Shown: positions 1 through 27,733 of the stretch, piece after piece
How the letters are laid out: each line of letters opens with the position of its first letter
Numbering within the stretch: the stretch's first letter is position 1
Assembly: GCA_964462155.1 (NCBI GenBank)
Contig: CAYWWH010000003.1
Span: forward strand, 1,211 to 28,943
Direction: 5' to 3'
Source: an uncultured Candidatus Saccharibacteria bacterium
GTDB taxonomy: Bacteria > Patescibacteriota > Minisyncoccia > Phycocordibacterales > UBA12088
DNA length: 27,733 bases
The notes under the pieces: generated by a model
Told to the model about the DNA's origin: nothing
Databases searched by the model: none
What the model saw: the letters and a program-made list of their open reading frames with translations, nothing else
Position numbers and translations under genes: made by a program

Positions 1-239
1 TGTCGTGTAAAATGCTTCTTCAGTGTCTCATCAAGTGCTTTTTGAAAACGCATTGCATGCTTTGGAGAAAGTACAATTTCACTCAAAAGAGTTCCTGTTC
101 CCTCTTGTGGGCGTATGTACGCAAACTGCACCGTCACTTCTTCATCAGTCACATTTATCTTTGCACTGTTTGCAAAAACAGGTTTCAAATCCTGTGGCAT
201 TTGAATTTTAATTTCCTTCTGTTGTTTATTTTCTTCCAT
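1..239 (-). CDS. DUF3467-like hypothetical protein (3' end runs off the window; absent from ORF track)
   Basis: Manual translation from ATG at 239: MEENKQQKEIKIQMPQDLKPVFANSAKINVTDEEVTVQFAYIRPQEGTGTLLSEIVLSPKHAMRFQKALDETLKKHFTR..., open to the edge. The FAN...EEV.VQF...IVLSPKHA.RF..AL pattern matches my recollection of DUF3467. It starts 17 nt after the M23 gene stop. Confidence 0.72.
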   Translation of the reverse strand, partial: MEENKQQKEIKIQMPQDLKPVFANSAKINVTDEEVTVQFAYIRPQEGTGTLLSEIVLSPKHAMRFQKALDETLKKHFTR

Positions 240-256
240 AGTTATAGTTGTTTGAT

Positions 257-1609
257 TTATAAATAATTTAAAGGATTGAGATACGCTTCAAACCCAGCAA
301 CCGGAATAGAAACTGGCGAACATGCGGTAACCGCTCGCCCTGGTATATCCCCAAGCTTTTGTACTTTTACTCCGTCAGAAGCAAATACCGAGAAGTGGAG
401 ATGTGGCCCTGTCGAGTATCCCGTATTGCCACTATTACCTATGAGTTGCCCTGTACTTACCGCCTGTCCAGTAGAAACACTTATTGAAGAGAGGTGGGCG
501 TAAAGTGTTGAGAGACCATTTCCATGCCGTATAAGAACCCACTGCCCATAGCTATAACACCCGCTTGCAAGATCCGTATTTCCTGTACCAACAACAGTTC
601 CAGCTAGAGATGCAACAATCGGTGTACCGACAGGAGCTCTGAAATCGACTCCGTTATGACCGTTACCGTTGTACGCACCGGACTGAGCAAACGCGGTATT
701 GCCGAAGTACTGTGTAATACAACTCGAGTTACCAAGTGCTGATACGAAGTTTGGACAATCAGCCATATAGAGCGCACTAAACGGCCACTTCAAAACACCT
801 GATCCAGCAGTAGGAATAGTTGTTGGATCAAGAATGAACTTGAGTTTTGCTTCATAGTCATACATCTCCTTTTGATACTGCTCATACGCCGCTTTCTTTT
901 CAGCAAGTAACCGTTGGTAACTTGCCTCTTCGTTTTTAGTTTCTTTAAGGAGCGCATCTTTCTGACCCTTGGTATGAGCGAGTGAATTCTCCTCACCTGA
1001 AAGTTCGTCTTTCAGTTTTCCAAGGACACCTCGTTTTTCAAGTGATGTTTTTTTTGCTCGTTCATACTCTTCTTTTAAAGCACGGAGGGCTTTTGTCGAG
1101 TCCCGCAGTGACTCCTGTAAGAAATTTTGCTCTTCAAGTTCTTCCCACACATCAGCAATAGACTCATGGGCAAAAATAATTTCAACCATACTCTCGTTTT
1201 CCATTTGGTCTACTGACTGAAAGGACTCTGTTATGGCATCGATATTTTTCTTTATCTCTAACTCTTTTACGTGTATCTCACGATTTAATTCCTCAATCTC
1301 AAGATCAGTTGAAGCTATTTTTTTCTCCGTGGATCGTATCTCTGCCTTTATCTTATCTCGTGAGAGATCAAGTTCACGTATTGCATTCTGCAAGGTCTTT
1401 TTTTCAGCCCCAACTTCATTAAGTTGTGCTTCAAACTTTTTAATCTCTTTTTCGATTTCAGCAAGTTGTGCTTGGCTTTCACTTATCTTTTTTCGTAAAT
1501 CATCTACAGACTCCTGTGCCGTCACCACATGCACCAGCGAGAACACGCATCCGACAACGAGTGTGAGTATGGCAAGAAGTATGTAGTTGTTTTTTAGTGG
1601 GGCTAGCAT
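257..1609 (-). CDS. Secreted coiled-coil + M23 metallopeptidase (PcsB/EnvC-like architecture murein hydrolase)
   Basis: N-terminal signal peptide (..VTA/QES), about 230-aa heptad coiled coil, and a C-terminal M23 domain with intact Zn ligands HNGVD (HxxxD) and GPHLHF (HxH). Confidence 0.9.
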   Translation of the reverse strand: MLAPLKNNYILLAILTLVVGCVFSLVHVVTAQESVDDLRKKISESQAQLAEIEKEIKKFEAQLNEVGAEKKTLQNAIRELDLSRDKIKAEIRSTEKKIASTDLEIEELNREIHVKELEIKKNIDAITESFQSVDQMENESMVEIIFAHESIADVWEELEEQNFLQESLRDSTKALRALKEEYERAKKTSLEKRGVLGKLKDELSGEENSLAHTKGQKDALLKETKNEEASYQRLLAEKKAAYEQYQKEMYDYEAKLKFILDPTTIPTAGSGVLKWPFSALYMADCPNFVSALGNSSCITQYFGNTAFAQSGAYNGNGHNGVDFRAPVGTPIVASLAGTVVGTGNTDLASGCYSYGQWVLIRHGNGLSTLYAHLSSISVSTGQAVSTGQLIGNSGNTGYSTGPHLHFSVFASDGVKVQKLGDIPGRAVTACSPVSIPVAGFEAYLNPLNYL

Positions 1610-1612
1610 GTA

Positions 1613-2968
1613 TTAGGTAAAAAGGTCTATTGCATTTTTAAGCCGAACCACTGTTTCATCTTTTCCGAGCGCTTCAGCTAAGAGAAATGGATCAGGGGAG
1701 CGTTCCTTACCTGAGAGTGCTACACGAAGTGGCCAGAGAACACTACCCCTTCCCTCTTTTTCAGCATACTCAAAGAGAGCATCTTTAATAGCATCATACT
1801 GAAACGTAGTCTCTGGAACCTTCTCCAAGAGCGAAAGAACCTCTTGAAGTCGTCCTTGTGTACGAGACGTGTCTGTATCTTTTTTCCAAAAGAGCATTTC
1901 CTTTTCCATTTCTGGCCTCTTTTCGTAGAAATCAAACTCACCAACGTCGATAGCATCGAAAAAATCTTTCCACGTACTGAAACGTTCCAAAACATCGTCT
2001 CTCGCTCGCTTTGAACGCGAAAGGACAGTGTGGAGCTCTTTTCTCTCTACACACTTCTCTAAGAGCTCTGCTTCAAGTGCTCCTTCAGGAAGTTTCTTTC
2101 GATACTCTTTGTTAAACCACTTTAACCTATCCATGTCAAAGACAGCACCACTTTTCTGCAGGTTTGAAAGGGAGAACTCATGAACAAGCTCATCAACGGA
2201 AAATAGTTCTCTGTCGGTTCCCGGATTCCATCCAAGGAGTGCGAGATAGTTTATTATTGCCTCAGGAAGAAACCCTTGATTTCTATACTCGGTAACAGCA
2301 ACAGCTCCTTTACGCTTACTCATTTTTGACCTATCAGACGCAAGTATCATCGGAAGGTGTGTGTACACAGGTCGTTCAAATCCACACGCTTCTAGTATCA
2401 AAATCTGACGAGGTGTATTTGAGATGTGATCATCGCCACGTATGACATGAGTAATATCCATGAGAGCATCATCAACAACGACGGCGAAGTGGTAAAGCGG
2501 ATCACTCATTGAACGCGCAATAACAAAGTCGCCCAACTCAGTTGTGTCAAAGGTTATCTCTCCACGTATAGTATCTACAAATGTGAGTTTTGTATTCGGG
2601 TTATGGAGACGCACCACCTCAACCTCACGAGTCTCATCATCTTTTGCCTTCTCTTTTGAAACGTACGCTTTATCAGTATCAACGAGTTCTTGCAGTTTTG
2701 TAATGTACACATCGGTTCGCTCTGATTGCCGATAGAGCTCATCGTACTCTAGACCCAACCATTCTAAACCGTCGAGAATATCATCCTCGTACTTTTTCTC
2801 AGTACGTGACTTGTCAGTGTCTTCAATACGCACGATAAATTCACCGCCCATCTTTTTAGCAAAGAGGTAACAAAAGAGTGAAGTACGTGCAGTACCGATA
2901 TGGAGAAAACCACTTGGACTCGGAGCTATGCGTGTACGCACGTTTTTGTTACTTTTTTCCATACTCAT
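1613..2968 (-). CDS. gltX: Glutamate--tRNA ligase
   Basis: VRTRIAPSPSGFLHIGT (HIGH), RIEDTD, HVIRGDDH, KMSKR (KMSKS), LGW, PLRVALSG. Alternative start at 2962. Confidence 0.97.
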   Translation of the reverse strand: MSMEKSNKNVRTRIAPSPSGFLHIGTARTSLFCYLFAKKMGGEFIVRIEDTDKSRTEKKYEDDILDGLEWLGLEYDELYRQSERTDVYITKLQELVDTDKAYVSKEKAKDDETREVEVVRLHNPNTKLTFVDTIRGEITFDTTELGDFVIARSMSDPLYHFAVVVDDALMDITHVIRGDDHISNTPRQILILEACGFERPVYTHLPMILASDRSKMSKRKGAVAVTEYRNQGFLPEAIINYLALLGWNPGTDRELFSVDELVHEFSLSNLQKSGAVFDMDRLKWFNKEYRKKLPEGALEAELLEKCVERKELHTVLSRSKRARDDVLERFSTWKDFFDAIDVGEFDFYEKRPEMEKEMLFWKKDTDTSRTQGRLQEVLSLLEKVPETTFQYDAIKDALFEYAEKEGRGSVLWPLRVALSGKERSPDPFLLAEALGKDETVVRLKNAIDLFT

Positions 2969-4091
2969 GTTCTAACATTATTTTTACCAATTCTTCAGCT
3001 ATTGCATGTGCCGCATCTGGTTTAGCAAAAGACTTCGCTCCTTCAACCATTTTTGCAAGGAGTGCGCTATCACTCATAATCCTCCGCACCTCAGCCACAA
3101 GAACGTGCGGGGTGAAATTGTGCTGTTCTATGACCTGTGTCGCTCCTGTACGGGCGTATGCGTAGGCATTCTTCCTCTGATCACGACTCACCTCCTCTGG
3201 AATAGGTACGAGCACTGAGGGTTTGTTCCAGCACGCAATCTCAAAGATAGACCCTGAACCAGCACGCGAGATGATGAGGTCAGCACACCCAACAGCACTG
3301 CGGAGCTCTGTATCGTTAAGGTATGGAAAAACACGGTACCTGTCTCTCTGTGGATGGTTTTCAAGTTCAACATTTGCAATCTCTTTATGAGAATCAAAGT
3401 TTGCCTTCCCTGTTTGGTGGATAACCTGAAAATCCTCGAGAAGGTCACCGAGAGATTGAAGGAGTGTGTTGTTTATATGTTCAGCGCCCTGAGACCCTCC
3501 TATAACAAGAATTGTCTTAATCGACGGCGATAGTTTAAAGAACTCGTGAGCATCTTTGGTGATAGGTATTTTAACCTGCCTTCGGATTGGGTGACCCACA
3601 CAGGCAATGTTCTTCTTATTACTAAAGTACTCTGCAGCTTCCTGGTAACTTATCGCTATGCGCTTTGCAAACCTTCCCGCTAGGAGATTTGCTCTCCCCG
3701 GTTTTGCGTCTGAGTCGTGAACAAAAACAGGAATGCGTAAAAGCCATGCAGCAAGTACGACAGGTACTGAAGTATAACTCCCCTTAGTAAAAACAACATC
3801 AGGAAAAATGTTGTAAAGGAGACTGAGCGCCGTCGGAAGTCCAACCAACGTCTTTAGAGCATCCGAGCCGTTCTTAAGTGATACATACCTCCTCATCTTC
3901 CCTGCTGATACATGGCGAAACTCGATACCGTTCTGGTAGAGTAGCATTTCATCATAGGGATGATTTGATAAGTAAAACATCTCTGGCTTAACAAGACTAC
4001 GTTTGTCAACGATATCATGTATTTCCTCTGCAACAGCTATAAGAGGGTAAAAATGCCCACCTGAACCTCCGCCTGTAAAAACAATTTTCAT
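2949..4091 (-). CDS. murG: Undecaprenyl-PP-MurNAc-pentapeptide GlcNAc transferase
   Basis: TGGGSGGHFYP, GSYTS, HDSDAKPGRAN, GGSQGA, HQTG, SRAGSGS and DQRKNA motifs. Confidence 0.96.
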   Translation of the reverse strand: MKIVFTGGGSGGHFYPLIAVAEEIHDIVDKRSLVKPEMFYLSNHPYDEMLLYQNGIEFRHVSAGKMRRYVSLKNGSDALKTLVGLPTALSLLYNIFPDVVFTKGSYTSVPVVLAAWLLRIPVFVHDSDAKPGRANLLAGRFAKRIAISYQEAAEYFSNKKNIACVGHPIRRQVKIPITKDAHEFFKLSPSIKTILVIGGSQGAEHINNTLLQSLGDLLEDFQVIHQTGKANFDSHKEIANVELENHPQRDRYRVFPYLNDTELRSAVGCADLIISRAGSGSIFEIACWNKPSVLVPIPEEVSRDQRKNAYAYARTGATQVIEQHNFTPHVLVAEVRRIMSDSALLAKMVEGAKSFAKPDAAHAIAEELVKIMLEHEYGKK

Positions 4092-4099
4092 ACGTTATT

Positions 4100-5221
4100 T
4101 TATACTTTTTTAACTTCTCCTTTCTCAACCGCGTACCGCGATACATTTAAGATTATTCCCACCCCCGCAAGAGCGATAAGAAGTGACGTACCTCCGTGAC
4201 TTATAAATGGCAACGGTTCACCAGTAAGTGGAATAAGTCCAATCATTGACGCTATATTCATACACGCCTGCGTCATTACTAGTATAACAATTCCAACGAC
4301 CGTTAGTCCACCAAATCTGTCAGGAGCTCTAGAAGCAATAAAGAGCCCTCGTATGGTAAAGAGTATAAAAAAGAGAAGAATAGCAACACTCCCCGCAAAG
4401 CCAAACTCTTCAGCTGCAACACTGAATATAGAATCTCCGATTGGTTCAGGAAGGTAGGTAAATTTTTGAACGCTCTGACCATACCCCTTTCCAAACCATC
4501 CACCGGAGCCAACCGCGATGAGTGACTGCTTAAGCTGGTACCCTGCTCCACTTGGATCACTCGTAGGGTCCTTAAACGTCTCAATGCGTTCGAGAAGGTA
4601 CGGTCGTGAAAGAGCAAGGATCACCAACCCAAGAAGTCCAATCACAACAAGAAGTGCGATATGTCTCCACCTTAGACCAGCAACGAAAACTATTGAAAAA
4701 CCTGCAGTTGCCATAATAAGGAACGTTCCCGTATCTGGTTGGAGTAAAAGGACAATGGCACTAAGCAAAAGCGCCCCACTTAATCCCGTAAACGCAAAGA
4801 GTGGTTTATCTATCTTTTTATGAATCATGCTGTAGTACCATGCAAGAAAGAGAACAAAGGCAATCTTTAACACCTCACCAGGTTGCATAGAGAGACCGAA
4901 GATTGAAATCCATCTCTTCGCACCGTTTGCTTCGTACCCAAGCCCTGGGATAAAGACAAAAAGAGTGAGGAGGAGAGCACCTATAAAAATATGTGGGATA
5001 AACGGTCGATACGAACGGTACGGCACTCTTGAGAATATTGAGAGGGCTAAAAAACCTCCGCAAACACCGAAAAAGAACTGTGAGAATGCGACACTTGAAA
5101 AACGAGCCCCTTCTCGTGAGAGAAGGCCGAGTGAAGCAGAACTAAAGATAAAAAAACCTATTCCTACTAGAAGAATAGTGATAATGAGAAAAGGTCGATC
5201 TACATGTTTCAAACTTTTCAT
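4100..5221 (-). CDS. ftsW: SEDS peptidoglycan polymerase FtsW
   Basis: About 10 TM segments; GAKRWI, QPGEVLK, QPDTGT, GYQ, GSGG..GKG, LPEPIGDSIF, PLTGEPLPFISHGGTS. Lies directly upstream of murG. Start trimmed from 5296 to the ATG at 5221 (MKSLKHVD) because the extension overlaps mraY. Confidence 0.9.
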   Translation of the reverse strand: MKSLKHVDRPFLIITILLVGIGFFIFSSASLGLLSREGARFSSVAFSQFFFGVCGGFLALSIFSRVPYRSYRPFIPHIFIGALLLTLFVFIPGLGYEANGAKRWISIFGLSMQPGEVLKIAFVLFLAWYYSMIHKKIDKPLFAFTGLSGALLLSAIVLLLQPDTGTFLIMATAGFSIVFVAGLRWRHIALLVVIGLLGLVILALSRPYLLERIETFKDPTSDPSGAGYQLKQSLIAVGSGGWFGKGYGQSVQKFTYLPEPIGDSIFSVAAEEFGFAGSVAILLFFILFTIRGLFIASRAPDRFGGLTVVGIVILVMTQACMNIASMIGLIPLTGEPLPFISHGGTSLLIALAGVGIILNVSRYAVEKGEVKKV

Positions 5222-5232
5222 AGTAAGAATTT

Positions 5233-6312
5233 CTAGAGTGAACCCGCAAGTGCAACAACGACACCCGTAAATGCAAGTACTGCTGAGAGCACCCAATAAC
5301 GCATAGTAACTTTATACGATGGCCACCCCTTCGCTTCGAAATGGTGGTGAAGCGGAGCAATGAGAAATACTTTTTTATGCCTGAATTTCTTTGAGAGTAC
5401 TTGAATAACAACAGAGAAAACAGTGATGACAAGCGGAAATGCAATGAGGGGTAAGACAGCTACCCCTTTTCCACCTCCAAGTGAGTCAGTCATGAATGCG
5501 GTTATGGTGAGTGCGAGCGTAAGACCCATCGAACCTGTCTCAGTCATATAGAAACGTGCAGGTGGAATATTGAACCAAAGAAATGCAAGAAGCGCTCCCA
5601 CAACAGTTGCACAAAAAGCCGCTAAATCAACTTGGTGCTGTGCAACGGCTAGCATTCCATATGATGCAAAAATGATAGCGAACACGCCTCCAGAAAGACC
5701 GTCTATTCCGTCAATAACTCCTCCTGCGTATATAGCAAGTCCTACGAGCACAAAAAATGGAATGAACCATACTCCAAGGTCTATAACACCGTTAAACGGA
5801 ACAGATACACCAGATATTTCAAGCTTCTCATAAAACCACCACGCAGCGAAAAGATAGAATACACCTGTTATAACAAGACGACGTGCAAGTGAAAGTCCAC
5901 CTGCAAAATTCTTTCCATTTCCTGTTATTTCAAGAAAGTCATCAATAAAACCAACGAAAGCACCAACCAGGAGGGCGAAAAGAGGAAGTAAAGTTTGACT
6001 TCGTGAAAGAAAATCCATTTTTTCAAACGTTGCACCACCAAAAAAATGACCGAGAGACCACAAACCAAGAACAGTGATAAAAACACTTGCCCAAATGACA
6101 ATACCTCCCATGCGTGGAGTGTTCACCTCTTTTTCTTTGTGGAGTTCATTAAAGAGCGGAGTATCACCTCCACCATACCCTGCCTTCTTACCTGAAACCT
6201 TTTTCCAGCATTTATACTTGTACAGGTAGTGCGTCACGATTGGCGTTATTGCAATGCCTACGAAGAACGCTATTGCTGTGGGGCTGATTACTTTTATTAG
6301 GTCTACTGCCAT
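5233..6312 (-). CDS. mraY: Phospho-MurNAc-pentapeptide transferase (divergent active-site motifs)
   Basis: TPRMGG, GFIDD, DGIDGL, FLWFNIPPA, APLHHHFE and WP...V..R.W motifs. Start trimmed to the ATG at 6312, just downstream of a -10 hexamer. Confidence 0.93.
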   Translation of the reverse strand: MAVDLIKVISPTAIAFFVGIAITPIVTHYLYKYKCWKKVSGKKAGYGGGDTPLFNELHKEKEVNTPRMGGIVIWASVFITVLGLWSLGHFFGGATFEKMDFLSRSQTLLPLFALLVGAFVGFIDDFLEITGNGKNFAGGLSLARRLVITGVFYLFAAWWFYEKLEISGVSVPFNGVIDLGVWFIPFFVLVGLAIYAGGVIDGIDGLSGGVFAIIFASYGMLAVAQHQVDLAAFCATVVGALLAFLWFNIPPARFYMTETGSMGLTLALTITAFMTDSLGGGKGVAVLPLIAFPLVITVFSVVIQVLSKKFRHKKVFLIAPLHHHFEAKGWPSYKVTMRYWVLSAVLAFTGVVVALAGSL

Positions 6313-6320
6313 GAACTTAT

Positions 6321-6336
6321 AGTATATCACATTATA
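6321..6336 (-). promoter_or_regulatory. Tandem -10 hexamers (TATAAT; extended TGaTATACT) for the mraY operon
   Basis: Minus strand reads gcgaTATAATgTGaTATACTataagttcATG; the proximal hexamer lies 8 nt from the ATG. Confidence 0.55.
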
Positions 6337-6393
6337 TCGCTCAACAGAGAGACTTTTTAACACTCTCGACTGTTTTTATACTACCTAAATAGC

Positions 6394-6422
6394 TTGACAT
6401 GTAGTGTAAAATGATATATAAT
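6394..6422 (+). promoter_or_regulatory. Perfect consensus sigma70/sigmaA promoter
   Basis: TTGACA (6394-6399), exactly 17 nt, TATAAT (6417-6422). Confidence 0.85.
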
Positions 6423-6461
6423 ACTTATAGGATGGCATTTTCTAGATAACTATAAAAAATT

Positions 6462-6469
6462 GGAGGTGA
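6462..6469 (+). promoter_or_regulatory. Strong Shine-Dalgarno sequence
   Basis: GGAGGTGA; 5 nt separate GGAGG from the ATG at 6472. It is the only clear SD I found in the window. Confidence 0.7.
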
Positions 6470-6471
6470 CC

Positions 6472-6873
6472 ATGAAAAAGTACATTCTTTTTCTCCTCTC
6501 TCTCCTGCTTCTCTTGACTGGGTGCGGTATCACAGTACGTGTCGAACGCACCCAGGCTATCATGAGCAACCTCAATCTCAGAGCAGATGTGATTTCACAA
6601 AAGCTCGAGGGTTTGAGGACTCATGAGCTTGAGTCCATCAAAAGAGTTCTTGACGGGCTCGAGAGAGACAGAATCGAGGGGACGTCCTCTACTGACGTGT
6701 CGGTATATACTGCCAACACGAAAGAAAGGGATGACCAAGAGAAATCGAGAATCCTCAAATCCATAATCCACGGGAAGATGTACGATATTCCCAAAGAAGA
6801 GGAGTTGAGAATTCTCAACGACTTTGTCGATCGTATATGGAGGATGCGATCGGTATCGAAAGGCCGGGCATAG
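6472..6873 (+). CDS. Predicted lipoprotein, unknown function
   Basis: MKKYILFLLSLLLLLTGC is a basic n-region, hydrophobic core and lipobox LTG-C, followed by a helical charged mature domain. Start moved from TTG 6460 to ATG 6472 to match the SD. Confidence 0.75.
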   Translation: MKKYILFLLSLLLLLTGCGITVRVERTQAIMSNLNLRADVISQKLEGLRTHELESIKRVLDGLERDRIEGTSSTDVSVYTANTKERDDQEKSRILKSIIHGKMYDIPKEEELRILNDFVDRIWRMRSVSKGRA

Positions 6874-6890
6874 AAATGTGTCCGGCTTTA
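6861..6890 (+). terminator. Possible weak intrinsic terminator over the lipoprotein stop codon
   Basis: GCCGGGCAT (6863-6871), loop AGAAAT, GTGTCCGGC (6878-6886; two G-U pairs), then only TTTA. Confidence 0.35.
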
Positions 6891-6900
6891 CCTATGTAAC

Positions 6901-6927
6901 ATACCATACTCACTCCTATGGTATACT
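6901..6927 (+). promoter_or_regulatory. Extended -10 promoter of the VanY-like gene, overlapped by an 8-8-8 inverted repeat
   Basis: TGgTATACT at 6919-6927, 8 nt before ATG 6936; ATACCATA (6901-6908) / TATGGTAT (6917-6924). Confidence 0.55.
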
Positions 6928-6935
6928 AGAGGGGT

Positions 6936-7856
6936 ATGAATACAGCTTTCTCAAAATTAAGCATTCTTATTGTAGTAGCGCTTATCCTTTCACTTGGTGG
7001 AGGTGTGTATGCTCTTATAAAAACTCTGAAAGAAATTAGGGATGAAGTGTCAACCGTACGGAGTGAACTTGCCTCAACAACGAACGCACTCTCACTATTC
7101 TCCTCTTCAACAACAAACAGAATATACGAAGCTGAAAAGAAACATACTGAACTTTCTGACCTATTCTACGAAGAACAGACAAAGTACAGCGAATTAAGTG
7201 ATAGCGTACGAAAATTTGATAGACAAGTCGATAAACTCAGTGGAAACGTAGAAACACTTGAGAAGCTCACAACGACAGATCCAGAACTCCTCCAGAAGTA
7301 TTCTCGCGTGTACTTTTTAAACGAACACTATAAACCGGGTGACCTCTCCATTATTCCTGAAGAGTACGACCTCATTGATGGTAAGCAGGTAAGCATACAC
7401 TCCGACGTCCTTCCCTACCTCAAAGACTTACTCAAAGGTGCTAAAGATGATGGTGTAAACATTATGGTACTTTCGGGATATCGCTCATTTGAAGATCAAG
7501 CAATACTTAAAGAAAACTACCTCGTTCGTTACGGACTTGGTGCAAACCAGTTCTCTGCTGATCAAGGGTACTCAGAACATCAGCTGGGAACGTCTGTTGA
7601 CTTTACGACGCAAGTTATTGGTCAGAACCTTTCTCTCTTCGATGGTTCTGACGCATTTCAATGGCTCATAAACAATGCCCACAAGTACGGCTTCGTACTT
7701 TCCTACCCTAAGAATAACGAGTACTACGTCTACGAACCGTGGCACTGGCGTTTCGTCGGTGAAGATTTAGCACGTGATTTAAAGAAAGATGGTAAGTACT
7801 TCTACGACCTTGAGCAGAGAGAAATAGACTCGTACATCCCCACTCTGTTTGATTAA
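6936..7856 (+). CDS. Membrane-anchored coiled-coil M15B D-Ala-D-Ala carboxypeptidase (VanY/LdcB-like)
   Basis: N-terminal TM, coiled coil, then SGYRS, SEHQLG.SVD (SxHxxGxAxD-like Zn motif), YGF.L.YP and YEPWHWRFVG. Confidence 0.9.
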   Translation: MNTAFSKLSILIVVALILSLGGGVYALIKTLKEIRDEVSTVRSELASTTNALSLFSSSTTNRIYEAEKKHTELSDLFYEEQTKYSELSDSVRKFDRQVDKLSGNVETLEKLTTTDPELLQKYSRVYFLNEHYKPGDLSIIPEEYDLIDGKQVSIHSDVLPYLKDLLKGAKDDGVNIMVLSGYRSFEDQAILKENYLVRYGLGANQFSADQGYSEHQLGTSVDFTTQVIGQNLSLFDGSDAFQWLINNAHKYGFVLSYPKNNEYYVYEPWHWRFVGEDLARDLKKDGKYFYDLEQREIDSYIPTLFD

Positions 7857-7895
7857 AATTTCAATACTTTACAACCCCTATACAATACCCCCAGT

Positions 7896-8696
7896 TTAAA
7901 ATGCATGGTGGTCACTATCTTCCCCTGCATGCATTTCGTTTTCATGACCATGTCCAAAGGTTTCGTGTGTCCAAACTAACACTACCGTCATCATACTAAA
8001 TCCGAGCAGAATTAAAGAAGACGCCTTCCAGATAGAACCATAATTTTTTAAATTACCATGTATCCTTGGTAATAAGTCACTAGCGGAGAGGAAAAGTAAA
8101 TTCCCCGCAGCGAGTGCTGTAATAATCCAGAGATACTCATGAGCATGTTCCTCAACTGCGTACAAGATTCCAAGGCCAATAAAAATACTGGATGCTGATA
8201 TAAAGTTATACAACGCAGCTCTCTTCTTAGAAAATCCTGCTTGAATAAGGATTCCAAACTCAACAACTTCTTGAGGTATTTCATGAAGCCCTAAACCAAT
8301 AGCTGTAGCAATTCCTACCGACGGGTCAATAAGGAATGCACTCCCAAGAATAAGCCCATCTGCTACATTGTGAATAGCATCTCCAATTAGGAGAAGTATT
8401 GCCGCTCCCTTCCGCTCACATCCTTCCTCTTCAAGGTGATGGTACCTAGTGTGTAGTACGTTTGCGAGCACGTAAAAGGTAATAAACCCGAAGACAATCA
8501 CAGTCCCGCCGTATACACCTGAGCTCGCTAACGTTTCAGGGATAAGTTCAATAAATATGAGACTTAGGAACACTCCTACAGCAATAGGTACAGTCAGCGT
8601 AAGTCCTCCTAAAGACTTTCCTGAAGTCCGAAACAAAATAACCCCAATAAGAGATAGTATTGCTATGCAAAGAGCTGCGATTAGAGATGTCCCCAT
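7896..8696 (-). CDS. ZIP (ZupT/Zrt-Irt) family metal transporter
   Basis: TM4 GDAIHNVADG, TM5 LHEIPQEVVEFG, a His-containing loop and a His-rich C-terminal tail. Start trimmed to ATG 8696 because the track extension runs through the regulatory region. Confidence 0.92.
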   Translation of the reverse strand: MGTSLIAALCIAILSLIGVILFRTSGKSLGGLTLTVPIAVGVFLSLIFIELIPETLASSGVYGGTVIVFGFITFYVLANVLHTRYHHLEEEGCERKGAAILLLIGDAIHNVADGLILGSAFLIDPSVGIATAIGLGLHEIPQEVVEFGILIQAGFSKKRAALYNFISASSIFIGLGILYAVEEHAHEYLWIITALAAGNLLFLSASDLLPRIHGNLKNYGSIWKASSLILLGFSMMTVVLVWTHETFGHGHENEMHAGEDSDHHAF

Positions 8697-8719
8697 GTAC
8701 GTATAGTAAAAAAATAATT

Positions 8720-8734
8720 TGCAAATGAATTGCA
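8720..8734. promoter_or_regulatory. Putative Fur/Zur-family operator, copy 1 (TGCAAAT-G-AATTGCA)
   Basis: 7-1-7 imperfect palindrome between divergent ZIP and Fur genes; overlaps a second palindrome, ATTTGCAAAT (8717-8726). Confidence 0.72.
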
Positions 8735-8735
8735 T

Positions 8736-8764
8736 TTGTAAGTATACGGGAAAAATGGCATACT
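8736..8764 (+). promoter_or_regulatory. Predicted promoter of the Fur-family gene
   Basis: TTGTAA (8736-8741), 17 nt, CATACT (8759-8764), with an extended TG at 8756-8757. Confidence 0.5.
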
Positions 8765-8778
8765 GCAAATCAATTGCA
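8764..8778. promoter_or_regulatory. Putative Fur/Zur-family operator, copy 2 (TGCAAAT-C-AATTGCA)
   Basis: Identical to copy 1 except at the central base; 44 bp downstream, over the predicted transcription start. Confidence 0.72.
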
Positions 8779-8791
8779 TATGGGATGTAGA

Positions 8792-9163
8792 ATGACCGTA
8801 AAAAGAACACAGATACTGTCCGTACTTAAGAAACATGGTGGGACTCTATCCGCAAAAGATATTCATACTGCGTTACTTCACCGTGTAGACCTCGTGACTA
8901 TATACAGAAACCTTGATGTCTTTGTGAAAGAGAAAGTAATAAAAAAAATTCACCTTGATACAGGAGAAGCTCTGTATGAGTATCAACACGAACCTCACCA
9001 CCACGCTATTTGTTCTAAGTGTGAAAGAGTTATTCATTTCACCGCTCCCGATAAAAAGATTCGAAAACTCCTTGGTATTGAAGATTTTGATGTTGAATCT
9101 ATCGAGGTCACGGTACGTGGATTCTGCGTAAAAGATAGTAAGAAAAAAAGTAACATGCAATAA
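8792..9163 (+). CDS. Fur-family metalloregulator, probably Zur
   Basis: KRTQIL..L, SAKDIH, DLVTIYRNL (wHTH), HHHAICSKC and VRGFC; divergent from a ZIP transporter. Alternative starts at 8774/8780. Confidence 0.9.
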   Translation: MTVKRTQILSVLKKHGGTLSAKDIHTALLHRVDLVTIYRNLDVFVKEKVIKKIHLDTGEALYEYQHEPHHHAICSKCERVIHFTAPDKKIRKLLGIEDFDVESIEVTVRGFCVKDSKKKSNMQ

Positions 9164-9177
9164 ATATTCCAATCATA

Positions 9178-9207
9178 CAAAAAAACCAGCGTACGCTGGT
9201 TTTTTTG
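9178..9207. terminator. Bidirectional intrinsic terminator (perfect 30-bp palindrome)
   Basis: CAAAAAAACCAGCGTACGCTGGTTTTTTTG between the convergent fur and rpsI genes, with 7-U tracts on both strands. Confidence 0.88.
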
Positions 9208-9251
9208 AAACAAATTTTTTTTGGCTTTTGGAAATTTTAGGCTCTACCAGA

Positions 9252-9653
9252 CTAACGTTTGCTCCATTGCGGTGCTCTACGAGCTTTCTTAAGTCCGAAT
9301 TTGCGTCGCTCCTTCATGCGTGGATCTCGTTTGAGGTACCCTGCGCTCTTGAGAGGTTTTCGGAGAGTCTCTTCAAATTTTGTAAGTGCACGAGCAATAC
9401 CGTGTCGAACTGCTTCTGACTGTGATGAACTACCACCACCTATTACTTTAACTGAAACAGTAAACTCCTTAGCTACCCCCTCTACGGTTAATGGCTCTGA
9501 AACTTTTTGTCGTAACGTTGGCGTCTTAAAGTACTCTTCAACCGCCTTACCATTAATCGTAACATCAGTCTTTTTAGCTGGTGTTATACGAACACGAGCT
9601 GTCGATGTTTTTCTTCGTCCTACTGCTTCAATGTATTGTGTGTCCTTTGCCAT
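9252..9653 (-). CDS. rpsI: 30S ribosomal protein S9
   Basis: AVGRRKTSTARV, GGGSSSQSEAVRHGIARAL, RDPRMKERRKFGLKKARRAPQWSKR. Alternative start at 9665. Confidence 0.98.
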   Translation of the reverse strand: MAKDTQYIEAVGRRKTSTARVRITPAKKTDVTINGKAVEEYFKTPTLRQKVSEPLTVEGVAKEFTVSVKVIGGGSSSQSEAVRHGIARALTKFEETLRKPLKSAGYLKRDPRMKERRKFGLKKARRAPQWSKR

Positions 9654-9657
9654 ACTA

Positions 9658-10017
9658 TTATTCATGTATCGTTAGATTCTTCATGCGTTTTGTTCGAAGG
9701 CGGTTACTTGGAAGCATCCCGTAAATTGCTTTACGTAACACTTCACTGTAGCCCTTCTTTTCAATAATTTTTTGCATAGAAAGAGTTCGCAAACCATCTG
9801 GATACCCTGAGTAGCGAGTGTAGTTAGTTTGCTTTCGCTTCTTCTCTTCAATGAGAAGTTTTCCAGTATGCACTACAACAACCTTTACAGGTGCTACTAC
9901 ATTTTTAACTACATCTGTTCGATGCTTCCCCATAAGGAGAGTTGCTATTTCAGTTGCCACTCTTCCAAGGCGTTTCCCTGTTGCGTCTATTGTGTGTTGT
10001 TCTACTTTCTCATTCAT
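9658..10017 (-). CDS. rplM: 50S ribosomal protein L13 (short, 119 aa)
   Basis: IDATGKRLGRVATEIA.LLMGKH, YSGYPDGL, AIYGMLP. Start trimmed from 10161 to ATG 10017 because the extension overlaps rplQ. Confidence 0.95.
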   Translation of the reverse strand: MNEKVEQHTIDATGKRLGRVATEIATLLMGKHRTDVVKNVVAPVKVVVVHTGKLLIEEKKRKQTNYTRYSGYPDGLRTLSMQKIIEKKGYSEVLRKAIYGMLPSNRLRTKRMKNLTIHE

Positions 10018-10021
10018 ACTT

Positions 10022-10375
10022 TTATACAAAACCGATAAACGCCTTAATAGCGGCATCTCCCGGACGAATACCAACACGTACGATACGTGTGTATCCTCCA
10101 TTTCTCTCCTTGTAACGTGGACCAATCGTTGTGAAAAGTTTCTTTGTCGCCTCTTCGTCATTTCCCAGTACTGAAAGTACCAAACGTCGCTTTGCGACAG
10201 AATCAGTCTTAGCGTGCGTTATGAGCTTCTCAACGTATGGACGAAGTGACTTTGCTCGAGCTTCTGTCGTTATTATCTTCTCTTCGAGAATCAAGTTTCG
10301 AGCAAGTGAACGCATAAACGCTGTTCGCACTTTGCGCTCTCGGCCGAATTTTCTAATGTTGTTGTGATGCATCAT
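10022..10375 (-). CDS. rplQ: 50S ribosomal protein L17
   Basis: RKFGR, I.TTEARAK.LR..VEKLIT.AK, RNGGYTRIV. Confidence 0.97.
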   Translation of the reverse strand: MMHHNNIRKFGRERKVRTAFMRSLARNLILEEKIITTEARAKSLRPYVEKLITHAKTDSVAKRRLVLSVLGNDEEATKKLFTTIGPRYKERNGGYTRIVRVGIRPGDAAIKAFIGFV

Positions 10376-10383
10376 GGTACCTG

Positions 10384-10412
10384 AGTATACTTATTCTTTA
10401 TCTATTTGGCAA
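10384..10412 (-). promoter_or_regulatory. Internal promoter for rplQ-rplM-rpsI
   Basis: TTGCCA (10412-10407), 17 nt, TATACT (10389-10384), 8 nt, ATG. It fills the rpoA-rplQ gap almost exactly. Confidence 0.65.
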
Positions 10413-11396
10413 CTAGCGTAATGTTATCCCGAACTCTGAAAGAGCACGCTTAATTTCTTGCAAGCCCTTAAGTCCTAATCCCTCAATTGCAAGGACATCC
10501 TCCTCACGTTTTCTTGCTAAACCTCCTACTGTGCGGATGTTTGCTTGATCAAGTGCGGTAATAGTTCGGGTTGATAGTTTGAGAGATTCAATGCGTGTTT
10601 TAAGAACTTCGGTGTCAACTTGCTCTTTCTGTTTTGGTTGAAGATTTGTTGTTTCCACTCTTTCAACTGAAACTGGGGCGACTTCAACAACCTCTTCTTC
10701 TTTTGACTCCTTGAAACCAACGATTGCTTTGAGCTGGTGTATCATTATTTCAATCGATTTTTCAAGAGCTTGTCGAGGAGTGATTGCACCGTCGGTCTCA
10801 ATGAAAATGCGAAGGCGGTTGTAGTCAGTCCTATCTCCAACGCGCATGTTCTCAACCTCATAGTTTACACGGCGGATAGGGGTAAATGTAGCATCAAGTT
10901 GAATAGTGCCTATCTCTGCTTTTTCACTGTTTCGAAGCTCACGAGGAACGTACCCAAGACCTTTCTCGAGAGTGATTTCAATGTTAAGAGAAGCGTTCTT
11001 TGAAGTAAGTTCGGCTATGTGCTGTTCAGGGTTTAACACTTCAACTTGGCCGGTTACCTTAATGTCTTTTGCGGTGACCTCTCCAATACCTTTTGAAGAA
11101 AGAGTTAATACCTGCGCCTCATCTCCAATCATTTGGAAGCGCACTCTTTTTAGGTTAAGGAGAATAGTTATTACATCTTCCTGAACACCTTCAAGCGTTG
11201 CAAACTCATGAGGAACATCATCAATCTTAACTGAAGTAATAGCAGCTCCTGTTAAAGAGGAGAGGATAATTCTTCGAAGTGAATTACCAAGTGTATGTCC
11301 GTACCCTGGAAATAATCCATCTATTTCAAAACTAGCGGAGTTTTTATCCTCCATAACTACTCGGGGCTTTGAAGGCAGTGCTACTTTGTTATCCAT
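10413..11396 (-). CDS. rpoA: RNA polymerase alpha subunit
   Basis: GYGHTLGNSLRRIILSS, HEF, LEKGLGY, DATFTPIRRVNY.VENMRVGDRTDY, and an intact alpha-CTD. Start trimmed to ATG 11396. Confidence 0.98.
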   Translation of the reverse strand: MDNKVALPSKPRVVMEDKNSASFEIDGLFPGYGHTLGNSLRRIILSSLTGAAITSVKIDDVPHEFATLEGVQEDVITILLNLKRVRFQMIGDEAQVLTLSSKGIGEVTAKDIKVTGQVEVLNPEQHIAELTSKNASLNIEITLEKGLGYVPRELRNSEKAEIGTIQLDATFTPIRRVNYEVENMRVGDRTDYNRLRIFIETDGAITPRQALEKSIEIMIHQLKAIVGFKESKEEEVVEVAPVSVERVETTNLQPKQKEQVDTEVLKTRIESLKLSTRTITALDQANIRTVGGLARKREEDVLAIEGLGLKGLQEIKRALSEFGITLR

Positions 11397-11445
11397 ACAA
11401 ATGCAAGAGATTAGAGATGTTAATAAAAAATAATGACTATGAAAA

Positions 11446-12066
11446 CTACCTACTGTAGAACTCAAGTATAGCATCGACTGCCCCTGGCATTTCTGTGTTT
11501 TCTGGCGTTGGGCGAGCTAATACTTTTGCCTCCTGTTTCTTGCCGTCAAAAGCAATCCACGTAGGAATACTTGCATCTTGAACACCTTGTTTTATTCGCT
11601 CCATAATGGAAAGACCTTGTGTTCGTTTGCGAATGCTAATACCTTCACCTTCACTGAGGATTCTGCTTGGGATAGTGGTTCGCACACCGTTTACAAGCAC
11701 ATGACCGTGTGAGACGAGCTGACGAGCAGCTCTTCGTGTAGGTGCAAAACCAAGTCTATATATAACGTTGTCAAGACGCATTTCAAGTTGTTCGATAACT
11801 CGAGTCTTTCGGTCAACTCCAAGAAGTGCGGATCTGTTTGCTTCTTCAATGTACTTACGTAATTGCTTCTCTGTTATACCGTACGCAAAACGAACTCGTT
11901 GTTTTTCAATAAGTTGCTTACCGAAGTCACTTGTTGATTTTCTTTGACGAGAACCCATGTGTTTAGCATGCTTAGCTTCACTCACTGTATACTTCTGAGT
12001 CTGACACTTATCAAAGACGCCTGCTCCGAGACGACGACATACTTTATATGTTGGTTGCGCTTTCAT
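11446..12066 (-). CDS. rpsD: 30S ribosomal protein S4
   Basis: QLIEKQRVRFAYG, LEMRLDNVIYRLGFAPTRRAARQLVSHGH. Confidence 0.98.
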   Translation of the reverse strand: MKAQPTYKVCRRLGAGVFDKCQTQKYTVSEAKHAKHMGSRQRKSTSDFGKQLIEKQRVRFAYGITEKQLRKYIEEANRSALLGVDRKTRVIEQLEMRLDNVIYRLGFAPTRRAARQLVSHGHVLVNGVRTTIPSRILSEGEGISIRKRTQGLSIMERIKQGVQDASIPTWIAFDGKKQEAKVLARPTPENTEMPGAVDAILEFYSR

Positions 12067-12098
12067 ACTAACGTTTACACTTGCTTATCTTTTACCTA

Positions 12099-12533
12099 CT
12101 AAACACGTCGTGGTTTCTTTGGACGAGGACCATTAAATGGTACTGGTGTCTCATCTCGAATACCTGTTATCGAAATACCTTTTGCTGAGAATGAACGCAT
12201 GGTTGATTCCCTTCCTGCACCAACTCCTCGTATTACAACGTTTACTTCTTTCATTCCCATTTGAAGAGCCTTTTCCGCAATAAGTTCACCTACCTTCGCA
12301 GCGGCAAATGGTGTACTCTTCTTAGCACCCTTAAAACCGAGACATCCACTTGAGCTTGCTACGAGCGTATTACCTTTCTTATCTGTTAACGTGATAATAG
12401 TGTTATTGTACGTAGCTTGAACAAAAAGAGTTCCCCTATCAATCTTTTTCTTAGCTGCTCGTGAAAGTGCGCGAGAACGAAGCCCTTCGTTGACTGCAGT
12501 ACCTTTCTTCTTAATGATGCGTTTCTTTCCCAT
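12099..12533 (-). CDS. rpsK: 30S ribosomal protein S11
   Basis: ATYNNTIITLTD, GFKGAKKSTPFAA, GAGRES, DETPVPFNGPRP.K.RRV. Confidence 0.98.
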   Translation of the reverse strand: MGKKRIIKKKGTAVNEGLRSRALSRAAKKKIDRGTLFVQATYNNTIITLTDKKGNTLVASSSGCLGFKGAKKSTPFAAAKVGELIAEKALQMGMKEVNVVIRGVGAGRESTMRSFSAKGISITGIRDETPVPFNGPRPKKPRRV

Positions 12534-12550
12534 AGTGTATTAGTCCTAAA

Positions 12551-12934
12551 TTACTTCTTCTCAACTTTTCTTCTACCACTTCCCATGGTCTTTCTCTCAC
12601 CCTTAAGAGTACGAGCATTCGTTTTTGTATGTTGACCTCTACAGGGTAAGTGTTTGATGTGACGAGTTCCACGGTAACAGTTAATGTCTTTGTAGCGTTT
12701 TATGTTAGATCCAATTTCACGTCTAAGTTCACCTTCAATAAGAATCCCCTTCTCTTCAATAATTTTTCGTATAACACCTTCTTCATCAGTTGATAGTGTT
12801 CCTGGCTTGCGTCCAAAGTCAATTTTAGCCTCTTCAAGTATCTCATGTGCAAGTGGACGACCTATGCCGTACACAGCAGTAAGACCGAGTTCGAGTCTTT
12901 TATTTTCTGGAATGGTTATACCTGCGATTCTCAT
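12551..12934 (-). CDS. rpsM: 30S ribosomal protein S13
   Basis: RIAGITIP, LTAVYGIG, EGELRR, YRGTRH...LPCRGQHTKTNART. Confidence 0.98.
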   Translation of the reverse strand: MRIAGITIPENKRLELGLTAVYGIGRPLAHEILEEAKIDFGRKPGTLSTDEEGVIRKIIEEKGILIEGELRREIGSNIKRYKDINCYRGTRHIKHLPCRGQHTKTNARTLKGERKTMGSGRRKVEKK

Positions 12935-12952
12935 ACTACAATGACATTTAAA

Positions 12953-13069
12953 TTATCCTTGGCGTTGCTTATTGCGTGGCTTCTTTTTATTAATAACATA
13001 CAAACGACCGCGCCTTCGCACGATCTTATCATCTGGACTTCTTTTCTTTATTGATGAACGTACTTTCAT
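12953..13069 (-). CDS. rpmJ: 50S ribosomal protein L36, zinc-free (C-) form (absent from ORF track)
   Basis: Manual translation: [38 protein letters not shown] (38 aa), in the canonical slot between infA and rpsM. Confidence 0.97.
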
Positions 13070-13081
13070 GGAAATGTTTAC

Positions 13082-13297
13082 TTAAGTTCTTCGTACTATT
13101 CTTGCTCTTCCACCATACGGATCAAGTTCGAGATGCACTGTATCTCCAACAAGAACCTTAATCCTGTGCAGTCTCATCTTCCCAGCAATATAGGCAAGCA
13201 CTACAGTACCGTCTTCTGTGACGACACGAAAAAGTGCGTTTGGAAGGGCCTCTTCGACCGTTCCTATGACAATTTGCTTATCCGATTTATCCTGCAT
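13082..13297 (-). CDS. infA: Translation initiation factor IF-1
   Basis: [39 protein letters not shown]. Alternative GTG start at 13309. Confidence 0.96.
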
Positions 13298-13329
13298 TGA
13301 GCGTGGCACAAAGAGTATCAGATACGGCT

Positions 13330-14772
13330 TTAATCGTCAAGTTTAGTGACAACTAGAATGTCACCAACTTCATCAGGAAATGTGGTTTTCCAAAATGGCA
13401 CAACATTTGCTTCTATTCTGTCAATACCTGGGTACTTACTGAGTACACCTGTCTCAACAGGTGTTTCAATGACATCTTTGTTTTTTCCTGCCAAGTCTTT
13501 CGCCAACTCATCGTCATTATATTCCCAAATAAAGCGCGCTTTTCCTTTAACTGCAACGTCATAGACCTCACTCTGCCATGGAAGATTATTTTGAGATAGC
13601 ACTTCATTTTCAGAAGGGCTTCCCCCATCTTCTCCCTTATCAACCGGTGCCACACCTTCGCCTTGTGGTTTTACAGTGACCGACAGTTCTTCCATGTTGT
13701 CAATACGAATTGGTGAGTCACTATACTCAGTCAACGTAAGTGTTGCGGTTAATTTAGCAAAAGGTTCTGTTGGAAACAGGACACCGTGAAGTTTGCCGGA
13801 AAGCATCAGACTTACTTTGCCCTCCTCCTCTAATTCATCAGGAAGAGTGTTGAACTCAAAAAATACCGCATCTTTGAAAAGGTGATACCCTTCAGGTTTT
13901 TCAGTACTTGTAAATGCTGCAGAAAGGAGCTCATCTCGGAGTTGCTGTTCAAGAGCTTTTAGCGCCTGAGAACGATCTTCTTCTTCAACAGTTCTCTTTA
14001 CACCCTTAAAGCCACCTGATAGTGGACCATTTGATTTTGCGTAAATTAACTCCTCTTGGGGTAAACCGGAGAATCCAGGAATCGTAAATGATTCAGTATT
14101 TTCAATATTATATGCCTCACCCGGCTCTTCGGCATAAACAGTAACTTCAATAGTTCCAGCACTACCATCACTCTTCTTCCCTGGAACTTCAATTGATTCT
14201 TGTATCCTATAAATACGGTTAGCAGTTGATTCAAAGCGTGTGTTTTTTATGAGACGCTGAGGAGTATCTGAGTATTCGTTGTAAATAGTAATCTTCCCTG
14301 AAGCACGCTCTTCAACCTCCTCCTCACCTTTAGCATCAACAACCCGTTTTGCCGTACGTTCAAGGACTATACGCTGAATAGCTAAACCACCTTCTCCGGG
14401 ATTTTGTGAAGATGCTTTAAACGTTGCATCTACTACAACAGTGTCTTGTTTCGGATGCACAGTGACGGTCGCGCCTGCAAACATGAGAGAGAGGCCGAGT
14501 GACGTTAGAATAACTACAGAAGCAATACCGAGAGCTGTGTACAGCCATTTTTTATTAGTACGTACACCACTCCTCCTTTCCCGTCCATATGGAGGAGGAA
14601 CCCTCCTCCGCTCTTCAGAATACTGTTCATGGTCGTTGTCATATGATATTCGTCTCTCCTGAGGTACATACTCTCTCCCAGTAGATTGCTCAAACTCCTG
14701 AACACGAGGTTGAGGACGGCGAATCCTGTCTTGATTTTTTACGATAACATCTTGAAGAGGTGGTTTTCTCAT
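13330..14772 (-). CDS. Bitopic membrane protein with baseplate-J/gp47-like extracytoplasmic domain
   Basis: Charged N-terminal tail, one TM (~aa 75-97), then ASGKITIYN..., [23 protein letters not shown] recognise this pattern from CPR proteins annotated 'baseplate J-like'; not verified by search. Confidence 0.6.
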
Positions 14773-14780
14773 ATGGTTTA

Positions 14781-15989
14781 TTATTTTTTAGTATACCACA
14801 CACCCTTTTCACTCGTACAGAACGGGAGGAGCATAGCAAAGGTGGATAGTCTCAAATCACCCTCCTCTCGATCTCTCTCCCCTTTTGAAGGTAAAATACG
14901 TAATTCTATACTATCAATATCCACCGGTGTTCGCATCCCCGGCAGTTCCCACTCGTTTTCAAATAAGGTTCTATAGAAAGGAGTCCACTCATCTTCTGTG
15001 AATAGTACAAAGTGTTTAGGAGGAACTACACCATTTGAGATTTGACCAACTCCTTTCAGACAGTGCTCTTTCCAATCCAAAAGTTCTTCTTGAAGAGTGT
15101 GGGAGAGCTTCTCAAATGTCATTTGTTTTTTCTTTTTAAAGACTTCAAACGCACTCTTTGCCTCATCAACACTTAGTGCTTTTGGATTCTCAGACTTAAG
15201 TAGGTGATTTGAACCTTTGGGTATGGTGCTGAGGTTATGTAGTACTCCCTTCTTAAATAAAAATAGTTGTGTGATTTCTCCCGTAACTTCAAGAAGAACA
15301 AAGTTCTTCTTGGACAGTACCCGTGAATACTCAGAAAGAATGTGCGCCGATGAGTGATACACAATATCATGATTTGGAACAACACGACTGACAACTTCTT
15401 CAATATTCTTTTTAATTGATTCGGCTATAAAACTTGAGTAGTATATCCCCTCGATTTCGTTTACACTACGTCGAAGTATGGATGTTGTTGTATACCCGTT
15501 AAGTAAAAAAATGAGCGGGTATGTTTCAAAAGAAAGTGGAGACCCCATGACCTCTTGCCATGAATCAAGTTCTTGTCGCTCTCGAGCATTTGCGCAAGCA
15601 CTTGCCTCAAGAGATTGGATTTCAAGGGGGGTAACAAAGAATTTTTTCTCCTTACTCTGCTTACTGCGAGAAACGGTTCCAAAGTACCATGGGGTCCCAA
15701 GTATGCAGTGCACTTGCATACTACGAACAGAAAATGATGGAGTGTCTCGAGAAACAACCTTAACTCCCTCACTTATCATCTTCATGCCCGCCTCAAGGAG
15801 CGTTGCGTACATCGTGCGAACGTACCGAGAGTACTCATCCGTTCCTGTAAAACTAAATTCGAGTCGTTTGCTCCAGAGTAGCTTAGGTACTACTCCTTTT
15901 TTGACAAGAGAAACACCAATACTTGTAGAAGCGATATCAAAAAGTGCATAAAAACCCTCTTCTTTGTTCGAAGATCCAAAACTAACCAT
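14781..15989 (-). CDS. Divergent FtsA/PilM-like actin-fold (ASKHA) protein
   Basis: Phosphate-1-like LFDIASTSIG, phosphate-2-like LLEVTGEITQL, and IPKGSNHL (cf. FtsA/PilM 'iPiGg..i'). Start trimmed from TTG 16025 to ATG 15989. Confidence 0.6.
   Translation of the reverse strand: MVSFGSSNKEEGFYALFDIASTSIGVSLVKKGVVPKLLWSKRLEFSFTGTDEYSRYVRTMYATLLEAGMKMISEGVKVVSRDTPSFSVRSMQVHCILGTPWYFGTVSRSKQSKEKKFFVTPLEIQSLEASACANARERQELDSWQEVMGSPLSFETYPLIFLLNGYTTTSILRRSVNEIEGIYYSSFIAESIKKNIEEVVSRVVPNHDIVYHSSAHILSEYSRVLSKKNFVLLEVTGEITQLFLFKKGVLHNLSTIPKGSNHLLKSENPKALSVDEAKSAFEVFKKKKQMTFEKLSHTLQEELLDWKEHCLKGVGQISNGVVPPKHFVLFTEDEWTPFYRTLFENEWELPGMRTPVDIDSIELRILPSKGERDREEGDLRLSTFAMLLPFCTSEKGVWYTKK
14790..14798 (-). 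promoter_or_regulatory. Extended -10 inside the FtsA-like gene 3' end, upstream of the baseplate-J-like gene
   Basis: Minus strand TGgTATACT, 17 nt before ATG 14772; it also encodes the W-Y-T codons of the upstream gene. Confidence 0.4.
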
Positions 15990-15995
15990 ACTGTA

Positions 15996-16025
15996 AGTAT
16001 ACGTTCCTATCGCACTCTTAAACAA
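15996..16025 (-). promoter_or_regulatory. Predicted leaderless promoter of the FtsA-like gene
   Basis: TTGTTT (16025-16020), 18 nt, TATACT (16001-15996), 6 nt, ATG. Confidence 0.5.
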
Positions 16026-16084
16026 TCATTTGTACACACGTGTAAGTCCTGAGTAGTGAGCAATGAACTTGGAACATAAAATTG

Positions 16085-16115
16085 AAAACACATTCGCTTT
16101 CGGCGAATGTGTTTT
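16085..16115 (-). terminator. Intrinsic terminator of alaS
   Basis: Perfect 13-bp stem AAAACACATTCGC/GCGAATGTGTTTT with a 5-nt loop, running into TTTTCAATTTT on the minus strand about 20 nt after the alaS stop. Confidence 0.85.
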
Positions 16116-16134
16116 ACTCTCGGCTAATTACTCA

Positions 16135-18009
16135 TTACTCTAATACTGCTTTAATGCGACGCACCCCCGCACTCGACGACTCTTCTTTTACAATCGTAAA
16201 AACACCTTCAATGTCGCTCGTGTTCTTGACGTGAGGACCACCACAAAGCTCACGAGAGTATACATTCCCCTCACCATCCTTGACGGTATACACGGTAACC
16301 ATGTCTGGGTACCTATCCCAGAAACTTCCCTCAACACCATTTGTTTTCGCGTCTTCTTTACTCATAACGTCAGTCACGACGTCACATTTCTTTTCAATTG
16401 CGTCTTGAACATATTTCTCAACCTTTCGCAGCACTTCATCACTCACTTTCTCATTGGAAGTAAAATCAAAACGTAAACGCTCACTTGTAATATTTGAGCC
16501 AGCTTGGTGCACCTCAGCACCCAAGTACGTACGAAGTCCCGCAAGAAGAAGGTGGGTACACGTGTGGTACATGGTTACCTTCTCACTCGTGTCTGCAAGA
16601 CCGCTCTTAAACTTCTGTTCAGAACCAGCACGCGAGAGATCTTGATGTACTTTCATTTCCTCAAGAAACGCTTCTCTATCAACATCCATTCCTCTCTCTT
16701 TAGCAAGCTCTTCCGTCACCTCAAATGGAAACCCGTACGTTGAGAAAAGCATGAATGCGTCTCTCCCTGAAATACTCTTCCCCTCAATTTTTTCAAACTC
16801 TTTTAGGCCTCGAGAAAGAGTTGTACGGAATTTTTCCTCTTCATCTTGTATAGCTCGCTCTATCGTAGAAACGTTCTCAAGGAGTGCTGGGTAAGCATCT
16901 TTATACATTTCAACTATTGGAAGCACTACTTTTGAAAAATCTGTTCCAGTGAGCCCGAGAACATCAGCATACCTAACCGAGCGACGAATGAGACGACGCA
17001 CGAAGTATCCTTGGTCAGTGTTTGATGGAAATGCTCCTTCGCTTATAAGGAACACTGCTGCTTTCATGTGATCTGCAATAATGCGAAACGCTCGAGTATC
17101 TTTTTCATTCTCTCCGTACTTCTTCCCTGAGTACTTCTCAAGAAAATCTAGTATCGGTTTATGATTGACAAGAATAATGTCAGGAGTGTTTGTAAGTGCC
17201 ATCATGATACGCTCGAGTCCGCCACCAAAATCTACATTCAGCTTAGGGAGCTCACTGAAACTTCCATCTTCATTTTTTATGAACTGCATAAAGACACTGT
17301 TTCCTATCTCAAGAAAACGTCCGCAATCACAATTTGGGTGACAGTGCTCACCATACTTCGTATCGTGCTCTATGGTGTCAAATTCATAAAACACCTCTGA
17401 ATCAGGGCCTCCTGGCTCACCTACGGGCATGTTTTGAGGCACTCCGGCTCTACTCCACCAGTTTTTCTTTGCATTATAGTAGAAGATGCGTTCGCCCTCT
17501 TTCATACCTCGATTTGCACCCTCTTCTTCCGATCCCATGTGTGCGGTCATTGCATCCACACCTTTCGAGGCAAAGAGTTTCTTCCAGATTTCAACAGACA
17601 CATCGTCCTTACCAATACCTATACTCTCCTCTCCAGAAAAAACTGTGACGTAGAGACGTTTCGGGTCAAAGCCAAGTTCATCGACAAGAAATGAAAATAC
17701 CCACGGGAGCTGTTCCTCTTTAAAGTAGTCGCCTAAGGACCAGTTCCCAAGCATTTCAAAAAAAGTTGTGTGACGGTTATCACCAACTTCTTCGATATCG
17801 CCAGAGCGAAAACATTTTTGACTATCAACGAGTCGACTTCCTTTTGGATGACTCTCCCCGAGAAGGTACGGTACGAGGGGTTGCATACCACTCCCCGTAA
17901 AGAGAGTTGTTGGGTCATTTTCGGGTAAGAGTGATGCTGAAGGAATCACTGCGTGTCCTTGGTTTTTGAAGAATTCTAAGTATTTACTTCGAGCGGTATG
18001 TAAGTCCAT
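16135..18009 (-). CDS. alaS: Alanine--tRNA ligase, short form (no C-Ala domain)
   Basis: TLFTGSGMQP, RHTTFFEMLGNWS, VDFGGGLER, IADH, LIRR, TYGFP; editing motifs HTCTH, QAGS and ELCGGPHV; ends at GVRRIKAVLE. Confidence 0.97.
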   Translation of the reverse strand: MDLHTARSKYLEFFKNQGHAVIPSASLLPENDPTTLFTGSGMQPLVPYLLGESHPKGSRLVDSQKCFRSGDIEEVGDNRHTTFFEMLGNWSLGDYFKEEQLPWVFSFLVDELGFDPKRLYVTVFSGEESIGIGKDDVSVEIWKKLFASKGVDAMTAHMGSEEEGANRGMKEGERIFYYNAKKNWWSRAGVPQNMPVGEPGGPDSEVFYEFDTIEHDTKYGEHCHPNCDCGRFLEIGNSVFMQFIKNEDGSFSELPKLNVDFGGGLERIMMALTNTPDIILVNHKPILDFLEKYSGKKYGENEKDTRAFRIIADHMKAAVFLISEGAFPSNTDQGYFVRRLIRRSVRYADVLGLTGTDFSKVVLPIVEMYKDAYPALLENVSTIERAIQDEEEKFRTTLSRGLKEFEKIEGKSISGRDAFMLFSTYGFPFEVTEELAKERGMDVDREAFLEEMKVHQDLSRAGSEQKFKSGLADTSEKVTMYHTCTHLLLAGLRTYLGAEVHQAGSNITSERLRFDFTSNEKVSDEVLRKVEKYVQDAIEKKCDVVTDVMSKEDAKTNGVEGSFWDRYPDMVTVYTVKDGEGNVYSRELCGGPHVKNTSDIEGVFTIVKEESSSAGVRRIKAVLE

Positions 18010-18031
18010 AGTGTTTTAGTTAGTACGTTCT

Positions 18032-18060
18032 ATAGTAAGATAAAATTCGATACTCTTCAA
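18032..18060 (-). promoter_or_regulatory. Predicted alaS promoter
   Basis: TTGAAG (18060-18055), 17 nt, TACTAT (18037-18032), 22 nt before the ATG. Confidence 0.55.
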
Positions 18061-18071
18061 ATGGTGTAACT

Positions 18072-19370
18072 TTATAGAGGCGTACCCTGCTCGGTAACCG
18101 CACCGCATGCTGAAGTTACAATAACACTACCTGAGAGGTGTTTTTTAATTGCTGAATTGACTTCAGACAGTCGAAGCGCGCGAACCTTATCGAGGTACTC
18201 ATCTATCTCACGCACTGGTCGTTTTTCAAGTACGGTAGCAAAAAGTACGGAACACTGTGCTGTGGTCGTAGAAAGCCCAACCGTAAACACTCCTTGTATC
18301 TCTTCAACAACCTCGCGTAGCTCGCGAGCACTAACACCTTTTTCTATAAACGTTTTGAACTCTTCGCGCAATCGTTCACGTCCTCTATGGAAAACGGTAC
18401 TCTGAAAGAGGGCTCGCCCAATACAGTACCCCGGATACCCTTCATCAAAACCTTTAAGAGACGCACTTGCTCCGTACGTTAAGTTTTCTTTTGTTCTCAG
18501 TATAGAAAAAAGTCGAGACGTAGAACCACTGCCAAATGCCTCCACCCCGATTTTAAGTGGTAGGAAATCGATGTCTTGTTTAAGGAGAGTCATTGGAGTC
18601 ATGATGTACGTATCAACATTCTCTTTTCCCTTTCTTGGTATAACGATATCAGTATCATGCTGTGTCGCAAGTTCTGTATAGGTAAACGAAGGTGGTACAC
18701 TCTCTTCGGTCCTACTCATACCTTCAAGTATCTTTTTTACCTCTCGTAGGAAACGTGTGCCACCGACATCACCCGCGATACACACAACTGCCCCCACGGT
18801 ACGCACTGTTTGTTCAAAAAAATGTTCGACGTGAGCAATAGATACCTTCTTGAGTAAACTGATACTCTCATCAAGAGTGGTACACCAGTGTGGGTGACCT
18901 TTTGTAAAGAGTGAACGAAAGAGTGCGATTCGTGCCTGTGTATTCGTATCATCTTTATCGTGGACATACCCCTCTCTCAGTCTCATTTTAGCTTCTTCAA
19001 ACTCATGCGGAGCACAGTACCTCTCTTCTAGGATGAGTACGACGAGATCGAGAACATTGGTAAATACTTCTTTTCGAGAACGAATAGATACAGTAAGGGT
19101 ATTACTAGTGACAGAAAAAGATACCTTAGCACCCCAGAGTTCAAACTTCTCAAGAATGTATGAACGCTTCTTAGTTCGCGTGCTCCCAGGAAGCACTGCA
19201 TCGAGTATGTCTCCAATCGACATGTTGTCATAGGTCGCATAGTACCCTCCTGGGAAGGCGATAGAGCATACGACAATATCTTTTGACTGTGTGGTGAGTG
19301 AGTAAATATCGATTCCATTACTGAGGCGGTCGTACGAAACTCTTTTTTCAAATTGTAGTGTGTGTGTCAT
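18072..19370 (-). CDS. M16 (pitrilysin/insulinase) family protein, catalytically inactive subunit
   Basis: M16 two-domain pattern (GAKVSFS, SRLF..LR.KENLTYG) but no HxxEH. Its start overlaps the upstream M16 stop (ATGA). Confidence 0.8.
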   Translation of the reverse strand: MTHTLQFEKRVSYDRLSNGIDIYSLTTQSKDIVVCSIAFPGGYYATYDNMSIGDILDAVLPGSTRTKKRSYILEKFELWGAKVSFSVTSNTLTVSIRSRKEVFTNVLDLVVLILEERYCAPHEFEEAKMRLREGYVHDKDDTNTQARIALFRSLFTKGHPHWCTTLDESISLLKKVSIAHVEHFFEQTVRTVGAVVCIAGDVGGTRFLREVKKILEGMSRTEESVPPSFTYTELATQHDTDIVIPRKGKENVDTYIMTPMTLLKQDIDFLPLKIGVEAFGSGSTSRLFSILRTKENLTYGASASLKGFDEGYPGYCIGRALFQSTVFHRGRERLREEFKTFIEKGVSARELREVVEEIQGVFTVGLSTTTAQCSVLFATVLEKRPVREIDEYLDKVRALRLSEVNSAIKKHLSGSVIVTSACGAVTEQGTPL

Positions 19371-20689
19371 ATATGGTATTCACGTGCTCGAAAGTACCCC
19401 ACGGTCATCGCCTCTTTTGTTAAGTACTTTTTTGCAACTCTCTGTACATCTTCTTTGGTTACCGATGCTAACTTTTTTGGAAGAGCAAAAAACATCGTCC
19501 AGTCACCTGAAGCGATTGACTCATTGAGCATGGAGAGAGTTGCATAGTGACCGTCTCTTGTAAATGCAATTGTTGTCTGAATTTGTGCAATGACACGCTC
19601 AATAATGGTCTTTGGTATCTGTTTCTTTGCAACATCTTCACACACTTTAAGTATCTCTTTCTCAACATCTTCATGTGATACACCCTTACAAGGCGTAGCA
19701 CAGAGAGAGAGGAGTGATGGGTCATGAAAAGGCATGTACTCGGTCCACGTACCTGATGCCTTCTTCCCTTCGACTAATCGTGTATAGAGGTAAGATAACT
19801 TTCCGTCCCCAAGGAGCGAGTCAAGTACAATGAGTGCTGGAGTGTCACTATGGAGGGTTTCAGGTACTTTAAACGAAACAGAGACAATATCTTTAGTGCT
19901 CGGGCGAGTAACTTCAACAAAACGTCTCCCCTCTTGTGGTGGCTCAACGATTCCCACTCTTGGGATGGGGTTTTTTGATTTCGGGTGTTCGCCAAAGTAC
20001 CTTTCAATAACTCGGAGAGCTTCATTTCTCTCAATGTTTCCAAGTACCGTTATCACTGCATTATTTGGATGGTAGTACGTATCATACATATCGATTAGTG
20101 AACTAACCTGTGTCTTCTCAATATCACCGTACCACCCGATAGTTGGGTTCCTGTATGGATGGTTCGTAAACGCCGTCGCCCATACCATATCACTGAGGAG
20201 CGCCTCGGGACTATTTGAAACGCGCATTGCATACTCGCTTGTAACTGCCGGTAACTCTTCTTCAAGATCACTCTTTCGGAGGAAGGCGTTTCTCATACGA
20301 TCTGCCTCAAGACGTACACAGTACTCAAAATGTTCAAGCGGAAACACCTCATAGTAGTTTGTCCTATCAACCCATGTTGAAGCATTTACAAGTGCCCCTT
20401 TCTTTCCTAACAACTCAAGGACGCTCACTCCTCTTTTTGGTGGAAATTTTTTCGACCCCTTGAACATGAGATGTTCTAGGATATGTGCCTGCCCTGTGCC
20501 TCCTTTTGGATCGTGCTTACTTCCTACATAGTAGGTAACCATAAGACCAACAACCGGAGCGTTGTTGTTTACTATATGGAGTACCCGCAGGCCATTCTTT
20601 TTTAAGAGAAACTCCTCCACACCGTACTCGGAGCGGAGGAGTGTATACGCCGTAGGAACTTTAGCAGTGGTGCGTACACGCTGTCGCAT
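19367..20689 (-). CDS. M16 family zinc protease, active subunit
   Basis: YYVGSKHDPKGGTGQAHILEHLMFKGS (HxxEH), NASTWVDRTNYY, LEADRM, HPY, YYHPNNA. Start trimmed to ATG 20689, 7 nt past the upstream gene stop. Confidence 0.92.
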   Translation of the reverse strand: MRQRVRTTAKVPTAYTLLRSEYGVEEFLLKKNGLRVLHIVNNNAPVVGLMVTYYVGSKHDPKGGTGQAHILEHLMFKGSKKFPPKRGVSVLELLGKKGALVNASTWVDRTNYYEVFPLEHFEYCVRLEADRMRNAFLRKSDLEEELPAVTSEYAMRVSNSPEALLSDMVWATAFTNHPYRNPTIGWYGDIEKTQVSSLIDMYDTYYHPNNAVITVLGNIERNEALRVIERYFGEHPKSKNPIPRVGIVEPPQEGRRFVEVTRPSTKDIVSVSFKVPETLHSDTPALIVLDSLLGDGKLSYLYTRLVEGKKASGTWTEYMPFHDPSLLSLCATPCKGVSHEDVEKEILKVCEDVAKKQIPKTIIERVIAQIQTTIAFTRDGHYATLSMLNESIASGDWTMFFALPKKLASVTKEDVQRVAKKYLTKEAMTVGYFRAREYHI

Positions 20690-20696
20690 ACCAATC

Positions 20697-21476
20697 CTAG
20701 AGGGTGATCTCGATTTGTGCAGTCGCTTTCTTTTCTTCAATGTACTTTTGGATTATTTCTGCACTCTTTTGGTTAACAATATCAGTCCGTACTATCTCAC
20801 GAACCTGATCTAAACTGGGAGCCTCGTCTGGATTTACTGAGCCACTTGCAATGACCGCATCGTACGCATCCTGTATTTCTTGGTCTGTTACCGTAACATC
20901 TTTAATCGTTGTTTCTTCATCGAGAAGTTGACGAATGAGGAGTTCATTACGCATGTTCTCATCTAACTCTTCTTGAGAAATACCCATGGCATCTAACTGC
21001 ATCTTAAGCGCCTCTTCTCCACCTAACTGTTCGACAAGAGTCGTCTTCTCTGCAGCAAGTTGCTCCTCTGAAACAGTGTACCGCTTCTCTTCAGCCATCT
21101 GGGTAAGGAGTTTGAGGCTAATGAGGTCATTTAAAAGCTGGAGTTCAAATGCAGCGTCTTGTGTTGTATCAACTGCATTTTCTGGAAGTGTTTTTTTAAC
21201 TTGCTCAAGTTTCTTATCGAGCTCACCACGAGTGATTGTTATCCCATTCACTGTTGCAACAATACTCTCTGGATCAGCTGAACCGACTTCGTTTGATGAC
21301 ATACCTCCAATAACACCTGCCTTGTAGAGACCGAAAACAATTCCACCGATAATGAGTACAACAAGCAATCCCAGTACGAGACCTTTTTTTGATGCACCTT
21401 CTTTTTTTTCTTCGATGTACACCTTTTCTTCTACTGCCTCAGGTGTACTCTCTTGCGTTTGTAAACTTTCGTTCAT
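20697..21476 (-). CDS. Membrane-anchored SurA/PrsA N-terminal-domain chaperone-like protein (no PPIase domain seen)
   Basis: One TM, then IVATVNGITIT..EL, L..LI...LL.Q.A...., VT..EI...Y. No parvulin/FKBP motifs. Confidence 0.8.
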   Translation of the reverse strand: MNESLQTQESTPEAVEEKVYIEEKKEGASKKGLVLGLLVVLIIGGIVFGLYKAGVIGGMSSNEVGSADPESIVATVNGITITRGELDKKLEQVKKTLPENAVDTTQDAAFELQLLNDLISLKLLTQMAEEKRYTVSEEQLAAEKTTLVEQLGGEEALKMQLDAMGISQEELDENMRNELLIRQLLDEETTIKDVTVTDQEIQDAYDAVIASGSVNPDEAPSLDQVREIVRTDIVNQKSAEIIQKYIEEKKATAQIEITL

Positions 21477-21548
21477 AATTACATTACTAGAATCTAGTTG
21501 TTAAAGTATGTCCAAGAATACCACGGTCTCGTTTTAAGACCAAATATT

Positions 21549-22031
21549 CTATCCCTTAATGTATGCATCTCCTTCAAGTGTTTCGCCATCCTTAAGTGGA
21601 ATAAGGTTTAAACGTACACTTTTTCCATTCCAGAGAGCAGTAATAGTAACATTTTCTCCCGCTTCAAAGGTAACGCTAAACGGTGCATCAAAGGCCTCAC
21701 TCGGACATGTCTCACCTTCTAAAAGTGTACTAAAACGTATTTCGACTGATGAAGTACTATTTTCTCCAACAAAGAAAGGTTCTGCAATAAGGCGGTGACA
21801 TGATGTTGGAAGTGTTGCTTTTCCAGCAATAGTATGAATACCGTCTTTATACTGATGCTTTGCGGTTATAATCATATCGAGAGATTCTTGTGAAGTTGTT
21901 GCAATCACGCCAGAATCAGACTGTTCGCTCGGTGTCGGAGTTTGTATGAGTGTGTACACAAAAAATCCGAGTAAAAGAACGCACAGCGCTCCCACGGCAA
22001 TAATTGCTTTCGTGTTTAATCTATAGTTCAT
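21549..22031 (-). CDS. Hypothetical membrane-anchored/exported beta-rich protein
   Basis: N-terminal TM, Ser/Thr linker, and a beta-rich domain with two Cys (LPTSCH...TCP). Confidence 0.8.
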   Translation of the reverse strand: MNYRLNTKAIIAVGALCVLLLGFFVYTLIQTPTPSEQSDSGVIATTSQESLDMIITAKHQYKDGIHTIAGKATLPTSCHRLIAEPFFVGENSTSSVEIRFSTLLEGETCPSEAFDAPFSVTFEAGENVTITALWNGKSVRLNLIPLKDGETLEGDAYIKG

Positions 22032-22073
22032 AGTATTTTGTTACCCTAGTAATAGGAAAAATGTAAATAAACA

Positions 22074-22526
22074 TCACTTGTGTGGACTAATCTTTTTTTC
22101 GAGAAATCGTTCGACAAACCAAAGACCGACACAAACAAACAGTGTCAGAAACGTGGTGAAAGTCGCAATGGTGTAAAACTTGAAACCAACCGCAACTCCT
22201 ATAGCTGAGGAAACCCACAGTGCTGCAGCGGTCGTAAGTCCCTTGAGTTCATGCTGGAAAATAATGAGACCTGCACCAATAAAACCGATTCCAGTTACGA
22301 TAGAGCTTGCCATACGAAGAGGATCAATCCCCCCAAGTGGAGCATATGAGTGAAGTACACCCTCACCAATAATGATAAAAAGACAAGATCCTACTGAGAC
22401 TAATCCAAACGTACGCATACCTGCGTCCTTCCCCGCAAGGAGTCGTTCAAAACCAAGGAGTGCACCTAAAACAAGTGCGATAATGAGCTGAATGAAAATC
22501 TCTGATTCGCTCGAAAAAGGTGTCAT
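22074..22526 (-). CDS. MgtC/SapB family membrane protein (short, TM domain only)
   Basis: LGALLGFER...KDAGMRTF.LV..GS.LF, DPLRMASSIVTGIGFIGAG.I, GLTTAAALW...AIGVAVG. Confidence 0.95.
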   Translation of the reverse strand: MTPFSSESEIFIQLIIALVLGALLGFERLLAGKDAGMRTFGLVSVGSCLFIIIGEGVLHSYAPLGGIDPLRMASSIVTGIGFIGAGLIIFQHELKGLTTAAALWVSSAIGVAVGFKFYTIATFTTFLTLFVCVGLWFVERFLEKKISPHK

Positions 22527-22538
22527 ACTCTTAAAACT

Positions 22539-22567
22539 ATTCTAAGGAAAAAATGGATTTAGCACAA
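22539..22567 (-). promoter_or_regulatory. Predicted promoter of the mgtC-like gene
   Basis: TTGTGC (22567-22562), 17 nt, TAGAAT (22544-22539), 12 nt, ATG. Confidence 0.5.
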
Positions 22568-23392
22568 GTCATCTATCTCCTCAAATAGTCGTTTCATCAT
22601 TCCATGTGAGAGTCCAAGAGACTCAACAGTATCAGTCTTTTCCCGTATCTGCTTACAGAGAACGATACCTTGCTCCATGAGGCGACGCTTGTTTGCTTTT
22701 GAAAGGGTTGTAAGGCAAGAGACTGGATGCACACCGGTCTCTTCAATCATCTCTCGCAAGTTCCCTTTTGCTGGATAATCCCAACTTATAATCTTGAGAC
22801 CAACACATGCAGCGTAGACCTCAACCTGTTTTGTAAACTTGGTGTTTGTAATGAGTAATCTATCGGTGTAATCAGTAGGACTTCCACTTCCACTTTGTGA
22901 TGCAATATCTTCAAATCGAGCATGCACGTAGAGAGCAACCTTAATGTCCGACTTTACTCCCGTATTGTTGTGGTACTTAACTTCTGCTCCGATGCGCTCA
23001 TCCCCTCGTGTAGCCACAACATCAAGTTCGTGCTCCACACACCTCCCTTGGACAAGTACTCTAGTTGTAGCGTCATAGCCGAGCACTTTGTACATTTCAG
23101 CAAGAAAACTTTCAAACGGATACCCGCTCGGACCAAGCTCAAGGAGTGCATGTTTAACCGAGTACCGCGCTGCTACTGGTTTCTTAACTTGTCGAAGTCT
23201 CTGGAATGCAAGTCGATAAATGTCTTGCGTTCTGTCATCTTCACGAATCGATGATGCTATATCGCTCGTAATTACATCGGCAACAACTGGTTCTGCCCCA
23301 CTCTGTACGAGCGAACGAAACAATTTCTCAGGATGAAACTGTTCCCGCTCTCCATTTGCTTTAAGTACGAATACCTCGCTCTTACTTAGCAT
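22559..23392 (-). CDS. ATP-cone + Mrr-like PD-(D/E)xK restriction-endonuclease-domain protein
   Basis: N-terminal VLKANGEREQFHPEKLFRSL (ATP cone); ELGPSGYPFE.FLAE....LGY and HELDVVA...IGAEVK (D...ExK); small helical C-terminal domain. Start trimmed to ATG 23392. Confidence 0.82.
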   Translation of the reverse strand: MLSKSEVFVLKANGEREQFHPEKLFRSLVQSGAEPVVADVITSDIASSIREDDRTQDIYRLAFQRLRQVKKPVAARYSVKHALLELGPSGYPFESFLAEMYKVLGYDATTRVLVQGRCVEHELDVVATRGDERIGAEVKYHNNTGVKSDIKVALYVHARFEDIASQSGSGSPTDYTDRLLITNTKFTKQVEVYAACVGLKIISWDYPAKGNLREMIEETGVHPVSCLTTLSKANKRRLMEQGIVLCKQIREKTDTVESLGLSHGMMKRLFEEIDDLC

Positions 23393-23528
23393 AGACACGT
23401 AGAGCTGAAGCTTCTTGATCTTGTACTCCATTCCGTGCTCTAAACTGGTCTATTGAAACGACAACGAGCATGACGACCATGAACGCAAGAACGAGTGCGA
23501 GACGAAGATTATGTTTTCCTTGTTCCAT
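23382..23528 (-). CDS. Small (48 aa) single-TM protein (absent from ORF track)
   Basis: MEQGKHNLRLALVLAFMVVMLVVVSIDQFRARNGVQDQEASALRVYAK*. It fills the mnmA-nuclease gap, overlaps the nuclease start by 11 nt and has a promoter-like sequence upstream. Confidence 0.62.
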   Translation of the reverse strand: MEQGKHNLRLALVLAFMVVMLVVVSIDQFRARNGVQDQEASALRVYAK

Positions 23529-23537
23529 ATAGTACGT

Positions 23538-23565
23538 ATTGTAACGTGTTTATGAAGCCCCGCAA
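23538..23565 (-). promoter_or_regulatory. Predicted promoter of the small-ORF/nuclease unit
   Basis: TTGCGG (23565-23560), 16 nt, TACAAT (23543-23538), 9 nt, ATG. Confidence 0.5.
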
Positions 23566-23570
23566 CACCG

Positions 23571-24668
23571 TTATCCAATAATCCCTCCTCCGAGGCACTT
23601 TTCACCTTGATACAAAACGACACTTTGCCCTCTCTGCACAAAGGGTTGTGGCTTGTCTAGCAAAAGCTCACAAGTTGTATCTGTACAAGATTTAAGAGTT
23701 ACACTAAAAAGCGGTTGTCTATACCTCAGTCGAGCCATACATGTTTTTGGAGGAGGTGATATCCAGTTACACTCTTGTAAGAGGATCGCACTTGTTGAGA
23801 CCCCCTCTTCCACATCACTGTTTCCAACCACTAAGATGTTTTTAGTAACATCTCTCTCTACGACGTAGTACGGTTTCGACGTCGGTGTTTTTTTGTGTAT
23901 GGTAAACCCGTGTCGTTGTCCAAGCGTGTACATCTGTGCACCATCATGGACCCCTATCACATCACCTTCCATGTTTAGCACATTCCCTTTTTTACTTTTG
24001 AGGTAATGAGATAAAAAATCTTTCATATCCACTTTCCCGAGAAAGCAGATGCCTTGGCTATCCTTCTTTTTTGCTGTAGGCAGTGTAAATCGGTCAGCTA
24101 AAACACGGACGTCACTCTTTTCAAATCCACCAACAGGAAAAAGGGTTTTACTCAACTGCTCTTGATTCAGAGTCCAGAGGAAGTAGGTTTGATCTTTTTG
24201 TGCATCTTTCCCTGTATATAGTTCATAGCGCTTTTTACTTCCCTCCTCAACTTCTCGCACTTGTGCATAGTGTCCCGTAGCTACGTGGGTATAACCATTA
24301 TCCAGAGCATAACGAAGTAAACCTCCAAACTTAATGTACTTATTACACATGACGTCGGGATTTGGAGTATTACCTCTTGCATACTCAGCGACTAGATACT
24401 CGACGACACTTTTCTCATACTCATGCGAAAGATCAATAGTATGGAACGGAATATGGAGGTGAGCAGCGACTCGCATGGCATCACGCCTTTCTTCGCGCCA
24501 TGAGCAAGGAAGCCAAGGAACACTCCACGTCTTTATAAAGGCGCCATGGACTGTGTGACCCTCTTCGAGAAGGAGTGCAGCAGCAACCGAGCTATCAACT
24601 CCCCCCGAAAGGGCCACCAAAACCCTAAAACGGGGACTGTCACGTTTTTTTTCCAAAATATGTGTCAT
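23571..24668 (-). CDS. mnmA: tRNA-specific 2-thiouridylase
   Basis: ALSGGVDSS, TPNPDVMCN, ATGHY, KDQTYFL, KKDSQGICF, TLGQR, LRYRQ, GQSVVLY. Confidence 0.98.
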   Translation of the reverse strand: MTHILEKKRDSPRFRVLVALSGGVDSSVAAALLLEEGHTVHGAFIKTWSVPWLPCSWREERRDAMRVAAHLHIPFHTIDLSHEYEKSVVEYLVAEYARGNTPNPDVMCNKYIKFGGLLRYALDNGYTHVATGHYAQVREVEEGSKKRYELYTGKDAQKDQTYFLWTLNQEQLSKTLFPVGGFEKSDVRVLADRFTLPTAKKKDSQGICFLGKVDMKDFLSHYLKSKKGNVLNMEGDVIGVHDGAQMYTLGQRHGFTIHKKTPTSKPYYVVERDVTKNILVVGNSDVEEGVSTSAILLQECNWISPPPKTCMARLRYRQPLFSVTLKSCTDTTCELLLDKPQPFVQRGQSVVLYQGEKCLGGGIIG

Positions 24669-24674
24669 AATAAT
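24627..24674 (+). repeat. Left inverted repeat of the RAYT element
   Basis: AAAACGGGGACTGTCACGTTT (24627-24647) is the exact reverse complement of 25393-25413; the ungapped match continues to 48 bp (40/48 by hand count). Confidence 0.92.
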
Positions 24675-24675
24675 A

Positions 24676-25347
24676 TTATCCTTTTCTCGGTCTTCCAGGA
24701 GATCGCATTGTTGCTTCCAAATGATACTTATTAACCATCGAATCGACCCATGTCATGTTCCCATAGGGCACTCCCTTATTTACTGAACCTCGAATCAATT
24801 CTAATTCTTCTTTTTGGAGAGGGGTGTTAATAAACTTTGAATATGTGCCAGTAATTTGAAAAGGGATTGGTTCAATAATTTTTCTCTGATTTTCATCACC
24901 ATGAACCCTCCTCCATGCACTACCCCACTGCCAATCTTCACAACGGGAAGATATTTTCGCTCGAACAGGATTATACTCAATATATTTAAACACTGTCATC
25001 AAATATGAACCTGAACTTACAAGGAATGATTTATACCTTCCTTGATATAAATGTCCAGCTCCAACGGTATCGGTTATAGTATGCACCTGGCGAGTATGTG
25101 CGTTTGTAACTCTATGCATAAACAAACCCAAATCTCCGTCATTAACAGGTTGTAAAAGCAAGTGCCAATGATTAGGCATAATCACGTATGCTAGAATCCG
25201 CATGTCAGTCATCTCTTTTGCATCAACCATTAAGTTTTCGAACAAACGATACTCGGTAGGTGAATTAAAAATCTGCATTCCTCCATTTGCACGATTTATA
25301 ACATGAAAAATTTCACCACCAACATCAACACGAGCTATTCGAGGCAT
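24676..25347 (-). CDS. REP-associated tyrosine transposase (RAYT/TnpA-REP, Y1_Tnp HUH family)
   Basis: MPRIAR...G.IFHVINR, YVIMPNHWH (HUH), LYQGRYKS, YIEYNPVRA (catalytic Tyr + NP), WQWGS, and C-terminal GRPRK. Confidence 0.92.
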   Translation of the reverse strand: MPRIARVDVGGEIFHVINRANGGMQIFNSPTEYRLFENLMVDAKEMTDMRILAYVIMPNHWHLLLQPVNDGDLGLFMHRVTNAHTRQVHTITDTVGAGHLYQGRYKSFLVSSGSYLMTVFKYIEYNPVRAKISSRCEDWQWGSAWRRVHGDENQRKIIEPIPFQITGTYSKFINTPLQKEELELIRGSVNKGVPYGNMTWVDSMVNKYHLEATMRSPGRPRKG

Positions 25348-25365
25348 AATAAATTTAAAATATTA

Positions 25366-25413
25366 ATAATTATAACACAATATTTAAAAAATAAACGTGA
25401 CAGTCCCCGTTTT
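25366..25413 (-). repeat. Right inverted repeat of the RAYT element
   Basis: Minus strand AAAACGGGGACTGTCACGTTTATTTTTTAAATATTGTGTTATAATTAT; partner of 24627-24674. Confidence 0.92.
25369..25377 (-). promoter_or_regulatory. Extended -10 (TGtTATAAT) for the transposase, inside the right repeat
   Basis: Perfect TGnTATAAT, 21 nt before ATG 25347. Confidence 0.6.
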
Positions 25414-25415
25414 TT

Positions 25416-26453
25416 TTAGTCGAGGTAGGAACGACGGTTAGCTAGATGTTCTGTGTAGGTTTTTGCAATATGGAGAAGACCATCTCTTCCATGAAGGTAA
25501 AAGAGTGCGTCTGTTTCTATGGGAGAAACCGCTGCGTCAAGCGCCTCAAGAGACGGACTCCCGATGGGTCCAGGAGGAAGTCCCCCGTTTCTGTATGTAT
25601 TGTAGAGCGAATCAACTTCAAGGTCAGAAAATTTTGGATTAAAGGTTTCTGTTTTTTCAATAAAACCAAAAACAGCATCCACCTGAAGAGGCATGTCTAT
25701 ACTTAATCGCTTCCAGAGAATTCCAGCAATCGCCCGTCTCTCCTCATAGTCTCGTGCCTCCTTCTCAAGGAGAGATGCCATGGTCACTATTTCATGGACC
25801 GGCCTACCAAAGGTCGCGATTTTACCTTCAAGGGTTCGAAGTCGTTCGTAGAACGTACGCTCCATGGTGTTTAAGATAAGTGCAGTATCTGCATTCGGCA
25901 GAAAGTAGTACGTATCAGGAAAAAGGTACCCCTCTTTCTCCTCAGCAAGGAGCATAAACTCATCACTATTAAAACGCTCAAACTTATCTCTAAAAATCTC
26001 TGCCATTTGGTACGTCGTCGCACCCTCTGGAATGGTCACCTTTACAGGTTCTAACCCGAACTCCCCACGAGTTACACGAGAAGCGATCTCAGTAAGTGTA
26101 AGTGGCTCACTAAAGTAGTAGTCACCTGCAAATACTGGCGCATTGTCGAGAGCATACGTTACGTAGAGGGTAAAGAAGAAACTGTTCTCAATCACTTCCT
26201 CTTCAGCAAAGATACGAGAAACACTATCAAGAGTAGAACCTTCTGGAATCGTAATAATTGTTTTTACAGGGAAAAATGGTGACGGCTGGTACACCTTGAA
26301 CCACACCCATGCACTTCCAAAGAACAAAGAGAGAAAAAGGATTCCAAAAAGAGCAAGTACTTTTTGCTTATGGTAAAGCCAAAAATCCTTTCGCCATAGA
26401 GACACCTTTTCACATACAGAGATAACATATTCTCGTACAATTTTTATATTCAT
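25416..26453 (-). CDS. mltG: Endolytic transglycosylase
   Basis: N-terminal TM, ITIPEGST, AGDY, VTIPEG, EGYLFPDTY, ASLLEKEA (catalytic Glu), LQVDA, YNTY...GLPPGPIGSP. Start trimmed to ATG 26453, 1 nt after the upstream stop. Confidence 0.95.
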   Translation of the reverse strand: MNIKIVREYVISVCEKVSLWRKDFWLYHKQKVLALFGILFLSLFFGSAWVWFKVYQPSPFFPVKTIITIPEGSTLDSVSRIFAEEEVIENSFFFTLYVTYALDNAPVFAGDYYFSEPLTLTEIASRVTRGEFGLEPVKVTIPEGATTYQMAEIFRDKFERFNSDEFMLLAEEKEGYLFPDTYYFLPNADTALILNTMERTFYERLRTLEGKIATFGRPVHEIVTMASLLEKEARDYEERRAIAGILWKRLSIDMPLQVDAVFGFIEKTETFNPKFSDLEVDSLYNTYRNGGLPPGPIGSPSLEALDAAVSPIETDALFYLHGRDGLLHIAKTYTEHLANRRSYLD

Positions 26454-26454
26454 A

Positions 26455-27714
26455 CTACCTTGGAAGATTAGAGGGGGCTTGAGCACGAGTTGACTCAATG
26501 CGTTGCATAGTAGGAGTCTTCGCAACACTTCCAGGTATATGAAAGAGTGTCGCCAACTCCTCGCTCGTCATCATGAAATTGTAAAACTCGTACGGAGGAT
26601 GGAACCAAGAACGACGTCGATACGCATCAATTATAGTCACTTTGTCAACGGCCACTTTCTTGCCATTAAAATCTTGCCATGGATAGTTAAAACGTGGCTC
26701 CCATCTGTCTCCAATGACACTTATAGAATTGTACCCGGGACTGCCAAATGGTTGCCACATGGTAAGAAGCCCAGTGATGTTTGCATCATCAAAAGATTCT
26801 TTCTCTGCGATGTAGATAGCCCGTATACCAAAATCCCAGTGTGTACTTGAAAGTCCAATACGGTTCATGAGCTGGACTCGCTTTACCTGTCTATCGCTTA
26901 AAACTTTCCCTTCTCCACCATTAGGGAAAACAATAGTCTCTTCTGGCTTTGAACGAATGTTTGCAAGCTCTTCTTTGGCATACTCATCGTATGTCTTTCT
27001 GTTTCTGTAGAAACCCCATGTCAAATCCTCTTTCTTACTCGCGCGAGCGAGTATCTGAATCCACATATACTCACCCTTCTTGAGACATCCTAAAAATTCA
27101 AAAATGTGATTAAGAGGATCAACTTTCTGCTCTTCCTTGCTCGCTGTTTGATTCAAATTGTAATCAACATACGTACGTATAGGTACTCCTATTTTATCCG
27201 CTAACCCGAAATCACATCCGAAACAGTTGTGCGTTTCAAGTGAGAATGGGAATTTCATCGCATAGTCTTCTACGGGAATTATTTCAATGTCTGGATAGTG
27301 TGCGTAGAAACTTCGTTCAACCATTCTCTGAAAAAACTTTCTCGCCCATACGTAGAGGTGTACCTCACCTTCAAAAGAGACGAGTTCAAACGAGTACCAC
27401 ATGCGCACTTTTCCCGTCCAAAGTCGATCAATAAAGTTTGCTTCACCTCCCTTTATCCATAATCCATCAAGAACAGCTTGCATGGCTACAGGAGACTTAT
27501 ACACCTCCTGAGGAAGACGGATCTCAAGGAGAACCATTTCTTGCTTCTCTATAAAACGCGAGCGAACATAATCAAGCCACCTGTACCAAAAAAACACCGC
27601 AAGAAGTGGTGGAACCCAGTATGGTGAAAAACTGAGAAAATACCCTACGTAATGAAAGGCCTCTTCAAACTGCTCCCACAGTGAGGGTAGCTGTGCAAGT
27701 AACGACTCGTACAT
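26455..27714 (-). CDS. Conserved hypothetical membrane-anchored protein (CPR-type)
   Basis: N-terminal TM, then LEIRLP...KSP.AM, YSFELVS..GEV..Y, YPDIEI..VEDY, PIRTY, DPL, WIQIL.R, ELATLFHIP. No Walker A motif. Alternative GTG start at 27717. Confidence 0.85.
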   Translation of the reverse strand: MYESLLAQLPSLWEQFEEAFHYVGYFLSFSPYWVPPLLAVFFWYRWLDYVRSRFIEKQEMVLLEIRLPQEVYKSPVAMQAVLDGLWIKGGEANFIDRLWTGKVRMWYSFELVSFEGEVHLYVWARKFFQRMVERSFYAHYPDIEIIPVEDYAMKFPFSLETHNCFGCDFGLADKIGVPIRTYVDYNLNQTASKEEQKVDPLNHIFEFLGCLKKGEYMWIQILARASKKEDLTWGFYRNRKTYDEYAKEELANIRSKPEETIVFPNGGEGKVLSDRQVKRVQLMNRIGLSSTHWDFGIRAIYIAEKESFDDANITGLLTMWQPFGSPGYNSISVIGDRWEPRFNYPWQDFNGKKVAVDKVTIIDAYRRRSWFHPPYEFYNFMMTSEELATLFHIPGSVAKTPTMQRIESTRAQAPSNLPR

Positions 27715-27721
27715 CACCTGT

Positions 27722-27730
27722 AGTATATCA
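27722..27730 (-). promoter_or_regulatory. Extended -10 of a predicted leaderless transcript (hypothetical-mltG)
   Basis: TGaTATACT, 7 nt before ATG 27714. Confidence 0.55.
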
Positions 27731-27733
27731 GAA

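Follow-up and report, generated by a model that had tools for sequence, protein, structure and literature searches.

What do two uncharacterised, adjacent genes conserved across Parcubacteria do between alaS and the ribosomal protein genes, when one of them resembles a bacterial actin homologue and the other has been likened to a component of phage baseplates? Parcubacteria (Paceibacteria) count among the most abundant bacteria that remain uncultivated; to our knowledge, almost nothing is known of their division or of the way in which their envelope is built. We examined the pair in a 27,733-nt stretch of contig CAYWWH010000003.1 (hereafter the window), for which an earlier note had described two co-oriented genes 8 nt apart; both the coordinates and the placement on the minus strand hold (Table 1), and a full-text literature search found no description of the pair. 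The ATG start of the upstream gene, g1, matches the start in 15 homologues, which give no support to a longer ORF opening with TTG and reaching up to 16025. Homologues of g1 are found at E 1e-94 and its family comprises 2066 representatives of 50%-identity clusters at E<=1e-3, while the downstream gene, g2, has 330 matches at E<=1e-3 among 8,000 scored candidates. Both are thus real genes, chance ORFs being excluded by these homologues.

Table 1. The gene pair, its predicted domains and its surroundings (positions in the window).
Feature	Position	Strand	Description or basis
Hairpin	16085..16115	minus	Intrinsic-terminator-like, 13-bp stem and T run, just 3' of alaS
g1	14781-15989	minus	402 aa, soluble FtsA/PilM-type actin-fold (ASKHA) protein, cytoplasmic
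g1, putative 1C subdomain (SHS2-type), residues about 102-189	15423..15686	minus	AF2 secondary structure, conservation, top fold matches
g2	13330-14772	minus	480-aa bitopic membrane protein: cytoplasmic tail, one transmembrane helix, 382-aa ectodomain
g2, short linear motif, residues 1-12	14737..14772	minus	Conservation in 81 orthologues
g2, sole transmembrane helix, residues about 76-98	14479..14547	minus	Single hydrophobic segment
g2, best-conserved ectodomain block, holding the beta-barrel, residues 147-262	13987..14334	minus	Mean column identity 0.67
infA	13082..13309	minus	20 nt downstream of g2, no terminator between
rpmJ	12953-13069		After infA; followed by rpsM, rpsK, rpsD, rpoA, rplQ

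The AF2 model of g1 (pLDDT 85.8, pTM 0.86) has FtsA as its best Foldseek match (1e4g, E 1.8e-18, TM 0.59-0.62), and FtsA structures occupy the top 19 places (TM 0.55-0.62). PilM structures come second (E 3e-13 to 1e-10, TM 0.45-0.54), other ASKHA proteins reach TM values of 0.3-0.4, and Ppx/GppA only about 0.3. MreB-type matches score far below FtsA and PilM, and an MreB-MreC identity for the pair was rejected on these fold grounds. At the level of sequence, a 132-member profile of the g1 family matched Thermotoga maritima FtsA (E 1e-6) and Myxococcus xanthus PilM (E 4.6e-6); a 16-member profile searched against PDB sequences reached FtsA only at E 0.4, so that significance needed the larger profile, and the match to T. 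maritima FtsA shows superfamily-level homology only. Pfam returned no match for the g1 of the window even at E<=1, neither to FtsA (PF14450/SHS2_FTSA) nor to PilM_2 (PF11104), and NCBIfam and PHROGs gave nothing usable. Among 100 relatives of g1, however, 51 weakly match FtsA PF14450 (E<=0.1, best 1.5e-7), 29 weakly match Ppx-GppA and just 3 match MreB_Mbl, and PilM_2 is absent from the 25 most-matched families listed for them. The model, Foldseek, in which FtsA is best and PilM next, and the 132-member profile therefore agree with the FtsA/PilM-like actin fold claimed previously, and on its model g1 is an FtsA/PilM-type actin-fold protein of a distinct, divergent family.

The SHS2-type 1C subdomain sets FtsA and PilM apart from MreB and actin. 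In the AF2 model of g1, residues about 102-189 follow the order strand, two helices, two strands; the family-invariant P100/W101 lie where this segment begins, and G165/Y166 within it. We read the segment as a putative 1C from this order of secondary structure elements, not from a superposition.

The nucleotide motifs of g1 had been described as degenerate. The variant motifs are indeed present, FDIAST at residues 17-22 (with DIAS) and LLEVTGEIT at 232-240 (with EVTG), and no Gly-rich adenosine motif is found in g1, which reads FVLFTEDEW at about 326-334; the family consensus, however, retains FDIGSxSVG and DxxGExT, so that the decay is in part specific to the subclade of the window and was overstated. 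A loss of nucleotide binding is not to be inferred from these letters, because at the phosphate-2 site even the ATP-bound FtsA of T. maritima has NLGYNFT. At the other end of the protein, the chain of 61 g1 orthologues stops 3-12 residues past the last conserved core helix (D-x-F-L..F..K), and the linker and C-terminal amphipathic membrane helix of FtsA are absent from these 61 proteins. Without such a tail, g1 would therefore need a membrane partner, like PilM.

The extreme N-terminus of g2 carries a motif with the family form Mx[KR]xx[LFI][QDE]D[IV][IV]PP, often followed by RSIRNIP, which is present in 74 of 81 orthologues. Its mean column identity is 0.55, versus 0.20 in the linker after it, a hypervariable and basic stretch of 50-135 residues; the cytoplasmic tail as a whole varies from 46 to 135 aa across orthologues. 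Ahead of the transmembrane helix the tail is net positive in 79/81 orthologues, which therefore indicates an N-in, C-out topology. The orthologues thus bear out the previous description of g2 as a bitopic protein of this orientation with a conserved extreme N-terminal motif.

According to its confident model, the ectodomain of g2 is rich in beta structure and composed of several domains, of which only one barrel has a solved relative. Pfam assigns residues 156-240 to the GlxA-like beta barrel (PF21110; 29.4 bits against a gathering score of 27), a family matched by 48 of 56 g2 relatives, and UniRef labels the relatives 'GlxA-like beta barrel domain-containing protein'. The top PDB fold matches are likewise GlxA structures (5lxz and 4unm, E 7e-7), of which about 85-200 residues align at a TM of 0.2. 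We rejected an identity of g2 as a GlxA radical copper oxidase: the barrel alone aligns, the seven-bladed propeller with the copper site is missing, and with the GlxA model of NCBIfam g2 attains 23.4 where the cut-off is 800 bits. Beyond the barrel, Foldseek searches of PDB and BFVD yielded nothing, Fabs, pLGIC ectodomains and FMO all staying below a probability of 0.15; neither PilN/PilO nor MreC is among the fold matches, and the g2 profile matched no sequence in PDB.

The hairpin that follows alaS, a strong terminator by its sequence, marks the upstream boundary of a transcription unit beginning with g1, and infA, rpmJ and the ribosomal protein genes are likely to continue the same operon. 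The neighbours of the pair in the window are alaS, M16 peptidases, infA, rpmJ, rpsM/K/D, rpoA, rplQ, rplM, rpsI, mraY, ftsW and murG, with mraY-ftsW-murG 8 kb from the pair and gltX after them. No phage genes and no Rfam RNA families were found in the window, and the reported absence of phage genes near the pair extends to 88 loci, where the context is again one of housekeeping genes.

Recurrence of the pair in Parcubacteria, as stated in the earlier note, is confirmed: the order alaS-g1-g2-infA-rpmJ-rpsM, with g1 immediately upstream of g2, is present in 74 of 80 species-level Parcubacteria genomes, and in a metagenome scan anchored on g1 (with a 36-sequence g1 alignment) g2 adjoins g1 in 7/7 informative loci. 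The synteny check thus finds the two genes co-occurring, and the median gap between them is 33 nt (60 loci). When FtsA and PilM fragments were compared with all ORFs of the loci, only g1 matched, leaving no canonical FtsA or PilM paralogue in the flanks. In the remaining six genomes (five from one clade and one singleton), alaS abuts g2 and no g1 lies within 6 kb, and g2 still carries the N-terminal motif in the form LQDVTPPKRSI[HQ]DIP. Either g1 has moved elsewhere in these genomes or the motif serves another partner; its retention in 6/80 loci speaks against a two-part module, as does the lack of a g1-g2 fusion protein among 150 g1 relatives (<=469 aa) and 120 g2 relatives (<=504 aa).

The two proteins agree in their pairwise distances (r=0.76; partial correlation controlling for AlaRS 0.72, permutation p=0.001) more closely than either of them does with rpsM or alaS. 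This mirror-tree signal is weak evidence, because both proteins evolve fast (mean distances of 2.35 and 1.23) and g2 also correlates with infA (0.73).

The IA-IC cleft is the site at which FtsA binds residues 1-8 of FtsN and PilM the N-terminus of PilN (PMC7613929), and the PilN motif, bound in a pocket of PilM, is highly conserved (PMC5805733). The analogy with FtsA-FtsN and PilM-PilN suits the anatomy of our pair. Given their observed folds, topology, motif and synteny, g1 and g2 may constitute a Parcubacteria-specific two-part module of this type, a proposal to which we give an even chance. The two proteins probably form a membrane-spanning complex, and we lean slightly towards a direct contact between them. 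The soluble, divergent FtsA-like g1, with no membrane-targeting helix of its own, would be tethered to the membrane through the conserved peptide at the N-terminus of g2, for which the 1A-1C cleft is the probable binding site. The flexible basic linker and single transmembrane helix of g2 would then join this cytoplasmic complex to the folded ectodomain of roughly 380 aa, whose core, a barrel of the GlxA/baseplate-J type, would lie in the wall zone. The pair would be transcribed from a start of its own downstream of the terminator at alaS, and infA, rpmJ and rpsM probably belong to the same transcript, an arrangement that suggests a constitutively expressed housekeeping function. As for its role, we favour that of an organiser, on the cytoplasmic side, of division or of the growth of the envelope; this assignment to division or envelope is a guess, offered tentatively. 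As to the surroundings, neither ftsZ, ftsQ nor a canonical ftsA was found beside the pair in 88 loci, and nothing ties the pair to division in particular, which counts against that role.

A bolder version, which we think very improbable, would see in the pair the core of an envelope-spanning Parcubacteria apparatus, in which g1, as a pseudo-FtsA, polymerises or clusters on g2 tails and the g2 ectodomains oligomerise through their barrels, so that a ring or a lattice forms within the wall zone, yielding a cytoskeleton-coupled surface structure for division without FtsN/FtsQ or for host attachment. If true, this would be a previously undescribed surface apparatus without counterpart in model bacteria.

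The name 'baseplate-J-like protein', given to g2 in the earlier note, would suit a different origin, in the baseplate of a phage or contractile-injection system: the locus would be its domesticated remnant, and g2 a true homologue of the baseplate J/gp6 wedge. Barrel-level matches to the baseplates of Mu (gp47), cyanophage A-1(L), XM1 and Pa193 (E 3e-5 to 7e-4) point that way, as do a match to PHROG 6 (baseplate wedge, E 3e-6) and BFVD entries labelled 'Baseplate J-like', a few of which span 380-490 columns. These long alignments, however, have an rmsd of 20-29 Å; the Foldseek alignment of the barrel covers about 110-170 residues, the well-superposed baseplate parts 110-135, and no PDB or BFVD match exceeds a query-normalised TM of 0.20. 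Pfam Baseplate_J (PF04865) scores 18.3 bits against a cut-off of 21.1, over profile positions 22-88 of 255, and is matched by only 4/56 g2 relatives at E<=0.01, compared with 48/56 for the GlxA barrel. Moreover, g2 is anchored by a transmembrane helix, sheath, tube, spike and other wedge genes are absent from every locus, and g2 has no relatives in IMG/VR. The Foldseek check on g2 thus recovered a baseplate-J-type barrel and no whole-protein baseplate fold, and since only this barrel is alike, with a whole-protein TM of 0.2 or less and GlxA domain 2 as its closer match, g2 is not a baseplate J protein. Such an origin is largely refuted, and we leave it next to no probability.

Two further readings concern the pair itself. 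It might be a pilus-type alignment module, with g1 as PilM and g2 in place of PilN/PilO, that couples cytoplasmic ATPases of the pilus or of competence to the wall, as part of a type IV filament machine of monoderm Parcubacteria. PilN carries an INLLP motif, which g2 resembles in the [QD]D[IV][IV]P of its very N-terminus. PilM is the second-best fold match of g1, the family profile extends to it (E 4.6e-6), g1 resembles it in having no membrane helix of its own, and type IV pilus genes are common in the phylum (PMC12281837). Against this, pilB, pilC, pilT, pilO and pilin genes are missing near the pair, in the window as in the 88 loci, where alaS, infA and ribosomal genes form the context; the g2 ectodomain is unlike the coiled-coil and ferredoxin-like type of PilN/PilO; and FtsA outscores PilM as fold match, just as FtsA PF14450 is matched by 51/100 g1 relatives whereas PilM_2 is not in the 25 most-matched families listed. 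We consider a pilus module quite improbable. Alternatively, the genes could be operon neighbours whose products form no direct complex, g1 being an independent ASKHA protein (perhaps the divergent FtsA of the lineage, acting on FtsZ, or an enzyme) and the g2 motif recruiting another cytoplasmic factor. The clade that has kept g2 and its motif without g1, and the weak Ppx-GppA matches of 29/100 g1 relatives, speak for this reading, and the order alaS-g1-g2-infA is conserved as well, yet contacts among all of these products are implausible. What renders mere neighbourhood rather unlikely in our view is the adjacency in 74/80 genomes and 7/7 metagenome loci with short gaps, a g1 with no other evident route to the membrane, a fold that is specifically FtsA/PilM with 1C (the TM to Ppx/GppA being about 0.3), and a g1-g2 distance correlation exceeding that with neighbouring genes.

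Under the preferred two-part module, g1 would add a third branch to the FtsA/PilM family and g2 would be its dedicated membrane partner, and the two offer a defined candidate peptide-protein interaction. Kept by infA and ribosomal protein genes in >90% of the sampled species, the pair provides a handle on division and envelope building in Parcubacteria and is usable as a lineage marker. It also exposes an annotation trap: the labels 'Baseplate J-like' and 'GlxA-like' are owed to a single small barrel, and neither an origin in phages nor an oxidase activity follows from them.

Several known systems resemble the pair in part. In MreB-MreC and MreB-RodZ, an actin-fold protein is likewise combined with a bitopic envelope protein, with beta-barrel ectodomains and adjacent genes. 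The likeness is one of general logic only, that of an actin-fold gene beside the gene of a bitopic envelope protein, as g1 has the 1C architecture of FtsA/PilM, MreB_Mbl is matched by 3/100 relatives and MreC is not among the fold matches of g2. Baseplate J/gp6/Mu gp47 (PF04865) has one beta-barrel domain in common with g2; g2, however, falls below the family threshold, shows no whole-protein similarity and is membrane-anchored, and the pair has neither tail genes nearby nor viral relatives in IMG/VR. Domain 2 of GlxA from Streptomyces lividans (PF21110; PDB 4UNM, 5LXZ) is closer, with the g2 barrel above the Pfam gathering score, and GlxA, like g2, is membrane-associated and extracytoplasmic (PMC11611005), but g2 lacks the copper-oxidase propeller and every other GlxA domain. 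PilM-PilN (PDB 2YCH, 5EOU) differs in its pil operon context, in the PilM_2 family, which is not reported for g1 nor among the 25 families listed for its relatives, in a PilN tail of about 20-30 aa versus 46-135 aa in g2, and in a ferredoxin-like PilN/PilO ectodomain where g2 has about 380 aa with a GlxA/baseplate-J barrel; it shares with our pair the fold class, a soluble actin-fold protein without an anchor of its own, and a gene directly upstream of that for a bitopic partner whose very N-terminus carries a highly conserved motif (PMC5805733). From FtsA, g1 is set apart by the missing C-terminal amphipathic membrane helix, by the lack of a Pfam FtsA match in the window and by a position neither beside ftsZ nor within the dcw cluster, and from FtsN, g2 is set apart by a gene that adjoins its partner and by a large beta-rich ectodomain in place of a SPOR domain. 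What the pair has in common with FtsA-FtsN (PDB 7Q6I, 1E4G) is an actin fold with 1C, FtsA being the best structural match of g1, and a bitopic partner whose cytoplasmic part is basic and disordered and would, by analogy, bind the IA-IC cleft with the residues at its very N-terminus (PMC7613929).

The earlier note's pair of co-oriented genes 8 nt apart was confirmed on the minus strand (see the table): g1 encodes a predicted FtsA/PilM-type actin-fold protein and g2 its putative single-pass membrane partner. An alignment with 15 homologues places the g1 start at the ATG at 15989, not at the upstream TTG at 16025. No terminator lies between g2 and infA, which begins 20 nt downstream of g2 and is followed by rpmJ, rpsM, rpsK, rpsD, rpoA, rplQ, rplM and rpsI; a terminator-like hairpin at 13025-13006 falls within rpmJ and is probably not a terminator. 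In the region 15989-16084 (minus strand), a TATACT hexamer ends 6 nt 5' of the g1 ATG, with TTGTTT 18 nt farther upstream, and a promoter scan made no call at this site. Since TATACT lies so close to the ATG and no Shine-Dalgarno-like sequence precedes either g1 or g2 in the window, the g1 message may be leaderless or nearly so.

Features of the g1-g2 locus, in window positions
Feature	Position	Strand	Remark
g1	14781-15989	-	402 aa
g2	13330-14772	-	480 aa
alaS	16135-18009	-	upstream of g1
terminator hairpin	16115-16085	-	13-bp stem, after alaS
rpmJ (L36)	12953-13069	-	38 aa, between infA and rpsM

Searches of g1 against Pfam and PHROGs returned nothing, permissive thresholds included, and the only NCBIfam match, MPN316, was at chance level (E 0.034; 13 bits versus a 500-bit cut-off). 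Its AlphaFold2 model, built from 16 homologues, is confident (pLDDT 85.8, pTM 0.86), and Foldseek comparison with the PDB retrieved FtsA as the top 19 matches (E down to 1.8e-18, TM 0.55-0.62), then PilM (E 3e-13 to 1e-10, TM 0.45-0.54) and, third, generic ASKHA proteins (Ppx/GppA, EutJ, MreB-like; TM 0.3-0.4). This ranking bears out the FtsA/PilM-like fold proposed earlier. Past an opening beta-sheet and a long helix, residues 102-189 run strand, two helices, strand, strand; because of this order they are read as a putative SHS2-type 1C subdomain, the hallmark of FtsA and PilM. When 1.84 billion cluster representatives were searched exhaustively with a profile, 2066 relatives scored E<=1e-3, 135 of them E<=1e-30, and nearly all are about 400 aa long; this is a sizeable family, set apart by sequence from canonical FtsA and PilM. 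A sequence profile of 132 members detects both T. maritima FtsA (E 1e-6 over 120 aligned residues) and M. xanthus PilM (E 4.6e-6). Weak matches to Pfam FtsA (PF14450) occur in 51 of 100 family members, and PilM_2 is absent from the 25 most-matched Pfam families listed for them. Overall, g1 is predicted to be a divergent FtsA/PilM-type actin-fold protein.

The nucleotide motifs of g1 had been described as degenerate, which stands only in part: the window protein has DIAS and EVTGEIT, whereas the consensus across the family reads FDIGSxSVG and DxxGExT; the Gly-rich adenosine motif is absent from both. As ATP-bound T. maritima FtsA itself aligns NLGYNFT at the phosphate-2 site, loss of nucleotide binding is not inferred. 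Family-wide conservation extends beyond the phosphate motifs to P100, W101, G165, Y166, G259, W306, P324 and D378, some of which cluster at and within the putative 1C subdomain.

The g2 protein comprises a conserved N-terminus (residues 1-12), a disordered segment (13-75), a TM helix (~76-98) and a folded ectodomain (99-480), in keeping with the bitopic architecture claimed for it; its model reaches pLDDT 86.2 over the whole protein and >90 over most of the ectodomain. Among 81 orthologues the tail preceding the TM helix measures 46-135 aa and is net positive in 79, which places the N-terminus inside. The motif Mx[KR]xx[LFI][QDE]D[IV][IV]PP opens the protein in 74 of them, frequently continuing RSIRNIP, and mean column identity is 0.55 in the motif, 0.20 in the linker and 0.67 over residues 147-262.

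The proposed baseplate-J-like nature of g2 did not survive. The Pfam GlxA beta-barrel (PF21110) scores 29.4 bits (cut-off 27) over residues 156-240, and Baseplate_J 18.3 bits (cut-off 21.1) over profile positions 22-88 of 255; these families are matched by 48 and 4 of 56 relatives, respectively. GlxA is also the top Foldseek match (E 7e-7), ahead of wedge proteins such as Mu gp47 (E 3e-5 to 7e-4), with query-normalised TM <=0.20 for all matches and good superposition over 110-135 residues only; a BFVD search agrees. A few long alignments to baseplate J proteins (380-490 columns) have an rmsd of 20-29 Å, and g2 may resemble them over a greater extent in distorted form. The remaining ectodomain (long helix 264-288, long hairpins, conserved C-terminal RPFWK..FP) gave no confident structural match. 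Relatives are named 'hypothetical protein' or 'GlxA-like beta barrel domain-containing protein', and none was found in IMG/VR. Given the sub-threshold profile match, the low TM, superposition confined to the barrel and the absence of IMG/VR relatives, identification as a baseplate J protein was rejected.

A g2 peptide pattern found 242 relatives in GTDB (one genome per species); all 80 fetched belong to Patescibacteria or Parcubacteria MAGs, including Kaiserbacteria, Taylorbacteria and Paceibacterota. The order alaS-g1-g2-infA-rpsM is kept almost everywhere in these loci, and a broad g1 profile places g1 directly upstream of g2 in 74, a count that takes in two fragments at contig ends and a single short copy. 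Over 60 loci the gap between g1 and g2 has a median of 33 nt. Reverse sampling from g1 gave eight metagenome loci, and g2 adjoins g1 in all seven with sequence downstream of g1, so the recurrence of the pair in Parcubacteria given in the earlier note is upheld. At one locus (L078, 5231-5962) a shortened g1-like ORF (244 aa, matching the broad profile at E 1e-11) directly upstream of g2 may be a decaying copy; at another (L086, 3859-5307) the g2 orthologue is broken into consecutive ORFs (3859-4830 and 4834-5307), reflecting either a frameshift or stop in the metagenome contig or a sequencing error. Mean corrected distances are 2.35 for g1, which evolves very fast, 1.23 for g2 and 0.70 for AlaRS. 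The g1 and g2 distances correlate (r=0.76; partial correlation given AlaRS 0.72, p=0.001), which is weak support for pairing because both genes evolve fast and g2 also tracks infA (0.73).

The earlier note had no phage genes near the pair, and none were found in the window. Its GC content is even (40-46%) and the other genes are housekeeping: an M16 peptidase pair, a SurA-like protein, mnmA, mltG/YceG, mraY-ftsW-murG, gltX and an M23 peptidase. The sole mobile-element-like gene is a 223-aa ORF (24676-25347, minus) with an IS200-like Y1 transposase domain (residues 14-125) and ~100 extra C-terminal residues. In the regions 257-1609 and 2949-6363 (minus), gltX and a coiled-coil M23 peptidase of EnvC-like layout come after mraY-ftsW-murG, and no ftsQ, ftsA or ftsZ follows murG in the window. 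Typical bacterial AlaRS has ~870 aa; that of the window, only 624 aa long, ends after the catalytic tRNA-synt_2c domain and tRNA_SAD editing-domain motif and appears to lack the C-terminal part. A 290-aa ORF (22559-23431, minus) pairs an N-terminal sub-threshold ATP-cone with a faint Mrr_cat (restriction-endonuclease fold) match C-terminal to it, an unusual combination, and ORFs 21549-22031 (160 aa) and 26455-27717 (420 aa), both minus, had no Pfam match.

In FtsA-FtsN and PilM-PilN, the FtsA-fold protein takes up the first residues of its bitopic partner in its IA-IC cleft (PMC7613929; PMC5805733), and the anatomy of g1-g2 fits this paradigm. We thus propose a complex in which g1, an FtsA-type fold without a membrane anchor of its own, would receive the conserved N-terminal peptide that g2 offers on a flexible basic tether, so linking the cytoplasm to the wall-zone ectodomain. 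By this analogy, direct contact between g1 and g2 is somewhat favoured. The main objection is a clade in which g2, motif included, persists with no g1 beside it. In six of the 80 loci alaS directly adjoins g2, with no g1 within 6 kb; five (L038, L055, L065, L072, L076) form one clade, their g2 proteins sharing 58-71% identity among themselves and <=47% with others, and L057 is a singleton. Across these loci g1 was lost or relocated on two independent occasions; their g2 retains the motif LQDVTPPKRSI[HQ]DIP[VI]P and has the shortest tails (~50 aa).

As to function, envelope growth or division is our preferred, though tentative, role for the pair, because fold and Pfam comparisons both put FtsA nearest, the genomic setting is constitutive and no pilus genes lie close by. 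With PilM the next fold match, a pilus or competence role was also weighed and is unlikely.

Full-text literature searches found no description of the g1-g2 pair, and the Paceibacteria papers checked make no mention of it. Whereas FtsA carries a linker and an amphipathic membrane helix at its C-terminus, g1 has neither in 61 orthologues, the chain stopping 3-12 residues past the last conserved core helix. Beside FtsA and PilM, g1 is a third, lineage-specific branch, with a new type of partner in g2.

Follow-up and report, generated by a model that had tools for sequence, protein, structure and literature searches.

To our knowledge, functional work on ATP-cones has been confined to ribonucleotide reductases (RNRs) and the repressor NrdR. 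In both settings the ATP-cone binds ATP, dATP or ADP and shifts the oligomeric state (PMC9110341, PMC5794259). Several nucleases resemble other parts of the protein examined here. AF1548 of Archaeoglobus fulgidus (PDB 1Y88) is a structural-genomics protein without assigned function. Its catalytic residues are predicted to be D38, E51 and K53 (PMC1821046). Mrr and the Type IV enzymes carry a catalytic domain of the Pfam family Mrr_cat together with the modification reader Mrr_N, and have no methyltransferase partner. Can2 and Card1 of type III CRISPR systems join a small-molecule sensor, CARF, to a PD-(D/E)xK nuclease.

The protein described here is encoded in a 27,733 nucleotide stretch of DNA from an uncultured Candidatus Saccharibacteria bacterium, referred to below as the window. 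Its 277 residues comprise, in order, an N-terminal ATP-cone, a PD-(D/E)xK nuclease domain and a C-terminal HhH-like domain. The protein is real, widely conserved and unstudied. We propose, with a probability of about 0.55, that it is a cytoplasmic DNA endonuclease switched by adenine nucleotides that serves housekeeping, namely repair and/or a controlled degradation of nucleic acid from which nucleotides and energy are recovered, rather than restriction or defence.

Literature searches on the ATP-cone with restriction endonuclease, nuclease/defence, Mrr or beta-CASP returned nothing relevant, and nuclease fusions of the ATP-cone are not mentioned in the NrdR and NrdB papers. The first-pass annotation of this DNA had known of no functional study of the architecture, and none was found in the open literature.

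Gene start, family and domain layout

The gene lies at 22559..23392 on the minus strand, counted from Met14 of the longest ORF, which spans 22559..23431 (minus strand) and encodes 290 residues. Homologs are mostly 276-282 residues long, and their alignments start at query residues 18-22, equivalent to homolog residues 3-6. In addition, a conserved 48-residue single-pass membrane micro-ORF immediately upstream (23382..23528, minus strand) ends on the Met14 ATG, its stop codon overlapping the start (ATGCTAAGTAA). For these reasons Met14 is the better start, and position 23392, used in the first-pass annotation, is preferred over 23431. Residues are numbered from Met14 in the domain descriptions below.

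The protein is not a chance ORF, since phmmer matched it to 1Y88 with an E-value of 7e-29 over query residues 109-281 (2.7e-43 with a profile) and the family has 3097 homologs at 90% clustering, or 1095 clusters at 50% identity. The only database names for the family are 'restriction endonuclease' and 'ATP cone domain-containing protein'.

Domains were assigned using Pfam, an AlphaFold model of the window protein (pLDDT 89) and alignments, including one of 45 diverse family members. Every Pfam score of the window protein itself falls below the curated cut-off. The domain calls are nevertheless settled by the predicted fold, the Pfam matches at family level and the retention of nucleotide-contact residues. 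The first-pass annotation had read an ATP-cone signature, an intact D...EVK motif and a small helical C-terminal domain from the sequence. This three-domain layout with its intact catalytic triad is borne out by Pfam across the family, the model and the alignments. Semi-conserved cysteines are also present, with Cys118, Cys138, Cys196, Cys226, Cys246 and Cys277 as the residues in question, and might make up a metal or Fe-S site.

The ATP-cone and the linker

The ATP-cone occupies residues 8-79 (23156..23371, minus strand). In the model, strands 8-10 and 16-18 form the beta-hairpin 'roof' and helices 21-30, 35-48, 55-69 and 77-84 form the four-helix bundle. The window protein matches the ATP-cone family PF03477 with an E-value of 1.6e-4 (about 22.6-22.7 bits), compared with a gathering cut-off of 25.8. 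Across the family, 42/45 members match at E≤1e-3, the best with an E-value of 1.3e-10. Foldseek superimposed the cone of the model on the E. coli NrdR cones with an rmsd of 2.0 A over 81 residues, and also aligned it with S. coelicolor NrdR, Aquifex NrdA and L. blandensis NrdB.

Nucleotide binding by S. coelicolor NrdR needs V48, K50, E56 and K62 (PMC9110341). The equivalent residues V9, K11, E17 and K23 occur in the window protein with identical spacing. In the wide alignment K11 is kept in 44/45 members and K23 in 42/45. E17 corresponds to the NrdR glutamate that recognises the adenine amino group. All members of the Patescibacteria set keep it, while the wide set of 45 has Glu in 21, Val in 13 and Ala in 7. 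The arginine that follows the lysine in many cones (KR) is Ala in the window protein and Ser in E. coli NrdR. The N-terminal ATP-cone is thus upheld by the model fold, the family Pfam matches and the retained contact residues.

The likeness to NrdR and the RNRs comprises the cone fold over the N-terminal 85 residues and the V-x-K...E...K contact pattern. The output domain differs, being a nuclease here and not a Zn-ribbon or a reductase. NrdR repressors have an N-terminal Zn-ribbon followed by the ATP-cone in about 150 residues. The window protein has no Zn-ribbon, its cone is N-terminal, and the NrdR model TIGR00244 covers only the cone with 14.3 bits against a cut-off of 124.65, so identity as an NrdR repressor was rejected.

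The most conserved stretch of the family is the linker motif ELGPSGYPFE (residues 85-94; 23111..23140, minus strand), which was chosen as the pattern for family searches. It couples the last helix of the cone to the first helix of the nuclease domain, and its last residue is the invariant E94.

Since the nucleotide-contact residues of NrdR cones are retained, the natural interpretation is that adenine nucleotides gate the nuclease, and we infer that such gating occurs. At normal ATP levels the cone may restrain the nuclease, and a shift in the adenylate or dATP state may then allow cutting. By analogy with RNRs and NrdR, gating would probably involve a nucleotide-dependent change in oligomeric state.

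The nuclease domain

The PD-(D/E)xK nuclease domain (residues 89-204; 22781..23128, minus strand) is of the Mrr_cat / AF1548 N-terminal type. Its core strands in the model are 107-115, 120-129 and 132-139, and the catalytic core H121-E122-x-D124...E137-V-K139 lies at 22976..23023 (minus strand). E94, H121, E122, D124, E137 and K139 are invariant in the 45 members. D124, E137 and K139, which are invariant in both the wide and the Patescibacteria alignments, align with D38, E51 and K53 of AF1548, and the D...EVK motif is therefore intact as first read.

Against Mrr_cat (PF04471) the window protein reaches 17.1 bits, below the gathering cut-off of 21, and 40/45 family members match at E≤1e-3. The name 'Mrr-like' given to the domain at first pass is loose. 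The domain shares the Mrr_cat family with Mrr at family level but is a PD-(D/E)xK nuclease of the AF1548 type, and the protein lacks the Mrr_N reader domain: Pfam found no Mrr_N winged helix in the window protein or the 45 members, and the N-terminus is the ATP-cone. The family also differs from Mrr and the Type IV enzymes in its fixed housekeeping synteny and in the absence of a mobile or defence context.

Foldseek placed AspBHI, MspJI, Can2, VC1899 and McrC among the structural neighbours of the nuclease domain, and one family member matches Card1_endonuc in Pfam. Can2 and Card1 share with the family the fusion of a small-molecule sensor to a PD-(D/E)xK nuclease. They differ in that the sensor here is an ATP-cone and not CARF, a CRISPR or defence context is absent, and the ligand here would be a primary metabolite and not a second messenger.

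The C-terminal domain

The C-terminal helical domain (residues 205-277; 22562..22780, minus strand) is AF1548-like_C, with an HhH / Rad51-N-like fold, and is presumed to be a DNA-binding module. AF1548-like_C (PF22357) was matched in 31/45 family members and HHH_5 in one. Pfam thus matched the three domains across the family (42, 40 and 31 of 45), with the window protein itself remaining under the cut-offs.

AF1548 is among the closest known proteins. Its nuclease and C-terminal helical domains are homologous to residues 96-277, and Foldseek aligned the model with 1Y88 with an E-value of about 1e-15 (1.3e-15) and a TM-score of 0.78. AF1548 differs in its length of 199 residues, the lack of an ATP-cone and a Gln at the position of H121. 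The fold neighbours of the C-terminal domain in Foldseek were the Rad51/RadA N-terminal domain, the pol beta HhH and the Hel308 HhH, with weak E-values beyond AF1548. The HhH assignment is drawn from the consistent identity of these top matches, the single HHH_5 match and the SCOP class of 1Y88, which we take to agree with an HhH-type domain, none of the scores being significant. The small helical domain seen in the sequence is therefore the homolog of the AF1548 C-terminal domain, with an HhH/SAM-like fold. HhH domains grip the DNA backbone without sequence specificity.

The module order, a nuclease of restriction-endonuclease fold followed by an HhH-type domain, is shared with XPF, Mus81 and Hef, and the Patescibacteria relatives have repair-gene neighbours. 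The likeness is architectural only, as the family has one small HhH-like domain where those proteins have the canonical (HhH)2 dimerisation module, and the window protein had no Pfam match to ERCC4 at E≤1.

Gene order in Patescibacteria

Loci were sampled with a profile search of metagenomes using the family alignment (80 loci) and a single-protein search of genome contigs (4 loci). MnmA lies at most three genes upstream of the ATP-cone nuclease gene in 51/85 loci, and the order sigma70-DUF8128-YceG-MnmA-[ATP-cone nuclease]-...-AlaRS is kept in 51/85 loci, down to about 40% identity. The typical Patescibacteria placement is MnmA, the gene, MgtC or DNA-repair genes, then AlaRS. The median gap to the next gene on the same strand is 12 nt.

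Mean identity over 41 loci is 45% for the ATP-cone nuclease and 50% for MnmA. The divergence of the two proteins correlates with a Pearson r of 0.78, driven by three close relatives (Spearman 0.07), and the rank correlation is flat once these three are removed. Only mean conservation and synteny were therefore used. They support a vertically inherited core gene in the Patescibacteria of the window, with descent resting on synteny and not phylogeny, and the gene looks like a core housekeeping gene.

In the window, MnmA (tRNA 2-thiouridylase; 23571..24668, minus strand) is the conserved upstream neighbour. Pfam lists it as 'tRNA methyl transferase', a misnomer of historical origin. Downstream of the ATP-cone nuclease gene, 32 nt away and in the same orientation, lies the gene for an MgtC-family membrane protein (22074..22526, minus strand). 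In 16 related loci MgtC likewise comes directly after the ATP-cone nuclease gene. Next in the window is a membrane-anchored hypothetical protein of 160 residues (21549..22031, minus strand), whose gene is the last one ahead of a terminator-like hairpin at 21542-21524. Its family adjoins the ATP-cone nuclease gene in 12 other loci. An assignment to DUF7282 was discarded, as the 160-residue protein had no significant similarity to it and no Pfam match. Gene spacing and hairpin scans indicate that the MgtC gene is probably co-transcribed with the ATP-cone nuclease gene in the window.

Most Patescibacteria relatives have genes for a Cas4-like exonuclease, an MGMT-like protein and a uracil-DNA glycosylase (UDG) just downstream. 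PDDEXK_1, MGMT DNA_binding_1 or UDG occurs within four genes downstream in 30/43 syntenic loci, with PDDEXK_1 directly adjacent in 16. These genes raise a second explanation, a dedicated DNA-repair endonuclease, structure- or damage-specific, with an XPF/Mus81-like layout and the three downstream proteins as partners. The cone would then tie incision to the dATP supply for resynthesis. The HhH-type C-terminal domain fits this reading, as does an AddA/UvrD-PDDEXK helicase-nuclease encoded divergently beside the gene in one locus. The window, however, has no repair block, its downstream genes being those for MgtC, the hypothetical protein and a SurA-like protein, and the window protein has no ERCC4 or Hjc-level match in Pfam. 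Gene order within a long syntenic block is the basis for the repair role, so adjacency may be historical and may not mean shared function. We regard a dedicated repair endonuclease as possible but doubtful.

Gene neighbours in other phyla

In Bacteroidota and Chlamydiota the ATP-cone nuclease is encoded first in an operon with a beta-CASP nuclease, an AMP/thymidine-phosphorylase-like enzyme and a PRPP synthetase (Prs). PPK2 and a P-type ATPase follow in four chromosomal loci, and partial versions of the beta-CASP/phosphorylase/Prs operon also occur. In B. diazoefficiens, microoxia raises the expression of the MBL/Prs/TP trio (PMC6515984). The Bacteroidota and Chlamydiota operons would fit a role in which gated cleavage is the first step and its products pass into nucleotide recycling during energy or oxygen stress.

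The first-pass annotation had suggested nucleotide scavenging as one role. The salvage-type operon of other phyla speaks for it, but the window and its close relatives have none of the beta-CASP, phosphorylase, Prs and PPK2 partners, and the salvage role is consequently extrapolated across phyla. The same operon bears on the repair reading in two ways. SNM1 and Artemis are beta-CASP DNA-repair nucleases, so the beta-CASP partner could belong to repair, whereas the partners in other phyla are otherwise metabolic.

The operons are located in ion-transport and stress islands. P-type ATPase genes repeatedly adjoin, and often overlap, the ATP-cone nuclease gene (loci L011, L014, L071, L075 and L091; also L019/L020), and CusB/HMBD, ZIP, ArsR and ArsC genes are further neighbours. 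The adjacency of cation and heavy-metal transporters and of MgtC is unexplained by a gated housekeeping nuclease. It speaks for a protein that is not primarily a nuclease, either an NrdR-like nucleotide-sensing regulator that binds DNA, or a regulatory partner of MgtC and P-type cation ATPases through which ion transport would respond to adenylate or Mg2+ status. NrdR repressors are also the sole characterised ATP-cone proteins outside RNR. Retained catalysis is argued by the PD-(D/E)xK residues, every one of which is invariant in the 45 members. In addition, the protein has no sequence-specific DNA-binding domain, the HhH type binding the backbone, and we know of no precedent for control of a pump by a soluble nuclease-fold protein. 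We consider a primarily non-nuclease role unlikely.

Search for links to defence

Defence was the other role suggested at first pass. An antiphage nuclease would use the ATP-cone to detect an infection-driven change in dATP/ATP and free a non-specific nuclease, giving abortive infection or methyltransferase-independent restriction. The layout of a sensor and a PD-(D/E)xK effector does parallel Can2/Card1, which is among the structural neighbours, and other ligand-gated defence nucleases, and the database label of the family points the same way. PADLOC applied to the protein itself gave only a weak match to the ZorD nuclease domain (E-value 0.01). An AbiE pair lies about 8 kb away in one plasmid locus, and an Mrr_N-Mrr_cat gene about 4 kb away in one locus.

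Co-localisation with defence genes was negative. PADLOC on 148 immediate neighbours taken from 85 loci gave a single recurrent match, that of Cas4 models to a stand-alone RecB/Cas4-like PDDEXK_1 nuclease of the repair type, which has no cas1 or cas2 beside it. Neither a methyltransferase nor a defence system adjoins the gene in about 100 loci. All large ORFs of the window were scanned and are housekeeping genes, none of them a DNA methyltransferase, in agreement with the first-pass annotation. Relatives were found in 0/50,697 GenBank phage records, in none of 2.9 million IMG/VR viral contigs and on 2/72,556 plasmids. On the PADLOC, phage, plasmid and IMG/VR searches together, a defence island was rejected as the main reading. 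The fixed place between MnmA and AlaRS in 51 loci, with conservation comparable to that of MnmA, and the metabolic enzymes and transporters that are neighbours in other phyla, also argue against defence. Given this housekeeping synteny, the defence alternative was not borne out, and we consider it very unlikely.

The label 'restriction endonuclease' is probably misleading, and its use would lead to too many Patescibacteria genes being counted as defence genes.

Implications of the proposed gated housekeeping nuclease

A housekeeping endonuclease switched by adenine nucleotides would extend the ATP/dATP-to-oligomer switch of RNR and NrdR to DNA metabolism, and the ligand of the nuclease would be a core metabolite and not a defence second messenger. 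As culturable Bacteroidota such as Pontibacter, Carboxylicivirga and Flavobacterium carry the family, the hypothesis is open to direct testing. Orthologs from hosts that can be grown include WP_237151220.1 (Pontibacter actiniarum) and WP_176454803.1 (Criblamydia).

A broader reading, which is speculative and which we hold to be rather improbable, makes the protein the gatekeeper of an undescribed stress pathway that recovers nucleotides and energy from nucleic acid. Under hypoxia, starvation or Mg2+/metal stress the adenylate or dATP signal would shift, and the cone would free the endonuclease. The beta-CASP enzyme, as an exonuclease, would then cut the fragments to NMPs, which the AMP-phosphorylase-like enzyme, the PRPP-synthetase homolog and PPK2 would convert to ribose phosphates and ATP. 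The recovered ATP might supply the neighbouring P-type pumps. Genome-reduced Patescibacteria would keep only the gated nuclease and MgtC, for the turnover of imported or damaged DNA. If this reading were true, the ATP-cone would gain a functional setting beyond RNR and NrdR, its third, and a primary-metabolite sensor would for the first time be seen to gate a nuclease directly. The gene is a syntenic core gene in Paceibacteria, whose minimal genomes are thought to rely on scavenged nucleotides.

Results

The gene and its start codon

The longest open reading frame of the ATP-cone nuclease gene covers 22559..23431 on the minus strand (290 aa). The first-pass annotation began the protein at 23392, which is Met14 of this ORF and gives 277 aa. 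Several thousand homologs are mostly 276-282 aa long, and their alignments start with query residues 18-22 of the 290-aa ORF paired with homolog residues 3-6. A 48-aa micro-ORF (23382-23528, minus strand) lies between MnmA and the nuclease gene and terminates precisely on the Met14 ATG, its stop overlapping the start (junction sequence ATGCTAAGTAA). Because homolog lengths, alignment starts and the conserved micro-ORF agree, Met14 is the better start; the annotated ORF is real and was correctly placed. Residues are numbered from Met14.

The micro-ORF product is a single-pass hydrophobic peptide, MEQGKHNLRLALVLAFMVVMLVVVSIDQF...VYAK. It is kept in the closest relatives, L005, L006 and L015 (L numbers denote loci carrying homologs in other genomes, metagenomes and plasmids), which suggests a genuine micro-protein translationally coupled to the nuclease gene.

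Domain architecture

Pfam detected all three predicted domains in the window protein alone, each below its curated cut-off: ATP-cone (22.6 bits, cut-off 25.8), Mrr_cat (17.1, cut-off 21) and AF1548-like_C (14.3, cut-off 23.9). When 45 diverse family members were scanned singly, ATP-cone matched 42/45 (best E 1.3e-10), Mrr_cat 40/45 and AF1548-like_C 31/45. The Pfam confirmation proposed earlier was obtained at family level, the window protein itself scoring below the cut-offs. Residues 96-277 are homologous to AF1548, an Archaeoglobus fulgidus structural-genomics protein (PDB 1Y88), with E 7e-29 by phmmer and 2.7e-43 by the family profile.

An AlphaFold2 model built from 58 homologs (mean pLDDT 89, pTM 0.78) matched 1Y88 in Foldseek with E 1.3e-15 and TM 0.78. 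Foldseek superposed its N-terminal 81 residues on the E. coli NrdR ATP-cones at 2.0 A rmsd, with further cone matches to S. coelicolor NrdR, Aquifex NrdA and L. blandensis NrdB. Structural neighbours of the nuclease core were AspBHI, MspJI, Can2, VC1899 and McrC. The last 75 residues, modeled separately (pLDDT 81), again matched 1Y88 best, followed by Rad51/RadA N-terminal domains, pol beta HhH, BAF, Hel308 HhH and RNAP alpha-CTD. Despite weak E-values these all belong to the helix-hairpin-helix/SAM-like class. SCOP likewise classes the C-terminal domain of 1Y88 as 'Rad51 N-terminal domain-like'.

AF1548 homology, family-wide Pfam matches and predicted fold agree independently of the window scores and therefore settle the three domain calls. 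The protein combines an ATP-cone, an AF1548-type PD-(D/E)xK nuclease and an HhH-like domain, which bears out the three-part architecture first proposed.

Functional residues

E94, H121, E122, D124, E137 and K139 do not vary across the 45 aligned sequences, whose identity goes down to 33%. D124, E137 and K139 align with D38, E51 and K53 of AF1548, the catalytic residues predicted by Yooseph et al. (PMC1821046). The catalytic site is intact, as the first reading of its D...EVK motif had it, and the nucleotide-contact residues are preserved. Mutation of V48, K50, E56 or K62 impairs nucleotide binding in S. coelicolor NrdR (PMC9110341), and V9, K11, E17 and K23 are spaced identically. K11 is found in 44/45 members and K23 in 42/45; E17 is invariant within the Patescibacteria clade, and Glu occupies this position in only 21/45 of the wide set. 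The cone has 'KANG' where 'KRDG' is expected, which is not disqualifying because E. coli NrdR carries 'KSND' at the same place.

The most conserved stretch in the whole family, picked by the search tool as its signature, is the linker ELGPSGYPFE (residues 85-94). It bridges the last cone helix and the first nuclease helix, which carries E94. In NrdR the last cone helix contacts the outer-site nucleotide (PMC9110341), so a direct allosteric path from cone nucleotide through linker to nuclease helix is plausible. A terminator-like hairpin lies within the coding sequence at the linker (23113-23130, minus strand). It probably lacks function, since the region holds 3 terminator-like sites where 2.4 are expected, within chance.

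Six semi-conserved cysteine positions (window 22562-23041) are divided between the nuclease and HhH-like domains, three in each. C118, C196 and C246 are conserved in 39-40/45 members and C138, C226 and C277 in 29-30/45, position 138 being Val in the window protein. The conserved cysteines may indicate a metal or redox site.

Family size and distribution

Homologs numbered 3097 among 90%-identity clusters. At 50% identity, 1095 clusters matched at E<=1e-3, and 416 reached E<=1e-30. Of the best 150 of the 1095, nearly all were ~280 aa with all three domains. Members occur in Patescibacteria (Paceibacteria and one MAG labelled Saccharibacteria), Bacteroidota (Carboxylicivirga, Cyclobacteriaceae, Flavobacterium, Sediminibacterium, Algoriphagus, Pontibacter), Balneolaceae and Chlamydiota (Criblamydia). 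The window sequence itself occurs in freshwater-sediment and sludge metagenomes. Database names include 'restriction endonuclease', 'ATP cone domain-containing protein', 'ATPase' and 'Holliday junction resolvase-like predicted endonuclease', all automatic labels. No paper that studies the function of the ATP-cone/nuclease fusion, or discusses it, came up in full-text literature searches, in keeping with the first-pass annotation, which knew of no functional study. The family is catalogued yet uncharacterised.

Gene neighbourhood in Patescibacteria

The large ORFs of the window are housekeeping genes throughout: M23 peptidase, GltX, MurG, FtsW, MraY, VanY, ZIP transporter, S9, L13, RpoA, S4, S11, S13, AlaRS, two M16 peptidases, a SurA-like protein, a 160-aa hypothetical protein, MgtC, the nuclease, MnmA, an IS200-like Y1 transposase-family gene, YceG and a DUF8128-like protein. 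No DNA methyltransferase, as had been noted from the sequence, and no defence gene was found among them. The nuclease gene, MgtC 32 nt downstream (22074-22526, minus strand, 150 aa) and the 160-aa protein share one strand, and a terminator-like hairpin comes only after the third gene (21542-21524). The window MgtC consists of the membrane domain only and lacks the soluble C-terminal domain of Salmonella MgtC. The IS200-like gene (24676-25347, minus strand, 223 aa, PF01797) lies between YceG and MnmA. These two adjoin directly in the same-synteny relatives L005 and L008, so it is a lineage-specific insertion into a conserved block.

About 100 homolog loci were collected. A simple ORF picker called genes on the first 94 plus the window, and jackhmmer seeds drawn from Pfam-annotated proteins supplied the labels. 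The order sigma70-DUF8128-YceG-MnmA-[nuclease]-...-AlaRS was found in 51/85 non-redundant loci, down to ~40% identity. Mean identity over 41 loci was 45% for the nuclease versus 50% for MnmA, a comparable conservation, and the next gene on the same strand lay a median of 12 nt away. Conservation and synteny are of the housekeeping type.

The slot after the gene holds a variable set. In 16 loci the gene directly after it is MgtC and in 16 a stand-alone Cas4/RecB-like PDDEXK_1 nuclease; DUF7282, an MGMT DNA_binding_1 protein and uracil-DNA glycosylase (UDG) also occur. Of the 43 syntenic loci that had two or more genes downstream, 30 have at least one of the three repair genes (PDDEXK_1, MGMT, UDG) within four positions. 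In most of the related Patescibacteria (L001, L008, L016, L026, L029, L031, L073, L080, L086 and others), a Cas4-like PDDEXK_1, MGMT DNA_binding_1, UDG and sometimes HD_4 form a compact repair block right after the nuclease or MgtC. In the window lineage (compared at 21476-22559) and its closest relatives L005 and L006 the block is missing at this place, and a SurA-like gene and two M16 peptidases are found instead.

Test for a defence association

The first-pass annotation had offered defence as one role and co-localisation with defence islands as its test. For the protein itself the one PADLOC match was weak (ZorD nuclease domain, E 0.01). Among 148 immediate neighbours from 85 loci, one match recurred: Cas4 models hit 19 members of the stand-alone PDDEXK_1 neighbour (E 1e-10 to 1e-12), beside which there was no further cas gene. 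The remaining matches occurred once each and concerned generic folds, UvrD and amylase for example. No defence system was detected among these neighbours. Relatives were absent from 50,697 phage records and limited to two among 72,556 plasmids (tblastn). A pattern scan found none in 2.9 million IMG/VR contigs; the same kind of scan of metagenomes gave at least 597 confirmed relatives. The gene thus does not behave as a defence or mobile gene, and with its fixed housekeeping synteny, defence was rejected as the main reading.

Gene neighbourhood in other phyla

In Bacteroidota and Chlamydiota the nuclease heads an operon with a beta-CASP MBL nuclease, a thymidine/AMP-phosphorylase-family protein and PRPP synthetase, continued in four chromosomal loci (L012, L099 and L100 among them) by a hypothetical protein, PPK2 and a P-type ATPase. 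Carriers are two Cyclobacterium-like genomes (L012 and L100 in one, L099 in the other), a Pontibacter plasmid (NZ_CP021236, L095) and a Criblamydia plasmid (NZ_LK031773, L096). Common flanks are Usp, SDF, Na+/H+ antiporter, PFK, phosphoketolase, GlgP or acetate kinase genes; L096 is flanked by CzcA, P-type ATPase, phosphoketolase, glycogen phosphorylase and acetate kinase. Shorter versions are nuclease-beta-CASP-AAA_28 (L011, L013) and nuclease-AAA_28 without beta-CASP (L014). Bradyrhizobium diazoefficiens has a homologous MBL/Prs/thymidine-phosphorylase trio, bll3115-3117, whose expression rises under microoxia alongside that of Usps, phosphoketolase and a CzcA transporter (PMC6515984). The operon resembles a stress-linked module, so far undescribed, for salvaging nucleotides and energy.

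P-type ATPase genes adjoin the nuclease homolog, often overlapping it, in many loci, and CusB/HMBD, ZIP, ArsR, ArsC, Usp, SDF or Na+/H+ antiporter genes are further neighbours. Cation or heavy-metal transport neighbours, including DUF3347, occur in L011, L014, L037, L062, L067, L071, L075, L079, L091, L097 and L098, and in Patescibacteria the corresponding neighbour is MgtC (window 22074-22526). This link to MgtC, P-type ATPases and metal transporters is persistent and falls outside any current model.

Discussion

The protein belongs to the AF1548-like family and additionally bears a genuine ATP-cone. Its description as an Mrr-like nuclease holds for the catalytic domain, which falls in the Pfam family Mrr_cat; lacking the Mrr_N reader, it is not an Mrr enzyme. 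NrdR is ruled out because the Zn-ribbon is missing, and a restriction-modification component because there is neither methyltransferase nor mobile context. Nor is it an ERCC4 nuclease. Its mode of action is probably that of ligand-gated nucleases such as Can2/Card1, except that a metabolite sensor stands where those have CARF.

On mechanism we can only infer. Gating by nucleotides, the reading shared with the first-pass annotation, is likely: nuclease activity would depend on adenine nucleotides bound to the cone, oligomerisation being the most likely route, as it is in RNR and NrdR. The role would lie in DNA repair, in a gated degradation of nucleic acids that salvages nucleotides and energy, or in both. 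Support is split by phylum, with repair genes following in Patescibacteria and salvage enzymes in Bacteroidota and Chlamydiota; the two roles need not exclude each other. The scavenging role first suggested is plausibly right given those salvage enzymes, although the window lacks such partners. The window organism is probably dependent on imported nucleic acids, and for it a cytoplasmic nuclease restrained by ATP or dATP would make sense as a means of processing DNA while sparing the chromosome. Attached to a nuclease, the ATP-cone would gain a third functional setting, and the culturable carriers of the family make the hypothesis testable.

Follow-up and report, generated by a model that had tools for sequence, protein, structure and literature searches.

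A probable TIRtron, apparently mobile, between mltG and mnmA in a Parcubacteria/Patescibacteria lineage

A transposase gene between inverted repeats

The window analysed here, the whole 27,733-nt (27.7-kb) stretch of DNA, carries a 787-bp unit at 24627-25413 (-) that consists of an inverted repeat, a transposase gene, and a second inverted repeat, and that lies between two housekeeping genes, mltG and mnmA. The gene upstream of the insertion is mltG/yceG (25416-26528 (-)), recognized by Pfam YceG and TIGR00247. On the other side lies mnmA, encoding a tRNA 2-thiouridine synthase, at 23571-24668 (-) (NCBIfam MnmA, 398 bits, aligned from ORF residue 15). In gene orientation, the left end of the unit is the upstream arm (25366-25413 (-)), with its tip at 25393-25413 and promoter-like sequence in its inner part, and the right end is the downstream arm (24627-24674 (+)), with its tip at 24627-24647. 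The two arms of 48 nt each are spaced 691 nt apart and are 83% complementary (40/48), and their outermost 21 nt, AAAACGGGGACTGTCACGTTT, match perfectly. Both lengths of the inverted repeat described in the initial annotation, i.e., 21 nt perfect and 48 nt at 40/48, were confirmed at these positions. The tip sequence, of type GGGGACTGTCAC, is present as the two flanking copies, with no third copy in the 27.7-kb window. With up to 3 mismatches allowed, the window has exactly two occurrences of the 18-mer AAAACGGGGACTGTCACG (0.03 expected), and at least two copies were seen in none of the shuffles (0/100).

The mltG stop codon TAA (25416-25418) is followed by 2 nt and then by the upstream arm, and the downstream arm begins 1 nt past the transposase stop codon. 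Between the arms, the sole long ORF is that of the transposase (24676-25347 (-), 223 aa). The repeats had been said to enclose only this gene, which is true of long ORFs inside them, but the mnmA ORF (23571-24668) starts within the arm at 24627-24674 and overlaps it with its 5' end. The mnmA ATG (24666-24668) and approximately the first 14 codons come from the downstream arm, and the MnmA proteins of relatives have unrelated N-termini ending in KKK-VLVALSGG. For annotation, this means that mnmA of this organism takes its start from the element, the loss of which from the window genome would therefore probably be costly.

With a GC content of 36.3%, the element is AT-rich relative to its surroundings (window, 42.6%; the two neighboring genes, 44%), as had been noticed before. 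We rejected AT-richness as a general sign of foreign origin: element GC is below that of the flanks in only 30 of 52 related elements, the window element being 6 points lower. No direct repeat was found flanking the window element, in line with the absence of a target-site duplication reported earlier, and no known RNA families or tRNAs were found in the window.

The transposase and its class

The 223-aa product of the gene at 24676-25347 (-) is a likely TIRYT ("TIR-associated tyrosine transposases"), as judged by a Pfam Y1_Tnp match (47.5 bits), identity to published TIRYTs, and an AlphaFold2 model. A Y1/HUH core (approximately residues 1-135) is followed by a C-terminal domain of helices and, last, by a basic tail, PGRPRK. 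In an alignment of 24 sequences, H60 and H62 of the HUH motif H60-W61-H62 (in PNHWH; 25162-25170 (-)) are invariant, with conservation of W61 at 90% or more; this motif aligns with HMH of E. coli TnpAREP. Y122 (24982-24984 (-)), in K-Y-IEYNP with the class-2 "Y---NP" motif, is invariant, as is N126. The Y122 column is the catalytic tyrosine column of the Di Nocera alignment and also of 4er8, and Y122 is the predicted catalytic residue. The C-terminal PGRPRK (24682-24699 (-)), in which G218, R219, and P220 are invariant in the 24-sequence alignment, lies in a disordered part of the model; this tail is common to published TIRYTs (RGRPRK) and is a putative AT-hook. The model has a pLDDT of 76 overall and <50 for residues 194-223, with the C-terminal helices at moderate confidence, and its best Foldseek match is 4er8 (E. 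coli TnpAREP; E 9e-9). By sequence and by fold alike, the nearest solved structures are 4er8 and then ISDra2/IS608 TnpA.

The transposase gene is intact, and dN/dS of 0.05-0.09 in four pairs indicates strong purifying selection on it. No identical transposase protein is on record, and its identity to its best matches is 66%, compared to 65% for MnmA and its own best matches. Homologs make up >2000 protein clusters at 90% identity and, at E up to 1e-30, 203 clusters at 50% identity.

The TIRYT/TIRtron class was described in 2013 (Di Nocera, De Gregorio & Rocco, BMC Genomics 14:522, PMC3733652), and its published examples include rba 2408 (Rhodopirellula baltica), dau 2153 (Desulforudis audaxviator), and gbm 2474. 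Compared to the TIRYT sequences in Additional file 5 of that study (PMC3733652), the window protein is 37% identical to rba 2408 (222 aa, gap-free, E 3e-62) and 38% identical to dau 2153 (essentially gapless, E 1e-56), and the match spans the full length, including the C-terminal ...IRxSVxxGxPFG...W...LE.T.R.RGRPRK domain. TIRYT inverted repeats carry GGGGWSAS, a feature of the main group and not of all TIRYTs (PMC3733652, PMC6006769), and the window core GGGGACTG agrees with it at 7/8 positions. The window unit and TIRYT/TIRtrons alike have a lone Y1/HUH transposase gene between long terminal inverted repeats with no GTAG REPs, and both are of low copy number with, now and then, solo or clustered repeat copies. 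They differ in the host, here a Parcubacteria/Patescibacteria lineage, in the T for A at position 7 of the core, and in that block-wise mobility is documented here by an empty site and a tip-to-tip homology break, whereas it was inferred only by analogy in 2013 (PMC3733652). It is likely, in our judgment, that the window unit is a TIRtron, i.e., a compact, low-copy TIRYT gene plus two ~48-bp terminal inverted repeats. As a member of the class of 2013, it would therefore not be a new kind of element but an apparently mobile one of an already described class in a new host group. A "different REP-like family", as the initial annotation had it, did not hold up as new, since the architecture and the G-rich core match TIRYT/TIRtrons with GGGGWSAS (PMC3733652, PMC6006769). 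In a literature search for RAYT/TnpAREP combined with CPR terms, none of the papers listed was relevant.

RAYT/TnpAREP proteins with REP/REPIN are reportedly treated by Nunvar (2010), Bertels and Rainey (2011), and Messing (2012). The window protein has the catalytic fold and motifs of RAYT/TnpAREP (E. coli YafM, PDB 4er8, the best structural match), and in both cases the gene lies between inverted copies of a presumed cognate palindromic site and is under housekeeping-like selection. In contrast, the ends here lack a GT[AG]G foot, measure 20-48 bp, and have a weak, AT-rich stem. The tips read AAAACGGGGACTGTCACGTTTT, with neither GTAG nor GTGG at their foot, and the earlier description of the ends as non-GTAG was correct. 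The window protein is 60 aa longer, is 22% identical to the E. coli RAYT in the core only, and scores 71.3 bits with NCBIfam REP_Tyr_transpos (NF047646), under the equivalog cutoff of 80; moreover, the window-type gene moves together with its ends, and there is no high-copy repeat family in the window. Because of the score below the NCBIfam cutoff and the lack of a GTAG foot, we do not regard it as a canonical RAYT. The name RAYT first given to it is right in so far as this is a Y1/HUH transposase of a RAYT-related class (Y---NP, best structure 4er8), but not in the strict sense (71.3 vs 80, 22% identity).

TnpAY1 subclass 2.1 (Quentin et al. 2018, PMC6006769), which is RAYT Group 1 (Bertels et al. 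2017, PMC5581495), holds 20/26 published TIRYTs (PMC6006769) and is one of the two most insertion-sequence-like RAYT groups (PMC5581495). The window protein shares with it the class-2 Y---NP motif, a length of ~220-240 aa with a conserved C-terminal extension, low copy number, and the lack of canonical REPs nearby. Judged by motifs, the two are close but not identical: subclass 2.1 has NHVH or NH[YF]H, W[EQ] or FQ, and YIELNP or Y[IV]HLNP (PMC6006769), whereas the window protein has NHWH, YQ (the "W" motif), and YIEYNP (YVERNP in relatives). The C-terminal HTH-like domain of subclass 2.1 has Pfam similarity to Bac_DnaA_C, HTH_23, or HTH_28 (PMC6006769), but a Pfam search with C-terminal residues 131-223 of the window protein (93 aa), at E up to 10, returned nothing meaningful and none of these three families.

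IS200/IS605 TnpA (subclass 1.1) has a Y---Q motif and is a core-only protein of ~150 aa (PMC6006769), unlike the 223-aa window protein with its YIEYNP (Y---NP) and C-terminal domain. The window unit and IS200/IS605 elements (IS608, ISDra2) nevertheless have in common the Y1/HUH fold, the absence of a target-site duplication, ends with hairpin potential, and a small size of ~0.7-0.8 kb. Genomes usually hold several nearly identical copies of an IS200/IS605 element, and tnpB is often part of it. The left- and right-end hairpins of these elements are subterminal and lie on one strand, without terminal inverted repeats, whereas the window ends are inverted repeats. Hence, the motif to be recognized is on opposite strands, and the same-strand "peel and paste" scheme of IS608 is not simply transferable.

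Ends and empty sites in relatives

Orthologous loci with both flanks, from many Parcubacteria, carry the same ends in ~68/70 cases, in unrelated gene contexts and with arms of 16-59 nt, and the same architecture recurs on >65 independent contigs from many samples; the repeat is thus conserved beside orthologous transposases, as had been anticipated. The tip core is kept between orthologs whose proteins are 45-66% identical. Exact GGGGWSAS is present in 108/138 ends of orthologous elements, as GGGGACAG or GGGGTCAG, and the window variant GGGGACTG was found in no other related locus. The two tips of one element differ by a mean of 1.36/20 nt, compared to 4.88 between elements.

The window tip is an imperfect palindrome, AAAACG..CGTTTT, whose single-stranded folding is weak (-3.4 to -5.5 kcal/mol, z -0.1 to -2.5). 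When relatives are included, hairpin energies range from -0.5 to -7.5 kcal/mol, and shuffled sequences do as well as some of them; stems are short, with loops of 7-10 nt. In the tip alignment, 70.7% of cells are paired vs 64.9% in shuffles (0/500), with all slid controls lower. Covariation is 0.146 vs 0.087 in shuffles (0/500), and comes mainly from one base pair in sequences that are phylogenetically related; one tip base pair occurs as UA, AU, CG, and GC. Some subfamilies (e.g., L003) scarcely fold, and a stable hairpin as a universal feature was rejected. The ssDNA hairpin of the initial annotation is therefore plausible as a weak, partly covarying palindrome at the repeat tip, but its fold is thermodynamically weak. 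A consensus scan found no terminator-like site at either tip, and intrinsic terminators there were rejected.

The inner part of the upstream arm contains an extended -10 promoter-like motif, TGTTATAAT (25369-25377 (-)), 21 nt upstream of the transposase ATG. Among relatives, 30/68 upstream arms contain TGnTAnn[AT]T, compared to 7/69 downstream arms, and the distance from the end of the -10 to the ATG is 6 nt in 22 of the 30 relatives with the motif. From these patterns, the inner upstream arm would act as the transposase promoter.

Three relatives (L088, L089, and L090) have 8 genes collinear with the window and only 30-60 nt between mltG and mnmA. No transposase match was found in these syntenic loci, where the gene and both ends are absent together; the empty mltG-mnmA junction that had been sought in relatives therefore exists. 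In the window lineage, the unit went in between these two genes as one block. This insertion is old, because the nearest empty-site relatives are only 59-65% identical in MnmA. Elsewhere, L067 (4439-5159) and L074 (104-824) are 96.4% identical exactly from tip to tip, with unrelated flanks, and this break of homology at the tips bears out the proposal that the gene and its two ends form one compact unit. Within the syntenic pair L055/L061, identity is 87% for the element, compared to 73-75% for its flanks. No direct repeat exceeded the shuffle maximum in ~68-69/70 loci, the window included; the exceptions were L055 (20 nt) and, weakly, L004. Roughly half of the related loci have additional solo ends (~0.4 expected by chance), most of which lie no more than a few kb from the element and are not dispersed, and REPIN-like inverted doublets of GGGGACWGTCAC without a nearby gene were seen in one Acidobacteriota and one Phycisphaerae genome. 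Genome contigs scanned with the window-specific tip AAACGGGGACTGYCACGTT, in a collection that does not include the source genome, gave three single matches in unrelated phyla and no two-hit locus. The present-day window element may no longer be moving.

Alternative readings, mechanism, and wider meaning

A different account of these data is a domesticated, immobile RAYT-like gene (REPtron logic), kept by the host in single copy, the product of which spreads or processes the short ends as a REP/REPIN-like family, with the flanking repeats as the nearest members. Most RAYT groups have been described as domesticated (Bertels 2017, PMC5581495), although Group 1 (subclass 2.1, with most TIRYTs) is among the two most IS-like (PMC5581495). 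The solo ends in about half of related loci (~0.4 by chance) and the gene-free REPIN-like doublets of GGGGACWGTCAC in Acidobacteriota and Phycisphaerae fit such a family, but there is no extra copy in the window and the extras of relatives lie mostly within a few kb. Housekeeping-like selection, the element kept in synteny in L055/L061, and a best-match identity (66%) near that of MnmA (65%) likewise favor domestication; the joint absence of gene and both ends from syntenic relatives, and a near-identical unit that sits in two contexts unrelated to each other and loses homology at its tips, speak against it. On balance, we find this account unlikely.

A canonical RAYT of which the REPs, a new family, merely lack the GTAG foot, as the initial annotation had it, is very improbable: TnpAREP as the best solved homolog, the class-2 Y---NP motif, and the palindromic tips would suit it, whereas the equivalog score (71.3 vs 80), the core-only 22% identity to the E. 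coli RAYT, and the TIRYT-typical 85-aa C-terminal domain with its RGRPRK tail, which RAYTs lack, do not. Nor are the ends short GC-rich REP hairpins; they are 20-48-bp inverted repeats with the TIRYT motif. We give still less credence to purely regulatory repeats with no role in cleavage or mobility, in which an upstream promoter would be combined with hairpins on both sides of an ordinary gene that serve as bidirectional terminators or insulators. The extended -10, which is conserved and keeps its spacing to the ATG, and the A-run/stem/T-run palindromes at the tips are what this would predict, but neither tip has a terminator-like site in the consensus scan, and stems are short, loops measure 7-10 nt, and energies are weak. 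A terminator would not need a loop GGG(A/T)CAG kept across 45-66%-identical orthologs, or two co-varying ends of one element, and block-wise presence/absence and homology breaks at the tips would be left unexplained. Chance similarity or an assembly artifact has only the origin of the window, an uncultured-organism assembly, in its favor; it was refuted by the shuffles (two copies in 0/100) and by recurrence of the architecture at related loci, on >65 independent contigs from many samples, and its probability is negligible.

Under the TIRtron reading, the protein would recognize the repeat tip through the conserved G-GGG(A/T)CAG core in a weak, partly covarying palindrome, and would nick DNA there via Y122 and the HUH metal site; the substrate would probably be single-stranded DNA or an extruded hairpin. 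Recognition and nicking at the tip are proposed because of homology with TnpAREP and IS200/IS605 TnpA. By the same analogy, nicking would mobilize the whole unit and occasionally single ends, with the inner upstream arm as the promoter of the transposase gene; a possible role of the basic GRPRK tail is to hold on to the AT-rich inner arm. To our knowledge, there is no biochemistry of TIRYTs yet, and a small conserved element with sharp tips would be a convenient substrate for Y1 nuclease action on inverted ends.

With this assignment, the "transposase" annotation that is very frequent in Parcubacteria can be named and tied to published work. Unlike the 2013 and 2018 surveys of this class, the comparisons made here give clean evidence for gain and movement of the gene and both ends as one block. 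More tentatively, the TIRtrons of Parcubacteria could be autonomous Y1/HUH transposons with inverted hairpin ends, "stutter" tip copies, and cargo bracketing, and a widespread overlooked CPR family, a possibility we hold to be rather doubtful at present. If true, their transposition geometry would fall outside the same-strand model of IS200/IS605, "stutter" copies of the outer tip would stay behind where TIRtrons act, and extra nested ends would bracket and carry cargo, e.g., toxin-antitoxin or restriction-modification modules. They would then represent a widespread, overlooked family of mobile elements in the otherwise element-poor genomes of the CPR.

The transposase and its inverted ends

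The 787-bp element at the mltG-mnmA junction (24627-25413) is bounded by two 48-nt inverted-repeat arms (24627-24674 and 25366-25413), which are 83% complementary, lie 691 nt apart and are identical over their outer 21 nt. These outer parts, the tips, occupy 24627-24647 at the downstream end and 25393-25413 at the upstream end, in the orientation of the transposase gene. The inverted repeat proposed in the initial annotation is real and its coordinates are confirmed. In a scan of the 27.7-kb window, the 18-mer AAAACGGGGACTGTCACG was found at just the two arm sites, and none of 100 shuffles held two matches. A 12-mer core with degenerate positions allowed was also confined to these sites. The element has a GC content of 36.3% versus 42.6% for the window. 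Its arms had been said to enclose only the transposase. This holds for the interval between them, whose sole real ORF (24676-25347, minus strand) encodes a 223-aa protein matching Pfam Y1_Tnp, but the mnmA ORF (23571-24668) begins within the left arm.

The protein carries an HUH motif (PNHWH) and a class-2 "Y---NP" tyrosine motif (KYIEYNP), both invariant or nearly invariant among 24 homologs. By sequence profile and fold, its closest solved structure is E. coli TnpAREP (4er8), followed by the ISDra2 and IS608 transposases; the fold comparison was made on an AlphaFold2 model (pLDDT 76), in which the final 30 residues, ending in a conserved PGRPRK, are predicted to be disordered. The Pfam match, the motifs and the structural match agree with the protein superfamily assigned earlier.

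Among NCBIfam models, the protein matched the RAYT model alone, at 71.3 bits, below the cutoff of 80. TIR-associated tyrosine transposases (TIRYTs) and "TIRtrons", i.e., a TIRYT gene with its two inverted-repeat ends, were defined in Di Nocera et al. 2013 (PMC3733652), where some TIRYT repeats were found to be self-complementary and to form moderately abundant families. TIRYTs are RAYT-like Y1 proteins with flanking terminal inverted repeats of consensus GGGG[AT][CG]A[CG], and most are placed in TnpAY1 subclass 2.1, the counterpart of Bertels' Group 1 (Quentin et al. 2018, PMC6006769). We compared the window transposase with the published TIRYT sequences (Additional file 5, Di Nocera et al. 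2013, PMC3733652). It aligned without gaps over 222 residues to rba 2408 (37% identity, E 3e-62) and at 38% identity to dau 2153 (E 1e-56), and both alignments cover the C-terminal domain and the RGRPRK tail, whereas identity to the E. coli RAYT is 22% and limited to the core. Given this match to the published class, we identify the element as a TIRtron rather than as a RAYT accompanied by a novel type of REP. The earlier label thus gives way to TIRYT/TIRtron, which was published as a class in 2013 and revisited in 2017-2018.

Conservation, folding and other roles of the ends

More than 2000 protein clusters, each of ~223-225 aa, were matched by the transposase. The best matches (60-66% identity) came from Kaiserbacteria, Yonathbacteria, Lloydbacteria, Paceibacterota and Minisyncoccota, and a 50%-identity library gave 203 representatives at E up to 1e-30. 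We collected 83 loci, 70 of them with both flanks; in ~68 of these 70, inverted repeats lie at the same position, so the repeat is kept beside orthologous transposases. The tips align gaplessly around a nearly invariant G-GGG(A/T)CAG core, in line with the earlier description of the ends as non-GTAG. Exact GGGGWSAS occurs in 108 of 138 tips; the window core, GGGGACTG, departs from it by one base and is common to no other locus examined. Tips differ on average by 1.36 of 20 nt within one element and by 4.88 between elements, by which measure the ends evolve together with their own element. In the more distantly related subfamily, the final codons run into the downstream arm, whose core contains the stop codon.

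The tips follow a palindromic form, AAA(N)G-G..CAG..C-C(N')TTT. Across 133 distinct tips, the nine-pair structure was 70.7% paired (64.9% in shuffles) with a covariation of 0.146 (0.087 in shuffles), and 0/500 shuffles reached either observed value. Slid controls all fell below the true register. One pair was UA in 76 cases, AU in 16, CG in 5 and GC in 2. Predicted stabilities of the single-stranded DNA tips are nevertheless low (-0.5 to -7.5 kcal/mol), and folding in certain subfamilies does not exceed that of shuffled sequences. On balance, a hairpin or cruciform stabilised by the protein is no more than plausible. Inverted orientation means that a different strand is recognised at each end; the single-strand scheme of IS608 is therefore not directly transferable, and the mechanism is inferred.

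TGnTAnn[AT]T is found in the inner part of 30 of 68 upstream arms and in 7 of 69 downstream arms. For 22 of the 30, the ATG follows the -10 element after 6 nt, a gap that implies a leaderless transposase mRNA; the window is an outlier at 21 nt. Terminator-like sites were not found at the tips, nor were Rfam families or tRNAs found in the window.

Additional copies of tips and genes

About half of the related loci hold extra copies of their own tip (~0.4 expected by chance in 525 kb), mostly 0.3-4 kb from the element and oriented like the nearer end; none was found in the 27.7-kb window. Scanning 185,579 genomes, a set that excludes the source genome, for the window-specific tip gave three single matches in other phyla. 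In two of them, an Acidobacteriota MAG (L086, ~7625-7680) and a Phycisphaerae MAG (L087, ~2340-2385), GGGGACWGTCAC forms REPIN-like inverted doublets across short spacers. No Y1 transposase was found within these 8-kb loci, and TIRYT-type tips therefore exist as free repeats in other phyla.

Short tandem copies of the outer tip, e.g., GGAAATGGGG and GGAAATGGGGTCAGG, lie directly outside many ends (L009 ~255-290; L040 ~1140-1185; L031, L018, L020, L057, L070, L083 and others) and are absent from the window. At 33 of 133 ends, the terminal 7-mer is found again in the adjacent 50 nt outside the element, versus 0 of 119 controls taken 200 nt further out. Such copies may have been left behind by successive rounds of cleavage and rejoining at the tip. 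Elsewhere, extra tips are nested outside the element, with hicAB (L003, 3261-3948), mazEF (L008, 556-1328), a D12 methyltransferase and AlwI-like endonuclease (L081, 10683-15123) or, in other cases, HTH, NUDIX, GNAT or DUF genes in between. They could reflect cargo capture or merely a hot spot for selfish genes.

Other arrangements were seen at single loci. L076 has three direct copies of a differing tip type (AACCGTGTCAGGTACCCTTT; 9443-9555, 45-48 nt spacing) ~300 nt upstream of a TIRtron with its own tips, AACGGGGTCAGGAGCCCTTT. In L001, the whole upstream arm and first ~30 nt of the gene are tandemly duplicated (3871-3924 and 3949-4007), and L063 has a comparable partial copy (residues 1-77) directly upstream of the full gene. 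L037 carries two divergent TIRYT genes 10 kb apart on one contig (4-672 and 10121-10663; 68% nucleotide identity), and in L071 the TIRtron is followed, 1.3 kb downstream, by a distant Y1 paralog (11974-12537; 22% identity).

Insertion site, mobility and persistence

The nearest MnmA relatives are only 59-65% identical, yet three of them lie in syntenic loci (L088, L089 and L090), with eight genes collinear with the window. All three have the empty mltG-mnmA junction that the initial annotation had proposed to look for: a gap of 30-60 nt without a transposase. Upstream of mltG, a 420-aa protein of unassigned function (26455-27717, minus strand), conserved in Parcubacteria, is 66-82% identical in these loci, exceeding MnmA (59-64%); precomputed Pfam annotation of its orthologs gave no match. 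In the window, the upstream arm begins 2 nt past the mltG stop codon, and the downstream tip adjoins AGG GTT TTG GTG GCC, coding for the conserved (K/R)-VLVA of MnmA. The inverted repeat (24627-24668) supplies the mnmA ATG and codes for the first 14 residues (MTHILEKKRDSPRF), and the MnmA N-termini of the syntenic relatives, ending KKK-VLVALSGG, are unrelated. The former spacer and mnmA 5' end are missing, apparently displaced by the insertion.

As the initial annotation had noted for target-site duplications, no flanking direct repeat was found at the window unit. Among 70 loci, L055 is the single clear case, with a 20-nt repeat, TTCTTGAACGGAAAACCGAG, at ~9927-9946 and ~10686-10705, separated from the two element ends by 10 nt and 2 nt.

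Gene surroundings of orthologous transposases vary between loci. The elements of L067 and L074 are 96.4% identical, with homology that starts and stops precisely at the tips (4439-5159 and 104-824) between unrelated flanks; here the gene and two ends behave as a unit. In the syntenic pair L055/L061, the element is 87% identical versus 73-75% for the flanks, and dN/dS is 0.05-0.09 in four pairs. Of the earlier interpretation, the superfamily, non-GTAG ends, unit behaviour and empty site stand; the RAYT/new-REP label does not. Taken together, the empty sites, these two locus pairs, dN/dS and varied contexts show, at the level of sequence comparison, rare block-wise movement combined with long vertical persistence under selection. 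The TIRYT/TIRtron class itself is already known; its occurrence in this host group is new, as are the comparative evidence that the unit moves as a block and the accompanying side observations.

Follow-up and report, generated by a model that had tools for sequence, protein, structure and literature searches.

A RAYT-like transposase cassette whose end repeat probably supplies the start of mnmA in a Patescibacteria operon

Where does a housekeeping gene begin when the end of a transposase cassette lies directly over its first codons? This question is raised by a stretch of DNA of 27,733 nucleotides (hereafter the window, 27.7 kb), in which a gene for a RAYT-like transposase sits between inverted repeats in the junction of mltG and mnmA, and the called start of mnmA falls inside one of those repeats. 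An earlier note on this DNA had proposed that both housekeeping neighbours are entangled with the ends of the element, the left repeat encoding the start of MnmA and the right end supplying the mltG stop codon. Here we describe the cassette and its family, how it is likely to have come to lie at this junction, which start codon mnmA is likely to use, and what this arrangement shares with known systems.

The transposase cassette, its end repeats, and its family

The genes of the transposase region all lie on the minus strand of the window (Table 1). Downstream of mnmA are a 48-aa ORF, a 290-aa ATP-cone protein, and MgtC, and the rest of the window carries Patescibacteria-type housekeeping genes, including those for GltX, MurG, FtsW, MraY, RpoA, S4, S11, S13, L13, AlaRS, and M16 peptidases; tRNA and Rfam scans of the window found nothing. 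The window genes are packed, with gaps of 1-3 nt or overlaps.

Table 1. Positions and strands of genes, repeats, and promoter-like sites in the window
Feature	Position	Strand	Details
Gene of 420 aa, function unassigned	26455-27717	-	From the ORF list
mltG (YceG family)	25416-26453	-	TAA 25416-25418; probable ATG 26451-26453, 1 nt after the upstream stop
Right (RAYT-upstream) inverted-repeat arm	25366-25413	.	From the repeat search
Right REP-like hairpin	25393-25413	.	AAACGTGACAGTCCCCGTTTT on the plus strand; from the repeat search
Right-arm extended -10 box TGTTATAAT	25369-25377	-	Putative promoter of the RAYT gene itself, 21 nt upstream of the RAYT ATG
RAYT-like Y1/HUH transposase	24676-25347	-	223 aa, intact; H60-W-H62, Y122, AT-hook-like PGRPRKG C-terminus
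Sigma-70 promoter-like site ATGACA-18-TATAAT	24970-24999	-	Within the RAYT ORF; the mnmA ATG follows about 300 nt downstream
Left (RAYT-downstream) inverted-repeat arm	24627-24674	.	REP-like hairpin, spacer, and -10-like box; holds mnmA codons 1-14
Left REP-like imperfect hairpin AAAACGGGGACTGTCACGTTTT	24627-24648	.	Minus strand encodes K(K)RDSPRF of MnmA
Left-arm box TGTGTCATAAT	24661-24671	+	Extended -10-like, points into the RAYT antisense strand
mnmA (tRNA 2-thiouridylase)	23571-24668	-	365 aa as called; conserved protein is residues 15-365
Perfect promoter TTGACA-17-TATAAT	6394-6423	+	Directly upstream of a lipoprotein ORF

The transposase matched PF01797 (E 2.4e-12), the Y1/HUH domain, and H60-W-H62 and Y122 were invariant in a 25-sequence family alignment; the window protein has all residues that are invariant in this alignment, of which it is itself a member. 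Against the NCBIfam RayT equivalog NF047646 it scored 71.3 bits, under the cut-off of 80, so we regard it as a RayT-like relative and not as a curated equivalog. Its 90%-identity cluster in the protein collection had one member on one contig, and no second copy at or above 90% identity was found in the window or in that collection. Relatives of the transposase are of uniform length (222-228 aa), 60-66% identical to the window protein, and hosted mostly by Parcubacteria-type genomes, with others in Planctomycetota, Acidobacteriota, and Nitrospirales. All family members have the HUH motif, the catalytic Tyr, and a PGRP(K/R)K C-terminus. This AT-hook-like C-terminus (24676-24700 in the window) caps a conserved extension of about 80 aa past Pfam Y1_Tnp (W..W.GSAWRR, NKGVPYG).

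An inverted-repeat search of the window returned two arms of 48 nt each that are 83% complementary, the outer 21-22 nt of which, with the core AAAACGGGGACTGTCACGTTT, are identical between the arms and give a 22-nt perfect core, so that inverted REP palindromes flank the transposase gene as they do a RAYT. The repeat in the earlier note was real but ended too soon: it was given as 24627-24668, and the left arm continues to 24674. As single-stranded DNA the core is predicted to fold into a small imperfect hairpin, in which a G/A mismatch separates 6 bp from a further 2 bp (-4.1 kcal/mol, z -2.4). The 16-mer ACGGGGACTGTCACGT is present in the 27.7-kb window as the two flanking copies, and neither it nor the 14-mer core was found elsewhere in the window even at 2-3 mismatches (chance expectation 0.05-0.12); a 20-mer scan of metagenome contigs gave 0 hits, and a genome-contig scan found nothing closer than 63%. 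The inner part of both arms reads TGTGT(T/C)ATAAT. In the right arm this box stands at a distance from the transposase ATG that suggests it is the extended -10 promoter of the RAYT gene. The left arm of the window has the weaker CATAAT variant, which reads TGTCATAAT on the plus strand. Its CAT (24666-24668), read on the opposite strand, gives the mnmA ATG; the matching place in the right arm has ATA, one base different. The left-arm box would serve as an inward-facing promoter antisense to RAYT.

To place these arms in context, we fetched 80 genomic loci of the family. At most of them the gene lies between inverted copies of a related hairpin in unrelated genomic contexts, one copy about 30-55 nt before the ATG and one 0-25 nt after the stop, the upstream copy always in '+' and the downstream copy in '-' orientation. 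The hairpin consensus is AATGGGGaCAGCCACCATT (anchored form RR(A/T)AA(A/T)-GG(G/T)G(T/A)CAG(G/C)(C/T)ACC(A/T)TT), and its stems vary compensatorily by locus: AATGG/CCATT, AACGG/CCGTT, and AAAGG/CCTTT were seen, with AAACG/CGTTT in the window. Of ten hairpins that were folded, seven did better than their shuffled counterparts (z <= -2), and some loci have REP arrays or extra dispersed copies within 5 kb. A box matching ATTAT[AG][AC]CACA occurs in both arms of three loci (L008, L012, L029), in the downstream arms of two others (L010, L058), and in the window, each time about 14 nt away from the hairpin, and this conserved spacing in the arms of relatives puts the mnmA ATG inside a family-conserved end module. 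At L087, with a transposase 64% identical to that of the window, TTATGACACGT occupies the matching downstream-end position within the same ATGACAC box, so an outward-facing ATG in the box is not peculiar to the window genome. Judged from their sequence, the arms belong to a widespread RAYT-like family whose ends consist of a REP hairpin, about 14 nt, and a TGTG.TATAAT box, and the architecture of the cassette is that of a RAYT with flanking REPs, an assignment for which the domain, the motifs, and the inverted palindromes on either side all speak.

The strict motif TGnTAnAAT was found in sense orientation upstream of the gene at 16 of 72 loci, compared with 0-2 in each of the other three orientations. 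A conserved antisense promoter at the downstream end was considered and rejected, since the strict motif lies antisense downstream at only 2 of the 72 loci and is not general there. The downstream-end box is strict in L008 (TGGTATAAT), the same CATAAT variant as in the window in L014, and TGATAAAAT in L074.

Arrival at the mltG-mnmA junction and the start of mnmA

The ORF check placed the mnmA start codon at ATG 24666-24668, and codons 1-14 (24627-24668) lie entirely within the left arm, exactly where the earlier note had put them. The arm translates to MTHILEKKRDSPRF as residues 1-14 of MnmA, codons 7-14 (KKRDSPRF) being the REP-like hairpin itself. The R15 codon (24624-24626) is the first beyond the arm: the conserved RVLVALSGGVDS starts at the first base outside the repeat, and residue 15 is also where the match to the Pfam MnmA domain sets in. 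The distance of 7 nt claimed between the RAYT stop codon (24676-24678) and the mnmA ATG was confirmed (24669-24675). Beyond the arm the protein is a complete MnmA, with domains PF03054, PF20259, and PF20258 all found (PP-loop SGGVDS, PRC-barrel, and C-terminal barrel), matches to the solved MnmA structures 2HMA, 9HLV, and 2DER at E 1e-88, and named homologues in the Parcubacteria group, Pacebacteria, and the Patescibacteria group. The earlier expectation that KRDSPRF would occur only with the element was borne out among the 120 best MnmA homologues, none of which carries it. By their position in the arm, codons 1-14 of mnmA are element-derived, and peptides of the element-encoded N-terminus would be MTHILEKKRDSPRFR, THILEK, and DSPRFR.

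We compared three relatives with 63-65% identical MnmA (L001, L002, and L003). In L001 and L002 the gene order is sigma factor, 423-454-aa protein, YceG, MnmA, 48 aa, about 277 aa, MgtC, SurA-like, and M16 peptidase, with a mltG-mnmA spacer of 30-37 nt and no transposase; L003 retains mnmA-48aa-282aa-MgtC and has a gene without assigned identity 194 nt upstream of mnmA. The earlier note had reasoned that an identical N-terminus in element-free relatives would count against an element-derived one, and the leaders of the relatives' MnmA proteins (MAQLLGMTGKKK-VLVAL, MTAKNR-VLVAL, or similar) differ from that of the window. No close genome with or without the element was found in the databases searched, where the nearest MnmA is 65% identical, and tblastn placed mnmA or mltG within 2.5 kb of the transposase at 0 of the 80 loci. 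The element-free relatives, the differing leaders, and the absence of mnmA and mltG from the 80 loci together indicate, from comparison of the sequences, a lineage-specific insertion of the cassette into the mltG-mnmA junction.

Compared with L002, the window is without the 30-nt spacer and about 11 native mnmA codons, and the cassette joins the mltG stop (plus four A's) directly to codon R15 of mnmA. As a simple insertion would leave the native start on one side, we infer an adjacent deletion, which would have followed the insertion or occurred together with it. The comparison of L089 and L090 with L088 offers a natural precedent for such a deletion within the family: these loci have an identical transposase protein (P0125) behind orthologous upstream genes, and the upstream gene of L088 ends 9 nt before the REP, whereas in L089 and L090 a 12-nt deletion beside the REP removes the TAG stop of the neighbour, so that its ORF crosses the REP and the -10 box and gains 15 codons. 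The extended ORF ends in RGMGTATIVSEIMWHN and a stop, 3 nt before the transposase ATG (loci compared over 1380-1503). Between L088 and L089/L090 the transposase is identical though the neighbour gene has diverged, and the downstream neighbours differ.

The other side of the cassette gave a different result. MltG matched PF02618 (E 2.5e-64) over profile positions 1-274 of 275, with its C-terminus at the usual position for the family, and MltG of the element-free L001 and L002 ends in RRSYLD and then TAA, the same as in the window; the stop is therefore ancestral, and the proposal that the right end of the element supplies it fails. A related statement, that the mltG TAA is built from an A-run continuous with the right repeat, stood in part: both A's of the TAA do fall within a stretch of eight A's, which makes up the outer stem of the hairpin on the right, but the inverted repeat proper ends at 25413, 2 nt before the stop codon. 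The 'CTAAAA' outside both hairpins adds only two more inverted-repeat bases, after a 4-A indel, and deleting 24627-25413 would leave the mltG TAA intact. As far as these alignments indicate, mltG abuts the right arm and is not entangled with it, so that of the two neighbours claimed to be tied to the element ends, mnmA is, through the codons in the arm, and mltG, with its native stop, is not. A conserved 'TAA head' on the REP was also considered as the source of the mltG stop: in an anchored profile (A/T)AA is part of the stem and T stands at -4 in 30 of 90, and the identical native stop of the relatives settles the question against it.

Whether the codons in the arm are translated depends on which start codon mnmA uses, and here we consider a start inside the arm likely. 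Each of the 113 leader-bearing homologues has at least 2-4 residues plus K/R-V ahead of LVAL (the shortest leader is MKKV), with K/R-V right before (L/F/Y)V(A/G) in about 97% of them, and solved MnmA proteins have leaders of comparable length. The window retains R15-V16, and ahead of R15 the frame offers two possible starts and no others, the ATG (codon 1) and a TTG (codon 5, 24654-24656), both in the arm. Around two-thirds of the long ORFs listed for the window begin with ATG, mostly after AT-rich sequence, and 24669-24690, before the mnmA ATG, is AT-rich as well.

The strongest rival is that the true start is the TTG at 24618-24620 or the GTG at 24615-24617, both outside the repeat, which would make the 14-codon extension a longest-ORF artefact and the element intergenic. 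Several observations are compatible with it: Shine-Dalgarno motifs are nearly absent, leaving the genome no such signal to discriminate starts; 7 of 120 database homologues are annotated as beginning at MSGGVDSS; and AAAAAGGGTTTTGGTG, the sequence after excision, would still provide a GTG. The same frame is also open in the right arm (IIITQYLKNKRDSPRF, with ATA in place of ATG), so its openness is a property of the repeat and no evidence of selection, and a 16-codon open stretch is not improbable by chance in AT-rich DNA. The resulting protein, however, would begin MVALSGG or MALSGG without the conserved K/R-V, and none of the 113 leader-bearing homologues begins at the position of either codon. 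R15 and V16, upstream of both, would have been conserved despite being non-coding, and if untranslated they had no reason to survive 35% protein divergence. In front of the TTG and GTG, moreover, lies the GC-rich hairpin half, whereas other starts in the window follow AT-rich sequence. We therefore regard a start outside the repeat as unlikely.

The explanation that best accounts for the locus, and that we find fairly likely as a whole, is that a conserved operon with closely packed genes, in a Patescibacteria (Parcubacteria-group) genome, received the cassette (24627-25413; REP hairpin, promoter box, Y1 transposase gene, box, and inverted REP hairpin) at its short mltG-mnmA junction and lost the native spacer and the first 5-11 or so native mnmA codons. 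mnmA would then be translated, as we infer, from the ATG in the downstream end box of the cassette, just past the transposase stop, its reading frame crossing the REP hairpin before joining the conserved part of the protein, so that the N-terminus of MnmA would be element-encoded. Its transcription would come by read-through from mltG and from the TGTTATAAT promoter, possibly helped by the promoter-like site in the transposase ORF, and mltG retains its own stop adjoining the right arm.

Two other histories can be set against this one. In the first, only an 18-22-nt REP was inserted in frame into a native leader MTHILEKK-RVLVAL, as Rickettsia RPEs are, so that the start codon is native. The remaining MT...KK-RVLVAL does resemble the native leaders MTAKNRVLVAL and MTGKKKVLVAL, and the 18 nt CGTGACAGTCCCCGTTTT amount to six codons; yet the ATG lies in the ATTATGACACAT box, which aligns at the same hairpin distance in both arms, in the window and in other members, and on this alignment a retained native 'MT' start was rejected. 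The few nucleotides between the transposase stop and the ATG also leave no room for the native spacer, and we judge this history very unlikely. In the second, which is hardly credible, the repeats are native operon signals (bidirectional terminator or attenuator hairpins) between which the transposase gene landed: each copy is superficially terminator-like (A-run, small hairpin, T-run), but inverted copies of this type of hairpin enclose the transposase at most of the 80 loci, whose genomic contexts are unrelated, the mltG-mnmA spacer of element-free relatives is without such a hairpin, and the RNA hairpins are weak (z ~0) and called by no terminator scan.

Expression of mnmA

A terminator scan predicted no minus-strand terminator between 25700 and 24300, and the REP hairpins are weak as RNA (-1.7 to -5 kcal/mol). 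RNA folds of the arms in context gave z -0.8 to +1.1 in three of four stretches and z -2.25 for the plus strand across the left arm. A role of the repeats as terminators was rejected on the weak RNA folds of both arms and the lack of a call by the scan. With no terminator and weak RNA hairpins, the simplest reading is that transcripts from mltG and from the transposase promoter run on into mnmA, and we suggest that it is co-transcribed with RAYT; the earlier placement of mnmA downstream of the transposase promoter agrees with the lack of a predicted terminator between them. At many genes of the window a box resembling TATAAT or TATACT stands 10-20 nt ahead of the ATG, a sign that the mRNAs may have very short leaders or none.

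The promoter-like site inside the RAYT ORF matches the sigma-70 consensus at 11 of 12 positions, and the window as a whole has two sites of such quality where 0.76 would be expected. Met117 and Tyr125, near the catalytic Tyr122, create the hexamers of the site inside RAYT; of 120 family members, about 115 carry Leu at the first of these positions and 117 carry Arg at the second. The site may have arisen by chance, or it may be an mnmA promoter that evolved within the transposase gene. The ORF behind the perfect plus-strand promoter (6460-6873, plus strand) encodes 137 aa with a lipoprotein-type signal (MKKYILFLLSLLLLLTGCG), and it and the following VanY-family gene (6936-7856) are the sole plus-strand genes in an otherwise minus-strand region.

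A more far-reaching reading, which we consider doubtful, is that the cassette has become an obligatory expression module of mnmA, providing its start and N-terminus, transcription from the RAYT promoter, and an internal sigma-70 promoter through L117M and R125Y, substitutions beside the catalytic tyrosine at residues otherwise about 96-98% conserved. The transposase would then be kept partly as a carrier of signals, and the REP-plus-box ends of the family would be portable gene-end cassettes that have repeatedly been captured in compact Patescibacteria, entrenching the element. The 'lock-in' of the element through mnmA as a route to domestication, raised in the earlier note, seems a reasonable addition but an unneeded one, because RAYTs are already regarded as domesticated and vertically inherited (PMC5581495); it presupposes an important role for MnmA in this organism and no rescue by the downstream GTG.

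Gene ends in the repeats of relatives, and known systems

Genes that read into the arms were also found at other loci of the family. At L008 the upstream AdoMet-decarboxylase gene ends inside the REP (...MGTATIVS and a stop), and at L023 the upstream REP contains the end of an APH-family gene, while the start of a phosphoribosyltransferase ORF may lie in the downstream one. A convergent R3H/KhpB-like gene at L086 (2168-2260) takes its last 20 or so codons from partial REP repeats, the REP, and the box, read on the opposite strand, and ends in NGANGDSHDTFASRVL with its stop 3 nt from the RAYT stop; at L087 the called downstream gene begins at a GTG inside the REP. The typical stem of the family, AATGG/CCATT, contains ATG on both strands. 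These neighbours show that the window case is not unique, and we regard it, from the sequences compared, as one example of a side effect that recurs when a REP-flanked gene comes to lie in very short spacers.

RAYT/REP(IN) systems are known from Pseudomonas and Enterobacteria (PMC3116915, PMC3337134, PMC5581495), where RAYTs have been described as single-copy, vertically inherited, domesticated transposases (PMC5581495), and the arrangement in the window is the RAYT/REP arrangement of these studies (PMC3116915, PMC5581495). Shared with them are a Y1/HUH transposase with no near-identical copy on record, short imperfect palindromes inverted around the gene, extra REP copies in some relatives (arrays or dispersed), and a position among housekeeping genes. 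The window differs in that its 223-aa protein has a conserved C-terminal extension of about 80 aa ending in AT-hook-like GRPKK and scores below the RayT equivalog cut-off, its 27.7 kb show no dispersed REP population, the host belongs to the Patescibacteria, the end arm has a -10-like box besides the hairpin, and one REP lies inside a coding region and not in extragenic sequence.

Rickettsia palindromic elements and other MITEs are known to fuse in frame with host ORFs (PMC10969869), and the window resembles them in having a palindromic repeat that is probably translated within a housekeeping protein whose conserved core is undamaged. Here, however, the repeat is the end of a transposase cassette, where theirs are dispersed and non-autonomous; their insertions are internal, but this one takes the place of the N-terminus and probably provides the start codon, and it is a single case in the window. 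IS200/IS605 elements, which have asymmetric subterminal hairpins and several identical copies (PMC5581495), share with the cassette a PF01797 Y1 transposase and small hairpins near the ends; the window ends are instead a symmetric 48-nt inverted pair, and no second copy was found in the window or the protein collection. Some insertion sequences give their neighbours outward expression signals such as promoters or hybrid promoters. The window would be like these in that a host gene relies on signals from the end of a mobile element, and unlike them in that the end would contribute a start codon, 14 codons, and probably read-through, and not only an outward -35/-10. No new mechanism is involved, as there are precedents for protein termini encoded by repeats, for RAYT/REP systems, and for expression signals that come from elements.

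For annotation, start and stop calls beside such cassettes may be repeat-derived and should be treated with care. L086, L087, and L089 compared with L088, together with the window, suggest that cassette ends have been absorbed repeatedly in the RAYT-like family, and the mnmA locus would provide a checkable example of how a housekeeping gene in a streamlined genome can take in one end of a domesticated transposase cassette.
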